Below, piece by piece: positions 1-64,000 of a stretch of DNA of 64,000 nucleotides. The stretch is from an uncultured SAR86 cluster bacterium. GTDB lineage: Bacteria; Pseudomonadota; Gammaproteobacteria; Magnimaribacterales; AG-339-G14. Each line of letters starts with the position of its first letter. The first letter of the stretch is position 1. The stretch covers positions 212,401 through 276,400 of the forward strand of contig CACMKG010000001.1 in the NCBI GenBank assembly GCA_902614235.1, in the 5' to 3' direction. The notes under the pieces are model-generated. The model was not told where the DNA came from, did not search any database, and saw only the letters and a program-made list of their open reading frames with translations. The translations under genes were made by a program, and so were the position numbers.

Positions 1-787
1 CAGGTTCCTCTAAACCAATTTCTTTTAAAAAATCTTCTTTGTCGTCTCCTAATTCACTAATTTCCGCTTCTAATTGATTACACATTTCTATAACTAGAGA
101 ATTATCTTGTGTTGCTTTTTCTTTAACTTTTTTAATAGCTTCTGAATTGTTTTCACTTTCATCAACATTAGCAACATAGATTACTGGCTTAAGAGAAATT
201 AAATTGAACTCATTAATAATATTTATTTCATCTTCATTGCAATCAATTGAACGAGCATTTATTCCTTTAGATAAACTAGATAAAAATTTTTCAATTGTTC
301 CTAATTTTACAGAGATTGTTTTGTCACCACTCTTAATTTTTTTCTTTAAAGATTCTTTTGTTTTTTCCAATATTTCAATGTCAGAAAGAATTAATTCCGT
401 TTCTATAATTTCAATATCTTGAAGAGGATCTATTTTTTCATTTATATGAGTAATTTTTTGATTTTCAAAACATCTCACAACATGGGCAATAGCCTGAGTT
501 TCTCTTATATGACCAAGAAATTTATTACCCAATCCTTCTCCTTTAGAAGCTCCAGAGACTAACCCTGCTATATCAACAAATTCAACCGTGGCAGGGATAA
601 TTTTTTTTGGATTAACAATTTTTTTTAATTGAACTAATCTCTTATCCGGAACATTCACAATTCCTGTGTTTGGGTCAATAGTGCAAAAAGGAAAGTTTTC
701 TGCTTGGATGCCTGCTGAGGTTAGTGCGTTGAATAATGTAGATTTACCAACATTTGGCAAACCTACAATTCCACATTTAAAAGACAT
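1..787 (-). CDS. ychF: Ribosome-binding ATPase YchF, N-terminal ~262 aa (3' end runs off the window)
   Basis: Not in the ORF track because it is truncated. Reverse translation from the ATG at 787-785 gives MSFKCGIVGLPNVGKSTLFNALT (P-loop). The frame stays open to position 2 (..GLEEP). TAATG overlap with the pth stop; pth-ychF synteny. Confidence 0.9.
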   Translation of the reverse strand, partial: MSFKCGIVGLPNVGKSTLFNALTSAGIQAENFPFCTIDPNTGIVNVPDKRLVQLKKIVNPKKIIPATVEFVDIAGLVSGASKGEGLGNKFLGHIRETQAIAHVVRCFENQKITHINEKIDPLQDIEIIETELILSDIEILEKTKESLKKKIKSGDKTISVKLGTIEKFLSSLSKGINARSIDCNEDEINIINEFNLISLKPVIYVANVDESENNSEAIKKVKEKATQDNSLVIEMCNQLEAEISELGDDKEDFLKEIGLEEP

Positions 788-1362
788 TATTTGGAATGAA
801 GAATGTTTAGAGCTTTATCCCAGCTATCATTAATTATTAATTCAATAACTTCTATTCCACTTCTAATTGCACATAAACGTTCTTGTCTTTCTTTTAAAGA
901 GCCTTTTTGAACAACATATTTATTAACTAATTTTGATTCACCAGGATGACCAATACCAATTCTCATTCTTTTAAAATCTTTTCTACCTCCAAGGCTTTCA
1001 ATGATACTCTTCAATCCGTTATGACCGCCATCACCGCCGCCATCTTTCAATTTACAAGTTCCTGAAGGCAAATCTAAATCATCATGAATTATTAAAACTT
1101 TGTTTAAAGGCAAGTTAAGTTTTTTAATTGTTGGTTTTAATGACTTACCACTATGATTCATGAAAATATTAGGAATTAAAAAAAATACCTCTACATCCAG
1201 TATTTTAAAAGAGCTTATTTCTCCTTTTATAGATTTATTCTCTTTTAACTCTAGGGAATTTTTCTCTAAAAATAAATTTATTAAATCTTTTCCAGCATTG
1301 TGTCTAGTATTTGCATATCTCGTACCGGGATTGCCTAGACCTGCTATTAGAAACTTTTTCAT
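787..1362 (-). CDS. pth: Peptidyl-tRNA hydrolase
   Basis: 191 aa. N-terminus MKKFLIAGLGNPGTRYANTRHNAG and GGHNGLKS are typical Pth motifs. Conserved prs-rplY-pth-ychF order. Confidence 0.93.
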   Translation of the reverse strand: MKKFLIAGLGNPGTRYANTRHNAGKDLINLFLEKNSLELKENKSIKGEISSFKILDVEVFFLIPNIFMNHSGKSLKPTIKKLNLPLNKVLIIHDDLDLPSGTCKLKDGGGDGGHNGLKSIIESLGGRKDFKRMRIGIGHPGESKLVNKYVVQKGSLKERQERLCAIRSGIEVIELIINDSWDKALNILHSK

Positions 1363-1382
1363 ACTCTAAAAAAAAGAGTTCT

Positions 1383-2081
1383 TTAATCTCCTTGTTTTTC
1401 AGACTCGTCAGTAGCTTCACCACCATCTTCTTGCTCTGCTTCAGATTCAATGACTTCCCCATCTTCACCTTCAACAACTTCAACTTCTTCTTCAATATCT
1501 AATGTAGCCCTTGTAGCCGAACATGCCACAACGGGTTGATCTTGACCATTTAAAAGGTTTTGAGATAGTTCTACTCCCTCAGGAAGAATAAGAGCGAATT
1601 GCATTATTGCTGAGTTCAATTCTATATTTGTGCAATCTATTTCTATGAATTCTGGGAGATTGTCAGCTGAGCATGTTAGTTCGATGTCATTTTTATTCTT
1701 TGATAGCATGCCTCCCTGATTTTTTACTCCAACGCATAATTCTTCATTTATATATTTAATTGGAACATCTAAGGTAAGCTTAGTCTTTTCAGACACCCTC
1801 TGAAAATCAACATGAATTGGCTCGTCATTTGCAGGATTAACTTGAACGTCTTTTAAAAGAACTTTAAATTCTTTACCACTTTCTTTAAGATTTATAATTT
1901 GAGAGAAAATACTAGGCTGCTCTAGCGCCTTTCTGAGGTCTTTGCTCAGTAACTGAATTTTTACAGAATCTTCATTGTTGCCATAAAGAATTCCAGGAAC
2001 ATTTCCATTTTTTCTTAATATATTAGTTCCTTCGTTTGAATCTGTTCTTAAATTAATTTCTAACTCTGTTTGTAAAGACAT
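1383..2081 (-). CDS. rplY: 50S ribosomal protein L25, long Ctc form with acidic C-terminal tail
   Basis: 232 aa, two-domain L25/Ctc length, with a PGILYG-type N-terminal region. Lies between prs and pth. Confidence 0.88.
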   Translation of the reverse strand: MSLQTELEINLRTDSNEGTNILRKNGNVPGILYGNNEDSVKIQLLSKDLRKALEQPSIFSQIINLKESGKEFKVLLKDVQVNPANDEPIHVDFQRVSEKTKLTLDVPIKYINEELCVGVKNQGGMLSKNKNDIELTCSADNLPEFIEIDCTNIELNSAIMQFALILPEGVELSQNLLNGQDQPVVACSATRATLDIEEEVEVVEGEDGEVIESEAEQEDGGEATDESEKQGD

Positions 2082-2090
2082 TTTGACCTC

Positions 2091-3044
2091 TTAAAGAAAC
2101 ATTGCACTGATAGATTCTTCCTTATTAACTCTATTTATAGCATCAGATAATGTTTCGTCCATAGAAATGATCTTAATCTTTTTTAACTTTGAAGCATTTT
2201 CTGAGAGAGGGATTGTATCAGTAACTATCAATTCGTCTAGCTCTGAATTACTAATTCTTTCAATTGCTGGTCCAGAAAGTACCGCATGGGTGGCATAGGA
2301 AACAACTTTGCTAGCACCTCCTTGTTTAAGCGCATCAGCAGCATTACAAATTGTACCCGCAGTATCGATGATATCATCTATTAATATACAAGTTTTTCCT
2401 TGAACATTTCCAATCACGTTCATAACTTGAGATGAGTTTTCTTTTTCTCTTCTTTTGTCGATTATGGCTAAATCAGCATCGTCTAATAATTTAGCTAAAG
2501 CTCTAGCTCTAACCACTCCTCCGACATCAGGAGAAACTATGATTTGATCTTCATAAGAGGATTTAACAATATGATTATGTATAACTTTTGTTCCATAAAC
2601 GTTATCAACAGGAACATTAAAAAATCCTTGAATTTGATCTGAATGCAGCTCTATAGTTAAAATTCTGTCCGCTCCAGCACTTTGCAACATATCTGCAACT
2701 AACTTAGCACTTATTGGAACCCTCTCAGATCTCACTCTTCTATCCTGCCTAGCATATCCAAAATAGGGAATTACCGCTGTTATTCTAGATGCAGAAGATC
2801 TTCTTAGAGCATCTATAAGAATAATAAGCTCCATAAGATTGTCATTTGCTGGGAAACAAGTAGATTGCAAAATAAATACATCTTTTCCTCGCACATGTTC
2901 ATCGACTCTGATATTTAATTCTTTGTCACTAAATTTATCTACCAAAGCTCTTCCTAAAGTAGTATTTAATTTTTTGGCTATTTTGTTGGCTAATTCAGGA
3001 TTTGAATTTCCTGAAAAAAGAACTAGGTTATTTTTATCATTCAT
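2091..3044 (-). CDS. prs: Ribose-phosphate pyrophosphokinase
   Basis: 317 aa. Contains [17 protein letters not shown] and the PRPP-binding loop [12 protein letters not shown]. Confidence 0.95.
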
Positions 3045-3053
3045 AATTTATGT

Positions 3054-3128
3054 TGGCTGGGGTGGATGGATTCGAACCATCGCATGGCGGCATCAAAAGC
3101 CGCTGCCTTACCGCTTGGCTACACCCCA
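3054..3128 (-). tRNA. tRNA-Gln (anticodon UUG), CCA encoded
   Basis: The reverse complement reads TGGGGTGTAGCCAAGCGGTAAGGCAGCGGCTTTTGATGCCGCCATGCGATGGTTCGAATCCATCCACCCCAGCCA. It has a 7-bp acceptor stem, a 3-bp D stem, a GCGGC/GCCGC anticodon stem with loop TTTTGAT (UUG) and a GGTTCGAATCC T-arm. Close to E. coli tRNA-Gln as I remember it. Confidence 0.93.
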
Positions 3129-3931
3129 TTTTTATTTAATTCTTTTAATAAAGGCGATTCGTTTAAACTCCTTGTTACAAAATAATTATTATTTTTTGGA
3201 GCATTATCTATTATTTTACTTGCCTCTTCAAAAGAATTAAATATTGCATACAAGGCAGACCCTGTTCCGGTTAAGTTTCCTTTTTTTATAGATTCTAACC
3301 AAATAAAAGAATCATCAACTTCTTTATAATTTTTTCTAGCCCATTTTTCAAAAAAATTAAAATCTTTACTATTTTTTGAATTTTTAAAATCACTAATCTC
3401 TATTTCTTGAAAAGCCTTTGCAGTTGAAATGTTACATTTAGGCATAACTAAAAAAATTATTTCTTCTTTTAATAAAGTTTTGGAAAATATTTCCCCTTTA
3501 CCATTTGCTTTTCTTGCAACTCCCTCAATAAAAATTGGAACATCAGAGCCTAATGAAGAACCAAGATCCTTTAAAACATTATTATTTAAATTTAATTTCC
3601 AGTATTTGTTCAATACAAGTAGCACAGTCGCAGCATTAGAACTTCCGCCTCCAAGGCCTGAGCCAATTGGAATATTTTTCTTTATTTTTAGAGAAACTTC
3701 CTTATTAATTTTGTAAGTTTTTTTTAAAAGATGGATTGCTTTATAGGCAAGATTATTTTTTTCCTTTACTTTTGGGCAAGTAACCTGCGAAGTGCTCGTA
3801 TCAAAATTGAAAGTTATTTCATCTCCCCATTCTAAAAATTGGAAATTAGTTTCAATATCATGAAAACCATCAGGCCTTTTTTTTAAAACATTAAACCCTC
3901 TATTTATCTTGGCTGGAGAAATAAAAATCAT
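3119..3931 (-). CDS. ispE: 4-diphosphocytidyl-2-C-methyl-D-erythritol kinase
   Basis: 270 aa. GHMP kinase motif PIGSGLGGGSSNAA. lolB-ispE-tRNA-prs synteny. The last 10 nt, including the TAG stop, overlap tRNA-Gln. Confidence 0.9.
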   Translation of the reverse strand: MIFISPAKINRGFNVLKKRPDGFHDIETNFQFLEWGDEITFNFDTSTSQVTCPKVKEKNNLAYKAIHLLKKTYKINKEVSLKIKKNIPIGSGLGGGSSNAATVLLVLNKYWKLNLNNNVLKDLGSSLGSDVPIFIEGVARKANGKGEIFSKTLLKEEIIFLVMPKCNISTAKAFQEIEISDFKNSKNSKDFNFFEKWARKNYKEVDDSFIWLESIKKGNLTGTGSALYAIFNSFEEASKIIDNAPKNNNYFVTRSLNESPLLKELNKNGV

Positions 3932-4413
3932 GATTTAAAAATAACAGCAAATTTAAAGTTTTTATATGAACCAACAATTTTCTTAATTTTTTTATTTGCA
4001 TAAATTTCTTCTTTGGTAATTGTAACGTTTTGCGTTGCATACTCTTTGCATTCATTCAGGTTGCATAATTCACTAAGCCATTTACTAAATCTAGATATTG
4101 TAATTTCTTCAATTAAATTTTTGACAGTATTTTCCTCATAAGATTCATTAAAATTGCTATTAATTTTTTTTTGATTTCCATCTCTGACTTCGGTAACTAA
4201 GAAAGTTTTTGGATATCTATCAAGGTTAATTTTTATTTGGCTAATTTCTTTTTGATTAAAAATAGAAATTTTTCCAGAAATGTAAGTATTTTCTGAAAAC
4301 ATTGAGAATTTTCCTATTATTTTTTTAGAATAAGAACCATTTTCCAGATTGGTGGTTGAACAACTAATAAAAAGAATAAATAAAGATAAAAGGAAAGGCT
4401 TTTTAAAATGCAT
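3928..4413 (-). CDS. lolB: Small outer-membrane lipoprotein, LolB-like by position
   Basis: 161 aa. Lipoprotein signal with lipobox (LFISC). ATGA overlap with ispE. Occupies the conserved lolB slot upstream of ispE. I did not verify sequence similarity itself. Confidence 0.5.
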   Translation of the reverse strand: MHFKKPFLLSLFILFISCSTTNLENGSYSKKIIGKFSMFSENTYISGKISIFNQKEISQIKINLDRYPKTFLVTEVRDGNQKKINSNFNESYEENTVKNLIEEITISRFSKWLSELCNLNECKEYATQNVTITKEEIYANKKIKKIVGSYKNFKFAVIFKS

Positions 4414-4460
4414 AATTAAATTTTTTTAATAGATATCGATTTATAATAACCAAATTAGTC

Positions 4461-5549
4461 ATGCTGGATACAATTTTATTAAAGTTAGATTCTATAAAAG
4501 AAAGATACCTTTTTTTAGAAAAAGAACTATCTAATTCTGAAATAGTTAATAATCATCAACTTTATGCGAATTATTCTAAAGAATATTCAAATATAAAAAA
4601 AATAGTAGAAAAATATGAAGAACATAAAACATATTTAGAAAATTTTTCTTCAACTAAACTTTTACTTGAAGACTCGGATCCTGAAATAAAATCCTTAGCT
4701 CAAGACGAATTAAATATTATTACTGAACAACTGAAAATAAATGAATTAGAAATAAAAAAACTTTTAATACCTGAAAATGAAGATGATGAAAAAGATGTGT
4801 TTTTAGAAATTAGAGCAGGAACAGGAGGGGATGAAGCAGGTTTATTTGTTGGGGACTTGTTTAGAATGTTTACTAGGGTTACCGAAAGAAAGAAATGGAA
4901 AATAGAACTAATTAGCTCGAGAGAAAGTGAAAAGGGTGGATTCAAAGAAGTAGTAGCAAAAATTTCCGGCAAACAAGTTTACAGGTTTCTCAAATTTGAA
5001 TCAGGAGTACACCGTGTTCAGAGAGTCCCTGATACTGAATCTCAAGGGAGAGTGCATACGTCGGCATGCTCTGTTGCAGTTTTACCAGAAGTTGAAGAAT
5101 TAGATTCAATTGAAATTGATAAATCAGAAATTAGAGTCGATACTTTCCGCGCATCAGGGGCAGGAGGACAGCATGTCAATAAAACAGATTCAGCAGTAAG
5201 GCTGACGCATATACCTACCGGATTGGTTGTTGAATGTCAGGATGGGAGATCCCAACATAAAAATAAAGCAAAGGCTATGACTTTATTACAGTCAAAGTTG
5301 ATGGAACAAGCAAATAATAAACAAATTGAAAAACAAGATTCAGAGAGAAAAAATATGGTGGGCAGTGGAGATAGGTCAGAAAAAATAAGAACCTATAATT
5401 TTCCTCAAAATAGAATTACCGATCATAGAATTGAATATTCAATTCACAGTTTAGAAGCCTTCTTGGATGGCGATATTGATGAAATGATAGAAACGTTAAT
5501 TGAGGAAAATCAAGCGAGGTTATTGTCGCAATTGGAAAGTAATCTTTAA
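4461..5549 (+). CDS. prfA: Peptide chain release factor 1
   Basis: 362 aa. GGQ motif (SGAGGQHVNKTDSAVR) and an RF1-type PxT motif (RVPDTESQGRVHTS). Confidence 0.95.
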   Translation: MLDTILLKLDSIKERYLFLEKELSNSEIVNNHQLYANYSKEYSNIKKIVEKYEEHKTYLENFSSTKLLLEDSDPEIKSLAQDELNIITEQLKINELEIKKLLIPENEDDEKDVFLEIRAGTGGDEAGLFVGDLFRMFTRVTERKKWKIELISSRESEKGGFKEVVAKISGKQVYRFLKFESGVHRVQRVPDTESQGRVHTSACSVAVLPEVEELDSIEIDKSEIRVDTFRASGAGGQHVNKTDSAVRLTHIPTGLVVECQDGRSQHKNKAKAMTLLQSKLMEQANNKQIEKQDSERKNMVGSGDRSEKIRTYNFPQNRITDHRIEYSIHSLEAFLDGDIDEMIETLIEENQARLLSQLESNL

Positions 5550-5552
5550 ATA

Positions 5553-6362
5553 ATGACATATCAAGATGCTCTTAATAAAGCAAAAGAAAAAATAGATAGT
5601 TTAGATGCAGAATTGATATTGGGATTTATTCAAAACCAAACAAGAGAAAAAATTTTTACAAATTTAAATTCTGATTTAAGTTTAAAAAAATTTCAAAACT
5701 TCTATGAGCTTGTGGAGAAAAGAAGAAAAGGCTTTCCTTTAGCTTATATAACAGGAAAAAAAGAATTTTGGAAAAGTGAATTTGAAGTTAACAATTCAGT
5801 GTTAATACCAAGACCAGAGACAGAATTGATAGTCGAAGAAGTTTTAAAAGAGAAATTAAATAAAAAAATTATTCTAGAGCTAGGAACAGGATCTGGAAAT
5901 ATTTCTATTTCTATTAAGAAGGAAAATCCAGGAGTAATAATTTATGCAACTGATATTTCAATGGGCGCTCTAATGACTGCAAAAAAAAATGCAAAATTTA
6001 ATGAAGCAGACCGTATAATTTTTATGAATCACGATTGGAAGAGAGAATGGCTTTTTCCCAACTTAGATATAATTATTTCAAACCCGCCGTATGTGGACAA
6101 AAAATCACTTGATAAAGATGAGGATGGAGTCTGGTTTGAACCTGAAGAAGCATTATTTTCAAAAAAATCGGGTCTTAAAGATATTATGATCATATTACAA
6201 AAAAGCACAGTTTTTTTAAAAAAAGGGGGCAAACTTTTTCTTGAGCACGCCCCCTCTCAAGCTAAAAAAATAGTAAGCATTTCAAAAAAAGTTGGTTACA
6301 AAGAATTAGAACAAAAGAAAGATTTAAATAAAGACATTAGAGTATCTATACTTACAAAATAA
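5553..6362 (+). CDS. prmC: Release factor glutamine N5-methyltransferase
   Basis: 269 aa. NPPY motif (ISNPPYV) and SAM-binding loop LELGTGSG. Immediately downstream of prfA. Confidence 0.9.
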   Translation: MTYQDALNKAKEKIDSLDAELILGFIQNQTREKIFTNLNSDLSLKKFQNFYELVEKRRKGFPLAYITGKKEFWKSEFEVNNSVLIPRPETELIVEEVLKEKLNKKIILELGTGSGNISISIKKENPGVIIYATDISMGALMTAKKNAKFNEADRIIFMNHDWKREWLFPNLDIIISNPPYVDKKSLDKDEDGVWFEPEEALFSKKSGLKDIMIILQKSTVFLKKGGKLFLEHAPSQAKKIVSISKKVGYKELEQKKDLNKDIRVSILTK

Positions 6363-7105
6363 TGAAACAAGAAGAACTCATGAGGTATAGCAGGCATATT
6401 ATGTTGCCTGAAATAGATATTGTTGGCCAAGAAAAGTTAGCTAATTCTTCGATTGGAATTATAGGTTTAGGCGGCTTGGGCTCGCCTTGTTCAATTTATC
6501 TTGCAGCTTCAGGGATTGGTACTATGAATCTGTTTGACGACGATAATGTTGAGCTATCAAATTTACAAAGACAAATTATATTTAATTCATCTGATGTTGG
6601 AGCAAAAAAAAACTTAATTGCAAAAAAAAAGCTTCTAAACCTAAACGAAAATATAATTTGTAATTCTTTTTCTGAAAGAATAACCAAAAAAAATATAACT
6701 AAGCTTTTAAAAGATTCAGATTTTGTAATAGATTGTTCTGACAATTTTGAAACAAGAAAAATTATTAATGAGTATTGTTTTAAAAATGACAAAGACCTTA
6801 TAAGTGGAGCTTGTATTGGTTGGAAAGGACAAATTTTTAATTTTAATTTTTCTTCTTCCAACTCCTCTTGTTACGAATGTTTGTTTGAAGAAATTGAAGA
6901 AGAAGATTTATCCTGCAGAGAATCAAGTATTTTTTCTCCTTTAGCTGGATTAGTTGGTACTTTTCTCGCAATTGAAATAATAAAAAATATATTAGAAATT
7001 AATAATTCTAAGGAAAATTTTATTGAAATTGATTCTTTGACTAACGAAATACAAAAAAGAAAAATTAAGAAGAATCCTTTTTGTAAAATATGTAAAAAAA
7101 AATAA
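6362..7105 (+). CDS. ThiF/MoeB/HesA-family adenylyltransferase (E1-like)
   Basis: 247 aa. RYSRHI start, nucleotide loop GLGGLGS, two Cys pairs (CYEC, CKIC). Occupies the moeB slot downstream of prmC, as in Pseudomonas. Confidence 0.8.
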   Translation: MKQEELMRYSRHIMLPEIDIVGQEKLANSSIGIIGLGGLGSPCSIYLAASGIGTMNLFDDDNVELSNLQRQIIFNSSDVGAKKNLIAKKKLLNLNENIICNSFSERITKKNITKLLKDSDFVIDCSDNFETRKIINEYCFKNDKDLISGACIGWKGQIFNFNFSSSNSSCYECLFEEIEEEDLSCRESSIFSPLAGLVGTFLAIEIIKNILEINNSKENFIEIDSLTNEIQKRKIKKNPFCKICKKK

Positions 7106-7165
7106 GTTGATGCTTTTTGAAAGCAAAGATATCCTTTAAGACCAAAAAATAAATATGGAGAAAAA

Positions 7166-8785
7166 ATGCTAGGAAACATGATGCAGGATCAATTACTCAT
7201 TTCCGGAGTATTAGAGCACGCTATAAAGACTCATCCTCAAACAGAAATTGTTAGTCATACAATCGAAGGAGAAATTCATAGATATTCAATTGAGGACTCT
7301 TCAAAAAGAGCAAAAAAACTGGCCAATGCTCTAAAAAAATTGGAAATAAAAGAAGGCGATGTTTTAGGAACAATTGCTTTAAATGGTTACAGGCATTATG
7401 AATTATATTTTGGAATTTCCGGTATTGGCGCAGTTTTGCACACTTTGAATCCAAGATTATTTCCAGAGCAAGTTGAGTACATAGTCAATCACGCTGAAGA
7501 TAAATTTATTTTTGTAGATCTTCCTTTTTTACCTATTATTGAAAACGTCTATGAAAATATTCCTGATGTAAAAGGAATAATTCTTTTATGTGAAAAATCT
7601 CAAATGCCAGCCGAAACAAAAGTTAAAAACCTCATTTGTTATGAAGAACTAATTGCTGAAGAATCTGATGAAATAGATTGGCCTGAATTTGACGAAAATA
7701 CAGCATCATCTTTGTGCTACACATCTGGGACCACAGGAAATCCAAAAGGAGTTTTATATTCTCATAGATCGACAATTCTGCATGCTTGGTATGCTTGCGC
7801 AGCTAATGCCATGAATGTTTCTTCTACAAGCGTCATACTGCCAGTTGTTCCTATGTTCCATGTTAATGCTTGGGGCATCCCATATGCCGCTGCAATGTTT
7901 GGTTCTAAATTAGTTCTTCCGGGACCGCATACAGGCGGAGAAGCTATCAGTAAGTTAGTTCAATCAGAAAATGTTACAAATTTAATGGGAGTTCCTACTG
8001 TTTGGTTAGATCTTCTTAATTTTACAAGAGAAAATAACATTACTCTGGAATCTGTTACGTCGGTTTTAGTCGGAGGATCTGCTGCACCAAGAGCGATGAT
8101 AAAAGAATTTCAAGAAAAACACGGAGCTTTTTTATTACATGGCTGGGGAATGACCGAAATGAGCCCGCTTGGAACTTTAAATGCTTTTAATAGCGATATG
8201 GTAAATATGGATTTGGAAGAAAGATATGATTTACAGACTAGTCAGGGAAAGGCTATCTATGGCTGTCAAATAAAAATTGTAGATGACGTTGGTAATACTT
8301 TACCAAATGATGGTAAGACTTTTGGAAGATTGATGGTCAAGGGACCTGCAATTATTGAAAGATATTATAAAGGCGAAGAAACAGCTTTAGAAAATGGATG
8401 GTTTGATACTGGAGATGTTTCAACTATATCAAAAGACGGATACATGAGGATTGTGGATAGGAGTAAAGATGTTATCAAAACAGGTGGTGAGTGGATTAGT
8501 TCAATTGATTTAGAAAATACTGCTGTCGGACATCCAGGCATTGCTGAAGCGTGTGTTGTTGGAGTTCTTCATCCTAAATGGGATGAAAGACCCTTGATGT
8601 TCGTTGTCAAAAATAACTCTGAGGATTGCGATAAAGATTCTGTTCTTAATTATTTGTCAGATAAAGTTGCAAAGTGGTGGCTACCTGACGATATAATATT
8701 TGTAGATGAATTACCTCATGGCGCTACTGGTAAATTATTAAAAACTGGATTGAGAGAAGAATATAAAAACCACTTAATGAATTAA
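7166..8785 (+). CDS. Acyl-CoA synthetase (AMP-forming, fatty-acid CoA ligase family)
   Basis: 539 aa. AMP-binding signature [11 protein letters not shown], plus GWFDTGD and a GKLLK C-terminal lysine motif. GGAG Shine-Dalgarno (SD) 7 nt upstream. Confidence 0.85.
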
Positions 8786-8801
8786 ATTAAAGGAGAAAAT
8801 T

Positions 8802-9257
8802 ATGGCTGGATTAGTACCTGCAGATACTTTAAAAGACTATATCGGAAAAGATATGGGGGAATCGGATTGGTTAGTTGTAGATCAAGATAGAATCAATCAA
8901 TTTGCTGACGCAACATTAGATCATCAATTTATCCATGTCGATTCAGAGAAAGCTACTCCGCTTTTTGGATCGACAATAGCACATGGGTTTTTATCTTTAT
9001 CTTTGATGGCTGGCATGCCAGCTCCACAAGTAGCTCCAGAAAATATGACCATGGCTTTTAATTATGGGCTAGACAGAGTTCGTTTTTTAACACCAGTTAA
9101 TGTAGGATCAAAAGTTAGAACGAAAGCAAAACTATTATCGGTTGATGACAAAGGCGATGGAAGATATTTAGTAAAAAATGAAGTGACTATGGAAATAGAA
9201 GGTCAGGAAAAACCAGCATATATTGCTGAATCTTTGACTATGTATGTTACTGCTTAA
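8802..9257 (+). CDS. MaoC-like (R)-specific enoyl-CoA hydratase/dehydratase, hot-dog fold
   Basis: 151 aa. The FADATLDHQFIHVD motif is typical of MaoC dehydratases. Follows the acyl-CoA synthetase by 16 nt. Confidence 0.78.
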   Translation: MAGLVPADTLKDYIGKDMGESDWLVVDQDRINQFADATLDHQFIHVDSEKATPLFGSTIAHGFLSLSLMAGMPAPQVAPENMTMAFNYGLDRVRFLTPVNVGSKVRTKAKLLSVDDKGDGRYLVKNEVTMEIEGQEKPAYIAESLTMYVTA

Positions 9258-10683
9258 GTTTTTTGTTCAAAAGTTCATTTACTAATTTAGGATCAGCATT
9301 ACCTTTAGTTTCTTTCATAACTTGACCGACAAAGAAACCAAAGAGCTTATCTTTGCCATTTAAATACTGTTCGAATTGCTTTGAATTATCTCTTATTATT
9401 TTAGTAATAATTTCTAAAAGCTCGTCTTCTCCCTTTACTTCATCAAATCCTTCTTTTTTAATCAAAACATCAATGGATTCGTTGGATGACCAACATAACT
9501 CAATTATTTTTTTTGCTCCCGGACCAGATAAGGAACCCTCTTCTAATCTAGAAAGTAAATCAATCATGTCTTTGCTAGAAATTTTAGAATCCTTAATTTC
9601 ACTATTATTTTTATTTAAGATAGCCATTAAGTCTCCCAAAATCCACTTAGCTGCAAGTTCAGGCGAAGATATTTTTTTTGCAACTTTTTCAAAAAAACCA
9701 CTTAATTCTTTTGAAACATTTAAATTCTTAGATTCGTATTCAGATATTTTATAATCTTTAATAAACCTTGAAATTTTTTGTTCAGGAAGTTCGGGCAGTG
9801 TTTTTTGAATTTCTTGTATTTTTTCTTTAGAAATTTTTACTGGTATTAAGTCAGGATCTGGAAAGTATCTGTAATCATTAGCATGTTCTTTTGAACGCAT
9901 TGAACGTGTTTCATCTTTATTAGCGTCATAAAGTCTTGTTTCTTGATCAATAGAACCACCATTTTCAATAATTTCAATCTGTCTATTTATTTCATAATTT
10001 ATAGCCTTTTCTACAAATCTAAACGAATTTATATTTTTTAGTTCCGTTCTATTACCAAACTCTTTATCACCATATTTTCTTATAGATACATTTGCATCAC
10101 ATCTCATAGAACCCTGCGACATATTCCCGTCGGAGATTTCTAAAAAAGTAATTATCGAATGGATTTTTTTCAAATAAGCTACAGCTTCCTTGGCAGATCT
10201 TAAATCTGGCTCTGAAACAATTTCTAAGAGAGGTGTTCCGGCTCTATTTAAATCTATAGCAGATAGATTTTCATATTTATCGTGCAAAGATTTGCCAGCA
10301 TCTTCTTCAAGATGGGCTCTTGTGATACCAATAAACTTCTCTTCATTATCGACTTCAATACTTATTTTACCTTCACCTACAATAGGATCATCAAGCTGAC
10401 TTATTTGATAACCTTTTGGTAGATCAGGATAAAAATAGTTTTTCCTTGCAAAAATTGCTTTAGATGAAATATTTGCGTTAATTGCACATCCAAACTTTAT
10501 TGCCATTTCAATAGTTTTTTCATTCAAAACGGGCAAGACTCCTGGCAAACCAAGGTCGACTAAGGACGCTTGACTATTTTGCGTTTGTCCAAATTTTGTT
10601 GGTGCATTAGAAAAGATTTTGGATTCAGTAGATAACTGAACATGAACTTCTAATCCAATAACTGATTCCCAAGTATTATTCAT
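9247..10683 (-). CDS. gatB: Asp/Glu-tRNA amidotransferase subunit B
   Basis: 478 aa. N-terminus WESVIGLEVHVQL. Last gene of gatCAB. The 3' end overlaps the convergent MaoC gene by 11 nt. Confidence 0.95.
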   Translation of the reverse strand: MNNTWESVIGLEVHVQLSTESKIFSNAPTKFGQTQNSQASLVDLGLPGVLPVLNEKTIEMAIKFGCAINANISSKAIFARKNYFYPDLPKGYQISQLDDPIVGEGKISIEVDNEEKFIGITRAHLEEDAGKSLHDKYENLSAIDLNRAGTPLLEIVSEPDLRSAKEAVAYLKKIHSIITFLEISDGNMSQGSMRCDANVSIRKYGDKEFGNRTELKNINSFRFVEKAINYEINRQIEIIENGGSIDQETRLYDANKDETRSMRSKEHANDYRYFPDPDLIPVKISKEKIQEIQKTLPELPEQKISRFIKDYKISEYESKNLNVSKELSGFFEKVAKKISSPELAAKWILGDLMAILNKNNSEIKDSKISSKDMIDLLSRLEEGSLSGPGAKKIIELCWSSNESIDVLIKKEGFDEVKGEDELLEIITKIIRDNSKQFEQYLNGKDKLFGFFVGQVMKETKGNADPKLVNELLNKKLKQ

Positions 10684-12112
10684 TATGAAAATTGCTATTT
10701 TGTTGGAATTTATTAGAAAGATTAAATAAATTTCCTTCCTCTAAATAATTTCCAATAAATTGTATGCCCAAAGGTAATTTTTTTATTTTTCCAGAGGGAA
10801 TAGATATTGCAGGCAAACCAGCTAAGTTAGCAGGGATTGTATAGATATCCTGTTCATACATCTCTACTGGATTTTGAATAGAATTTAATTTGAACGAAAC
10901 GTTCGCACATGTCGGCATCATTATGGAAGATACTTCTTTAAAAGCATTCACAAAACTCTGCTTAATCAAATTTCTAATTTTTTGAGCTTTAATATAGTAA
11001 GCATCATAGTAACCAGCCGAAAGACAATATGTTCCAATTAATATCCTTTTTTTTACTTCTTCTCCAAAACCTTCAGCTCTAGAGCGTTCATACAAATCTT
11101 CTAAATCTTTTGGATTATCGCATCTATGGCCAAACCTCACACCATCATACCTAGATAAATTTGCAGAACATTCTGCAGGAGCTATCACATAATAAACAGG
11201 TAGAGAGTATTGAATATTTTTAAGATCAATCTCTTTAACTTTTACTCCCGATTTTTTAAGAATTTCTAAAGATTCATAAAAGTTATTCTTTACCTTGTCA
11301 TCTTTAATATTTTCAATAATATCTTTTGGAATACCTACAATGTGTTCTTTATCTTTAGATTCAGCTTCATTAAGAAAAGAAGGTACTTTTGTATTTATAG
11401 AAGTAGAATCTTTTTCATCAAATCCTGCAATATTTTCTAAGGCTAGAGCTGCATCTAAAGCATTCTTAGCAAATATACCTCCTTGATCAAGACTAGAAGC
11501 AAAAGCTATCATCCCCCATCTAGAAACCCTGCCATAAGTTGGCTTTATACCTGTAATTCCGCAAAATGCAGCTGGCTGCCTTATAGAGCCGCCGGTATCT
11601 GTTCCAGTAGCGAAAGAACATAAATTTGCAGCAACAGCAGAAGCAGATCCTCCTGAAGAGCCTCCCGGCACTCTTTCAGGATCTATTGGATTTAATACAT
11701 TCCCAAAGAAACTTGTTTCATTAGAGGAACCCATAGCAAATTCATCCATATTTGTTTTACCCAAGTTCACAGTACCTGAATTTGATAGCTTTTCATAAAC
11801 AGTGGATGAATATGGAGACACAAAGTTTTCAAGCATTTTGGAGCCACAAGTTGTTATCTGATCTTTAATACAAAATATATCTTTGTGAGCAATAGGAATT
11901 CCCTCTAAGCTTGAATTTTTATTTTTGGCAATTTTTTCATCAGATTTTTTTGCTTCCTTCAGTGCATTTTCATTTAATGATATGAAAGAATTTAAAGCCT
12001 TTTCTTGATCGATCTTTTTTAAATAAAATTCAGTAAGTTCCATAGAGGAAAATTTTCTTGATTTCAAACCATTAATTTGATCAATAAGACTTAACTTTGA
12101 TAAATCTTCCAT
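10676..12112 (-). CDS. gatA: Asp/Glu-tRNA amidotransferase subunit A
   Basis: Amidase signature GGSSGGSASAVA. I moved the start from the ORF-track 12181 to the ATG at 12112 (MEDLSKLSLIDQ..), which lies 1 nt after the gatC stop. Confidence 0.92.
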   Translation of the reverse strand: MEDLSKLSLIDQINGLKSRKFSSMELTEFYLKKIDQEKALNSFISLNENALKEAKKSDEKIAKNKNSSLEGIPIAHKDIFCIKDQITTCGSKMLENFVSPYSSTVYEKLSNSGTVNLGKTNMDEFAMGSSNETSFFGNVLNPIDPERVPGGSSGGSASAVAANLCSFATGTDTGGSIRQPAAFCGITGIKPTYGRVSRWGMIAFASSLDQGGIFAKNALDAALALENIAGFDEKDSTSINTKVPSFLNEAESKDKEHIVGIPKDIIENIKDDKVKNNFYESLEILKKSGVKVKEIDLKNIQYSLPVYYVIAPAECSANLSRYDGVRFGHRCDNPKDLEDLYERSRAEGFGEEVKKRILIGTYCLSAGYYDAYYIKAQKIRNLIKQSFVNAFKEVSSIMMPTCANVSFKLNSIQNPVEMYEQDIYTIPANLAGLPAISIPSGKIKKLPLGIQFIGNYLEEGNLFNLSNKFQQNSNFHNE

Positions 12113-12113
12113 A

Positions 12114-12401
12114 TTATTCAATAACTTTCGGAGTGAGGTAAAAACCGTCGTCCGTTTGTGGTGCGGATTTTTGATATTCATCCCGTTTAATCTCTTTAGT
12201 TGCTTTATCTTTTCTTAAATTATCGGCTTCTTCCAAAGGATGACTCATTGGTTCAATTCCTGAGGTATCAATTTTGTTCATTTCTCCAACCATCTCTAAA
12301 ATAGACTCTAAATCTTTAACCAAATCAGACTTGATTTTTTCGTCAATTCTAATTTTTGATAAAGAAGATATGTTGTTTAGTATTTCTTCGGAAATTTTCA
12401 T
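12114..12401 (-). CDS. gatC: Asp/Glu-tRNA amidotransferase subunit C
   Basis: 95 aa. First gene of gatCAB, divergent from mreB as in Pseudomonas. Confidence 0.88.
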   Translation of the reverse strand: MKISEEILNNISSLSKIRIDEKIKSDLVKDLESILEMVGEMNKIDTSGIEPMSHPLEEADNLRKDKATKEIKRDEYQKSAPQTDDGFYLTPKVIE

Positions 12402-12467
12402 TTGTATAGATAAAAAGGTTATTATACCAATTGAAAAAAAACTTTTTGATAGATAAGTTAATTTGCA

Positions 12468-13514
12468 ATGGCCTCAATTTTTAAATATTTAAAAGGTTTC
12501 TATTCTACTGATCTTTCTATAGATTTGGGAACCGCTAACACTTTGGTCTTTGTGAAAGACAAAGGAATAGTTTTAGACGAACCATCAGTAGTTGCTATAA
12601 AAAAAGCAGATGGACATAGGACAGTAGTAGCTGTTGGCTCGGAAGCTAAAAGGATGCTCGGAAGAGTTCCCGGAAATATAGAGGCTATAAGACCTCTCAA
12701 AGATGGTGTTATTGCGGATTTTCAAGTAACAGAGAAAATGCTTCAGCACTTCATCCAACTAGTCCATGGTGAAAACTTTTTTAAGCCAAGTCCAAGAATT
12801 CTGATATGCGTGCCTTGTCAATCAACTCAGGTTGAAAGAAGAGCCATTAGAGAATCTGCTCTGCAAGCTGGAGCTCGAGAAGTGAGACTAATAGAGGAAC
12901 CAATGGCAGCTGCTATAGGCGCTGGATTACCCGTTGAAGATGCATCTGGTTCTATGGTGGTTGATATAGGTGGAGGGACTACAGAAATTGCAATTTTAGC
13001 TCTTAATGGAGTTGTCTTTTCTAGCTCTTTGAAAACTGGAGGAGATAGGTTTAATGAATCTATAGTTTCTTACCTTCGAAGAAAATATGGAGTATTGATA
13101 GGAGAATCAACCGCTGAAAGAATAAAAGAAAAAATTGGATGCGCATCTTCTGATAGTGAAGAGCTAAATCTCGAAGTAAGAGGGAGGAATTTAGCAGAAG
13201 GGGTTCCTAATACTCTTAACTTGAGCAGCAAAGAAGTTTACGAGGCAATTTCTGGACCTTTATCAGCTATATTGCAGTCTATTAGAAATGCTCTAGAGCA
13301 GTCTCCTCCGGAATTGAGTGCAGATATTTCTGAAAGAGGTATTGTTCTGACTGGTGGAGGAGCACTACTTAGAGATTTGGATATTATGATTTCGGACCAA
13401 ACTGGAATTCCTGTTTATGTAGCTGAAGATCCATTAACGTGTGTGGCTAAAGGAGGAGGAATAGCACTTGATATATTAGATAAATATGACGTAGATCTTT
13501 TGTCTACTGAGTAA
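12468..13514 (+). CDS. mreB: Rod-shape determining actin homolog MreB
   Basis: 348 aa. Contains [16 protein letters not shown] and LTGGGALL. Confidence 0.96.
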
Positions 13515-13521
13515 ATTTAAT

Positions 13522-14370
13522 ATGTTCCAAAAAGAACACAAACAAACTTCAATAGCAAGTAACGCAATCTTCACTACTGGCTCTATGAGAGCATCGAAAC
13601 TTCTTCCTTCTCTTATTTTTACAATCTTTATTCTAATTTTAGATATTAATTTTAGTCTTGGTAAGGAAATTAAATCTGCATTTTTAGAAAGCTTTTCTCC
13701 CATAAGTAATTTATCGCAATCTACCACTGAGTTATCAAAAGAGATCAGTCTTTTTTTTACTTCACAATATAAACTTGTTAACGATCTCGAAGAAAAGAAT
13801 AACGAAATCGAAAAATTAAATTTTGAGCTTCTTAAATTAGAACAATTATCAAAAGAAAATGAAGAGCTATTAGAGATAATGGGTTATACAAAAAAACAAA
13901 CTATTTCTAAATCAGTAATAGGAGAGATTATTGATATGTCTTATTTTCCAAAAGAATCAATTAGTATAAAAACTAATATAGCTGAGATCTCAGAAGAAAT
14001 GGTGGCTTTAAGTTTAAATGGTCTGGTTGGAATAATAGATCAAATTTTTCCAAGCTATGTCAAAGTAATTCCAATTTATGAAAAAAAGGTCAATATTCCT
14101 GGGGTAATACAGAGAACAAACCAAAATATTATTCTTGAAGGAATTGGAGAGCAAAATAAATTACTAATTAAAAATTTTAAGAAAAACTCAAATATATTAT
14201 TAGAAGATAAGGTTTTCACCTCCGGATTAGGGGGAAAATATCCTAAAGGTTTCTTAATTGGTATAGTAAATAAAATTTCCGCTTCTAAAGATGATTCTAT
14301 TCTAGAAGTAGAAGTACAATCATTGTCAAATTTTGATACTGGAACAAAAATCCTTTTTGCCAATCCATGA
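13522..14370 (+). CDS. mreC: Rod-shape protein MreC
   Basis: 282 aa. N-terminal TM, a coiled-coil segment and TSGLGGKYPKGFLIG. Lies between mreB and mreD. Confidence 0.8.
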   Translation: MFQKEHKQTSIASNAIFTTGSMRASKLLPSLIFTIFILILDINFSLGKEIKSAFLESFSPISNLSQSTTELSKEISLFFTSQYKLVNDLEEKNNEIEKLNFELLKLEQLSKENEELLEIMGYTKKQTISKSVIGEIIDMSYFPKESISIKTNIAEISEEMVALSLNGLVGIIDQIFPSYVKVIPIYEKKVNIPGVIQRTNQNIILEGIGEQNKLLIKNFKKNSNILLEDKVFTSGLGGKYPKGFLIGIVNKISASKDDSILEVEVQSLSNFDTGTKILFANP

Positions 14371-14873
14371 CAGAATACCTCGATAAAAAAAATAATTTTA
14401 TTTCTATATATTTCTTTATTGGAATAACAATATTAATTTCACTTGTAATAGAGATTTTTATATCAAATTTATTTAATTTATCTGTTTATCTTCCTATAAC
14501 TCTTATGTTTCTAATATATTGGAATATGGCACTTCCTAAAGATATAGGGTTAATTTGGGCAATGATATTTGGTTTTTGTTTAGACGTTAATCAAGAAATA
14601 TTATTGGGTTCTCATGTATTACTTTTTTTACTTATTTCTTACTTAACACAAAGATATTTTCATAGATTAAGAGCTCTTTACATGATTCAACAATCATTAT
14701 TCGTTGCTGTCGTTATTTTAATATATCAAATTATTTTAATTCTTTTTTTTAGTGAATTTAAAGGAAGTATCTTTTTGGAGTTGATTCTAATGACAGTTTT
14801 ATCTGCTTTTTTGTGGCCAGTTATTTTTGGAATCTTGCGGCAATTAAGAATTAAATTTATTCAATCAAGCTAA
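14367..14873 (+). CDS. mreD: Rod-shape protein MreD
   Basis: 168 aa polytopic membrane protein. ATGA overlap with mreC. Confidence 0.75.
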   Translation: MTEYLDKKNNFISIYFFIGITILISLVIEIFISNLFNLSVYLPITLMFLIYWNMALPKDIGLIWAMIFGFCLDVNQEILLGSHVLLFLLISYLTQRYFHRLRALYMIQQSLFVAVVILIYQIILILFFSEFKGSIFLELILMTVLSAFLWPVIFGILRQLRIKFIQSS

Positions 14874-16207
14874 GAATAAAAGTAGGTAGCTAGCCCAAGG
14901 AAAGAGAAAAATCCAATTACATCAGTTACTGTTGTTACGATTACACTTCCCGCAACTGCTGGATCCATTTTTAGACCTTTTAAGAGTATGGGAATTCCCA
15001 TTCCAGACAAAACACCCGCAACCAAATTGATAATCATTGATAAGCAAATTACCCATGCAAGCAACCAATCTTGAAACCATGAACAAGCTATCAAACTAAG
15101 AATAACTGCCCATATAAAACCATTAGATATTCCTACCATCAGTTCTCTGTTGAAAATATATAAATAATTTGCCCTTACTATTTGGCCTAGAGCTAAACCT
15201 CTAACAGTTATTGTAAGAGTTTGTGTCGCAGCTACTCCTCCCATACTAGCAATTATTGGCATTAAAACTGCTAAAAAAATAACTTGTTCTAAGGTTTCTT
15301 TAAAAATATTAATAACTGAGGCAGCTATTAAGGCAGTTAGTAGATTTGTTCCAAGCCAAAATCCTCTAGTCCTGATAGCGGTGCTCGTTTTTTCAAAAGT
15401 ATCACTGTCTATCCCTGAAATTTGCCTCAATGATTCGTCTGCTTCTGATTTTATTTCGTCTATGACATCGTCAAAGGTAATTCTACCTAATAAATTATTT
15501 TGATTATCTGTCACTGGTGCAGAAATTAAATCATTTTTCTCAAAGACTCTTATTACTTCTGATGATTCTGAATAAACATTTATAGAATTGGTCTCGTCTT
15601 CCATTAAATCCTTCACTAGCTTATCAGGAGAGTTAGTTAATATTTTAGAGATAGAAAGTATTCCTCTAAATTTATTCGTCTTACTTACAACGAAAAGACT
15701 ATCTGTTGCCTCGGGGAAATTTTTTTTTATTCTCAAGTACCTCATTACCACTTCTAAAGTATGATTAGGCCTTATTAAAATAAGGTCAGTGTTCATCAGC
15801 CCGCCAGCAGTATTTTCAGGATAATCTAAGACTTTTTTGATTAGTTGCCTATTTTGATCAGTCATAGCATCTAATACTTCAGCCGTTACTGTTTCTGGAA
15901 GATCTTGAAGAATGTCTGCTATTTCATCTGGTTCAAGATTTTTTATAACTTCAGCTACTTCGACAGGATCCATAAAAGAAAGAACCATTTCTCTTACTTC
16001 GTCAGAGAGATTACTTAAAACTTCTCCCTCAATATTTTCATCGATCAATTGCCAAATTATTGCTCTATTATTTGGGGAGCTAGACTCTATCAGGATTGCA
16101 ATATCATATGGCGGTATGTCATTAAACATCCTTTTTAAATTTTTGAATTCTCCCTTTGATAATTCTTCTTGAACAAAACTTATATTTAAATTTGACGCAT
16201 TATTCAT
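14870..16207 (-). CDS. mgtE: Magnesium transporter MgtE
   Basis: 445 aa. MgtE N-domain, tandem CBS region and a 5-TM C-terminal domain. Its start overlaps (ATGA) the stop of the rpoN-remnant ORF. Confidence 0.9.
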   Translation of the reverse strand: MNNASNLNISFVQEELSKGEFKNLKRMFNDIPPYDIAILIESSSPNNRAIIWQLIDENIEGEVLSNLSDEVREMVLSFMDPVEVAEVIKNLEPDEIADILQDLPETVTAEVLDAMTDQNRQLIKKVLDYPENTAGGLMNTDLILIRPNHTLEVVMRYLRIKKNFPEATDSLFVVSKTNKFRGILSISKILTNSPDKLVKDLMEDETNSINVYSESSEVIRVFEKNDLISAPVTDNQNNLLGRITFDDVIDEIKSEADESLRQISGIDSDTFEKTSTAIRTRGFWLGTNLLTALIAASVINIFKETLEQVIFLAVLMPIIASMGGVAATQTLTITVRGLALGQIVRANYLYIFNRELMVGISNGFIWAVILSLIACSWFQDWLLAWVICLSMIINLVAGVLSGMGIPILLKGLKMDPAVAGSVIVTTVTDVIGFFSFLGLATYFYS

Positions 16208-16440
16208 TTTCTATTTATAGAAGAAGGTATATTTAGTTCCTCTCTGTACTTTGCTATGGTTTTTCTGGAAACTTTAGTATTAAATTCTGAATTAAATATA
16301 TTAGAAAGTTCTTCGTCTGATTTTTTTTTAATTCCTTCTTTTTTGATCTCATCTTTAAGAAATTCGTAAATTTTAGTTCTAAGACTTTTTTTAATCTGCA
16401 ATTGATTGGTATAAAAATTCTTTTTTTTCATTAACTTCAT
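16204..16440 (-). CDS. Sigma-54 (RpoN) C-terminal RpoN-box domain only; either a gene remnant or a stand-alone mini-protein
   Basis: 78 aa. SDEELSNIFNSEFNTKVSRKTIAKYREELNIPSSINRK aligns with the E. coli sigma-54 C-terminus [37 protein letters not shown] (from memory). Sits in the canonical rpoN slot after lptB. ATGA overlaps on both sides. Confidence 0.6.
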   Translation of the reverse strand: MKLMKKKNFYTNQLQIKKSLRTKIYEFLKDEIKKEGIKKKSDEELSNIFNSEFNTKVSRKTIAKYREELNIPSSINRK

Positions 16441-17144
16441 TCACCTAAATAAGTCTTTTTAACTATTTCATTATTGGAAACTTCATCAGGAGTTCCTTTT
16501 GAGATTATTGAGCCTTCGCTAATAATAAAAATTTCGCTGCAGATATCCATTGTTGCTTTAACATTATGATCACTAATTAAAATACCTAATCCTTTACTAG
16601 AGAGTTTTTTTATTAAGTTTTTTAATTCGAGAATTGCTATTGGGTCAATTCCTGCGAATGGCTCATCGAGCATTATAAATTTAGGATTTAAAGCAATTGA
16701 TCTCGCAATTTCTACTCTTCTTCTCTGCCCCCCAGACAATTCGCCTCCTTTTTGTGATGTGATAGAACCAATGTCAAAGTCTTCAATAATTTCTTCTGTC
16801 CTTGAACTTAGCTCTCTTTGATCTAATTTTTGCGCCTCAAAAGCAGACTTGATATTATCTAAAACAGTTAAATTTCTGAAAATAGAAGGCTCCTGAGGTA
16901 AATAAACAATTCCTAGATTTGCTCTTTCTCTAATTGTTTTATTCGTAATAACTTTTTGATTAAAAATAATTTCCCCTTCAGAAGGCTGAAGAAGTCCTGC
17001 CAATATATAAAAAAATGTAGTTTTTCCTGCTCCATTCGGCCCAAGCAAACCACTAATGCTGTTGATGCTTATCTCTGTATCGATAAATTGCAAAATTGTT
17101 TTTTTGCCATAATGCTTAGAGATCTTTTTTGTTTTTAAAATCAT
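16437..17144 (-). CDS. lptB: LPS export ABC transporter ATPase LptB
   Basis: 235 aa. Walker A GPNGAGKTT, signature LSGGQRRR, Walker B IMLDEP. Confidence 0.93.
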   Translation of the reverse strand: MILKTKKISKHYGKKTILQFIDTEISINSISGLLGPNGAGKTTFFYILAGLLQPSEGEIIFNQKVITNKTIRERANLGIVYLPQEPSIFRNLTVLDNIKSAFEAQKLDQRELSSRTEEIIEDFDIGSITSQKGGELSGGQRRRVEIARSIALNPKFIMLDEPFAGIDPIAILELKNLIKKLSSKGLGILISDHNVKATMDICSEIFIISEGSIISKGTPDEVSNNEIVKKTYLGE

Positions 17145-17691
17145 TAATTTTATTAATACTTATTTTATCACTTTTCATGATTGACTTTTCTTTGGTGTTT
17201 ATTTCAATATTTTGTCCTTTGTATTCTTTTTCATCAAAAATAAGCATTAAATTCTTACTAAAAGAAATTCTATTTTCTAGAAAATAAAAATTCATTTCAT
17301 CAGCTTCGCCGGTGAATGGTTGATTTAGATACATTCCTTTAAAAATAATTTTGCTCGGTATAAATAATTCTTCAGTACCATAATTTAATTCTGAACTCTC
17401 AGAAATAATCTCAACCTCAATTTCAGAATTTTTTATATTAATAATTGGATTAAAAATATCTAAAATTTTAGAATTAGATAATCCATTAATCATTTTACTT
17501 TTTAAAGTTACGTCAATGTCAGACTCAAAAAAATTGAGTTTGAGATTTATATCTTTAGCTTGAAATATGTTTAAATTTTGATTCTTTTTTGATTGATCAG
17601 TTTCAGAATCAATATAGTAAGAAGTTAGGAAAAATGTAAGTGCGATCAACGCCAATAGCAAGACAATATAAACTGAGATTTGTTTGTACAT
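17116..17691 (-). CDS. lptC: LptC-like membrane-anchored LPS transport protein
   Basis: 191 aa. Single N-terminal TM anchor followed by a beta-rich periplasmic domain. Lies between kdsD and lptB and overlaps lptB by 29 nt. Assigned mainly by position and architecture. Confidence 0.55.
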   Translation of the reverse strand: MYKQISVYIVLLLALIALTFFLTSYYIDSETDQSKKNQNLNIFQAKDINLKLNFFESDIDVTLKSKMINGLSNSKILDIFNPIINIKNSEIEVEIISESSELNYGTEELFIPSKIIFKGMYLNQPFTGEADEMNFYFLENRISFSKNLMLIFDEKEYKGQNIEINTKEKSIMKSDKISINKINDFKNKKDL

Positions 17692-18668
17692 TAAATGATC
17701 TTCGCTTCAATAATATCGTGCATTCTGATGATTCCTTCTACTCTACCTTTTTCGTCTTTAACAACAAGAGAATAAATTTTATATTTATTCATTTGATCAA
17801 TAGCGTTTTTAATTTGCATGTTTTTGTTAATTGCTTGAAATTTTCTTGTCATCAAAGCATTGATTTTTAAATCTTCAATATTAGAATTTTTATTCAGTAA
17901 TCTTCTAAGATCACCATCTGTAAATAATCCAATTATTTTTCTTTTACTATCTTTTACAAGTGTAAGCCCAAGACCTTTGTTTGATATTTCATAAATCACA
18001 TCTTTCATGGGTGCTGAATCGGAAATTAATGGAAGAGAATTACCAGAGATCATTAAATCTTTTACTTTAAGAAGACTTTTGCCAAGTTTTCCGCCAGGAT
18101 GATTTTTTGCAAAATCTTCTGGAGAAAATTTTCTAGCTTCGAGAATAGCTATGGCTAAGGCGTCTCCTAAAATTAACATTGCTGAGGAGCTCGTAGTAGG
18201 AGCTAAATTTAGGGGACAAGCTTCTTCCGAGATTTCTAAGTGCAAATTTAAGTTAGAGTTTTTTGCTAAGGATGATTCTTCGTTTCCCGTTATGGAAACT
18301 ATAGTTCTAACTTTTGACTTACAAGTAGGAAAAATTTGGACAATTTCTTCTGTTTCTCCAGAAAATGAAAAAATTACTAAAATATCATTTTTTTTTAGAC
18401 TACCAAGGTCACCATGACTTGCCTCTGCTGCATTCAAATAAAATGATGGTGTACCTGTACTAGAGAAAGTAGAAGAAATCTTTGCTGCTATATTGCCAGA
18501 TTTACCAATTCCCATTAAAACAATGTTACCTTTACAATTTATTATTAACTCACAAATTTCATTAAATTTATTTCGATCAATTTGATTCGGAATTTTTGCC
18601 AAAGAGCTGACTTCTTGTGCAAAAGTTTTTTTGGCTGAAGCAAAAAAATTAGGACTTTTTTTATTCAT
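17691..18668 (-). CDS. kdsD: Arabinose-5-phosphate isomerase KdsD
   Basis: 325 aa. SIS domain (GIGKSG) plus tandem CBS domains. TAATG overlap with lptC. Confidence 0.9.
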   Translation of the reverse strand: MNKKSPNFFASAKKTFAQEVSSLAKIPNQIDRNKFNEICELIINCKGNIVLMGIGKSGNIAAKISSTFSSTGTPSFYLNAAEASHGDLGSLKKNDILVIFSFSGETEEIVQIFPTCKSKVRTIVSITGNEESSLAKNSNLNLHLEISEEACPLNLAPTTSSSAMLILGDALAIAILEARKFSPEDFAKNHPGGKLGKSLLKVKDLMISGNSLPLISDSAPMKDVIYEISNKGLGLTLVKDSKRKIIGLFTDGDLRRLLNKNSNIEDLKINALMTRKFQAINKNMQIKNAIDQMNKYKIYSLVVKDEKGRVEGIIRMHDIIEAKII

Positions 18669-18721
18669 AACAGATAATTCTAACTTTTATAGTAGACTTT
18701 TTATAATAACTGATTGATTTT

Positions 18722-19315
18722 ATGCGAAAACTTCTAATATTTTTCATTTTATTTGTTTTTTCTATGGTTTCTTTTTCGGGAAATGAGGTTGAAGAATATG
18801 TTTTAAAACAACATAACAAGATCTTCAAATATATAAATGACTCAGAAAATCTTCTTAAAGAAGACAGAATCAAATTCCTAGATGGATTAGAAGATACTTT
18901 GAAAGATTTGATAATTTCTAAAGAAATCTCCAAAAGAGTTCTTGGAAAAAAAAATTACTTAATAGCGACGAAAAAGCAAAAGAATGATTTTGATTTAAAA
19001 TTTAAAAATACTCTTTTCGATACTTATTCAACAGCCTTAGTAGAAATTGATAACGCAAACATAATCATTGATTCTCATGTCCATCCTAATGAACGTTTAG
19101 ATTTAGCAATTGTCAAAATGAGTGTAAGTGTTTCTGATACAGAATTTGATTTGATTTATAAAATGAAAAAAATAGAAGGAAAATGGAGAGTCATTGGAAT
19201 GATACTAGACGGAATAGACTTGATTGCAATATTTAGAAAGCAATTTAATAAACTTCTAGCTGATTTTGATGGAAATTTTGATTTAGCAATACAAAATTGG
19301 GAATTAGATAGTTAA
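18722..19315 (+). CDS. mlaC: MlaC/Ttg2D-like periplasmic phospholipid-binding protein
   Basis: 197 aa. Signal peptide, ISKRVLGK and [22 protein letters not shown] resemble MlaC. Located upstream of murA, as in the E. coli and Pseudomonas mla-murA region. Confidence 0.68.
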
Positions 19316-19326
19316 AATTTCTTAAT

Positions 19327-20589
19327 ATGGATAAATTATTAATTGAAGGTGGCTTTCAACTTAATGGCTCCATTACAGCTTCAGGCGCAAAAAATTCAGC
19401 ACTGCCTATTTTAGCAAGTTCAATACTTCTTAAAGACAAACTAACTCTAAGCAACATCCCTCATTTGAACGACATTACTACAATGTTAGAAATTCTAAGT
19501 TCAATGGGTGCTTATATGACTTTTAACGAGAATATGGATATTGAAGTAAATACCAGCTTAATTAATAATCTGAAAGCTAGATATGAACTTGTCAAAACAA
19601 TGAGGGCTTCAATCCTTGTTCTAGGCCCTCTATTAGCAAGATTTCATGAAGCAGAAGTCGCATTGCCTGGAGGATGTGCAATAGGAAGTAGGCCCGTAAA
19701 TTTGCACTTGGATTGTATGAGAAAATTAGGTGCGAACATTGATACCAGTAATGGATATATTAAAGCATCAGCTAAGGGGGGATTAACAGGTGCAAATATA
19801 GAATTTTCTCAAGTAACAGTAACAGGAACAGAAAATGCAATTATGGCTGCCACCCTCGCAAAAGGCCAAACAAAAATTACCAATGCTGCAAAAGAACCAG
19901 AAGTTACAGATTTAATTAAGTGCCTAAATAAAATGGGAGCTAAAATTCAAGGGGAAGATACAGATAAGTTAATTATCGATGGAGTGAGAGAGCTGAAGCC
20001 TACAAATTTTTCCGTTATGCCTGACCGTATTGAAATAGCAACTTATCTCACTGCAACAACAATGACTGGAGGAGAAATAACTGTAAAAGCAGTTAATCCA
20101 AACACTATTGATAAAGTTCTTCAAAAATTAGAACTTGCTGGCGCCAAAATATCTAAAGATAAAGATTCGATAAGTTTAAAAATGAAGAAACTACCTAGTG
20201 CAGTAAATATTTCAACTGCTCCTTATCCTTCTTTTCCTACCGATATGCAAGCCCAATTTATTGCCATGAATTCAATTGCGAAAGGTCAGTCTGAAGTTAT
20301 AGAGAATGTGTTCGAAAATAGATTTATGCACGTTCAAGAGTTAATCAGGATGGGAGGGAAAATTGAGTTAAAAGGAAACTCAGCTATGATCGACGGAAAC
20401 CTTAACGGATTAACCTCCGCTCCCGTTATGGCAACTGACCTGAGAGCTTCGGCAAGTCTAGTTTTAGCTGGCCTGGTTGCTAAAGGAATAACTAAAGTAG
20501 ATAGAATTTATCACATAGATAGAGGATATGAGAGAATTGAAGAGAAGTTAAAACTTCTTGGAGCAAAGATAGATAGAATTTCGGAATAA
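19327..20589 (+). CDS. murA: UDP-N-acetylglucosamine 1-carboxyvinyltransferase
   Basis: 420 aa. Active-site Cys loop [12 protein letters not shown]. Confidence 0.96.
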
Positions 20590-20591
20590 AT

Positions 20592-21200
20592 ATGTTAATT
20601 GCATTGCCTAAAGGAAGATTGCTTCCAGAAATAAAAAAGTTATTTTCTAAAATCGAAATAGATTTTGATGAAAACTCTCGAAAACTAATAATTGAATCCT
20701 CTGAAGAAAATATAAAAATAGCTATTTTGAGAACTTGGGATATACCTAAGTTTGTAAATTATGGTGCTGCAGATCTTGGTGTTGTAGGAAAAGATATTTT
20801 ATTTGAGACGGATTTAGAAAATAATTATTACGAAATATTAGATTTGAAAATTGGAATTTGTAGGATGTCTCTCGCTTCATTGGATAATAAATTACCTAAA
20901 AATAAAAAAATAAAAGTTGCGACTAAATACCCCTCATTCGCTAAAGATTTTTTTTCCAAGCTCTCGAAAGACATTGATATTGTTATTTTAAAAGGAGCTA
21001 TAGAGATAGCACCAATTCTAGGTCTTTCAGATTGTATAGTTGATCTCGTTCAAACAGGGAAAACTTTAAAAGAAAATGGACTCAAAGAACTTGATTTAAT
21101 TTCAAATATTAGTTCTAAATTGATAGTGAATAAATCTTCATTTAAATCAAATAATAAAACTATTAAAAATTTACTAGAAAAACTTAAAAAAGAAATATGA
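20592..21200 (+). CDS. hisG: ATP phosphoribosyltransferase, short form (HisZ-dependent type)
   Basis: 202 aa. Lacks the C-terminal regulatory domain of long HisG. murA-hisG-hisD order as in Pseudomonas. Confidence 0.9.
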   Translation: MLIALPKGRLLPEIKKLFSKIEIDFDENSRKLIIESSEENIKIAILRTWDIPKFVNYGAADLGVVGKDILFETDLENNYYEILDLKIGICRMSLASLDNKLPKNKKIKVATKYPSFAKDFFSKLSKDIDIVILKGAIEIAPILGLSDCIVDLVQTGKTLKENGLKELDLISNISSKLIVNKSSFKSNNKTIKNLLEKLKKEI

Positions 21201-22516
21201 CAAGACATCTCATTCAAGAACTTTCTTTCGAAGATTTCATGAACAATTATGAGGCTATTAACCCACTTAAGACCTCTGAAAGATTAAAAAAAGAAGTTTC
21301 GAAGATTTTAGAAGAGGTAAAACTTTCTGAAGATGAAGCATTAATAAATTTTTCAAAGAAGTTTGATAATGTGGAATTTTCATCAGCTCAAAATTTTAAA
21401 TATGAAAAGAATGATTTTAGAAATGCTTATGAAAATATAGATAGTAAAATCATCAAAAACTTGGAATATTTAAAGTTGAGAATAACTAAGTTCCATTCAA
21501 AAAAAACAGTGACTGGTTGGAAATCAGAAGATTCGGCTTTCAATGAGTATGGACAAATAGTTAGACCGATAAATAGAGTAGGTTTATATGCTCCTGGAGG
21601 CACAGCTACCTATCCATCTTCTGTTTTAATGACTTCAGTTTTAGCCAATATTGCTGGAGTGAAAGAAATAATTTTAGCTTTTCCTCCTTCAGACGAAAAT
21701 ATTACAAATTTAATGTTAGCTTGTTGTCATATTGGCGGAGTAACAGAAGCATTTAGTATCGGCGGAGCACAATCTATCGCTGCTATGGCTTTTGGAACAG
21801 AATCCATAAAAAAAGTTGATAAAATTTTTGGCCCTGGAAATCAATATGTTGCAGAAGCTAAAAGACAGGTTTATGGAATAGTCGGTATTGATTCTTTAAC
21901 AGGCCCTTCTGAGGTGATGATAATTGCAGATGACTCAGCAAATCCAGAATATATAGCTGCTGATCTTCTTGCTCAAGCTGAGCACGGAGTAGATTCTTCA
22001 TGTTTCTTAGTTTTGATTGGTAGAGAAATAAAAAAAAATATTACCGATGCTTTGCAAAAACAACTATCCAATTTAAAAAGATCAGATATTGCTAAAAAAT
22101 CTTTAGAGAATTTTTCCTTTTTAGTTGAAGTAGAAAAATTTAATGAAGCAGAGTTAATCTGTAATTTTGTACATCCGGAACATTTACAAATTTCTTTAGA
22201 AAATTCAGAGCAACTGGTGAAAGAAAATTTATCGGCTGGAGCAATTTTTATAGGTTCTTCTAATAGCGCAGTTTTTGGTGATTATTGTGCAGGACCCAGC
22301 CATGTTATTCCTACTAACGGTGCTAGCAGGTTTAGCTCTCAAGTTAATTTAAGCGACTTTTTTGTTACATCTTCCTATTCTATTCTTACTGAAAATCATG
22401 ATAGTGATGAATTGCAAAAAGTCATTGATAGCTCAATTGACATAGCTGAGATGGAAGGGCTCTTTGCTCATTCCGAAGCATTGAAATATAGAAAAAAAAA
22501 TATAAAGTCTAATTAA
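21197..22516 (+). CDS. hisD: Histidinol dehydrogenase
   Basis: 439 aa. Contains AQAEHG and GDYCAGPSHVIPT. ATGA overlap with hisG. Confidence 0.93.
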   Translation: MTRHLIQELSFEDFMNNYEAINPLKTSERLKKEVSKILEEVKLSEDEALINFSKKFDNVEFSSAQNFKYEKNDFRNAYENIDSKIIKNLEYLKLRITKFHSKKTVTGWKSEDSAFNEYGQIVRPINRVGLYAPGGTATYPSSVLMTSVLANIAGVKEIILAFPPSDENITNLMLACCHIGGVTEAFSIGGAQSIAAMAFGTESIKKVDKIFGPGNQYVAEAKRQVYGIVGIDSLTGPSEVMIIADDSANPEYIAADLLAQAEHGVDSSCFLVLIGREIKKNITDALQKQLSNLKRSDIAKKSLENFSFLVEVEKFNEAELICNFVHPEHLQISLENSEQLVKENLSAGAIFIGSSNSAVFGDYCAGPSHVIPTNGASRFSSQVNLSDFFVTSSYSILTENHDSDELQKVIDSSIDIAEMEGLFAHSEALKYRKKNIKSN

Positions 22517-23258
22517 TAATTGCTCTATAACTATCCATAACTATATCTACAGGAATAGCAAAATTAAGCCCTTGACTTCCACCTGATGTGCTTTCAATAA
22601 AGTTGGTTATGCCAATTAATCTCCCTTTCGAATCAACCAAAGCTCCCCCAGAATTTCCAGGATTTATAGATGCATCAGTTTGAATGAAAGAACCATTTTT
22701 ATTTTTAAATTGTCTATTTATTGCACTAACAATTCCAATGCTAAAAGACTGACCTAATCCTTGCGGATTACCAATCGCAACGACAGTTTCTCCAACTCTA
22801 AGATCTTCCAAATCCTTTCTAATCTTCATTGGAAGGTAGGTTTTATTCCCCAAAGTTTTTATTACTGCAACATCTGCATCTAAATCAAATCCTATAATCA
22901 ATGCCTCTTCAGTTGTTCCATCATTAAATTCTACGATTAATTTTTGATTATTTTTAAAAGAGTCATCTACTACATGAAAGCTGGTAATTATATTTCCTTC
23001 TTCTGTGATGATGACTCCCGATCCATTGGGGACAAATCCTGTTTTGATTACTTGCTTAAATCTTTTAATTCCCAACAAATTCGATCTTTCTTGCCAAGCT
23101 TTCCATTTTTTTAAACTCCAAATATTCACTACTGAAGGAGAAGTTGTTTCCAAAGTTTTTGGTAAATTGTCATTTTGGTTCAAATTTAAAAACAAATAAC
23201 CTGAAAATACCCCTAAAAGAAGCCATAAAGATAAATTTTTAACAAAATTTTTGTTCAT
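22509..23258 (-). CDS. DegS/AlgW-like trypsin-fold serine protease without a PDZ domain
   Basis: 249 aa. N-terminal TM anchor. Catalytic triad contexts SFHVV, DADVAVIK and GNSGGAL. The protein ends right after the protease domain (GLNFAIPVD..). Confidence 0.8.
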   Translation of the reverse strand: MNKNFVKNLSLWLLLGVFSGYLFLNLNQNDNLPKTLETTSPSVVNIWSLKKWKAWQERSNLLGIKRFKQVIKTGFVPNGSGVIITEEGNIITSFHVVDDSFKNNQKLIVEFNDGTTEEALIIGFDLDADVAVIKTLGNKTYLPMKIRKDLEDLRVGETVVAIGNPQGLGQSFSIGIVSAINRQFKNKNGSFIQTDASINPGNSGGALVDSKGRLIGITNFIESTSGGSQGLNFAIPVDIVMDSYRAIIN

Positions 23259-23322
23259 ATCTATTGGAAATTATAATCTCTCTGAGTTAATATTCACGCC
23301 CTCCGTAGTTTAATTAATAGTT

Positions 23323-23751
23323 ATGAAAACAAAAAGTTATAAAAATACTGATTTGGATAAGAAGTGGCTTCTGCTTGATGCAAGAGATGAAACTTTAGGA
23401 AGACTAAGTTCTAAGATTGCATCTATTTTAATGGGTAAAAACAAAGCTCAATATACACCGCATAACGACCTAGGAGATTATGTAGTTGTTGTAAATGCAG
23501 AAAAGATCAGAGTTACAGGAAATAAAGACATTCAAAAAAAGTACTACAAACATACAGGTTATCCAGGAGGACTAAAGTCATCTACGTTTTCTGAAGTTAT
23601 CGAAAAAAACCCTGAAAATGTAATTTTAAAGGCTGTGAAAGGGATGCTACCTAAAAACAAACTTTCTAGTTCCATGATATCCAAATTAAAAGTATACGAA
23701 GGCGATAATCACCCTCATGCCGGACAAAATCCAATTAAAATTGAGCTTTGA
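23323..23751 (+). CDS. rplM: 50S ribosomal protein L13
   Basis: 142 aa. Contains [16 protein letters not shown]. Confidence 0.95.
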
Positions 23752-23753
23752 AA

Positions 23754-24146
23754 ATGGAAAATAACTTTACTTACGCTACTGGACGAAGAAAAACCTCAAC
23801 TGCAAGGGTTTACCTTACTAAAGGTAAGGGCAACATATTAGTAAATGATCTACCGTTAGAAGAATACTTTGGTAGGGAAGTTGCTAAAATACTCGTCAAA
23901 CAACCCTTGGTATTGCTTGATATGTTAGAAAAATTTGATATTAAAGTTAAAGTTTCAGGAGGTGGTTCATTTGGCCAGGCCGGTGCGATCAGACACGGCA
24001 TAGCTAGAGCCTTAGAAAAGTATGATGTTGACAATAGACCTTCTTTAAAGTCTGCAGGTTACCTAACTAGAGATTCTAGGAAATCTGAAAGAAAAAAAAT
24101 AGGTCTAGTAAAAGCAAGGAAATCAAAACAATTTAGTAAAAGATAA
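23754..24146 (+). CDS. rpsI: 30S ribosomal protein S9
   Basis: Start set at the ATG at 23754 ([19 protein letters not shown], compare E. coli MAENQYYGTGRRK). C-terminal [11 protein letters not shown]. Confidence 0.95.
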
Positions 24147-24151
24147 AATTT

Positions 24152-24748
24152 ATGGTTCAACCAATCTCTCCTCCCAATCCAGGTAGAAGAAAGTTCTTAT
24201 CATATGCCACCAGCTTTTTAGGTTTAATTGGTGCGGCTTTCGTCGCTGTGCCTTTCCTAAGTGCTTTCAAGCCCAGTGCGAGAGCCGAGGCTGCAGGAGC
24301 ACCCGTTCAAGTTGATATTTCAAACATAGGTTCTGGAGAAATGATGGTAGTGGAGTGGAGAGGAAAACCCGTTTTTGTGGTTAAAATTTCCGACAATTCT
24401 ATAAAACTGCTTAGTCAAGTTGATTCTAAACTTGCAGACCCTTTATTGGAAACGCCTTTTCAACCTGAATATGCAAAAAATGAATTTAGATCACGAAAAG
24501 AGGGCATCGCTGTAATAACAGGAGTATGTTCTCATTTAGGTTGTTCTCCAAAATATTATCCTGAGGCTGGTTCGACTGATTTTGATCCTGATTGGCAAGG
24601 AGGATTTTTTTGTCCTTGTCATGGATCTAAATTCGATCTTTTGGGTAGAGTTTATGCTGGAGTTCCGGCGCCTACTAATATGGAAGTGCCTCCACATTAT
24701 TTCTCAAAAGAAAACATTTTAGTAATAGGGTCCGACGGAGTTTCATAA
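24152..24748 (+). CDS. petA: Ubiquinol-cytochrome c reductase Rieske iron-sulfur subunit
   Basis: 198 aa. Tat motif GRRKFL. Rieske boxes CSHLGC and CPCHGS. Confidence 0.93.
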
Positions 24749-26004
24749 TGGCTGCAAATGAAAAAAATTCAGGTGGAATAGTTAACTGGTTTGATACCAG
24801 ATTCCCTGTAACAGACTTACTTGAGAGACATTTATCTAAATATCCTGCACCAACCAATTTAAATTTTTGGTATTTGTTTGGGTTTTTAATGATTGTGGTT
24901 CTCGCGATGCAAATTCTTACAGGTTTGTGGTTAATGATGAATTATACTAATACTGCTGAAGAAGCCTTTTCCTCCGTCGAATATATTATGCGAGACGTAG
25001 AATACGGTTGGCTTTTAAGATATATGCATGCAGCGGGAGCCTCTGCTTTTTTCGCTCTAATTTATTTACATATGTTCAGGGGCATGATGTATGGCTCCTA
25101 CAGAAAACCAAGAGAATTAATCTGGGTCGGAGGCTGGGTTACCTATGTACTTCTCTGCGCAGAAGGATTCACTGGATATGTTCTTCCCTGGGGCCAAATG
25201 TCTTTTTGGGCTGCTCAAGTAATAATTTCTTTGCTAGGTTCGATACCAATCATAGGAGAAGATCTAGCTACTTGGATTAGAGGTGATTATTTAATTTCGG
25301 GAATTACTTTGTCTAGATTATTTGCTTTTCACGTAGTTTTACTTCCGATAATGATAATCGCAGTTGTATTTTTCCATATTTTGGCTCTTCATGAAATTGG
25401 ATCTAATAATCCAGATGGAATCGATATCAAAAAGCATGTCGATAAAGATGGAGTTCCATTGGATTCTAAACCGTTTTATCCATACGATATCACTCATGAT
25501 ATTTATGCTTTGGGAGTATTTCTTCTTATTTTTTGCTCGGTTGTATTCTTTTTTCCAGAGGGAGGAGGGTATGTCCTAGAGTATGTGAATTTTGAGCCAG
25601 CAAATCCTCTTTCAACTCCCGCTCATATAGTTCCATCATGGTACTTCACACCTTTTTATGCAATGTTAAGAGCAGTAGATTTTTCTTTATTTGGTTTCAC
25701 TGCAAAATTTCTTGGATTCGTCACAATGGCGGCTGGAATTGCTATCTTTGCTGCTTTGCCATGGTTAGATAGAAGTCCTGTGAAGTCAATTAGATACAAA
25801 GGAATTTTAAGTAAGGCATTTTTAGCAGGATTCGTAGTAAGCTTTTTTGTCTTAGGCTATTTGGGTGCCGTACCGCCGTCTGACTTAAAGAACCTCTTAG
25901 CGAAGGTCTTTACTGTGGTTTATTTTTCATACTTTTTATTAATGCCAATCTATACCAGGCTAGAAAAATGCAAACCTGTTCCGGAGAGAGCTCCTGGGCA
26001 TTGA
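24748..26004 (+). CDS. petB: Cytochrome b
   Basis: 418 aa polytopic protein with conserved cytochrome b segments ([12 protein letters not shown], HxxGxNNP). Confidence 0.95.
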
Positions 26005-26006
26005 AG

Positions 26007-26666
26007 ATGAGACTTCTCTTTATAATTCTGTTTTTTTCTAGTTTTTCTTTTAGCGCAGAGGGAGATTTTAATTGTGGAACGATTGAGTGTGATAACTTTT
26101 CCGCCGATACAACTGATCTAGCTTCCTTACAATCTGGATTAACGACATACATGAATAATTGCTATGGCTGTCATTCTTTGAAGTATTCTAGGTACAACAG
26201 AGTTGCTAAAGATTTAAAAATACCAATAGAAATTTACCAAGAGAATCTTATATTCGACGGGTCCAAACCGGGCGAATTAATGAATATAAGTCTTAATGAA
26301 AAAGACGCCGTCGAATGGATAGGAGCTAAACCACCTGACTTAACTTTGGAGGCAAGAATCAGAAAACCAGAGTGGATATATACTTATTTAAGAACTTATT
26401 ATCCCGATGCTTCCAGACCATACGGAGTGAACAATAAAGTCTATCAAAATGTATCTATGCCAAACGTTTTGGAAGACCTTCAACTTAATCTTTCTGCAGC
26501 TGAATTTGATAAAGTTATTTATGACCTTACAAATTTTTTAGTTTATGTTGCTGATCCTTCTGCTAACGAAAGAAAAAGAATAGGAGTTTATGTTTTGCTG
26601 TTTCTGTTATTATTTACTTCTTTCGCTTATCTAACATACAGAGAATTTAAAAAAGAGCTTAAATAG
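26007..26666 (+). CDS. petC: Cytochrome c1
   Basis: Start set at the ATG at 26007 (MRLLFIILFF signal peptide), 3 nt after the petB stop. Heme motif CYGCHS and a C-terminal TM anchor. Confidence 0.88.
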   Translation: MRLLFIILFFSSFSFSAEGDFNCGTIECDNFSADTTDLASLQSGLTTYMNNCYGCHSLKYSRYNRVAKDLKIPIEIYQENLIFDGSKPGELMNISLNEKDAVEWIGAKPPDLTLEARIRKPEWIYTYLRTYYPDASRPYGVNNKVYQNVSMPNVLEDLQLNLSAAEFDKVIYDLTNFLVYVADPSANERKRIGVYVLLFLLLFTSFAYLTYREFKKELK

Positions 26667-26668
26667 AA

Positions 26669-27304
26669 ATGAGTTTACTCAATAACCGTTCAAACATGGT
26701 CTTGTTTCAAAATGAAATGGGTCATAGAAGTCAAAAAATAAGAATGGTTCTCTCTGAGAAAGGCATAGCTTGTGACTTTGAAAGTTTAGATCCAGAAAAT
26801 ATACCTACCGAAATTTTGGAAGTTAATCCTTCAGGTAGTCTTCCTTTATTAATAGATAGAGAACTTTCTTTATATCACTCTGGTTTAATTGTCGAATATT
26901 TAGATGAGAGATTTCCTCATCCTCCTTTGTTACCTGTCTATCCTGTTGCGAGAGCCCAAACAAGGCTTATTCTTCACAGAATAGAGGCAGATTGGTGTGA
27001 GCCAATGGACATCATAGAAGAAGGGTCTGCTTCAAAAAATGAAAAAACGAAAAATAAGAAAATTCTTGAAAAAAACTTATCTAATTCCTTATCTTTATTT
27101 AACAATCAAAACTTCTTCAGAAGCGACGAACTCACTGTTCTAGATACGGTAATTATGCCAATTTTGTTTAGGTTGTCTTTTTATGGAATCAAATTACCGT
27201 CTAATAAGGCTGCAAAACCCTTAAATGAATATTTAGAACGTATGAGAGAACATAAAAGTTTTGCTGATAGCATTTCGGAATCTGAAAAAGAATTGCTAAT
27301 TTAA
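26669..27304 (+). CDS. sspA: Stringent starvation protein A (GST-like)
   Basis: 211 aa, GST fold. Conserved position after petABC. Confidence 0.8.
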   Translation: MSLLNNRSNMVLFQNEMGHRSQKIRMVLSEKGIACDFESLDPENIPTEILEVNPSGSLPLLIDRELSLYHSGLIVEYLDERFPHPPLLPVYPVARAQTRLILHRIEADWCEPMDIIEEGSASKNEKTKNKKILEKNLSNSLSLFNNQNFFRSDELTVLDTVIMPILFRLSFYGIKLPSNKAAKPLNEYLERMREHKSFADSISESEKELLI

Positions 27305-28450
27305 ACTTTGAATCAATTTTCCTTCCTCAAAAGAAACGTTGATAGGTTGAATTTTAATTTGATTTTTCGAGTAGTAATACGCTCCTAAAAGACCAAAGTA
27401 ATTATTGCCACGATTTATGAAATTTATCAGGTCGAATCCTAAAGAATAATTAATTTTTGATTCTGGAGAATAAGAGAAAAAATTCTTATTTCCAAGATTT
27501 ATTCGGTTAACTAAAATAGGAAACTCTAAACCATAAGTTCCTTCCAAATCACTCATTGATGAAGTTTCTTTCCATACGTCAAAATGATTGGGTAAATTAT
27601 AAATTTCTAAATCAAAAAGTAGATTATATTTAAATGCCGGAATGATCCTGTTGGCTGTATCCGAACTGGAACTTAGGAATACTTTGGAAATATCTTTTCT
27701 TGATCTTGAAATAAATTTGAGATCTTGACCAATGGTTTTTTGAAGATCATTTCCTCTTTTTTCGCTATTTTTCAAATCAAAAGCAGAGGCTATTTCATCT
27801 TCAAAGTTTTTTGAATCTTCAATTAATAAAAAATTATCTGGATTATATTTAATTTCTTTTCCCTTAAGAGCAAATCTTAGTTTTTCTATCTCATTTATAT
27901 TTTTTGTGATGAATAAGTAATCTTCATTAGCAAATAGATCATTTAAGACTAATCCCTCAAAAAAATTTTGGTCATTAAGACTTATAAAATTACCACTAAA
28001 GACATCTTTTTTTTCTTCGAGGTAGACCAATAATAAATTTGAATCATAGTTATTGAGACAATTGGCATTTAATAAATCAGGCGTAGTTGGAAATACAATA
28101 ATTTTATACGAAGTTGAGTTAGTTACTTCTTTACAAAGATCCTCAAAGATAATTTCTTTAAAAGAAATTTCTCTTCTATTTTTCTCTAAAGATTTCTGAA
28201 AAAAGAAAGATGTTCTAGCGCCTTCAAGAAATATATTAGTTTTATTAGTGTCGTCATCAAAATAAATAAGGTGAAAATCTTTGGTTTGAGATGAAGCAGA
28301 GATGCTTTTCAGTAATTTCTTGCTGATATCATTTGGATTATCATCTCCATAAAAGTTTATAATTCTTGAATTGCTAGTTGTGGCACAGCAAGATAGGATT
28401 AAAAGTACCGCAGATATAAAAAGTATTTTTTTTGGAGTAATGCTATTCAT
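27296..28450 (-). CDS. lpoA: LpoA-like lipoprotein (PBP1a activator family), C-terminal domain only
   Basis: 384 aa. Lipobox LILSC. SRSRKDISKVFLSSSSDTANRIIPAFKY and the C-terminal GLLGAYYYSKNQIKIQP resemble the LpoA C-domain. Divergent from rsmI, as yraM/yraL are in E. coli. Confidence 0.55.
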   Translation of the reverse strand: MNSITPKKILFISAVLLILSCCATTSNSRIINFYGDDNPNDISKKLLKSISASSQTKDFHLIYFDDDTNKTNIFLEGARTSFFFQKSLEKNRREISFKEIIFEDLCKEVTNSTSYKIIVFPTTPDLLNANCLNNYDSNLLLVYLEEKKDVFSGNFISLNDQNFFEGLVLNDLFANEDYLFITKNINEIEKLRFALKGKEIKYNPDNFLLIEDSKNFEDEIASAFDLKNSEKRGNDLQKTIGQDLKFISRSRKDISKVFLSSSSDTANRIIPAFKYNLLFDLEIYNLPNHFDVWKETSSMSDLEGTYGLEFPILVNRINLGNKNFFSYSPESKINYSLGFDLINFINRGNNYFGLLGAYYYSKNQIKIQPINVSFEEGKLIQSLN

Positions 28451-28468
28451 TTTTCAGGAACATTATAT

Positions 28469-29278
28469 TTGGTTGCAACACCAATTGGTAATTTAGGAGA
28501 TTTCTCATTTAGAGCTATAGAAACTCTCAATGAGTCAGATTTAATTCTTTGCGAAGATACCAGAAAAGCAAAAGTATTCTTAAAAGAATTTGATATCAAA
28601 ACTAAATGTAAATCTTTGCATGAATTTACCAATCCTAAAGTCATAGAAAAATATATTTCTTATCTTAAAACAGGCAAATGCATAGCTTTAATTTCTGACG
28701 CAGGAACTCCTTTAATATCAGATCCAGGTTACGAGATTGTTAAAAGGTCAAAGGAAGAACAAATAATGGTAAATCCGATTCCAGGCCCAAGTTCAGTAAT
28801 TTCAGCTTTAGTAGCCTCAGGACTAAAAATAGATAAATTTATTTTTGAGGGTTTTCCTCCAAGAAAAGCAAATGAACTTGAAAGTTATTTGGAAAAATTT
28901 CTTTTTGAGAAAAGGACTTTAGTTTTATTTGAATCACCAAGAAGAATTAAAAAATTAGTACAAACTTCTTTAAAAATCTTTGGAGGAAAAAGGCGAGTAT
29001 GTCTTGCAAAAGATATTTCAAAATTACACCAAAAATTTTTTACTGGAACAATTGAAGCTCTTTTAAATCAAATAGAAAAAAATATAAATTTAGAAAAAGG
29101 TGAAATAGTTTTTTTAATTGAAGGAACAAAAGATAAGGCGGCTATTAATGATGCTAATTTAGAGATTCTAGTAAAAAGTTTAAAAGCCGACTTGCCATTA
29201 AGAAAAATTTCCAAAGTTGCTTCAAAAATCTCTAAAAAAACATCTAAAGAAATATACGACACTTTTAAAAAAAACTAA
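28469..29278 (+). CDS. rsmI: 16S rRNA 2'-O-methyltransferase RsmI
   Basis: 269 aa with a TTG start. Contains ATPIGNLGD, CEDTR and SDAGTPLISDPG. Confidence 0.9.
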   Translation: MVATPIGNLGDFSFRAIETLNESDLILCEDTRKAKVFLKEFDIKTKCKSLHEFTNPKVIEKYISYLKTGKCIALISDAGTPLISDPGYEIVKRSKEEQIMVNPIPGPSSVISALVASGLKIDKFIFEGFPPRKANELESYLEKFLFEKRTLVLFESPRRIKKLVQTSLKIFGGKRRVCLAKDISKLHQKFFTGTIEALLNQIEKNINLEKGEIVFLIEGTKDKAAINDANLEILVKSLKADLPLRKISKVASKISKKTSKEIYDTFKKN

Positions 29279-29287
29279 TATAATGCC

Positions 29288-29628
29288 GGCGAGCTAACCG
29301 AGTAATCGCTGATTTTTTAAATCAGAGGAAAGTCCGGGCTCCGAAGGATAAGACGCCAGGTAACGCCTGGGAGTAACGAAAGTTATTACGGCTAGTGCAG
29401 CAGAAAATAAACCGCCTAATTTTAGGTAAGGGTGAAAAGGTGAGGTAAGAGCTCACCGTATATCTGGAAACAGATATAGCTAGGTAAACCCCGTCTGGAG
29501 CAAGACTAAATAGAGATTCTTTAATGTTATCCGCATTGAATCTGGGTAAGTTGCTAGAGATTTATGGTGACATAAATCCAAGATGAATGATTACATAAAA
29601 CAGAACCCGGCTTATGGGTTAGCTCTCT
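29288..29628 (+). ncRNA. rnpB: RNase P RNA, bacterial type A
   Basis: P1 pairing GAGCTAACC (29291-29299) with GGTTAGCTC (29617-29625). Universal P4 elements GAGGAAAGTCCGGGCTCC and ACAGAACCCGGCTTA. Also GGTAAGGGTGAAA and GGTAAACCCC modules. Lies between rsmI and mraZ, as in Pseudomonas. Confidence 0.93.
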
Positions 29629-29661
29629 ATTTAAACTTTAAATACCCCACTTAAATGCTTC

Positions 29662-29705
29662 TAAAGTGTGTAAAAGTGTGTAAAAATAGTCCGTAGTGTG
29701 ACAAA
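29662..29705 (+). promoter_or_regulatory. Putative MraZ operator: phased GTGTG direct repeats upstream of mraZ
   Basis: AAAGTGTGTA AAAGTGTGTA AAAATAGTCC GTAGTGTGAC. GTGTG occurs at 29666, 29676 and 29696, so the period is 10 nt with a degenerate third slot. This matches the published logic of MraZ boxes (GTGGG/GTGTG-type repeats with 10-nt phasing). The mraZ ATG is at 29718. Confidence 0.55.
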
Positions 29706-29717
29706 AGGGACTAATTT

Positions 29718-30194
29718 ATGGCTGGAATTTATGGTTTGAGCAGTCTTGTCTTAGACAATAAGGGAAGAATTGCAATGCCTGCTAAGTATAAAGAGCAACT
29801 CAGAGAGTTAGCTGCAGGCTCTCTTATTGTTACTAGAGATCCTCAGTATCCATCTTTGCTTATATATCCGGGTAATTTATGGAGAGAAATTTCAAGTTCT
29901 TTTGAAAACTTATCGGGATTAAACCCTCAATTAAGAGCTTTGCAGTGGAATTTTTTAGGGAACGCACATCAAATAGATTTTGAAGTTTCTGAAAGAATGA
30001 ATATCTTATTTCCGCAAACATTAAGAGAGTATGCTCAATTAAAAGAAAAACAAAAAGTAATTTTAATTGGAATGGGGCAAAAGTTTGAACTTTGGAGTGA
30101 AAAAAACTGGAAAGTCAAAGAACTTGGTAAGGAAATCAAAGGGGAAAGAATAGATATTGAACTCCCCGAAGAGGTAAGGAGGATTCCATTCTAA
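29718..30194 (+). CDS. mraZ: Transcriptional regulator MraZ
   Basis: 158 aa. DNKGRIAMP-type duplicated SpoVT/AbrB-like halves. AAGGGA SD. Confidence 0.93.
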   Translation: MAGIYGLSSLVLDNKGRIAMPAKYKEQLRELAAGSLIVTRDPQYPSLLIYPGNLWREISSSFENLSGLNPQLRALQWNFLGNAHQIDFEVSERMNILFPQTLREYAQLKEKQKVILIGMGQKFELWSEKNWKVKELGKEIKGERIDIELPEEVRRIPF

Positions 30195-31072
30195 TGTTCT
30201 CTCATGCGCCTGTGATGATTAATGAAAGCATCGATTCACTTGTACTAAATAAATCTGGAGCTTATTTGGATTGCACCTTTGGATTGGGAGGTCACTCAAA
30301 AGAAATTCTTAAGCGATTAAATTCAAAAGGCACTTTAAATTCAATAGATCAGGATCAAACGGTAATTGAGTATGCTAAAAAGATTCAAGATCCAAGATTT
30401 AAATTCGAATACTCAAAATTTTCAAAAATTGGAGAGCTTTTTATCAATAGAAAGTTCGATGGAATTTTGTTTGATTTAGGAGTTTCTTCTCTGCAATTAG
30501 ATGATGCTGCAAGAGGTTTTAGTTTTCAAAAAAATGGAAAGCTGGATATGAGAATGGATCAAAATGATAAAATTTCAGCTTTGGAATGGGTTAACAAAGC
30601 AAAAGAAAAAGAGATAGCAGATATTTTTTATTATCTGGGAGAAGAAAGAAAGTCCAGATTGTTTGCAAAAAGAGTCATCGAAAAAAGAAGAACTAAACCA
30701 ATTGAATCTACTGAAGATCTAGCTGAAGTAACTTATGCTGGAAAAAAATTTAGAAATTCAAAAAAACATCCCGCCACAAATATTTTTAGAGCTATAAGAA
30801 TTTTTATCAACAATGAACTTGAGGAAATTAAGAAAGCTCTGCAAGCCTCTATTGATCTTTTACAAGACAAAGGAAGATTAGTCGTCATATCTTTTCATTC
30901 AATGGAGGACAGGATCGTTAAAAATTTCTTAAAAGGGAAGCTAGATGATCAAGAAAATACTAATTCTATTCAAATCATAGGAAAAATAATTAAGCCTTCT
31001 CGAGAAGAGATAAATCTCAATGCAAGATCAAGAAGCGCTATTTTGAGAATTGGAGAAAAAACAAGTGGTTAG
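30194..31072 (+). CDS. rsmH: 16S rRNA m4C1402 methyltransferase RsmH
   Basis: 292 aa. Contains HAPVM, DCTFGLGGHS and SFHSMEDR. Confidence 0.93.
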   Translation: MFSHAPVMINESIDSLVLNKSGAYLDCTFGLGGHSKEILKRLNSKGTLNSIDQDQTVIEYAKKIQDPRFKFEYSKFSKIGELFINRKFDGILFDLGVSSLQLDDAARGFSFQKNGKLDMRMDQNDKISALEWVNKAKEKEIADIFYYLGEERKSRLFAKRVIEKRRTKPIESTEDLAEVTYAGKKFRNSKKHPATNIFRAIRIFINNELEEIKKALQASIDLLQDKGRLVVISFHSMEDRIVKNFLKGKLDDQENTNSIQIIGKIIKPSREEINLNARSRSAILRIGEKTSG

Positions 31073-31355
31073 CTTAATAAACAAATATTACTTAATTGCT
31101 TTCCTTGGAGTAGCGATCTCTTTTTTAGCTATTACAAAAATATATAACGTCAACGAGTTCAGAACATTAAATTCAAATCTTGATAATGAAAAATCAAAGA
31201 AACTGGTTTTAGAATCTAAGTTTATTGAATTGAATAATAAGCTTTTATATAAAAAATCTTTTATGGAAGCCAATAAAAAGTCTCAAATAAATCTTGCTAT
31301 GGTCAAGCCAAGAAAAATTGAAAAAATAATTTTTAGAGAAAAAAATGGAAATTAA
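31050..31355 (+). CDS. ftsL: Cell division protein FtsL (start uncertain: TTG 31050 or GTG 31065)
   Basis: About 100 aa bitopic protein with one TM followed by a coiled coil. Conserved slot after rsmH. No ATG start is available. Confidence 0.65.
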   Translation: MEKKQVVSLINKYYLIAFLGVAISFLAITKIYNVNEFRTLNSNLDNEKSKKLVLESKFIELNNKLLYKKSFMEANKKSQINLAMVKPRKIEKIIFREKNGN

Positions 31356-31812
31356 TAAAATAATAATTTCAATCTTTTTGGTTTTATCTTTTTCTGTTCA
31401 TTCTGAAGATAATGAAATCAAATCAAGAAATTGCCACTTCGTTTGGAATGAAATTTTTTGTCTTTCTCAAAATGGAAAATCTTTTGACAAAGAAGATTAT
31501 AAGAATTCAGATTTGGTTAAGCTTTCTGGACAAGAGCAAAGTGAGCTTGAATTGATAGATAGTTTTTATCTTATACAACAAGAAATCTTATTTCATAAAT
31601 TGATAATTAAGTCTATAGATCAAACTAGATCTGGGAATATAAAAGTTTTTCTAAAAGGAGGTCAAGAGATAAGATTTCAACAACATAAATTAGAAGATCA
31701 GCTCTCTCGCCTAAATCTATTTTTAATTTCAAGTGAATCAAAAAAATTAATTAATAATTTTAAATCCATAGATCTTAGATATAAAACTAAGATCGCAATT
31801 AACTATTTCTAA
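31345..31812 (+). CDS. ftsQ: Short FtsQ-like protein (beta domain only, POTRA region missing)
   Basis: 155 aa. N-terminal hydrophobic segment. GNIKVFLKGGQEIRF and the C-terminal SIDLRYKTKIAINY resemble the FtsQ/DivIB C-terminal domain (..vDlRYxnGxav). Directly precedes ftsA. Confidence 0.5.
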   Translation: MEINKIIISIFLVLSFSVHSEDNEIKSRNCHFVWNEIFCLSQNGKSFDKEDYKNSDLVKLSGQEQSELELIDSFYLIQQEILFHKLIIKSIDQTRSGNIKVFLKGGQEIRFQQHKLEDQLSRLNLFLISSESKKLINNFKSIDLRYKTKIAINYF

Positions 31813-33041
31813 TGGCTGCTAATAATTATCAAAATATTAAAATTGGAATTGATATAGGAACCTCAAAAGTAGTATGCCTTATAGCCGAGGCTTCACCTGA
31901 TGGAATAAATGTTATTGGTCTTGGCTCTCATCCGTCTAGAGGTTTGAGAGACGGCGTAGTAGTTGATATTGAATCTACAGTAAATGCTATAAGACAAGCT
32001 ACTGAAAGAGCAGAGATGATGTCAGGAATCGCAGTCAACAAAGCATATGTAGGTATTTCAGGAGGAAGTTCCTGTGGTCTAAATTCAGAGGGCGCAGTGC
32101 AAATTAGGGACAGAAAGGTCAAGGCTAGCGATGTAGATAAAGTTATAAATTCAGCAGGTGCGCAAAGTATTTCGGAAGGTCATAAAATGTTACACATCTT
32201 GCCTAGGGATTTTTTGATAGATCAACAAAGCGGGATAAAAGAACCCTTGGGGATGGCTGGAGTGAGATTAGAGGCAAAAGTCCATCTTGTTACCTGCAGT
32301 AAAAATGCTGCAGAAAATATTGATTCTTGTATGAAGGCATGCGGAATTTCTGTCGAAAATTATATTTTAGAACAACTGGCATCAAGTTATTCTGTCCTTA
32401 CAGAAGATGAAAAGAAATTAGGGGTATGTTTAATTGATCTTGGCGGCGGTACCTCAGATGTCGCAATTTTCATGGATGGATCTATTAGCCATACTGTGAA
32501 TATTCCTGTGGGTGGAGACCATGTTACAAATGATATCGCTAGAGCCATTCAAACTCCAACAAATCAAGCCGAAGAATTAAAGAAAAAGTATGGTTGTGCC
32601 TCGAGTGCTCTTACTAGGGAAGGTGAACAAATTTCTTCTCCTTCGATAAATGGAAGAACAGATAAAATTTTTTCTAGGCAAGCCTTATCTGATGTTATTG
32701 AACATCGATATGCTGAGATCTTTAATTTAATTAAACATAGACTTGGAATAAGCGATTATTCACAAGCATTGCCAGCTGGATTTGTATTAACAGGAGGAGC
32801 ATCAAAAATTGAAGGCATTTCTCAATTAGGAGAAGAAATATTTCAAATCCCTGTCAGAGTAGGTCAGCCAAGCGGATTAATAGGTTTAACAGATATTTTA
32901 AAAAATCCTGTTTACTCTACAGCAGTTGGATTAGTTTTGTATGGACAAAAAGAAACCGAAGAAGATTATCTTGATTTTGCATTTACTAGAAATAAAGGTT
33001 TAGTAAATCAAGCATTTAAATGGATTCAAAATAACTTTTAA
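31812..33041 (+). CDS. ftsA: Cell division protein FtsA
   Basis: 409 aa, actin fold (IGIDIGTSKV, DLGGGTSD). C-terminal amphipathic helix. Confidence 0.94.
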   Translation: MAANNYQNIKIGIDIGTSKVVCLIAEASPDGINVIGLGSHPSRGLRDGVVVDIESTVNAIRQATERAEMMSGIAVNKAYVGISGGSSCGLNSEGAVQIRDRKVKASDVDKVINSAGAQSISEGHKMLHILPRDFLIDQQSGIKEPLGMAGVRLEAKVHLVTCSKNAAENIDSCMKACGISVENYILEQLASSYSVLTEDEKKLGVCLIDLGGGTSDVAIFMDGSISHTVNIPVGGDHVTNDIARAIQTPTNQAEELKKKYGCASSALTREGEQISSPSINGRTDKIFSRQALSDVIEHRYAEIFNLIKHRLGISDYSQALPAGFVLTGGASKIEGISQLGEEIFQIPVRVGQPSGLIGLTDILKNPVYSTAVGLVLYGQKETEEDYLDFAFTRNKGLVNQAFKWIQNNF

Positions 33042-33059
33042 ATTTTATAGGAGGCAACT

Positions 33060-34181
33060 ATGAACTGGAAAGTAATTGAAAAAACTGGGAAACCAGGTGC
33101 TCTAATTAGAGTAGTTGGAGTAGGAGGTTGTGGCGGAAACGCTGTTGATCATATGGTTAAAAGCGGACTAGAAGGAGTGGAAACACTCGCAATAAATACC
33201 GATAGCCAAGCTTTGGAAAATAGTAAGGCCGACATTAAGCACATGTTGGGCGAATTAACTAATAGCGGTCAAGGAGCAGGAGCAAAACCAGAAGTTGGAA
33301 GAGAAACTGCTTTAGATGATTACGATCGTTTAGAAGCACTTTTAGAAGGTTCTGATATGGTATTTATAGCCGCAGGAATGGGAAAAGGGACAGGAACAGG
33401 AGCATCTCCTATTGTAGCCCAAGTAGCAAAATCTATAGGAGCATTAACTGTAGCCGTAGTTACCAAGCCATTAAAGCTAGAAAGGAAAGACGAAATTGCC
33501 GAAAAAGGTATTGAGGCTCTAAGGTCTGAAGTTGACTCTCTTATTACAATTCCTAATCAGAAATTGACCGAGGTCTTTGGAGGAGACTGTGATTTTACTG
33601 AAGCTTTTGCACATGGAAATGATGTTTTGTTAGGAGCTGTCAGAGGAATTTCAGATATTATCACTAGCGTTGGGACCGTTAATGTTGATTTTCAGGATGT
33701 CAAAACTGTAATGTCTGAACAAGGTACTGCAATGATGGGGACTGGTATTGCTTCTGGACATAGCAGAGCTTTAGACGCAACTACGGATGCTATTGGAAGC
33801 CCGCTTCTTGAGGATATCAGTTTGCAAAACGCCAAAGGAATATTAGTAAATATGACTGGAGGAGAAAAAGTAACAATTGGAGAGATAGAAAAAATTCTTG
33901 AGCAAGTCAATGAATTTGCTGCAGAAGGAGTTCAAATAATTCATGGAGTTGCAATCGATAAAACCATGAACAAAGACGATCTAAAAGTTACTATTGTCGC
34001 TACTGGTCTTGGGGATGGTAAGAAGAAATCAAGCTTTAGTTCCGACGCAATGGGAATAAGAGATTCTTCAATCCCATCTATAAACTCTGTCAAGCCTATA
34101 AATGATTTGCAAGAAATCGAAACGGAAGCTTCATTAGATTATCTTGATGTACCTTCATTTGTTAAACGTCAAATAGACTAG
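33060..34181 (+). CDS. ftsZ: Cell division protein FtsZ
   Basis: 373 aa. Tubulin signature GMGKGTGTGASP. C-terminal peptide DYLDVPSFVKRQ. Confidence 0.97.
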   Translation: MNWKVIEKTGKPGALIRVVGVGGCGGNAVDHMVKSGLEGVETLAINTDSQALENSKADIKHMLGELTNSGQGAGAKPEVGRETALDDYDRLEALLEGSDMVFIAAGMGKGTGTGASPIVAQVAKSIGALTVAVVTKPLKLERKDEIAEKGIEALRSEVDSLITIPNQKLTEVFGGDCDFTEAFAHGNDVLLGAVRGISDIITSVGTVNVDFQDVKTVMSEQGTAMMGTGIASGHSRALDATTDAIGSPLLEDISLQNAKGILVNMTGGEKVTIGEIEKILEQVNEFAAEGVQIIHGVAIDKTMNKDDLKVTIVATGLGDGKKKSSFSSDAMGIRDSSIPSINSVKPINDLQEIETEASLDYLDVPSFVKRQID

Positions 34182-34182
34182 T

Positions 34183-35811
34183 TTGAATTTTGAACTTACA
34201 AGCAAATACAGAGAATTAATAGTTTGGTTCTTTGTATTTTGCTTGTTGGTTTCACTACCAATAAGATTTTATTTTTTACAAAAATATGAGTTTGAGACAG
34301 CTCTAAATAAATCAAAGGCTAGTTCAGAAAGGACATTAAAACTTTTATCTAGAAGAGGAAAAATACTTGATAGAAATTTTCAAATTTTAGCTGAAGATAT
34401 TCCTTCATATGAAGTAGGAATACAAGTAAATAATTTTTCCTTTGATCCATCTCATATTTCTTCAATATCAAGAATTTTAGATATTGATTCAAAAAATCTT
34501 AAAAATAAGCTTTCTAATAAAAAAAGGAAATATATAGTTTTGAATCATAATGCTTCTCAAGATGAACTTAACAAACTCAAAGAAGAAAAAATTCCTGGAA
34601 TTAGAAGTATTTATAAATATAAAAGAAGCTATCCTGAAGGAGAAATTCTTTCTCAAGTTGTAGGACTTACAAATTTCGAAAATAAAGGACAAGAGGGTAT
34701 TGAGTTATCGGTAAATAAAAAACTATCTGGTAAAGATGGCTTCAAAAAATATGTTAGGACAAATAAAGGTGAAATTATTGAAACTCAAATAATTCCACCA
34801 AATCACGGGCAGGACATCACAACAACATTGGATGCAAAGCTTCAATATCTTGTATACCAAGAATTAAAAAAGGCTTTTGATTACTATAAAGCTTCATCTG
34901 CATCTGCAATCTTAGTAGATCTGAAATCTAAGGATATTTTAGCAATGGCTAACTATCCTAGTTTCAATCCGAACGATAGAAGAGGTATGAATCCAAATCT
35001 TCTCGCAAATAGATCTGCTACAGATTTGTTTGAACCAGGCTCTACGGTAAAACCACTTGCTCTTGCAGGTTTGCTTCAAGAAGACGTTATTTACAAAGAT
35101 ACAATAGTTAAAACTTCTCCTGGATATATTGAGTATGAGGGTTTTTTAACCAGTGATTTTAAAGATTATGGAACTCTAAATTTGTCCGATGTTATTTCTA
35201 AATCGAGTAATGTTGCTATGGTTAAACTTTGTGATAAATCAAATTCAGAAGAAATAATAAAGAACTTTTACAAATGGGGTTTTGGAAAATATATAAATGA
35301 AATTTTTATTTCAAATAGGGAGGGTTTTTTACCTTCGAGTGCAGATTTGTCAGCAAGAGAAAAAGTAAGTCTTTGTTATGGATACGGTCTTCAAGTTACA
35401 TTAATTCAATTGGTTGGAGCTTATACTGCTTTGTTTTCAAATGGGCAATTTCAGGGATTAAATTTAATTTCTGGATCTTATAACGTTAATGAAAATGAAA
35501 TAATTTCATCAGAAATTGCAGAGGAAATAAAAATTATGCTTTCTGAAGCTGTGAATAATGGAACAGGAAGAAATGCTTTGGTGAAGAACACAAGAATTAT
35601 CGGCAAAACTGGAACTACAAAAAGGTTAACAAATCAGGGATATAATGAAGAATCTTTTAACGCAAGTTTCATTGGAATGGCCGAGTTAGATGATAAAGAT
35701 TATGTTTTGGGCATCTTAGTTAGAGATGCAAAAGAAAATGGGGAAGGTGGAGGCCAAGTAGCAGCGCCTGTATTTTCAAAAATAATAAAAAGCATACAAA
35801 ACACTCTCTAA
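34183..35811 (+). CDS. ftsI: Peptidoglycan D,D-transpeptidase FtsI (PBP3)
   Basis: 542 aa with a TTG start. TM anchor, SxxK (STVKP), SxN (SSN) and KTG (KTGT). Confidence 0.9.
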   Translation: MNFELTSKYRELIVWFFVFCLLVSLPIRFYFLQKYEFETALNKSKASSERTLKLLSRRGKILDRNFQILAEDIPSYEVGIQVNNFSFDPSHISSISRILDIDSKNLKNKLSNKKRKYIVLNHNASQDELNKLKEEKIPGIRSIYKYKRSYPEGEILSQVVGLTNFENKGQEGIELSVNKKLSGKDGFKKYVRTNKGEIIETQIIPPNHGQDITTTLDAKLQYLVYQELKKAFDYYKASSASAILVDLKSKDILAMANYPSFNPNDRRGMNPNLLANRSATDLFEPGSTVKPLALAGLLQEDVIYKDTIVKTSPGYIEYEGFLTSDFKDYGTLNLSDVISKSSNVAMVKLCDKSNSEEIIKNFYKWGFGKYINEIFISNREGFLPSSADLSAREKVSLCYGYGLQVTLIQLVGAYTALFSNGQFQGLNLISGSYNVNENEIISSEIAEEIKIMLSEAVNNGTGRNALVKNTRIIGKTGTTKRLTNQGYNEESFNASFIGMAELDDKDYVLGILVRDAKENGEGGGQVAAPVFSKIIKSIQNTL

Positions 35812-37229
35812 TGAAATTTAAAGAATTATTGCCTGAGTATTCAGGAAAGGTTTCTGATGATGAGTTAAGTTCAGTAGCTTTAAACTCTCAAGAGATATCT
35901 AAAGGGGACTTATATATTTCTATAGCAAAAGATATTTCTCTTCAAAAAAAATATTGCCAGGAAGCTCTGAAAAATGGAGCTAGTTTTGCGTTGACTAATA
36001 ATCTTTCGATTCAAAATATACCTAAGAAAATCATTTTTGTTAAAAACTTAGAAAGAAAGCTTGGACTTTTAAGTAACAAATTTTTCGAAAATCCTTCAAA
36101 AAAAATTACAGTTTTTGGAATAACTGGAACTAATGGGAAATCATCTGTTTCTTATTATTTGTTTCAATTATTTAATCAAATTAAAAAAAGTAGCGGGTTA
36201 ATTTCTAATATTAATTTAAAAAATCCTGGAATTTGTATTTCAAAATTAACTACTCCAGACATCTTTAGCTTAAATAAAATTTTAAATGACTTTTTAATGA
36301 ATAATAAAGAGGCTGCAATATTTGAAGTTTCGTCACATGGAATAAAACAAAAGAGAATTGATGGAATAAATTTTGATTATGGATGCTTAACAAGTTTTTC
36401 AAGAGACCATCTTGATTATCACTCATCGATGAAAGAATATGAAAAAGTAAAAGAATCTTTTTTTGCAGATAATAAATTTAAAGGAGGGGTTATAAACGCA
36501 GATTCAAAAATTGGTAAAAGAATACTACTAAAAAATAAAGAATTCGTATCAATATCGATGGAAGATAAAAAATCAGATATTTTTATAGAAAAGAATAAAA
36601 GTAAAAAAGTAATTAATTCACCGTGGGGAAATTTAGAAATGCCGAATCAAATTTTTGCTGATTATAAAATGTTTAATATTGCTGCTGCTTTAGGACTTTT
36701 CTGTCTTTCTCTAAACAAAATTAATTTAAGAAAATTAAATCTAGAAAAAATTAAAGATCTACCAGGTAGACTTGAAAAAATTAATGTTGCTTCAAATAAA
36801 TATTGCTATATTGACTACGCTCATACTCCTGATGCATTGGAAAAAGTTCTCCAATCTTTAAAAAATAAATATCGAGGAAACTTGATATGTTTATTCGGTT
36901 GTGGAGGAGATCGAGATCAGGGCAAAAGAGTTTTAATGGGATCGGTCGCAGATTCACTGGCAGATAAAATTATCTTAACAGATGACAATCCAAGGTTTGA
37001 AAACCCGAACCAGATTGTTATGCATATATCTGAGGGAATAAAAGATTTTAAAAAAGTAAAAATAATTTCTGATCGAACAAAAGCTATTAAATATGGTCTA
37101 AAACTTCTAAGGGAAGATAGGAAAGAATCAGTATTGTTGCTTGCAGGAAAGGGACACGAGTTTAATCAGGAAATCAAAAGAAAGACTTTTCACAGTAATG
37201 ACTATGAAATAGTCAGGAGCCTTATTTAA
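35811..37229 (+). CDS. murE: UDP-MurNAc-tripeptide synthetase MurE (meso-DAP type)
   Basis: 472 aa. GITGTNGKSS P-loop. DNPR motif (LTDDNPRFE). Confidence 0.92.
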   Translation: MKFKELLPEYSGKVSDDELSSVALNSQEISKGDLYISIAKDISLQKKYCQEALKNGASFALTNNLSIQNIPKKIIFVKNLERKLGLLSNKFFENPSKKITVFGITGTNGKSSVSYYLFQLFNQIKKSSGLISNINLKNPGICISKLTTPDIFSLNKILNDFLMNNKEAAIFEVSSHGIKQKRIDGINFDYGCLTSFSRDHLDYHSSMKEYEKVKESFFADNKFKGGVINADSKIGKRILLKNKEFVSISMEDKKSDIFIEKNKSKKVINSPWGNLEMPNQIFADYKMFNIAAALGLFCLSLNKINLRKLNLEKIKDLPGRLEKINVASNKYCYIDYAHTPDALEKVLQSLKNKYRGNLICLFGCGGDRDQGKRVLMGSVADSLADKIILTDDNPRFENPNQIVMHISEGIKDFKKVKIISDRTKAIKYGLKLLREDRKESVLLLAGKGHEFNQEIKRKTFHSNDYEIVRSLI

Positions 37230-38483
37230 TTGTTAACAGAACATAAGTTAAGCAATATCTCAAAAATCGGTAGATCCAATTTAATTGGAAACGATACTTT
37301 TTTTAATAATATTTCAACTGATACTAGAGTTTTATCAAAAGGGGATATTTTTTTAGCATTAGTCGGGTCAAATTACGACGGACATGATTTTATTAATGAG
37401 GCATTTGATAAGGGCGCAAGTTGTGTAATTTCTGAAAAATACTTGACTGGAAAAACATACATAAAAACTGAAAATAGTTTTTTATTTTTGGAGAAATTAG
37501 CTAATTTTCAAAGATCAAAATTCAGAAAAGATATTATTGCCATCACAGGTAGTAATGGAAAGACTTCAACTAAGGAAATTCTTTTTCAAATAGTTGATGG
37601 ATTATATGAAAATAAAGATTTCGTATTTAAGTCTCCAGGAAACTGGAATAACAAATTAGGCTTATATTTATCTTTGCTTGGTCTTAAAAATAATCATGAA
37701 TTAGCTATTTTTGAAATTGGTACTAATGCCGAAGGAGAGATAAAAGAATTAGCGTCTTTTTTAAAACCTAATATAGGAGTTATTACAAATATTGGTATTT
37801 CTCATTTAGAGGGATTAAAAAGTATTGATGGTGTTTTCGAAGAAAAAACAGACCTTTTTAGTTTTGTTTCATCAAATGGAACGTGCTTGATAAGAGCTAA
37901 AAATGAATACCTAGAAAAAGCAAAAGAAAAAATAAAAAAAAGAAAAAAAATATTTTTAACAATTAAAGAAACCCAGAGTTTCGATCAAAACTTTGAGATG
38001 GCTGAGGCTGTAATTTCTTGTTTGCCAGAAAAAATTAAAAAAAAATATCATTCTTCAAAACAAAACATTGAAGATCTTGAAAAAAAATCAACCGTTCCTG
38101 GTAGACAAAAATTACTGATCGGAAAAAATAAAGTTAATTTGATAGATGATACTTATAATGCAAATCCTGATTCTTTTCGAGCTGCTTTCCAAAAAATAAG
38201 AACAATGTCTTACAAAAATAAAATCTGCGTCATGGGAAAAATGAATGAACTTGGAGATCAATCTCAATATCTTGAAGACAAAGTTATAAAAGATGCTTTA
38301 GATATATTTGATCAAGTTATAGCACTTAATTTAGATTCAAATATTAAAGCTAATAATTTTAAAATTGTAAATTCAGAATCAATTTTTAAAAATTTAGAAA
38401 TGTTTATTAATAAAGATTCGGTAATTCTCTTTAAGGCATCTAGATCAGTTAAAATGGAGGAAATAGTTAAACTATTTTTATAA
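37230..38483 (+). CDS. murF: UDP-MurNAc-pentapeptide synthetase MurF
   Basis: 417 aa with a TTG start. [11 protein letters not shown]-loop. dcw order. Confidence 0.88.
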
Positions 38484-38484
38484 A

Positions 38485-39567
38485 ATGTTTTTACCTTTAT
38501 TAGATTATCTTTCAGAAAGTTATGGCCCATTTAGAGTTTTTAATTATTTAACTTTTAGAGCAATACTCTCAACATTAACTGCTTTGGTCTTTTGTCTTTT
38601 TTTCGGTAATCCAATAATAAAATATTTAAAAAATAAAAATTATGGTCAAGTAATAAGATCAATAGGACCAGAATCACATTTAGAAAAAGGAGGAACTCCT
38701 ACCATGGGAGGCATATTGATATTAGCTGCCATCATTTTTTCTTGTTTATGTTGGGGAGATTTAGAAAGTAAATTTTTATGGATTTTATTATTTATAATTT
38801 CATCTTTCGGAATTATCGGATTTCTGGACGATTATTTAAAATTAAAAAATCAAAGTAGTGACGGGTTATCAGGCAAAAGTAAGCTTTTTTGGCAATTTTC
38901 TTTTGCCACAATTGCAGTTTTAATTTTATATTTTTCCGCTGAAACTTCACAAGAAACAAGCTTGATACTTCCCTTTTTTAAAGAATTCTCTCTCGAATTA
39001 GGAATTTGGTTTATCTTTCTTTCTTTGTTTGTCATTGTCGGAACAAGCAATGCTGTAAATCTTACTGATGGATTAGATGGTTTGGCAATAATGCCCTCAG
39101 TAATGGTGGCTGGAGGATTAGGCGTTGTCGCTTATATGTCAGGAAATATAATTCTTTCTGATTATTTAAATATTCCTTATTTACCAAACTCAGGTGAAAT
39201 TTTAATCGTATGTGGAGCGCTTATCGGAGCTGGAATTGGATTTTTATGGTTCAACACCTATCCTGCACAAATATTCATGGGAGATGTAGGATCACTTTCT
39301 TTGGGAGCAGCAATAGGGACAATTGCTGTAATGGTAAGACAAGAAGTAATTTTAGCTATTATGGGAGGAGTATTTGTTATGGAAACTCTTTCTGTAATTA
39401 TTCAAGTAGTTTCATTTAAATTACGAGGTAAAAGAGTATTTAAAATGTCTCCTATTCATCATCATTTTGAATTATCTGGATGGGCGGAACCGAAAATTAT
39501 AGTTAGATTTTGGATCATAACCTTGATATTGGTTTTATTTGCTCTTGCAACTTTTAGGCTGAGATAG
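38485..39567 (+). CDS. mraY: Phospho-N-acetylmuramoyl-pentapeptide transferase
   Basis: 360 aa polytopic protein. Contains [13 protein letters not shown] and HHHFE. Confidence 0.96.
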
Positions 39568-39584
39568 ATTTTGTGGTGTTTTAG

Positions 39585-40781
39585 ATGGAATCCGTCTTAA
39601 TCCTTGGAACAGGTTTGACCGGACGATCAGTTGCAAGATACCTGAAAGATAAATCTCTCTTTAATTTTTTTGATACTAGAACTAAAGAAGAACTTTCTCA
39701 GATTTTTAGTGATAACCGAGAGTTTCTAGAAAATTTAAAACCCTATAATCAAATTGACTTAAATAATTATTCGCGAGTTATTTGCTCTCCAGGATTTGAC
39801 ATAAAACATAAGATTTATCAAAACATTATTAGAAAAAAAATTCCGATAGAAACAGATATTGAAATTTTTACTAAGAAGCATGATTCCAAAAAAATATTAA
39901 TCACTGGAACTAATGGAAAGTCAACGGTTTGTTCGATGTTAGAAAAAATTTTAATAAGTAATGGTTTTAAAGCTAAAGCAATAGGCAATATTGGGTTACC
40001 TGTTTTGGACTGCATTGAAGAAAATTTAGATTATTCTCTCATAGAGGTTTCAAGCTTCCATTTAAAAATAAGTAATAATTTACATTGCGATGTCGCAACA
40101 ATCTTAAACATTACTGAAGATCATATGGATTACCATAAAACATTTGAGGACTATTTAAAAACAAAGAATTCTATCTTCAATAAAGCAAAAGTTAAAATTG
40201 GAAATGAAGCCAATAAACATGTTATCTCTGATGTGGATATTTTTTTTAGTACTCAAAACTTGGAAATTGAAGAACAAAATTTAAATGCTATCAATGCTAT
40301 TTTAAAATCTTTAAATTTGGAAATTGATTCAAGGAATTCTCTAGAAAACTATTCAAAACTTGAACACAGATTTGAAATCTTTCACAAAGACAAAAAAGGA
40401 AGGATCTTTATAAATGATTCTAAAGCGACAAATATTGGCGCTGCTAAAGAAGCAGTTAAGAGTGCAAAAAAATTAGGAGAGGTTAGTGTTTTATGTGGAG
40501 GTAGAGGTAAGGGCGTGGATTTTAATGAATTTTCTAATTTTTTATCAATAAATTGCAAAAATATTATTTTATTTGGTGAAGACAAGGATCAAATTAAGAG
40601 AAATATTTCAAAAGAAAAATTATTTGAAGCTAAAGATTTAAAAGAAGCTACTGAAATTGCAAAAAAAATAACTCTTTCAGATGAAGTGATTCTTTTGTCA
40701 CCAGCTTGTTCAAGTTTTGATGCTTTTCCAAGTTATGAAGAAAGGGGAAATATTTTTAAAGAAACGGTCTTAAATGAATAA
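39585..40781 (+). CDS. murD: UDP-MurNAc-L-Ala D-glutamate ligase
   Basis: 398 aa. ITGTNGKST P-loop. dcw order. Confidence 0.9.
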   Translation: MESVLILGTGLTGRSVARYLKDKSLFNFFDTRTKEELSQIFSDNREFLENLKPYNQIDLNNYSRVICSPGFDIKHKIYQNIIRKKIPIETDIEIFTKKHDSKKILITGTNGKSTVCSMLEKILISNGFKAKAIGNIGLPVLDCIEENLDYSLIEVSSFHLKISNNLHCDVATILNITEDHMDYHKTFEDYLKTKNSIFNKAKVKIGNEANKHVISDVDIFFSTQNLEIEEQNLNAINAILKSLNLEIDSRNSLENYSKLEHRFEIFHKDKKGRIFINDSKATNIGAAKEAVKSAKKLGEVSVLCGGRGKGVDFNEFSNFLSINCKNIILFGEDKDQIKRNISKEKLFEAKDLKEATEIAKKITLSDEVILLSPACSSFDAFPSYEERGNIFKETVLNE

Positions 40782-41961
40782 AATTAATAAACAATCTCTT
40801 TTGCAAAGAATATTTCTCGGAGAGCTTTATAGAAACTATGACTTAAAAGATTTTGATTGGGGCATAATCTTCTCAGTATTCTTTCTCACTCTATTTGGCA
40901 TAGTTATGGTTTCTTCTGTTTCTCTACCATTAACAGAAGGAAGTTTTTCTTTGATTATTTCTCATATAAGTAAAGTAATAATTGCTTTGATTATTTTTCT
41001 GCTTATTTTTAGGTTTCCAACAAATTTTTGGTCGAAAGTTGATATTCAAATTTTATTAATTGCTTTCTTTTTGCTTTTCTTAGTCTTTGCGCCGATTATT
41101 GGACAAGAAGTAAATGGTGCAAATCGATGGATCAGAGTTTTTGGGTTTTCTATACAACCTTCAGAATTAATGAAATTTGCTTTGATAATTTACATTTCTT
41201 CTTATTGCTCAAGGAGATTAGATGAGTTTAAAGAAAAATGGCTAGGCTTTTGGAAACCAATTTTAGTGGTTGTTGTGGCAATATCCCTTGTTTTATTTGA
41301 ACCTGATCTTGGTTCTTCAGCAGTTATCTTTGTAGTTGCTTTAAGTATCATGTTTATCGCAGGAGCACCTTTGAGACACCTTTTAGTAATTTTTTCTTTA
41401 GGAATGTCAGTTTTTATTTTAATGATATTAACTGTCCCTTGGAGGATGAAAAGAATTTTAAGTTTTATGAATCCCTGGGATACTTATCAAAATGAAGGGT
41501 GGCAACTTTCCCACTCTTTGATTGCTTTTGGGCGAGGAGATTGGTTAGGTGTCGGTTTAGGAGAAAGCCTTCAAAAATTACATTATCTTCCCGATGCTCA
41601 AACCGATTTTATTTTTGCGATTATAGCTGAGGAAATGGGATTACTTTTTTGTATCTTTTTAGTAGCACTATTTTCTTTTTTAATTTTTAAATGTTTTTAC
41701 ATAGGCAGGTTAGCAAGACATGCTAATTATTATCTTGGTTCCTACATTGCCTATGGTGCTGGTATTTGTATAGCCCTTCACGTATTTATAAATATTGGAG
41801 TCTCTAGCGGTATGCTACCCACCAAAGGGATAACTCTTCCTTTTATAAGTTTTGGAGGTAGCAATCTTTTACTTATGTTTGCATTAATTGCATTAGTGTT
41901 GAGGATTAATTTTGAGATCTCAGAATCTTTTACAAACAAAAATAAAATTTTAAATGTCTAA
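40774..41961 (+). CDS. ftsW: SEDS-family peptidoglycan glycosyltransferase FtsW
   Basis: 395 aa polytopic protein. Contains PSELMKF and LPTKGITLPFISFGGS. Confidence 0.9.
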   Translation: MNKINKQSLLQRIFLGELYRNYDLKDFDWGIIFSVFFLTLFGIVMVSSVSLPLTEGSFSLIISHISKVIIALIIFLLIFRFPTNFWSKVDIQILLIAFFLLFLVFAPIIGQEVNGANRWIRVFGFSIQPSELMKFALIIYISSYCSRRLDEFKEKWLGFWKPILVVVVAISLVLFEPDLGSSAVIFVVALSIMFIAGAPLRHLLVIFSLGMSVFILMILTVPWRMKRILSFMNPWDTYQNEGWQLSHSLIAFGRGDWLGVGLGESLQKLHYLPDAQTDFIFAIIAEEMGLLFCIFLVALFSFLIFKCFYIGRLARHANYYLGSYIAYGAGICIALHVFINIGVSSGMLPTKGITLPFISFGGSNLLLMFALIALVLRINFEISESFTNKNKILNV

Positions 41962-43069
41962 GATAGAAAAAATTTATATTCTTTCAGGAGGTACTGGAGG
42001 ACATGTATATCCAGCAAAAGTAATAGCTGAAAAATTCCTTTCTGAAGAAACTGAAGTGGTATGGATTGGTACCTCTAGGGGACCAGAAAAGAAAATTGCT
42101 GAAAATTTAAATATTAAATTTATAAAAATTCCATTGTCAGGATTTAGAGGAAAATCATCTGTTTCAAAAATTAAAGCGCTTTTTGCCTTCATGTTAACTG
42201 GGCTTTATTTGTTTATAAAAATTAGATCAATAAAACTTTTTTCTAAAAACGAAACTCCTTTATTAGCTTTCGGAGGTTATGTTTCTTTAGCAGCTTTTTT
42301 TTATTTTAAAGGGCCTGTTTACCTTCAAGAACAAAATACCATTCCAGGTTCGGTATCAAGGCTTTTAGTTAGCACAAAAAAAGTAAAAAAAGTTTTTTGT
42401 GGCTTCAAGCAGACCCAAATTTACTTTGAAAAAATATCCAATGAGAAAGAAATTAAAATAATTCTCTCTGGCAATCCAATAAATCCAAAAATTTATAATT
42501 TATTTCATGAAAAAAAAGGAAATTTTTTAAAAGATCATACTTTAAGGATTTTAATTTTAGGAGGCAGTCAGGGTTCAAAAAGTCTTAACCGTTTATTACC
42601 AAAAGCCTTATCTAAAGTTGAAAATTTATCTATCAAACATCAATGTGGGAAAAATAACTTTAAAGATACCGAGAATTTCTATAAAGAAAATAAAATTCAC
42701 GAAAAAGAATTAGAAATAGTTGAATACATAGAAAATATTCACCATTTCTACGATTGGGCAGATATTATAATTTGTCGTGCTGGAGCACTTACAGTTTCTG
42801 AAATTTCTGCGTCAGGTTCTTTGGGAATTTTCATTCCTTTGCCATGGGCAATAGATAATCATCAGTTTTTTAATGCTAAATACTTAAGTGACTTAAATGC
42901 AGGATTTCTTATAGAAGAAGATGAAAATTTGGAAAAGAGTCTTATAAAAATTCTCAATGATATTAAAGCAGAAAACAAAGAAAAATTAGAAAACATGAAA
43001 GAAAATTCATTCAAAGCAGCAATAAAGCATCCAGAAGAAATTATTCATGAAGAAATAATGAGACTTTGA
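41954..43069 (+). CDS. murG: UDP-GlcNAc:lipid I GlcNAc transferase MurG
   Basis: 371 aa. GGTGGHVYPA N-terminal motif. Confidence 0.9.
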   Translation: MSKIEKIYILSGGTGGHVYPAKVIAEKFLSEETEVVWIGTSRGPEKKIAENLNIKFIKIPLSGFRGKSSVSKIKALFAFMLTGLYLFIKIRSIKLFSKNETPLLAFGGYVSLAAFFYFKGPVYLQEQNTIPGSVSRLLVSTKKVKKVFCGFKQTQIYFEKISNEKEIKIILSGNPINPKIYNLFHEKKGNFLKDHTLRILILGGSQGSKSLNRLLPKALSKVENLSIKHQCGKNNFKDTENFYKENKIHEKELEIVEYIENIHHFYDWADIIICRAGALTVSEISASGSLGIFIPLPWAIDNHQFFNAKYLSDLNAGFLIEEDENLEKSLIKILNDIKAENKEKLENMKENSFKAAIKHPEEIIHEEIMRL

Positions 43070-44442
43070 TGAAAAAAATAAAAAATATTTACTTAATTGG
43101 AATTGGTGGAGCCGGCATGAGTGGAATAGCAGAAATTCTATTAAATTCTGGTTATAAAGTTTCAGGATCTGATAATGCCTCATCATCGGTAACTTCAAGA
43201 TTACAAAATCTAGGGATAAAAGTTTTTGACAATCATGATTCTGAAAATTTAAATAAAATTGATCTCATAGTTTATTCATCAGCAATTTCTGAAGATAATC
43301 CCGAAATCATCCATGGTAAAAAAATGGGAATTTCGATAATTAGAAGAGCTGAAATGTTAGCTAATTTAATGACTTTAAAAAAGAGTATAGCCATTGCAGG
43401 TAGTCATGGAAAAACCACAACTACATGTATTCTTGCTCATATATTTACTAAATGTAATCTCGATCCAACATATATTATCGGTGGAAAAATAAAATCCTTT
43501 GAGTCCAATGCTGCACTTGGAAAAGGACCTCATATTTTAGCTGAAGCTGACGAAAGTGACGGTTCCTTTTTATTATTAAGACCAAACAATCTAATTATTA
43601 CAAGCATTGATAATGATCATTTGGAAACTTATGATGGAGATTTCAAAAAGTTAAAAGAAGCATTCAAAGAATTTGCTATGAATGTTCCATTCCAGGGAAA
43701 AATTGTTTGTTATGGAGATAACATAGAATTAGAAAAGTTAATTCAAAAGGTTCCGAGGAATTTTATAAGTTACGGATTTAAAAAGACGAATGATTTTCAA
43801 ATCACAGATCTCATGCAGTCTATTGAAGGATGCAAATTTAGTTTAAAAAATAATTTGGATAATTCAAATTTCAAATTTTTTGTTCCTTTGCATGGGGAAC
43901 ACAATGTGTTGAATGTTGTAGCCTCTATTATTATGAGTATAGAAGAGGGAATAAAAATAAAAGATATTTCAGAAGCTTTATTGTCTTGCAAGACAGTTGA
44001 GAGGCGTTTTGAAGTAATTTCAAATAATATTTTTAATAAGGGAATAACTCTTGTTGATGATTATGGACATCATCCTAAAGAAATAAGTGTTACTTTAGAG
44101 ACGGTAGATAAAATTTGGAAAAATAATAAAAAAATAGTTATTTTCCAACCCCATAGATATTCAAGGACAAAAGCTTTATTTGAAGAATTCGTGGAAATTC
44201 TATCCAAAATTGATGATTTGATTTTATTGGACGTCTATCCGGCAAGCGAAAAGGTTTTAAAAGGTTACGAAAGTAAAGATTTATATAAGGCAGCAAATAA
44301 GAGAAATAATATAATCAAAGCTGAAGGAGTAGAGGATGCCTTAGAGAAACTTAAAAAGCTTGTCAGTGATCATTCTTTAATCCTTACACAAGGAGCAGGA
44401 AATACTTCTGCACTAGCAAAACTTATATCGGAATATCAATGA
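43066..44442 (+). CDS. murC: UDP-MurNAc L-alanine ligase
   Basis: 458 aa. Contains GIGGAGMSGIAE and GSHGKTTT. Confidence 0.93.
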   Translation: MMKKIKNIYLIGIGGAGMSGIAEILLNSGYKVSGSDNASSSVTSRLQNLGIKVFDNHDSENLNKIDLIVYSSAISEDNPEIIHGKKMGISIIRRAEMLANLMTLKKSIAIAGSHGKTTTTCILAHIFTKCNLDPTYIIGGKIKSFESNAALGKGPHILAEADESDGSFLLLRPNNLIITSIDNDHLETYDGDFKKLKEAFKEFAMNVPFQGKIVCYGDNIELEKLIQKVPRNFISYGFKKTNDFQITDLMQSIEGCKFSLKNNLDNSNFKFFVPLHGEHNVLNVVASIIMSIEEGIKIKDISEALLSCKTVERRFEVISNNIFNKGITLVDDYGHHPKEISVTLETVDKIWKNNKKIVIFQPHRYSRTKALFEEFVEILSKIDDLILLDVYPASEKVLKGYESKDLYKAANKRNNIIKAEGVEDALEKLKKLVSDHSLILTQGAGNTSALAKLISEYQ

Positions 44443-45347
44443 AAGATTTTAAATCTCTTGATATAGGTATTTTATATGGGGGTTGGTCTGCAGAAAGAGA
44501 AATTTCCATTAAAAGTGGAGATACAGTATTCAATTGTTTATTAGAAAACGGCTATAAAGCGAAACTTATTGATTTGGTTTCTGAAGAAATTGCAACCAAA
44601 GAAAAAACATACGAAGGCATTGATTTAGCCTTTATTTTAGTTCACGGAAGAGGTGGAGAAGACGGATTTCTCCAAAACTTTTTAGATAAAATTAATATAC
44701 CTTATACAGGAAGTAACGCGCTTTCCTCAAAATTAGGAATGAACAAAATTTCTACAAAGAGAATATGGCAGAGATTAAATATTTGCTCTCCAAATTTTGT
44801 CGAATTTAACAATAACTTTGAAGAAATTCTAAACCTATCAAAAAAAGTTGTAGTCAAGCCTGCTAGCGAGGGCTCAAGTTATGGAATCTCAATAATTGAA
44901 AATAAACTAGCAAGTTTAAAAAACGCAATAGAAGATGCGAAAAAATTTGATGAAGAAATTTTAATCGAAGAATATGTTGAAGGAAATGAGTTGACGGTTT
45001 CAATTATAGGTAATCAGGCTTACAGTCCTTTGGAAATTATTCCTAATTCTGATTACTATGATTTCGATGCCAAATATAATCAAAAAGATACAATTTATAA
45101 AAAAGCAGCCCTAGAAGAAAAAAGAGAGATTTTTTTAAAAAAAGAAGCTATTAAATGTTTTGAGGCTATCGGTTGTTCGGGTTGGGGGAGAATTGATTTG
45201 ATTGACGATGGTAGTGATTTTTATTTTTTAGAACTTAATACCGTTCCTGGTATGACTGAAAAAAGTCTAGTTCCTAAATCGGCAAATTTAGATAACGAGT
45301 CTCTAATTTTGATATTAGAAAAAATCATAAAAAAAGCTATTGCTTAA
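44439..45347 (+). CDS. ddl: D-alanine--D-alanine ligase
   Basis: 302 aa, ATP-grasp fold. Contains HGRGGEDG, EGSSYGI and LELNTVPGMT. Confidence 0.92.
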   Translation: MKDFKSLDIGILYGGWSAEREISIKSGDTVFNCLLENGYKAKLIDLVSEEIATKEKTYEGIDLAFILVHGRGGEDGFLQNFLDKINIPYTGSNALSSKLGMNKISTKRIWQRLNICSPNFVEFNNNFEEILNLSKKVVVKPASEGSSYGISIIENKLASLKNAIEDAKKFDEEILIEEYVEGNELTVSIIGNQAYSPLEIIPNSDYYDFDAKYNQKDTIYKKAALEEKREIFLKKEAIKCFEAIGCSGWGRIDLIDDGSDFYFLELNTVPGMTEKSLVPKSANLDNESLILILEKIIKKAIA

Positions 45348-45429
45348 GCAGTTATTTTAAAATACACTTCGCAAAATTTCCTTGCTTCTACAGAATTAGT
45401 CATAGAGGCATTTACCAAAAGGATTGAAT

Positions 45430-45870
45430 ATGAATCATTACGAATTAGTATTTATTGTTAACCCTCAATTGTCGAAAGATTCTAAACTCTTTGATAAATG
45501 TAAAGAACAAATTACCTCTATTAACGGAATTTTACATAGAGCTGAAGATATTGGATTAAGGGATTTAGCATATCAAATAGACGATTGTTCGAAGGGCCAT
45601 TATTTTTTATTAAATTTTGATTGTCCGCCAAATCATTTAAATGAAATTGAATCATTATTTAAATTTGATGAAACGATCTTGAGATCATCCATAGTTAAAA
45701 AAAGAAGAGCCGAAACAGAAACATCAGCATTAATGTCCCAAACAAAAAACAATCAAGTTAATACTGAAAAAACTTTAAGTGAAGAGATTAAGACAGAAGA
45801 AAAAGCTGAAACTAAGTCAGAAGAAAAAAATGAGAATACAGAACTTTCTGACTCGAAAGAGGAAAGATAA
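45430..45870 (+). CDS. rpsF: 30S ribosomal protein S6 with acidic C-terminal extension
   Basis: Start set at the ATG at 45430 (MNHYELVFIVNP). rpsF-rpsR-rplI order with no priB between. Confidence 0.9.
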   Translation: MNHYELVFIVNPQLSKDSKLFDKCKEQITSINGILHRAEDIGLRDLAYQIDDCSKGHYFLLNFDCPPNHLNEIESLFKFDETILRSSIVKKRRAETETSALMSQTKNNQVNTEKTLSEEIKTEEKAETKSEEKNENTELSDSKEER

Positions 45871-46143
45871 ATGAAAAGGAAATTTGATAAGAAAAAATCC
45901 AGAAATCAAAATACTGATAATTTGCTCAATAAGAAAAGAGTTTGTCAATTTACTGCAGCCAACGTTGAAGAAATAGATTACAAAGACGTTGATTTACTAT
46001 CTAAATTTATTAATGAGTCTGGAAAAATCTCTCCTGCAAGAATGACAGGAACAAGTGCAAAATATCAGAGACAACTTACAACTGCTATAAAAAGAGCGAG
46101 GCTTTTAGCTCTTCTTCCATACACTGATAGTCACGATTATTAA
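45871..46143 (+). CDS. rpsR: 30S ribosomal protein S18
   Basis: 90 aa. Contains [16 protein letters not shown] and [18 protein letters not shown]. Confidence 0.94.
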
Positions 46144-46146
46144 AAT

Positions 46147-46593
46147 ATGAAGATTATACTGAAAGAATCTATTACAGGCCTTGGCTCCCCGGGAGATCTT
46201 GTGGATGTTAAGTCAGGTTACGGCAGAAATTTTTTACTTCCTCAAGGAAAAGCAATTCCAGCAAATGACCAAAATCTCAAGATTTATGAAGCTGAAAAAG
46301 CCAAATTAATGGAAGTAGAAGAACAAAAAATTTCAGCTGCGAAAGAAATTTATGAAAAATTAAATGAATTTAGTTTGGAAGTGAAAGTTGCCGTATCGGA
46401 AGAAGGAGTAATGTATGGCTCTGTTGGAACCAAAGAAATTTCAGAAGGACTTGAAGTAGAAGGATTTGAAGTGGAAAGACAATCTATAAGATTACCTGAT
46501 GGTGCATTAAAGGAAATTGGCGAATCAAAAATAGATATTGAACTTCATGCAGAAGTCATAGCTTCGATAAATTTGTCTATCAAGGCCGAATAA
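46147..46593 (+). CDS. rplI: 50S ribosomal protein L9
   Basis: 148 aa. Contains MKIILKE..G.GDLV.VK.GYGRNFL.PQG.A. Confidence 0.94.
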   Translation: MKIILKESITGLGSPGDLVDVKSGYGRNFLLPQGKAIPANDQNLKIYEAEKAKLMEVEEQKISAAKEIYEKLNEFSLEVKVAVSEEGVMYGSVGTKEISEGLEVEGFEVERQSIRLPDGALKEIGESKIDIELHAEVIASINLSIKAE

Positions 46594-46648
46594 ATTAAAT
46601 TCTTAATTGTTTTAAACTCTTTCTAGTGGGAGAATACTTTGCTGTCTT

Positions 46649-48028
46649 ATGAGAAATGAATTTGAGCAACCAACATCAATTGAAGCTGAAAAAGCAGTCT
46701 TAGGTGGAGTGCTTTTGGATCCAGAATTATGGGATTCTGTTGCGGTCTTAATAGAAGAAGATGATTTTGCACTAACCGAACACAGACTTATATTCAAAGC
46801 TATTAAAAAGCTCCATAATCTTGGCATTAAATTAGATACTGTGACTTTGATTGAATCTTTGACATCGGATCCTGATGTTTCTTCGGTAAGAGGATTTGAC
46901 GAAAAAGAATATATAAAAAAATTAGCAGTTGAAACTCCAGGAGTGGCGAACTTTTCCAATTATGCTGAAATAATCAAGCAGACCTCGAGTTTAAGAAAAC
47001 TAATATCGACTGCTACTGACATAAGTAAACTAGCAAGTGAAACAGATTCACTGGAAAGTGAAACAGCTTTTAGCTCTGCTGAAAATAAATTAGTTAAATT
47101 AAGAGATTCTCTAGATAGAAAACATGGACCTAAATTAGCTGCAGATTTGATACAGCCTGTTTGGGATAATATGGAAAAAACTTCCAAATCAGATTCTCCT
47201 TTAGTGGGATTTAGTACTGGATTTAGAGACTTAGACAATATCACTTTAGGTCTTCAGGAAGGAGATTTAATTCTTGTTGCCGGAAGACCTAGTATGGGAA
47301 AAACAGCTTTTGCCCTCAGCATGGCAGCAAACTTTATCCAAAATGGGTTGCCAGTTTTATTCTTTAGTATGGAAATGTCTAACCGATCAATTATGTACAG
47401 ACTTCTTTCAATCATTTCTAAAGTAGATTTAAAAAAATTACAACAAGTCAAAGATTTGGAACAAGACGATCATCGTAAAATTGAAGAAGCAGCATCAATT
47501 TTGAATAAAAGTAAATTATTTATTGATGATACTTCAGGTTTGACTCCCTCAGAAATTTTATCCAGAGCAAGGAGGTTAAAAAGAGAACACCCCGAGCTTG
47601 CCCTTATTGCAATCGATTATTTACAGTTGATGAGTTCCGATACTGGAAACGATAATAGAGTAACAGAAATGGGTGATATTTCTCGATCAGTTAAAGCTAT
47701 CGCAAAGGAAATAGATGTCCCAGTTGTAGCGCTTTCGCAACTGAATAGAGCATCTGAATCAAGAACAACGAAAAGACCGGTAATGGCCGATTTGAGAGAT
47801 TCAGGAGCTTTAGAACAAGACGCTGATCTGATTCTTTTTCCATTCAGACCAGAAGTTTACGAAAAAACACCCGAAACTGCAGGGCTTGCCGAAATAATTG
47901 TTGCAAAACATAGAAATGGTGAAACCGGAAAGAGAAAACTTCATTTTGCTGCACGATGTGCAAAATTTGAAGATTTAGCTCTTGATGATCCAGCTCTTAC
48001 AAGGCCTGACGATGATTGGGACGAGTAA
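46649..48028 (+). CDS. dnaB: Replicative DNA helicase DnaB
   Basis: 459 aa. Contains SIEAEKAVLGG, Walker A GRPSMGKTAF and IDYLQLM. No intein. Confidence 0.96.
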   Translation: MRNEFEQPTSIEAEKAVLGGVLLDPELWDSVAVLIEEDDFALTEHRLIFKAIKKLHNLGIKLDTVTLIESLTSDPDVSSVRGFDEKEYIKKLAVETPGVANFSNYAEIIKQTSSLRKLISTATDISKLASETDSLESETAFSSAENKLVKLRDSLDRKHGPKLAADLIQPVWDNMEKTSKSDSPLVGFSTGFRDLDNITLGLQEGDLILVAGRPSMGKTAFALSMAANFIQNGLPVLFFSMEMSNRSIMYRLLSIISKVDLKKLQQVKDLEQDDHRKIEEAASILNKSKLFIDDTSGLTPSEILSRARRLKREHPELALIAIDYLQLMSSDTGNDNRVTEMGDISRSVKAIAKEIDVPVVALSQLNRASESRTTKRPVMADLRDSGALEQDADLILFPFRPEVYEKTPETAGLAEIIVAKHRNGETGKRKLHFAARCAKFEDLALDDPALTRPDDDWDE

Positions 48029-48030
48029 TT

Positions 48031-49116
48031 GTGACTAGGCCTACAGTTGCAGAAATCAATCTGTCTGCAATAAGAAAAAATTTAAAAAAAATTAAATCTT
48101 TATCTAAAGGTTCTCTTATATATCCTGTTGTTAAAGCTAACGCTTATGGACATGGCTATAAAGAAGTTGTCAAAGAAATAGAAAACTTGGTGAATGGATT
48201 ATCTGTTGCCACTACTGAAGAAGCATTGGAGATAAGAAGAATTACCAATAAAAGCATTCTCTGCATGGAAGGACCTTATGACAAAAAGGAATTTGATTTG
48301 TTAATTAAAAATAAAATAGATTTAGTTATTCATTCAAAGAGACAAATCGAGTTTATTGAACCAATTGATCGTTTTCCTAAAGAAATTAAAGTTTGGATCA
48401 AGGTTGATACGGGAATGAATAGATTAGGTTTCAAGGAAGAAGAAATTATTGATGCTTACAAGCAACTTCAAGCAAAAACAAAAAAGATTGTTTTAATGAG
48501 CCATTTTTCATCTGCAGCTGGAACTAAATCTTCGAAGATTAATTCTAAAAAACAAATTGATAGCTTTAATAAGATTGAAAAAAAATTGAACAAGATGGGC
48601 TTTAAGCCGCTTTTAAGTTTATGTAATTCAGGCGGTCTTTTAAATTACAGAAGTTCTCATAAAGACGTAGTCAGACCGGGGGTTTCTATATACGGGATTG
48701 ATCAAAAAGAGATAGGAAATAAAATTGATCTTGAAAATGTTTTGACTTTTAAAACAAAGCTAATCTCAATTAAAAAAGTCTTGAAAGGCGATAAAGTTGG
48801 TTACGATGGAAAATGGACTGCAAACAAAGATTCTACTATTGGCATACTTCCTGTTGGATATGCAGACGGATATCCTTTATTGATGGGTAATAATGGTTAT
48901 GTTGTTATAAATGGAAAGAGAGCCAAGGTTATTGGCAAGGTGTCAATGGATTTAACTGCGATAGATATTTCAAAGATCAAAGATGTAAATTATGAATCTG
49001 ACGTTATTTTATGGGGAGAGGAACTGCCAATAGAAAAAATTGCTCAAGCAACTAAAAACATTCCCTACACAATAATGACTTCTTTATCTGCAAGAGTAAA
49101 ACGAATATATTTATAA
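48031..49116 (+). CDS. alr: Alanine racemase
   Basis: PLP-lysine motif VVKANAYGHG. Start set at the GTG at 48031 (TRPTVAEINL), just after the dnaB stop; the ORF-track TTG at 48016 is the alternative. dnaB-alr synteny. Confidence 0.9.
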   Translation: MTRPTVAEINLSAIRKNLKKIKSLSKGSLIYPVVKANAYGHGYKEVVKEIENLVNGLSVATTEEALEIRRITNKSILCMEGPYDKKEFDLLIKNKIDLVIHSKRQIEFIEPIDRFPKEIKVWIKVDTGMNRLGFKEEEIIDAYKQLQAKTKKIVLMSHFSSAAGTKSSKINSKKQIDSFNKIEKKLNKMGFKPLLSLCNSGGLLNYRSSHKDVVRPGVSIYGIDQKEIGNKIDLENVLTFKTKLISIKKVLKGDKVGYDGKWTANKDSTIGILPVGYADGYPLLMGNNGYVVINGKRAKVIGKVSMDLTAIDISKIKDVNYESDVILWGEELPIEKIAQATKNIPYTIMTSLSARVKRIYL

Positions 49117-49167
49117 AAAAGTTAAAAATTTGTGTATTTAATTCAAATTGGAAGATAAAATTTAAAT

Positions 49168-50256
49168 ATGAAAATTACAAAAGTTAAAGAAACGCCAAGA
49201 AAAATTAGAGAATTTCCAGTAGAGAATGAGTTAGGACTCTCCGAACAACAAGTTGAAGATGTAGCAGAGATATTTCAAACACCTTTGACAGGAGCTTACA
49301 ACTGGGACTATACAATTCAAGATAATAGAATTAAGAGACTATATGAGCTAGGTAAAGAGCTAAACTGGAATGCTGGTACTGATATAGATTGGTCTCAACC
49401 AATGCCGGATAGAGGAGATACTCCTCCGCTAATATTTTGGGATGATTATAAACCTTATCAAGATCTGTCAAATGAAGATAAGTTTAAATTCCTTCAGCAC
49501 AGAGGTTCTTGGTCTTTGAGTCAATTTTTACACGGAGAGCAAGGCGCTTTATTGGTCGCATCTCAACTTGTTTCTTGTGCCCCAACGTTTAATGCTAAGT
49601 TATATGCTGCTTCTCAAACTTTTGACGAGGCAAGACATGTAGAGGCTTTTAATAAATATATACAAACAAGACAGAGAATGATGTACCCAATTGGTAATGG
49701 ATTAAAATCCCTTTTGGATAAAATTCTTACCGACCCTAGATGGGATTTAAAATTTATAGGTATGCAAATAATCATAGAAGGCTTAGCTTTAGCAGCTTTC
49801 AACGTTGCAAGACAAGGCACGAACGATCCTGTGTTTAAAGATATGCTTTACTTAATAATTAGAGATGAAGCTCGACATGTAACTTTCGGAGTTAATTATT
49901 TAGAAGAATTTATTAAGACCTTATCTAAAGAAGAACTTGAAGAGAGGGCAATGTTTGCTTATGAAGCATGTTTAGTTATGAGAGGAAGATTAATGTCAGC
50001 GGACGTTTATGAGAATTTTGGTTGGGACAAAGAAGATGCTCAGGCTTTTGCTCAAAAAGCTGATGTCGCTAATAATTTTCAACACTTATTATTCACAAGA
50101 GTTGTGCCAAATTTATCAAGAATAGGCCTTCTAACAGAAAAGGTTAGACCTCTCTACGATGAGTTGGGTGTTTTGGAGTACGAAAATTGGCCAACTGATG
50201 GAGATATCGACTGGGTTTCTTTAGAACAGCCTTTAGATTTTTCAGAAACAGCTTAA
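49168..50256 (+). CDS. Ferritin-like diiron-carboxylate protein (oxygenase/desaturase superfamily), function unknown
   Basis: 362 aa. Two E...ExxH half-sites with about 30-aa spacing: GEQGA...FDEARHVEAF and IIEGLA...RDEARHVTFG. No histidine four residues upstream of the second ExxH glutamate, which is where I recall AurF carrying its extra third His ligand. Confidence 0.6.
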   Translation: MKITKVKETPRKIREFPVENELGLSEQQVEDVAEIFQTPLTGAYNWDYTIQDNRIKRLYELGKELNWNAGTDIDWSQPMPDRGDTPPLIFWDDYKPYQDLSNEDKFKFLQHRGSWSLSQFLHGEQGALLVASQLVSCAPTFNAKLYAASQTFDEARHVEAFNKYIQTRQRMMYPIGNGLKSLLDKILTDPRWDLKFIGMQIIIEGLALAAFNVARQGTNDPVFKDMLYLIIRDEARHVTFGVNYLEEFIKTLSKEELEERAMFAYEACLVMRGRLMSADVYENFGWDKEDAQAFAQKADVANNFQHLLFTRVVPNLSRIGLLTEKVRPLYDELGVLEYENWPTDGDIDWVSLEQPLDFSETA

Positions 50257-50279
50257 ATTCATTGTAGCTTAGCTATCTT

Positions 50280-50315
50280 CTTGTTAAGATGATATTCCAT
50301 CTTGACAAGGTTTTT
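50280..50315 (+). terminator. Intrinsic terminator-like hairpin plus T-run, abutting the pyrG start codon
   Basis: CTTGTTAAGATG (50280-50291), loop ATATTC, CATCTTGACAAG (50298-50309). This is a 12-bp stem with one U-G pair, followed by G and TTTTT (50311-50315). The pyrG ATG is at 50318. Confidence 0.55.
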
Positions 50316-50317
50316 AG

Positions 50318-51934
<1,617 letters not shown>

Positions 51935-51943
51935 ACTAAAAAA

Positions 51944-52762
51944 ATGAACAAAATAGAGTTATCAAATTTTGAAGTATCAAATTCTTCTAAGTTAGCTGTA
52001 ATTGCCGGCTTAAATGTATTGGAAACTGAAGAACAAGCAATGGAAGTAGCAAATACTTTAAAAAAAGTAACCACCGAATTTGGTAACCCGCTAATCTTTA
52101 AAGCTTCATTTGACAAAGCTAATAGATCATCGGTTGACTCATACAGAGGTCCAGGATTAAAAAAAGGCTTAGAAATTTTAAAAAACTTGAAATCCGAAGG
52201 TTTTGATTTAATCACCGATATTCATGAGATCAATCAAGTTGAAGAAGTAGCAGAAGTAGTCGATGTAATTCAGATTCCTGCTTTTTTGTGTAGGCAAACC
52301 GATTTAATTAAAGCTGCTTGTGAAACTAATAAACCTCTTAATATTAAAAAGGGTCAGTTTTTATCTCCAGAACAAATTGAAAACATAATTTTAAAATGTA
52401 AAAACTTTGACAATGAAAAAGTAATGATTTGCGAAAGAGGATCTTCGTTTGGTTACAATAATTTGGTGGTGGATATGTTGGGAATGTCAAAAATGAAAGA
52501 ACTTAATAGTCCAATTATATTTGATGTTACTCATTCCCTTCAACTACCCGGAGCTCAAGGAGATTCAGCGGGTGGAAGAAGTAAACAGGCTCTTGATTTA
52601 GCTCTTTCTGGAGTTGCTATAGGTTTGGCAGGAATCTTTATTGAAGTTCATCCAAATCCTGAAAAAGCATTATGCGACGGTCCGTCTGCAACAAAATTAG
52701 ACGAGTTTGAGAGTTTTTTAAGAAAAGTTTCTGAAGTTGATAATCTTATTAAAAGCTTCTAA
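51944..52762 (+). CDS. kdsA: 3-deoxy-8-phosphooctulonate (KDO-8-P) synthase
   Basis: 272 aa. Contains KASFDKANRSS, IQIPAFLCRQTDL and DVTHSLQ. Confidence 0.94.
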   Translation: MNKIELSNFEVSNSSKLAVIAGLNVLETEEQAMEVANTLKKVTTEFGNPLIFKASFDKANRSSVDSYRGPGLKKGLEILKNLKSEGFDLITDIHEINQVEEVAEVVDVIQIPAFLCRQTDLIKAACETNKPLNIKKGQFLSPEQIENIILKCKNFDNEKVMICERGSSFGYNNLVVDMLGMSKMKELNSPIIFDVTHSLQLPGAQGDSAGGRSKQALDLALSGVAIGLAGIFIEVHPNPEKALCDGPSATKLDEFESFLRKVSEVDNLIKSF

Positions 52763-52766
52763 TAAA

Positions 52767-54050
52767 ATGAAAATAAAAAAAGTTGATGCCTATGAAATTT
52801 TAGATTCCAGAGGAACTCCTACAGTTGCAGCCAGAGTTATCTTAGAAAATGATATGGAAGAATTTGGTTTGGTTCCGTCAGGCGCATCCACAGGATCAAA
52901 AGAAGCGGTTGAAAAAAGAGATGAAGGAGATAGCTTTGATGGCAAGGGCGTTCAAGGTGTTATAAAAGATGCTGAAAAATCATTTTTTCCAGAATTCATT
53001 GGCATGGATGTTGAAAATCAAATAGAAATCGATTCAAAAATTATCGAGTTAGACGGCACAACAAATAAAGCCAAGGTTGGGGCTAATATTACTTTGGCGC
53101 TCTCTTTAGCTGTTTGCAAAGCTGCTGCAGCAGCAGAAAAGAAAAAATTATATTTGTATATAAATTCATTATTCAAAAATTTTTTTGGGACCAATGTTCA
53201 AATGAAAATGCCTTTACCAATGATGAACATCTTAAACGGAGGTGCACATGCCAACAACGGTTTAGATTTTCAAGAGTTTATGATTCAACCAGTAGGGTTT
53301 TCATCATTCAAAAAAGGGTTAACTTGTGGAGTAGAAGTCTTTAACTCTTTGAAAAAAACTTTAAACAAAAAGAAATTTTCCACTGCTGTTGGTGACGAAG
53401 GCGGCTTTGCCCCTGAAATTAGCTCATCAGAAGAAGCTTTGAGTCTGATATCTGAAGCTATCTTAAGTTCAGGTTATAAAGTTGAGGATGAAGTTACTTT
53501 TGCCTTGGATTGCGCATCAACAGAAATTTTCGATGATGGAAGTTATATATTTTCAGATAATAAGAAATTATCTAGTGAAGAGCTGATTAATTATCTCAAA
53601 CAGCTTAGCAAGTCACACCCAATTACTTCAATAGAAGACGCATTAGATGAAAACGACTGGTTAGGATGGAGTCATCTAACAAAAGAAATGGGAAAGGAAA
53701 CTCAACTGGTAGGAGATGATTTATTTGTTACCAACAAAGATATATTTCAAGAAGGGATTCAACAGAATATAGCGAATTCAATTCTCATTAAAATAAATCA
53801 AATTGGAACTTTAACCGAGACTTTAGAAACAATAAATTTGGCTAAAAAGAACAACTATACAACTGTAATTTCCCATAGGTCGGGAGAAACCGAAGATAGT
53901 TTTATAGCAGACTTAGCAGTTGGTTCTGGAGCAGGACAAATAAAAACAGGAGCTCCTTCTAGATCAGACAGAACTTCTAAATATAATAGACTGTTAATGA
54001 TTGATGCTTGGGAAAACTTCGAATTTTTAGGAAGAAACGAATTGAATTAA
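52767..54050 (+). CDS. eno: Enolase
   Basis: Start set at the ATG at 52767 (MKIKKVDAYEILDSRGTPTV). Contains SHRSGETED. pyrG-kdsA-eno order. Confidence 0.96.
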   Translation: MKIKKVDAYEILDSRGTPTVAARVILENDMEEFGLVPSGASTGSKEAVEKRDEGDSFDGKGVQGVIKDAEKSFFPEFIGMDVENQIEIDSKIIELDGTTNKAKVGANITLALSLAVCKAAAAAEKKKLYLYINSLFKNFFGTNVQMKMPLPMMNILNGGAHANNGLDFQEFMIQPVGFSSFKKGLTCGVEVFNSLKKTLNKKKFSTAVGDEGGFAPEISSSEEALSLISEAILSSGYKVEDEVTFALDCASTEIFDDGSYIFSDNKKLSSEELINYLKQLSKSHPITSIEDALDENDWLGWSHLTKEMGKETQLVGDDLFVTNKDIFQEGIQQNIANSILIKINQIGTLTETLETINLAKKNNYTTVISHRSGETEDSFIADLAVGSGAGQIKTGAPSRSDRTSKYNRLLMIDAWENFEFLGRNELN

Positions 54051-54349
54051 TGATTCGAAACTTATTCAAAAACTTACCTTTTGGAATAATAATCTTATTA
54101 ATCATAGTTTTTATTTATTATATTTATGAAATCTTTTTCGGAATGTATAGTTTTAATGAGATAAAGAAATTAGAATCTAAAAAAGATATTATTTTAATAG
54201 AAAATAATTTACAGATTGAAAAAAATAAAAACTTAGAAAGTGAATTAGATAGTCTCACTCATGATGAAGATGCCTTGGAGGCTTATGCGAGACAAGAGTT
54301 GGGGCTTATAAAAGAAGGGGAAATCATAATAGAAATCGAAAATGATTGA
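54050..54349 (+). CDS. ftsB: Cell division protein FtsB
   Basis: Start set at the ATG at 54050 (TAATG overlap with the eno stop). One TM plus a coiled coil, and ALEAYARQELGLIKEGE. Lies between eno and ispD. Confidence 0.78.
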   Translation: MIRNLFKNLPFGIIILLIIVFIYYIYEIFFGMYSFNEIKKLESKKDIILIENNLQIEKNKNLESELDSLTHDEDALEAYARQELGLIKEGEIIIEIEND

Positions 54350-55055
54350 TGATTATTTGGCATTAATACCTGCAGCAGGAGTTGGAGCTAGAGCTCAGCT
54401 TAGTACGGCTAAACAGTTTCTGAAAATAGGGGAGAAAACAATTCTTGAGCATGCAATTGACCCTTTTATAAAGGATGAAAATTGCAAAAAAATATGTGTA
54501 GTTACTAATGAAGAAGACGACCTTTGGCCTTCTTTGGGTATTTCAGATCATGAAAAAATAACTTCTTGTTTTGGAGGTTCAACCAGAATGTACTCGGTTT
54601 TGGCTGGCTTGGAGCTACTAATTGATCAAGAGGATAAATCTAGTTTGGTTGCAATTCATGACGCTGCTAGACCTTGTTTGCAAATAGAAGATTTAAAAAC
54701 TTTAATGGAGTATGCAGACGAAGAAATTAAAGAAGACGGACAGGGTGCTTTTTTAGCATACCAGCCAAATGAAAGCATTAATCAAAGCAGTAAGGAAAAA
54801 ATTTCTAAAATTCTTGATCGAAACAATATTTGGCTGTCGGCCACTCCACAAGTTTTTATTCTAGAAGATGTATTCAAGGCATTAGGTGAAGCAGTAGATA
54901 ATGAAAAAACATACTACGATGAGGTGAGTGCAGTATATAGTTTTTATAAGAGTTCTATTAAACCCATTAATTCCAGTCGAATGAATCTAAAAGTTACTAA
55001 GAAAGAAGACATTGCTATTGCCGAATTATTTTTAAAATTGATGGGACGTCTGTGA
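54342..55055 (+). CDS. ispD: 2-C-methyl-D-erythritol 4-phosphate cytidylyltransferase
   Basis: 237 aa. N-terminal LIPAAGVGAR, plus VAIHDAARP. Confidence 0.88.
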   Translation: MIDDYLALIPAAGVGARAQLSTAKQFLKIGEKTILEHAIDPFIKDENCKKICVVTNEEDDLWPSLGISDHEKITSCFGGSTRMYSVLAGLELLIDQEDKSSLVAIHDAARPCLQIEDLKTLMEYADEEIKEDGQGAFLAYQPNESINQSSKEKISKILDRNNIWLSATPQVFILEDVFKALGEAVDNEKTYYDEVSAVYSFYKSSIKPINSSRMNLKVTKKEDIAIAELFLKLMGRL

Positions 55056-55534
55056 GTAATCTTCGAATCGGTTTTGGGTTCGATTCTCATCAAATTGAAA
55101 AAGGAGACTCAATGACGCTAGGCGGAGTTGAAATTTCTTGTGGCTATCAAATCATTGCTCATTCAGATGGCGATGTAGTAACGCATGCAATTTGCGATGC
55201 TTTGTTGGGCGCTGCTCACTTGGGAGATCTAGGTTCTTTTGTTCCTGATGATGATTCCACAAAAAACCTTTCTAGCTTGGTGATTTTAAAAAATATCATG
55301 ACGAAGATTGCTGATCTCAATATGGCAGTTATTAATATTGATTCTACTTTTGTTGGCAATATTCCTAGATTAGAACCACATAAAGTTAATATGGAGCATA
55401 AATTAGCTGAGGTTATTGGCATTGATTCGGACAATATATCTTGCAAAGCTACTACTACCGATGGCATGGGTCCGGAAGGAAGAAATGAGGGCATCTCAGC
55501 ATATGCAACTGTATTATTGGAAAAAATAAAATGA
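55052..55534 (+). CDS. ispF: 2-C-methyl-D-erythritol 2,4-cyclodiphosphate synthase
   Basis: 160 aa with a GTG start (GTGA overlap). Contains RIGFGFDSH and HSDGDV. Confidence 0.93.
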   Translation: MSNLRIGFGFDSHQIEKGDSMTLGGVEISCGYQIIAHSDGDVVTHAICDALLGAAHLGDLGSFVPDDDSTKNLSSLVILKNIMTKIADLNMAVINIDSTFVGNIPRLEPHKVNMEHKLAEVIGIDSDNISCKATTTDGMGPEGRNEGISAYATVLLEKIK

Positions 55535-56211
55535 AGATTTTATTAACCAATGATGACGGTTATGATCATCCAGGAATTAATACTTTATTTCAGGAATTAT
55601 CTAAACATCATGAAGTTTTCATGATGGCTCCGAATACCAACAAAAGTGGTTTTAGCAGCGCATTAACTTTTTTAACTCCCATTACAGAACAAAAAATAGA
55701 AGAAAATGTCTATAAAATTGACGGAACTCCAGTAGATTGCGTACGTCTGGCCCTAGAAGAATTTTGTCCTTTTGTTCCTGATTTAGTTGTTTCGGGGATA
55801 AATCCAGGACCAAATATAGGTCATTTGATGCTTTACTCTGGTACAGTTGGAGCTGCAATTCAAGGCCGAGACTTGAAGTATCCATCGATTGCAATTTCAG
55901 TTTCTTCTTTTGAAATTTCAGATTATTCGTTTGCGGCAAAAACGGTATTAAAGATTTTAGAAAATATTACTGATTTGAACTTATCAGAAAAATCTATTTT
56001 AAATGTGAATGTCCCTGATCATAATTTATTTAAACAACCGCAAATGAAAGTTACCAAAACTTTTATTGATGAAGAAGCTTCAAGTGATGATAAAATAGAG
56101 AACGATGTTAGCTCTTTAGAATCTGGGAATATTTCAATTTCACCAATAAAGATTTCAACTTTCGATGAAGCAAATCTAAAAGCTGTGGATACTTGGCTTG
56201 GAAAATTTTAA
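55531..56211 (+). CDS. surE: 5'/3'-nucleotidase SurE
   Basis: 226 aa. Contains MKILLTNDDG and SGINPGPN. Confidence 0.9.
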   Translation: MKILLTNDDGYDHPGINTLFQELSKHHEVFMMAPNTNKSGFSSALTFLTPITEQKIEENVYKIDGTPVDCVRLALEEFCPFVPDLVVSGINPGPNIGHLMLYSGTVGAAIQGRDLKYPSIAISVSSFEISDYSFAAKTVLKILENITDLNLSEKSILNVNVPDHNLFKQPQMKVTKTFIDEEASSDDKIENDVSSLESGNISISPIKISTFDEANLKAVDTWLGKF

Positions 56212-56887
56212 AACTAATTACAAAACAGAACTCACTTATGACCGAGCAAGAACTGCACTTGCGGAAACTTTAGCCTCTAAAGGAATTGCAGATGTAAGAG
56301 TTTTAGAAGCAATTCTCAAGACACCTAGACATTTATTTATTGACGGCGCTTTTTCTAGTCGAGCTTATGAAGATATGTCATTGCCCATTGGTTATCGACA
56401 AACTATCTCTCAACCTTATGTAGTAGCAAAAATGACGGAGATATTAATCAAAGGTAATATTTTGGAAAAAAAACCTTTAGGTACAGTCTTGGAAATAGGA
56501 ACAGGATGCGGTTATCAGGCAGCGGTCATTTCGAGATTTTGCCGTAAAGTGTTTTCGTTAGAAAGAATAAAGCCATTAGCTGAAAGAGCAGAAGAAAATC
56601 TAAAGAGGGCAGGAATAAAAAATTTTTTAATCAGATGGTCAGATGGCACTCTAGGTTGGCCCGTACCTAAAAAGTTTGATGCCATTATTTGCACGGCAGC
56701 AATCCCGGAAATACCAGCAACTTTAAAAACACAATTAAATATTGGTGGTAAATTAATCTGTCCCTGTGGGGATCAAAATAAACAAAGTTTAGTTTTCTTA
56801 GAAAAATTGGCTAAAGATAATTATAAGGAAACCATCCATGATTCTGTTTTGTTTGTGCCGATGTTGAGTGGAAAAATACAGGATTAA
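56198..56887 (+). CDS. pcm: Protein-L-isoaspartate O-methyltransferase
   Basis: 229 aa with a TTG start. Contains ISQPYVVA and LEIGTGCGYQAAV. Follows surE. Confidence 0.9.
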   Translation: MENFKTNYKTELTYDRARTALAETLASKGIADVRVLEAILKTPRHLFIDGAFSSRAYEDMSLPIGYRQTISQPYVVAKMTEILIKGNILEKKPLGTVLEIGTGCGYQAAVISRFCRKVFSLERIKPLAERAEENLKRAGIKNFLIRWSDGTLGWPVPKKFDAIICTAAIPEIPATLKTQLNIGGKLICPCGDQNKQSLVFLEKLAKDNYKETIHDSVLFVPMLSGKIQD

Positions 56888-56896
56888 TAAATCACA

Positions 56897-57328
56897 TTAT
56901 TCAATTTTTGGTTTTTCTTCATCAGACATGTCAGATGGTTGAATAGTGTGGAGTAAAGTAGCCGCTAACTTATTATCGGCATTAAATAACTTACCTTCAA
57001 CAGTAGCAAGTTTTTGACCAAGTTTAATAATTTTAACTTCAATCACTGCCTCACCAACTGCAACCGGTCTATGAAACAAGACATGAAGATCTGTCGAAAG
57101 AGGGCCCTTTTTAAATTCGTATGCAGAAATGATCACCATAGCAGTAGCATCATCCATAGCAGCAGCGATCATACCGCCTTGCACCATATTCATAGGATTT
57201 GTGGACTCAGGTGGAAAAGTTACTTTAATTTTAAAGGTATCATCAATTTTTTCTAAAAACTCAAGATTAAAGAATTTTGCCGTATTACCTGGTTTATGTT
57301 GATTCAACCAGTCTAATGATATATCCAT
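56897..57328 (-). CDS. PaaI/YbdB-type hot-dog thioesterase
   Basis: 143 aa. NPMNMVQGGMIAAAMDDA is typical of the 4HBT/PaaI thioesterase family. Confidence 0.7.
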   Translation of the reverse strand: MDISLDWLNQHKPGNTAKFFNLEFLEKIDDTFKIKVTFPPESTNPMNMVQGGMIAAAMDDATAMVIISAYEFKKGPLSTDLHVLFHRPVAVGEAVIEVKIIKLGQKLATVEGKLFNADNKLAATLLHTIQPSDMSDEEKPKIE

Positions 57329-57346
57329 GATTCTCTCCTTGAATTA

Positions 57347-57673
57347 CTACTCTAGAATTAAAGCATCTATTTTATTGGGAATGTCTTTCCATTTTTCATG
57401 ATCAGGTAAAGGTGCTTTTGCTTCTGTAATATTTGGCCAAATCTTGGAGTATTTTTCGTTGATTTCAATGAAATCTATTTCATCAGCAGGCACTTCGTCT
57501 TCAGCATAAATTGCATTAACTGGGCACTCGGGTTCGCATAAACCACAATCAATGCATTCTTCAGGATCTATTACTAGGGTATTTTCACCTTCGTAAAAAC
57601 AATCTACAGGACATACTTCTACGCAATCCGTGTGCTTACAATTGATACAAGCAGAGCCAACAATAAAGGTCAT
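57347..57673 (-). CDS. fdxA: 7Fe ferredoxin (Azotobacter/Pseudomonas FdxA type)
   Basis: Start set at the internal ATG at 57673 ([29 protein letters not shown]). Second cluster motif [12 protein letters not shown]. Confidence 0.9.
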
Positions 57674-57693
57674 AGATGAATTATAATTTATAT

Positions 57694-58197
57694 ATGACTG
57701 AAACAACGACCGATTTATATTCTTTATTGGAATATCTAGGGAATTTTTTGTCAGAAAGAAATCAAACTATAAGTACGGCTGAATCATGTACTGGCGGATG
57801 GCTTGGAAAAGAAATTACTGGAATTCCAGGAAGTTCAAAGTGGTTTGGTACGGGTTTAATAACCTATTCAAATAGCGCTAAAGTCAAAATATTAGGTGTA
57901 AACAAAGAAACTCTTTTAAAAGAAGGCGCTGTCTCAGAATCAGTAGTTAGGGAAATGGTTATTGGGGCCATGCAACTTGGCAAAGCAGAATATGGAATAG
58001 CTATTAGTGGAGTAGCTGGTCCTGGAGGAGGCTCTAAGGAGAGACCTGTCGGAACAGTTTGTTTTGCTCTAGGAAGTTCAAAAAAAATTATTACTAGCAC
58101 GATGCATTTTGAAGGTGAAAGAGACGACGTAAGAAATCAGAGCATTCTTTACGCTTTCACTGAAATAAATAATTTTTTAAAAACATTGCAAAATTAA
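57694..58197 (+). CDS. pncC: Nicotinamide-nucleotide amidase PncC (CinA C-terminal domain type)
   Basis: Start set at the ATG at 57694 (MTETT.., compare E. coli MTDSEL..). Contains TAESCTGGW and [19 protein letters not shown]. Directly upstream of recA. Confidence 0.85.
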
Positions 58198-58214
58198 TTT
58201 AGATATTGTTAAAT
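58186..58214 (+). promoter_or_regulatory. Candidate sigma-70 promoter of recA
   Basis: TTGCAA (58186-58191), a 17-nt spacer, then TTAAAT (58209-58214). The SOS box starts at the end of the -10 element. In AT-rich DNA such matches can arise by chance. Confidence 0.3.
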
Positions 58215-58233
58215 ACTGTATAAACATACAGTA
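58214..58233 (+). promoter_or_regulatory. LexA SOS box
   Basis: TACTGTATAAACATACAGTA is a perfect CTGT-N8-ACAG palindrome. It lies 10 nt upstream of the recA ATG. Confidence 0.88.
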
Positions 58234-58242
58234 ATTAATATT

Positions 58243-59328
58243 ATGGCTACAAAAAACACTAAAAACACAAAAAACGAGGACTTATCAACCGATAAGAATA
58301 AGAATTTAGCATCTGCTATTACCCAAATTGAGAGCCAATTTGGTACTGGAACCATCATGAGGATGGGCGACAAGAAAGTAGAAGATGTTCCTAGTATATC
58401 TACAGGATCGCTAGGTTTAGATTTGGCGCTTGGCGTAATGGGTTTACCAAGAGGAAGAGTAGTAGAGATATTTGGTCCCGAGTCATCTGGAAAAACTACC
58501 TTAACTCTTCAAGTTATAGCTGAGTGCCAAAAACAAGGTGGAACAGCAGCATTTATTGATGCAGAGCATGCTTTAGATCCAATTTATGCCGAAAAACTAG
58601 GAGTAAAAGTAGATGATCTTTTACTTTCTCAACCAGATAACGGAGAACAGGCTTTAGAAGTTGCTGACATCATGGTCAAGTCTGGGGGAGTAGATGTTTT
58701 AGTTATAGATTCAGTTGCTGCTTTGACTCCACGAGCCGAAATAGAAGGAGAAATGGGTGATCATCATGTTGGGCTACAGGCAAGATTAATGTCTCAAGCA
58801 TTAAGAAAAATAACCGGAAACATCAAAAGATCAAACACCACTGTAATTTTTATCAATCAAATAAGAATGAAAATTGGAGTAATGTTTGGGAATCCAGAAA
58901 CAACCTCTGGTGGAAACGCTCTGAAGTTCTATTCTTCTGTAAGACTAGATATAAGAAGAATTGGCACAGTAAAGGATGGTGATGAAGTTGCTGGAAATGA
59001 AACAAGAGTAAAAGTTGTTAAAAATAAAGTTGCGCCACCATTTAGGCAAGCAGAGTTCCAAATTCTTTATGGCAAAGGTATTAACAAAGCAGGAGAATTA
59101 TTGGACATTGGAGCTGAACACAAGATAGTTGAAAAAGCAGGAGCTTGGTACTCGTATGAAGGTGAAAAAATAGGACAGGGCAAAACTAATGCCGGAGAGT
59201 TCTTAAAACAAAATCAAAAAATAATGCAGGAAATAGAAAATAAAATATATGCTGCAATTAAAGAAAAAGAACTACCAAAAGAAGAAGAATTACCTGATGC
59301 GGAAAATCTAACTGAAGAGGGCGAATAA
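58243..59328 (+). CDS. recA: Recombinase RecA
   Basis: 361 aa. Walker [10 protein letters not shown], plus VIDSVAAL and [28 protein letters not shown]. Confidence 0.98.
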
Positions 59329-60567
59329 CTCTTCTTGAGTAAGTAATTTTTTTGACAAGTCTTTTCTAGAAACAAGTTCGTAATTATTAGACTCAATACT
59401 ATTTTTGCTTACAATTACTTGAAAGGGTACACCGATCAACTCTGCATCTGAGAATTTTACTCCTGGAGAACAGTCCCTATCATCAAGCAGAACATCATTG
59501 CCTGAATCATTTAACTTTTCATAAAGATGATTTGCTTTTAGGTTGATTCTTTCATCATTTTTTTGGTTGATTAATACAATAATCAAGTCAAAAGGTGAAA
59601 GAGCTTTATTAAAAATAATTCCTTTATCATCATGATTTTGCTCAATTGAAGCCGCAATAATTCTTGATACTCCAATTCCGTAACAGCCCATTTCTAAATA
59701 CTTTATTTCATCTTTATCTTGTACTTTAAGATTCATAGACTTGCTATATTTACTTCCTAATTGAAATATATGTCCTACTTCAATACCTCTTTTTACAGCT
59801 AATTTCCCCTTTCCATCAGGACTATCCATTCCAGGTATTTTTTCTACATCATCTTGATCAATTAGTTCTACATTACAGGCGAAGTCACTCTTGTCACTAA
59901 ATGCTAAGAGATCCTCTCCAGAGTCAGCCAAGACATGAAACTCTTCTGATGAGCTTCCTCCAATAGAGCCTGAGTCTGCATTGACAACTCTATAATCAAG
60001 ATTCAATTTCTCAAAAATTTTGATATAAATTTCTTTAATTTTAGAATAGGTATCTCGCATTGATTGTTCGTCTAGATCAAAAGAGTATGCATCTTTCATA
60101 AGAAATTCCCTTGCTCTCATTACACCAAATCTAGGCCTGATTTCATCTCTAAACTTTGGTTGTATTTGATAAAGTGTTAAAGGTAGATCTTTAGGACTAT
60201 TAATTTCTTTTCTTGCTAAATCAGTTACAACTTCTTCATGAGTTGGTCCCAAATAAAAGTCTCTATCTCCTCTATCTTTAAAACCTAATAACTCAGGTCC
60301 ATATTCATCTGATCGTCCAGTTTCATCCCATAAACTTTTAGGTTGAACCATAGGCATATAAATTTCTAAACATCCACCTTTGTTCATTTCTTCTCTTATA
60401 ATGTTTTCAATTTTTCTTAAGATCTTGAGTCCAAGGGGCAACCAGCTATAAATTCCAGAGGCAAGAGGCTTAATCATGCCAGCTCTGATCATCAATTTAT
60501 GACTGACTAATTCTGTATCGCTAGGAGCATCCTTAAGGGTTTTATAGTGATATGAAGAGGCTTTCAT
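59308..60567 (-). CDS. proS: Prolyl-tRNA synthetase, bacterial type, lacking the INS editing domain
   Basis: 419 aa. The N-terminal 230 aa and C-terminal 170 aa align closely with E. coli ProRS (572 aa, from memory). Motif 2 is [17 protein letters not shown] and motif 3 is [13 protein letters not shown]. Only about 25 aa link ..CNVEL to ..[23 protein letters not shown]. Confidence 0.9.
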
Positions 60568-60631
60568 ATTAAAATGAGTATTCTTGATTAAAATGAAATT
60601 ATACTTTTTTTTGACTTATAAAGGTTAGTAA

Positions 60632-60901
60632 ATGCCGATATACGAATTTCAATGTAATAAGTGTGGAAAAAGATTTGAAAAAATTCTCAGTCTTTCTGAA
60701 TCCTTGAAAAATATTGATTGTAATTGTCCTGAAAAAGCTTCATCAAAGAAAGTTGTTTCTGCTCCTTCTTTTCGATTAGGAGGAAAAGGCTGGTATGAAA
60801 CAGACTTTAAAACAGGTAGTAAGAAAAATTTAGTACAATCAGATAAGAAAGATAAGAAAACTACCGAAACTTCCAAGAAAAAAGAAAATAAAGAAAAATG
60901 A
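60632..60901 (+). CDS. FmdB-family zinc-ribbon protein with lysine-rich tail
   Basis: 89 aa. MPIYEFQCNKCGKRFE is the family signature. The second knuckle is degenerate (CNC). ATGA overlap with aspS. Confidence 0.78.
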   Translation: MPIYEFQCNKCGKRFEKILSLSESLKNIDCNCPEKASSKKVVSAPSFRLGGKGWYETDFKTGSKKNLVQSDKKDKKTTETSKKKENKEK

Positions 60902-62664
60902 GCCTGATAAAAATATCATCCTTGAGTAAAAAAAACTTAGGGAAAAAAATATCTGTTTCTGGATGGGTTGAAAATATAAGAGATCATGGAGGCGTTATTT
61001 TTATTGATCTTCGAGAAGGCAACGAAATTCTTCAAGTTGTAGTTGAGCCTCAAAATAAAGAAATATTTGAAGTAGCAGAATCCATAAGAGATGAATTTGT
61101 TATTTCTGTATCTGGCGAGATAAATGAAAGGCCAAAGGGCACTCTTAACAAAAAAATGATAACGGGAGAAATCGAATTAAATTCATCCAATTTATCTATT
61201 TTGTCCAAAAGTAAACCCATGCCATTTCAATTAGACGAATATGTGAAAGTTGGGGAAGAAACTAGACTTAAGTATAGATATCTTGATTTAAGAAGATCAG
61301 AGATGCAGGAAACCATAAGAATTAGATCAAACGTTTCAAGTGAAATAAGGCAGTTCTTAATATCTAATGATTTTCTAGATATAGAAACGCCAATGATGAC
61401 TAAGGCAACACCAGAGGGCGCTAGGGATTTTGTGATTCCTAGTAGAGTCAATCAAGGTAGTTTTTACGCATTACCTCAGTCGCCACAACTTTTTAAACAA
61501 TTATTGATGATTAGTGGATTCGGTAAATATTTTCAAATAGTTAGATGTTTTAGGGACGAAGATACAAGAAAAGATAGACAACCTGAATTTACTCAAATAG
61601 ATATCGAATCATCTTTTACTTCAGCTGAAGAAATAATGAATCTTGGAGAAAATTTAATAAAAGAAGTGTTTAAAAAGATTTTGGACTTAGAGTTAAAAGA
61701 TTTTCCTGTTATGACTTATTCTGAGGCTATAAAAAAGTTTGGCTCTGACAAACCTGATCTAAGAAACCCTCTCGAATTGATTGATGTTAAAGATATATTT
61801 ACTGATTCTGAGTTTAAAGTTTTTGGTGATCCTGCCAAAGATGCAAAATCACGTTTGGTCGCTTTGAAAATTTCAAATTCTCTAGCTAGAAGTCAGATCG
61901 ATGATTACACGAAATTTGTAGGGAATTATGGAGCTAAAGGCTTGGCCTACATAAAGGTGAATGATGCGAATGATTTGAAAGAAGGGTTACAATCTCCGAT
62001 CCTTAAATTTTTATCCGAAAATGAAATAGAGAGCCTTTCTAAAAAGCTTGATATTTCATCAGGAGATACGGTTTTTTTTGGCGCTGGGCATAAAAAAATA
62101 GTTAATGAATCTATGGGCGCATTAAGAGAAAAGCTAGGTGAAGATCTTAAATTGATCGATAAAGAAAAGTGGGCGCCTCTTTGGATTAAAGATTTTCCAG
62201 TTTTTGATGAAGCTGAAGATGGATCACTTTCTCCAAGTCATCATCCCTTTACAAGGACTTCTGATGATTTAGAAATGCTGAAAAAAAATCCAGTGATGGC
62301 AATAGCAGATGCCTATGATCTTGTTCTGAATGGATATGAAATAGGTGGTGGCTCAATGCGTATACATAATTCAGAGGAACAGAGAAAAGTTCTATCCATT
62401 TTAGGGATCTCAGAAGAAGAAGCAGAAGAAAAATTTGGTTTTTTTCTTGAGGCTTTAGATTATGGCTGCCCACCGCATGGAGGGATAGCATTTGGGCTAG
62501 ATAGATTGGTGATGTTGATCTGCAATAAAGACTCTATTAGAGATGTTATTGCCTTTCCAAAAACACAATCTGCATATTGTCTTATGACTGATGCCCCAAG
62601 TAATATTTCTGATGACGAGCTTAAAGAATTAGCAATTAAAAGTACCATACAACCTAAGGATTAA
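60898..62664 (+). CDS. aspS: Aspartyl-tRNA synthetase (possibly non-discriminating, given gatCAB)
   Basis: 588 aa. Contains FRDEDTRKDRQPEFTQID, GGGSMRIH and GLDRLVM. Confidence 0.95.
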   Translation: MSLIKISSLSKKNLGKKISVSGWVENIRDHGGVIFIDLREGNEILQVVVEPQNKEIFEVAESIRDEFVISVSGEINERPKGTLNKKMITGEIELNSSNLSILSKSKPMPFQLDEYVKVGEETRLKYRYLDLRRSEMQETIRIRSNVSSEIRQFLISNDFLDIETPMMTKATPEGARDFVIPSRVNQGSFYALPQSPQLFKQLLMISGFGKYFQIVRCFRDEDTRKDRQPEFTQIDIESSFTSAEEIMNLGENLIKEVFKKILDLELKDFPVMTYSEAIKKFGSDKPDLRNPLELIDVKDIFTDSEFKVFGDPAKDAKSRLVALKISNSLARSQIDDYTKFVGNYGAKGLAYIKVNDANDLKEGLQSPILKFLSENEIESLSKKLDISSGDTVFFGAGHKKIVNESMGALREKLGEDLKLIDKEKWAPLWIKDFPVFDEAEDGSLSPSHHPFTRTSDDLEMLKKNPVMAIADAYDLVLNGYEIGGGSMRIHNSEEQRKVLSILGISEEEAEEKFGFFLEALDYGCPPHGGIAFGLDRLVMLICNKDSIRDVIAFPKTQSAYCLMTDAPSNISDDELKELAIKSTIQPKD

Positions 62665-62666
62665 AT

Positions 62667-63395
62667 ATGGCTGGACATTCTAAGTGGGCTAATATTAAGC
62701 ATCAAAAGGGAAGGCAGGATGAAAAACGACAAAAAGTCTTTTCTAAATTAATCAGAGAGATAACTGTTGCTGCAAGACTAGGTGGCCCAGATGCTGCTGA
62801 CAATCCAAGATTAAGACTAGCTTTAGATAGAGCATTTAGATCAAACATGCCTAAAGACACCATAGAAAGAGCGGTATCTAGAGGAGCTGGAGATACTGAA
62901 TCTGAAAATTTAGAAGAAGTTTTATATGAAGGTTACGGTCCTGGTGGAGTGGCTATTTTAGTAGAGACTATGACTGACAACAGAAATAGAACGGTTGCAG
63001 AAGTAAGACATGCTTTTTCTAAAGCCGGAGGAAGTCTAGGGACGGATGGATCGGTATCATATTTATTTAAAAAAATAGGACAAATCATCGCTAAAGAATC
63101 AGATGAAGATAAATTATTAGATCTTCTAATACCTTCTGGAATAGAAGATTTAGAACCTTTAGAAGACGGAAAAACATTAATAAATATGGATGTTGAAAAT
63201 TTACCCGCTGTAAAAGAGGTATTAGATTCTCAAATAATAGAAATAGAGGAAAGTGAAGTTGTAATGAATGCTTCTATAAATGTTGAATTAGACAGTGATA
63301 CTTCTGAAAAAGTAATTAAACTCTTAGAAAATTTAGACGATCTAGACGATGTACAAAATGTTCATTCAAATGCTGAATTTTCAGAAGATTTTTAA
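62667..63395 (+). CDS. yebC: YebC/PmpR (TACO1) family protein
   Basis: 242 aa. MAGHSKWANIKHQKG N-terminus. Confidence 0.94.
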   Translation: MAGHSKWANIKHQKGRQDEKRQKVFSKLIREITVAARLGGPDAADNPRLRLALDRAFRSNMPKDTIERAVSRGAGDTESENLEEVLYEGYGPGGVAILVETMTDNRNRTVAEVRHAFSKAGGSLGTDGSVSYLFKKIGQIIAKESDEDKLLDLLIPSGIEDLEPLEDGKTLINMDVENLPAVKEVLDSQIIEIEESEVVMNASINVELDSDTSEKVIKLLENLDDLDDVQNVHSNAEFSEDF

Positions 63396-63401
63396 ACAAA
63401 T

Positions 63402-63812
63402 ATGACTAATTCTAGAAATAAAGGAGCTGCATTTGAAAGAGAAATAGCAAATTCCCTCAATAAAGAATTAAATTTAACAATACCACTCAAAAGAATATTA
63501 GAACAAACAAGAGAAAAATTTCTTCCAGATTTAATTCTTGGAAATTGGTATTTAGAATGTAAACGTTATGGTCAAGGAAATGAACCTATAGAAAAATGGT
63601 GGTCGCAGGTTTTGGATTCCACAAAAGATAAAGGATTGCCCGCTTTAATTTATAAATTTAACAATAGGCCTATAAAGGTGAGGGTGCCTCTTCATACCAT
63701 AAACACTAACTTAGAAAAAAATAATAATCACACATGCGATTTATCTTGGAGTGATTTTATTTTTATTTTAAAAGCTCTTTATTGTGAAGATATAGAATCT
63801 CATCAAAAATAA
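63402..63812 (+). CDS. Hjc-like PD-(D/E)XK nuclease (putative Holliday-junction resolvase) in the ruvC position
   Basis: 136 aa. Contains KGAAFEREIANSL (E12/E14), LPDLILGN (D43), YLECK (E52-x-K54) and GLPALIYKF. These resemble the Pyrococcus Hjc segments KGAQAERELIKLL, VDLVAGN, CIEVK and GIPVLAVKF (from memory). Lies 6 nt after yebC and 3 nt before ybgC. Confidence 0.6.
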   Translation: MTNSRNKGAAFEREIANSLNKELNLTIPLKRILEQTREKFLPDLILGNWYLECKRYGQGNEPIEKWWSQVLDSTKDKGLPALIYKFNNRPIKVRVPLHTINTNLEKNNNHTCDLSWSDFIFILKALYCEDIESHQK

Positions 63813-63815
63813 TTT

Positions 63816-64000
63816 ATGCATTCAATAGAGTACAGAGTTTATTACGAAGATACAGATGCGCAAGGTGTAGTGTATTACGCAAATTATCTCAAATTTTGTG
63901 AGCGAGCTCGAACAGAATATTTAAGATTATTAGGGTATGAACAAAAAGAATTAATGGATATCGGAGTAATTTTTATTGTTAGAAAAGTAATTGTCGAATA
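63816..64000 (+). CDS. ybgC: Tol-Pal-associated acyl-CoA thioesterase YbgC, N-terminal 61 aa (runs off window)
   Basis: Not in the ORF track because it is truncated. The ATG at 63816 gives [37 protein letters not shown], the typical YbgC/4HBT N-terminus. Confidence 0.78.

Follow-up and report, generated by a model that had tools for sequence, protein, structure and literature searches.

A free-standing RpoN domain encoded behind lptB is conserved among SAR86 marine bacteria

Introduction

Sigma-54 is regarded as an all-or-nothing system, in which the gene and its activators are either present together or absent. The full-length factor of the Proteobacteria (RpoN, TIGR02395), a protein of about 480 aa, is encoded directly after lptB. 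Its C-terminal RpoN domain contacts neither core RNA polymerase nor the rest of sigma-54, to which it is joined by a linker only, and is described as an independent promoter recognition module (PMC5095919). In E. coli sigma-54, Ala/Cys substitution of the residue pairs 439/440, 441/442, 455/456, 457/458, 461/462 and 473/474 abolishes activity or DNA binding (PMC2715252). Residue R456 is a determinant of -24 specificity, and substituting it re-targets recognition at the second G in the -24 GG (PMC12096077). The domain is known from laboratory constructs of 63-76 aa. A naturally truncated rpoN retained at its own locus is mentioned for Neisseria, as an rpoN-like sequence (PMC12316311).

Here, we analyze mini-RpoN, a protein of 75 aa encoded on a 64-kb stretch of DNA (the window) from a SAR86 bacterium of the order Magnimaribacterales. 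It is the same domain as the laboratory constructs and similar in length, with a profile match of E about 1e-9; as in the constructs, the RpoN box is predicted to lie in helix 3 of a three-helix bundle, and the DNA-binding residues are conserved. Unlike the constructs, it is a natural, separately encoded protein and not a part of a sigma factor, the second Arg of its box is Lys in all members, and the Pro before helix 2 is lost in the window clade. With full-length sigma-54 it shares the place directly after lptB, and it is clearly derived from rpoN, but it is missing Regions I and II, the core-binding domain, and the long helix together with the -12 helix-turn-helix (HTH), and can therefore neither bind core polymerase nor respond to enhancer-binding proteins. 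The Neisseria truncation is the opposite one. Short Sigma54_DBD ORFs also occur in metagenomes (e.g., P0191, P0272 and P0283) and, like mini-RpoN, are small with Sigma54_DBD as their sole Pfam match. However, these are frameshift-split full-length genes in which an AID/CBD ORF directly precedes the short one, frequently with a Sigma54_activat regulator or cggR as a neighbor, and unlike mini-RpoN they are not a conserved family with a constant length.

Results and Discussion

The window protein matched Pfam Sigma54_DBD (PF04552) with E=1.5e-11 and 44.7 bits (gathering cut-off 22.8) over profile positions 86-159 of 160 only, and the NCBIfam model TIGR02395 over positions 359-434 of 434 with 43 bits, below the full-length cut-off of 277.35. 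A profile built from the mini-RpoN family matched the PDB entries 2O8K/2O9L (E=8.6e-10), which hold the 63-aa RpoN domain of A. aeolicus solved with -24 DNA, as well as residues 418-474 of E. coli sigma-54; the 75 aa correspond to about E. coli residues 400-474. When aligned with full-length sigma-54 C-termini, mini-RpoN left the columns of the -12 HTH empty, and the breakpoint fell at the LKxFF motif just past it. Derivation of the N-terminus from Region I by in-frame deletion was rejected, since the alignment puts the N-terminus at this motif.

The remaining parts of sigma-54 were searched for over the whole window. Region I, the activator-interacting domain (PF00309), gave no Pfam match in mini-RpoN and was absent from the rest of the window, and the core RNA polymerase-binding domain (PF04963) gave no Pfam match in mini-RpoN. 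The long helix and the HTH that recognizes the -12 element, which form the first half of PF04552, were absent from the protein and from the window, and tblastn with seven full-length sigma-54s recovered from the window only the C-terminal ~40-78 residues. An earlier note on this DNA had claimed that only the last ~75 codons of a sigma-54 gene are left and that Region I, the core-binding domain and the -12 region are gone; both claims are confirmed, the second at the locus as well as over the entire 64 kb. What is present is the C-terminal RpoN domain with its RpoN box. Since the polymerase-binding and activator-receiving parts are absent, mini-RpoN cannot be a sigma factor. With a pI of ~10 and a mass of ~9 kDa, it is a small, strongly basic protein that is predicted to adopt the three-helix RpoN-domain (HTH) fold: the AlphaFold model contains the helices H17-31, H39-50 and H56-65 (pLDDT 76-77), and its top Foldseek matches are sigma-54 chains (RpoN domains) with an rmsd of 1.8 Å over 52 columns at 42% identity, although with a domain of this size the E-values do not reach significance.

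The longest ORF at this place is an intact frame of 78 aa on the minus strand (16204-16440), located between lptB, the ATPase gene of the LPS export ABC transporter (16437-17144, minus strand; TIGR04406, 3.6e-89), and the magnesium transporter gene mgtE (14870-16207, minus strand; TIGR00400, 1.1e-86). As had been described, the frame is open in AT-rich DNA: its interior was stop-free in only 4/20,000 shuffles, and the remaining five frames over the same stretch contain 1-11 stops each. Its TGA (16206-16204) overlaps the mgtE ATG (16207-16205) to form ATGA, and its upstream ATG (16440-16438) overlaps the lptB TGA (16439-16437). A comparison of starts across loci revealed that this upstream ATG is missing from the close relatives L002, L004 and L005, and for this reason the ATG at 16431 was taken as the start, which leaves the first three codons of the longest ORF (M-K-L; 16432-16440, minus strand) outside the gene. 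In the family alignment, homologues mostly begin with MKKK or MRKK. The start of mini-RpoN is thus probably the ATG at 16431, judged from the conserved sequence, giving a coding region of 75 aa plus TGA at 16204-16431 (minus strand), with the ATG that overlaps the lptB stop not used. Of the ATGA overlaps proposed for both ends, the one with mgtE stands, while the one with lptB involves a non-conserved ATG. The distance from the lptB stop to the ATG at 16431 is 5 nt in the window; in L004 the two form a TAATG overlap.

A Shine-Dalgarno-like hexamer, AGGTGA (16441-16446, minus strand), lies 9 nt 5' of the ATG at 16431, within the Leu-Gly-Glu codons that close lptB, and deep clades carry GGAGA or AGGAGA at the equivalent position. 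As a dedicated translation signal this hexamer was downgraded, because it sits in conserved LptB codons and such motifs are rare in the genome (15/66 window genes); it may have arisen incidentally from the codons for the LptB C-terminus.

A profile search returned 178 matches at E<=1e-5, the best 120 of which are all 63-86 aa long and 42-99% identical to the window protein. At the ten distinct loci examined in detail, the gene has its own start and stop and a length of 74-78 aa. The order kdsD, lptC-like, lptB, mini-RpoN, mgtE was found at every inspected locus (about ten distinct sequences, on contigs of up to 1.23 Mb), with lptB directly upstream in the same operon and mgtE downstream; the related loci were examined over flanks of ~12 kb. 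The single-cell genomes among them belong to the Ramfelt dataset, in which they carry no family label because they did not pass its quality filter. In the window, kdsD occupies 17691-18668 (minus strand; SIS and CBS Pfam domains in the corresponding genes of related loci), and a fast-evolving LptC-like ORF of 191 aa occupies 17116-17691 (minus strand; weak LptC match in the corresponding genes). As shown by tblastn across loci, the synteny holds in clades whose LptB, MgtE and KdsD are only 58-66% identical to those of the window (~61-66% for LptB and MgtE). The identity of mini-RpoN tracks that of KdsD and LptB, and the protein is far better kept than its LptC-like neighbor. Locus L013 is the single oddity, lying in an assembly in which the neighboring mreC, mreD and hisG are shortened too.

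We then compared the substitution patterns. The pN/pS of mini-RpoN is 0.05-0.37 (Fisher p 7e-6 to 2e-17), similar to that of the neighboring lptB and kdsD. NG86 dN/dS within the window clade is 0.02-0.11 for mini-RpoN, 0.07-0.12 for lptB and 0.08-0.14 for kdsD, values of which each pairwise one for mini-RpoN is noisy because it has 75 codons only, and dS is saturated between clades. No frameshift or stop within mini-RpoN was found at any inspected locus. Since the gene is intact, syntenic and constrained in deeply diverged clades, it is not a recent scar, contrary to one of the two alternatives in the earlier note, a very recent deletion; the interrupted orthologues and neutral evolution that would mark a decaying gene were likewise not seen, all loci being intact with omega far below 1. 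A riboswitch or leader does not lie behind the conservation either, since an Rfam scan of 14000-19500 at E<=1 returned no RNA family. A scan for promoters and terminators over 14700-18900 gave counts at shuffle level and no coding-strand site inside the ORF. Taken together, the comparisons indicate that mini-RpoN is a real gene that encodes a working small protein kept by selection across deeply diverged SAR86 lineages.

The RpoN box, SRKTIAKYR (16243-16269, minus strand), lies at the start of the predicted helix 3, the recognition helix. S-R-K-T-I-x-K-Y-R is invariant in 28 diverse members. In total, 18 positions show no variation among clades that have diverged at the majority of their synonymous sites. 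The invariant positions include D39, L42, R56, T58, I59, K61, Y62, R63 and R74 and correspond to the E. coli sigma-54 pairs 439/440 through 473/474 described above. The second Arg of the canonical box, E. coli R456, is replaced: the dipeptide is RK in 114/114 mini proteins, as opposed to RR in 71/72 full-length sigma-54s, of which 1/72 has Lys. Since this specificity residue is fixed as Lys, the DNA preference has probably shifted from the canonical -24 GG. The window clade has also lost the conserved Pro that precedes helix 2 (KKKSD vs KPLSD).

We consider it fairly probable that mini-RpoN is a selected remnant of rpoN which acts by occupancy as a basic HTH DNA-binding protein of altered specificity. 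In the ancestor of a broad SAR86 clade, rpoN would have lost everything 5' of the LKxFF motif (Regions I and II, the core-binding domain, and the long helix with the -12 HTH), while the last ~75 codons stayed directly behind lptB and mgtE took the place of the genes that usually follow, hpf, ptsN, rapZ and npr, all four of which are gone from the mini-RpoN locus. The protein would be made from a kdsD, lptC-like, lptB, mini-RpoN, mgtE transcript, possibly with translational coupling to its neighbors. Most likely it would bind double-stranded DNA with the RpoN-box helix inserted in the major groove, and its role would be that of a small repressor, an occluder or an architectural protein. The earlier note had proposed a retained mini DNA-binding protein that could still recognize -24 (GG) elements. 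Purifying selection, the invariant DNA-binding residues and the predicted three-helix fold speak for the first part of this proposal, while the fixed Arg-to-Lys change suggests that the specificity may have moved away from the canonical -24 GG. A more specific version of the occupancy reading, which we put forward tentatively and at somewhat less than even chance, is that SAR86 dropped enhancer-dependent transcription and kept the RpoN domain as a free-standing transcription factor, re-tuned by the R456K-equivalent change; it would regulate genes by occupying specific sites, perhaps left over from earlier -24 elements.

Attempts to find such sites in the window were negative. The canonical sigma-54 promoter consensus and TGGCAC occur there at chance level (counts given below), which speaks against the occupancy reading too. 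No GG element that could serve as an autoregulatory site was found upstream of kdsD in a comparison across clades, only AT-rich promoter-like sequence, and 7-mer enrichment in the 3.8 kb of intergenic DNA, a sequence too short for this purpose, gave nothing convincing. The lack of a DNA target motif in the window searches is compatible with a different use of the domain, in which the fold was kept for a protein or RNA partner, linked for instance to the envelope or Mg2+ functions of the operon, and the conservation of the RpoN box serves that contact. Purifying selection shows that the protein matters and not what it binds, the linkage to lptB and mgtE is invariant, and the replacement of Arg by Lys and, in the window clade, the missing Pro are both departures from the canonical DNA-reading surface. 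However, the positions that do not vary are the ones on which DNA binding by E. coli sigma-54 depends, the protein is strongly basic, and the RpoN domain is without known protein partners even within the holoenzyme (PMC5095919). We therefore regard a role away from DNA as unlikely, though worth keeping in mind.

At either end of mini-RpoN, in all clades, the stop of one gene overlaps the start of the next or comes close to it, and no Shine-Dalgarno-like motif precedes mgtE. While translational coupling of mini-RpoN to its neighbors is plausible from this arrangement, the same features could be taken to mean that only the operon architecture is maintained, with mini-RpoN as an open, translated spacer that carries ribosomes from lptB to mgtE and yields an inert peptide. 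Coupling requires an open frame and no particular protein, yet the pN/pS values and the 18 invariant positions are those of a constrained sequence; a spacer could shrink, yet the length stays at 74-78 aa, exactly one domain. In addition, the tight packing of the three genes is conserved but its geometry is not (ATGA overlaps, 2-3-nt gaps and 11-nt overlaps), and Shine-Dalgarno-like motifs are missing from most window genes anyway (51/66). An inert spacer is thus quite improbable.

Slightly more doubtful still is a split sigma-54, with Region I, the core-binding domain and the -12 HTH encoded elsewhere in SAR86 and mini-RpoN still supplying -24 recognition. The linker as the only tie between the RpoN domain and the remaining factor makes such a division conceivable, but an untethered RpoN domain would have no contact to core or sigma through which to bring polymerase (PMC5095919). 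The window contained no other piece of sigma-54 and no GAFTGA motif, and neither the canonical sigma-54 promoter consensus (20 found vs 18 expected) nor TGGCAC (6 found vs 9.2 expected) was enriched; the best promoter match (51457-51472) lies within a 538-aa ORF. Moreover, Sigma54_DBD-only ORFs elsewhere have an AID/CBD ORF directly upstream as the product of a frameshift split, which is not the case here, and the ancestral partner genes are gone from the locus. Neither were intermediates in the shortening of rpoN recovered: an orphan match of 148 aa (P0071/L012) was rejected because it has no close relatives, and other short DBD proteins proved to be frameshift-split Firmicute genes. In the literature, we found no paper that connects SAR86 with sigma-54 or rpoN. 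Sigma factors are unmentioned in the 2011 SAR86 genome paper and in the main text of the 2024 isolate paper, and the accessible part of the supplementary tables of the latter lists RpoD and RpoH markers and no sigma-54 term.

A decaying pseudogene or recent deletion scar still open by chance, as might be supposed of a leftover of a much larger gene that public annotation names 'sigma-54 factor' or 'hypothetical protein', has a negligible probability, given intact copies at every examined locus in clades with ~60% identity in neighboring proteins, the rarity of open frames of this length among the shuffles, pN/pS far below 1 with p down to 2e-17, and an RpoN box that is invariant where synonymous sites are saturated.

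Few bacterial groups of the surface ocean are as abundant as SAR86, whose genome is small, streamlined and poor in regulators. In so small a genome, any conserved DNA-binding protein may turn out to be an important regulator or a nucleoid protein. The survival of one sigma-54 domain under selection through the diversification of a major marine lineage amounts to a natural experiment in domain autonomy; if a regulatory role of mini-RpoN is true, it would be the first natural case of a sigma-factor promoter-recognition domain persisting on its own as a DNA-binding regulator. The fixed Arg-to-Lys change at the position that sets -24 specificity provides a concrete hypothesis, namely an altered DNA preference, and the 2024 isolate Magnimaribacter mokuoloeensis HIMB1674 makes experiments possible. 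Of the two current public names for the gene product, the label 'RNA polymerase sigma-54 factor' would wrongly imply enhancer-dependent transcription in SAR86.

Sparse RNA evidence also touches the gene, from assembled metatranscriptome contigs that are not stranded and could in part stem from DNA. Contig X4 covers the interior of the ORF (16239-16389, 100% identity), and contigs X2 and X8 run from lptB into the start of mini-RpoN.

Identification of an RpoN-domain-only gene

The open reading frame encoding only the RpoN domain of sigma-54 (the mini-gene) spans in its longest form 78 uninterrupted codons at 16204-16440 on the minus strand, downstream of lptB (16437-17144, minus strand; TIGR04406, E=3.6e-89) and upstream of mgtE (14870-16207, minus strand; TIGR00400, E=1.1e-86). 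In the sequence, its first ATG overlaps the lptB TGA, and its own TGA overlaps the mgtE ATG. Alignment of its product, the mini-protein, to the Pfam Sigma54_DBD profile gave a match (E=1.5e-11) confined to profile positions 86-159 of 160, and the match to the full-length rpoN model TIGR02395 was limited to positions 359-434 of 434 and scored 43 bits, below the 277-bit cut-off. On translation, the RpoN box SRKTIAKYR is encoded at 16243-16269 (minus strand). With the DNA at ~30% G+C, only 4 of 20,000 shuffled versions of the ORF interior were free of stops, and each of the five other frames contains 1-11 stops across the same stretch. The observation in the earlier note of an intact ORF carrying only the C-terminal part of sigma-54 is borne out and does not reflect chance. 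Public annotation calls the product 'RNA polymerase sigma-54 factor' or 'hypothetical protein'. Within the ORF lie an A8 run just past the start codon (16421-16428, minus strand) and an A9 run in the KKK linker (16323-16331, minus strand), both prone to slippage and sequencing error; the frame is nonetheless intact in all good assemblies.

Most homologues begin with MKKK or MRKK, which corresponds to the fourth codon of the window ORF. At two loci of SAR86 relatives (L002 and L005) lptB ends in TAA and the upstream ATG is absent, and at a third (L004) lptB is two codons longer, ending in a TAA that overlaps the conserved ATG. Since most homologues begin there and the upstream ATG is absent or overtaken at these loci, the comparison places the conserved start at the ATG at 16431, giving a protein of 75 aa. 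The ATGA overlaps previously noted at both ends are present in the window, but the ATG on the lptB side is not conserved. An AGGTGA hexamer is located 9 nt 5' of ATG 16431, within codons of the conserved LptB C-terminus; it was given little weight as a signal because only 15 of the 66 window genes (the mini-gene together with ORFs of 120 aa or more) carry a Shine-Dalgarno-like tetramer in the 18 nt upstream of the start. Shine-Dalgarno motifs thus seem to play little part in starting translation in this genome. In the deep clades, which comprise distant SAR86 loci, the start is a TTG that overlaps the lptB end and is preceded by GGAGA or AGGAGA. On the mgtE side, the two genes share an ATGA, are separated by 2-3 nt or overlap by 11 nt, depending on the clade. 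Across the compared sequences, tight packing with the neighbours is conserved, but the exact junction geometry is not.

Conservation and selection

A scan of species-representative genomes located the mini-ORF in single-cell genomes that carry the name SAR86 cluster bacterium; SAR86 is now classified as the order Magnimaribacterales (PMC11582366). A first protein search returned 62 homologues, nearly all of 75-78 aa, with identities down to 69%, and an exhaustive profile search of 1.8 billion representatives added remoter short members, including the proteins P0063 and P0073. When members of this type were taken into the query profile, a second word-indexed search gave 178 matches at E≤1e-5; the best 120 of these were all 63-86 aa long and 42-99% identical to the window protein, some of them encoded on contigs of 0.4-1.2 Mb.

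The orthologous loci show a conserved mini-ORF, and gene order was the same at every locus pulled: mlaC (opposite strand), kdsD, an LptC-like gene, lptB, the mini-gene, mgtE and mreDCB (opposite strand). Compared with their counterparts in the deep clades, the window proteins are 57-60% (KdsD), 61-66% (LptB), ~64% (MgtE) and only ~30% (LptC-like) identical, and the mini-protein is 42-55% identical over the BLAST-aligned part. Since the same mini-gene and synteny occur in clades with strongly diverged neighbour proteins, the comparison indicates that the truncation of rpoN is older than a deep split within SAR86, which refutes the earlier suggestion of a very recent deletion scar. Across a major marine lineage, a sigma-factor domain has been kept as a gene of its own.

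The usual downstream neighbours of rpoN (hpf, ptsN, rapZ and npr) are absent at the SAR86 locus, as are kdsC and lptA. Between kdsD and lptB lies a single gene (17116-17691, minus strand, in the window, with counterparts in L001-L015), which overlaps lptB by 29 nt in the window; its product, the LptC-like protein of 185-191 aa, gives at best a weak LptC match. On L013, a pilon-polished contig of 58 kb from long reads, mreC, mreD and hisG occur in shortened or split form, and the mini-gene lacks one codon and encodes a changed C-terminus relative to the otherwise near-identical L006. These oddities are probably assembly errors from homopolymer indels, not biology. In L001, hisD is likewise called as two pieces.

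In codon alignments of the window clade (close relatives), Nei-Gojobori dN/dS of the mini-gene was 0.02-0.11, compared with 0.07-0.12 for lptB, 0.08-0.14 for kdsD and 0.04-0.06 for mgtE in the same pairs; in deeper clades it was 0.10-0.24, again far from neutral. Uncorrected pN/pS was 0.05-0.37, with Fisher p-values (non-synonymous versus synonymous) of 7e-6 to 2e-17. Synonymous change is saturated or nearly so in these comparisons, and therefore no nucleotide-level element explains the conservation. An Rfam scan of the region found no RNA family, and a promoter and terminator scan found nothing above chance. The mini-protein is shown to be a functional, selected protein; conservation, synteny and selection all support the retained mini-protein that the earlier note raised as its second possibility, the DNA binding and GG recognition of which are putative.

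Predicted structure and conserved residues

Alignment to full-length sigma-54 C-termini showed that the mini-protein starts with the conserved LKxFF motif, after the -12 HTH; this HTH and everything upstream are missing. The family profile matches E. coli sigma-54 residues 418-474 and C-terminal domain constructs from A. aeolicus, namely 2AHQ and 2O8K/2O9L, the latter solved with -24 DNA and matched at E=8.6e-10. The isolated Aquifex RpoN domain is the closest known object to the mini-protein. AlphaFold predicted a three-helix bundle (residues 17-31, 39-50 and 56-65 in 75-aa numbering; pLDDT 76-77) with the RpoN box opening helix 3. The best Foldseek matches were sigma-54 chains (rmsd 1.8 Å over 52 columns), with E-values that are not significant for so small a fold. 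The protein has a mass of ~9 kDa and a pI of ~10.

Comparison of 28 diverse members shows 18 invariant positions (K15, T19, E23, F24, E32, D39, L42, F46, S55, R56, K57, T58, I59, K61, Y62, R63, L66 and R74). Among these, D39/L42, R56/K57, T58/I59, Y62/R63 and R74 align to the E. coli pairs 439-442, 455-458, 461/462 and 473/474, whose replacement by Ala or Cys abolished activity, several of the mutants being explicitly DNA-binding-defective (PMC2715252).

The positions equivalent to E. coli 455/456 are Arg-Arg in 71 of 72 fetched full-length sigma-54 proteins with a recognisable box, and Arg-Lys in all 114 mini-family members. R455 and R456 make base-specific hydrogen bonds, and R456 substitutions change recognition at the second G of the -24 GG, with His favouring GA, Leu GT, and Tyr, Met, Trp or Phe GC; Lys is not among the seven R456 substitutions listed as losing wild-type promoter recognition, and R456K is not mentioned in the main text (PMC12096077). 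The fixed Lys is a hint, not proof, of altered or relaxed specificity. The single full-length exception, P0189 (502 aa, from the representative library), has the box SRKTIGNYR, so at least one lineage accommodates the substitution in a sigma factor that is complete in other respects.

Putative function

In the holoenzyme, the RpoN domain extends outwards and contacts neither core nor the rest of sigma-54 (PMC5095919). A protein consisting of this domain only therefore has no means to bind polymerase or to receive an enhancer-binding ATPase, and cannot act as a sigma factor. The identity of the conserved residues suggests that it binds DNA. In the best-supported mechanism, a small free protein would bind DNA and act by occupancy, as a repressor, occluder or architectural protein. 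Alternatively, the N-terminal parts of a split sigma-54 could be encoded elsewhere in the SAR86 genome, with the mini-protein still providing -24 recognition; we assign this a low probability, and neither other sigma-54-like sequence nor a GAFTGA motif was found in the 64-kb window.

In a promoter search of the 64-kb window, the sigma-54 promoter consensus and TGGCAC occurred at chance frequency. The best match, TGGCATGCAAATTGCA (51457-51472, plus strand), has one mismatch to the consensus and sits inside a 538-aa ORF (50318-51934); the number of such matches is at chance level. No GG element is conserved across clades in the region upstream of the operon, and a k-mer screen over 3.8 kb of intergenic DNA was uninformative.

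Expression and other short sigma-54 ORFs

The mini-gene stretch is present in marine metatranscriptome assemblies. One contig (X4) lies wholly inside the mini-ORF with 100% identity, and contigs from X2 and X8 run from lptB into its first 30-40 nt; coverage of the neighbouring genes is equally sparse. These contigs are consistent with co-transcription with lptB but are weak evidence for it, being strandless assemblies that may include DNA.

A literature search found no paper linking SAR86 to sigma-54, and sigma factors are not discussed in the two genome papers on SAR86; for the 2024 one, the accessible part of the supplementary text gives RpoD and RpoH markers only. The Neisseria case was the only naturally truncated rpoN found in the literature. 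Other short Sigma54_DBD database proteins turned out to be halves of frameshift-split full-length genes on Firmicute-like contigs, with an ORF for the activator-interacting and core-binding domains (AID/CBD) directly upstream. On these contigs (L017-L022), full-length sigma-54 is called as two overlapping ORFs, AID/CBD and DBD, which adjoin a LevR-type Sigma54_activat/PRD regulator or stand upstream of cggR-gap-pgk-tpi. As this split recurs in several samples, it may reflect a genuine frameshift and not an error.

A further sigma-54 fragment, the orphan P0071, is encoded at ~75-755 of an 822-bp metagenome contig (L012; 26% G+C); the protein database contains no close relatives of it. Its frame covers only ~226 C-terminal residues (part of the CBD-to-RpoN region), with in-frame stops upstream and the N-terminal part absent. 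Outside the mini family, no relative is closer to the SAR86 mini-protein than its RpoN domain (52% over 61 aa), which nevertheless retains Arg-Arg.
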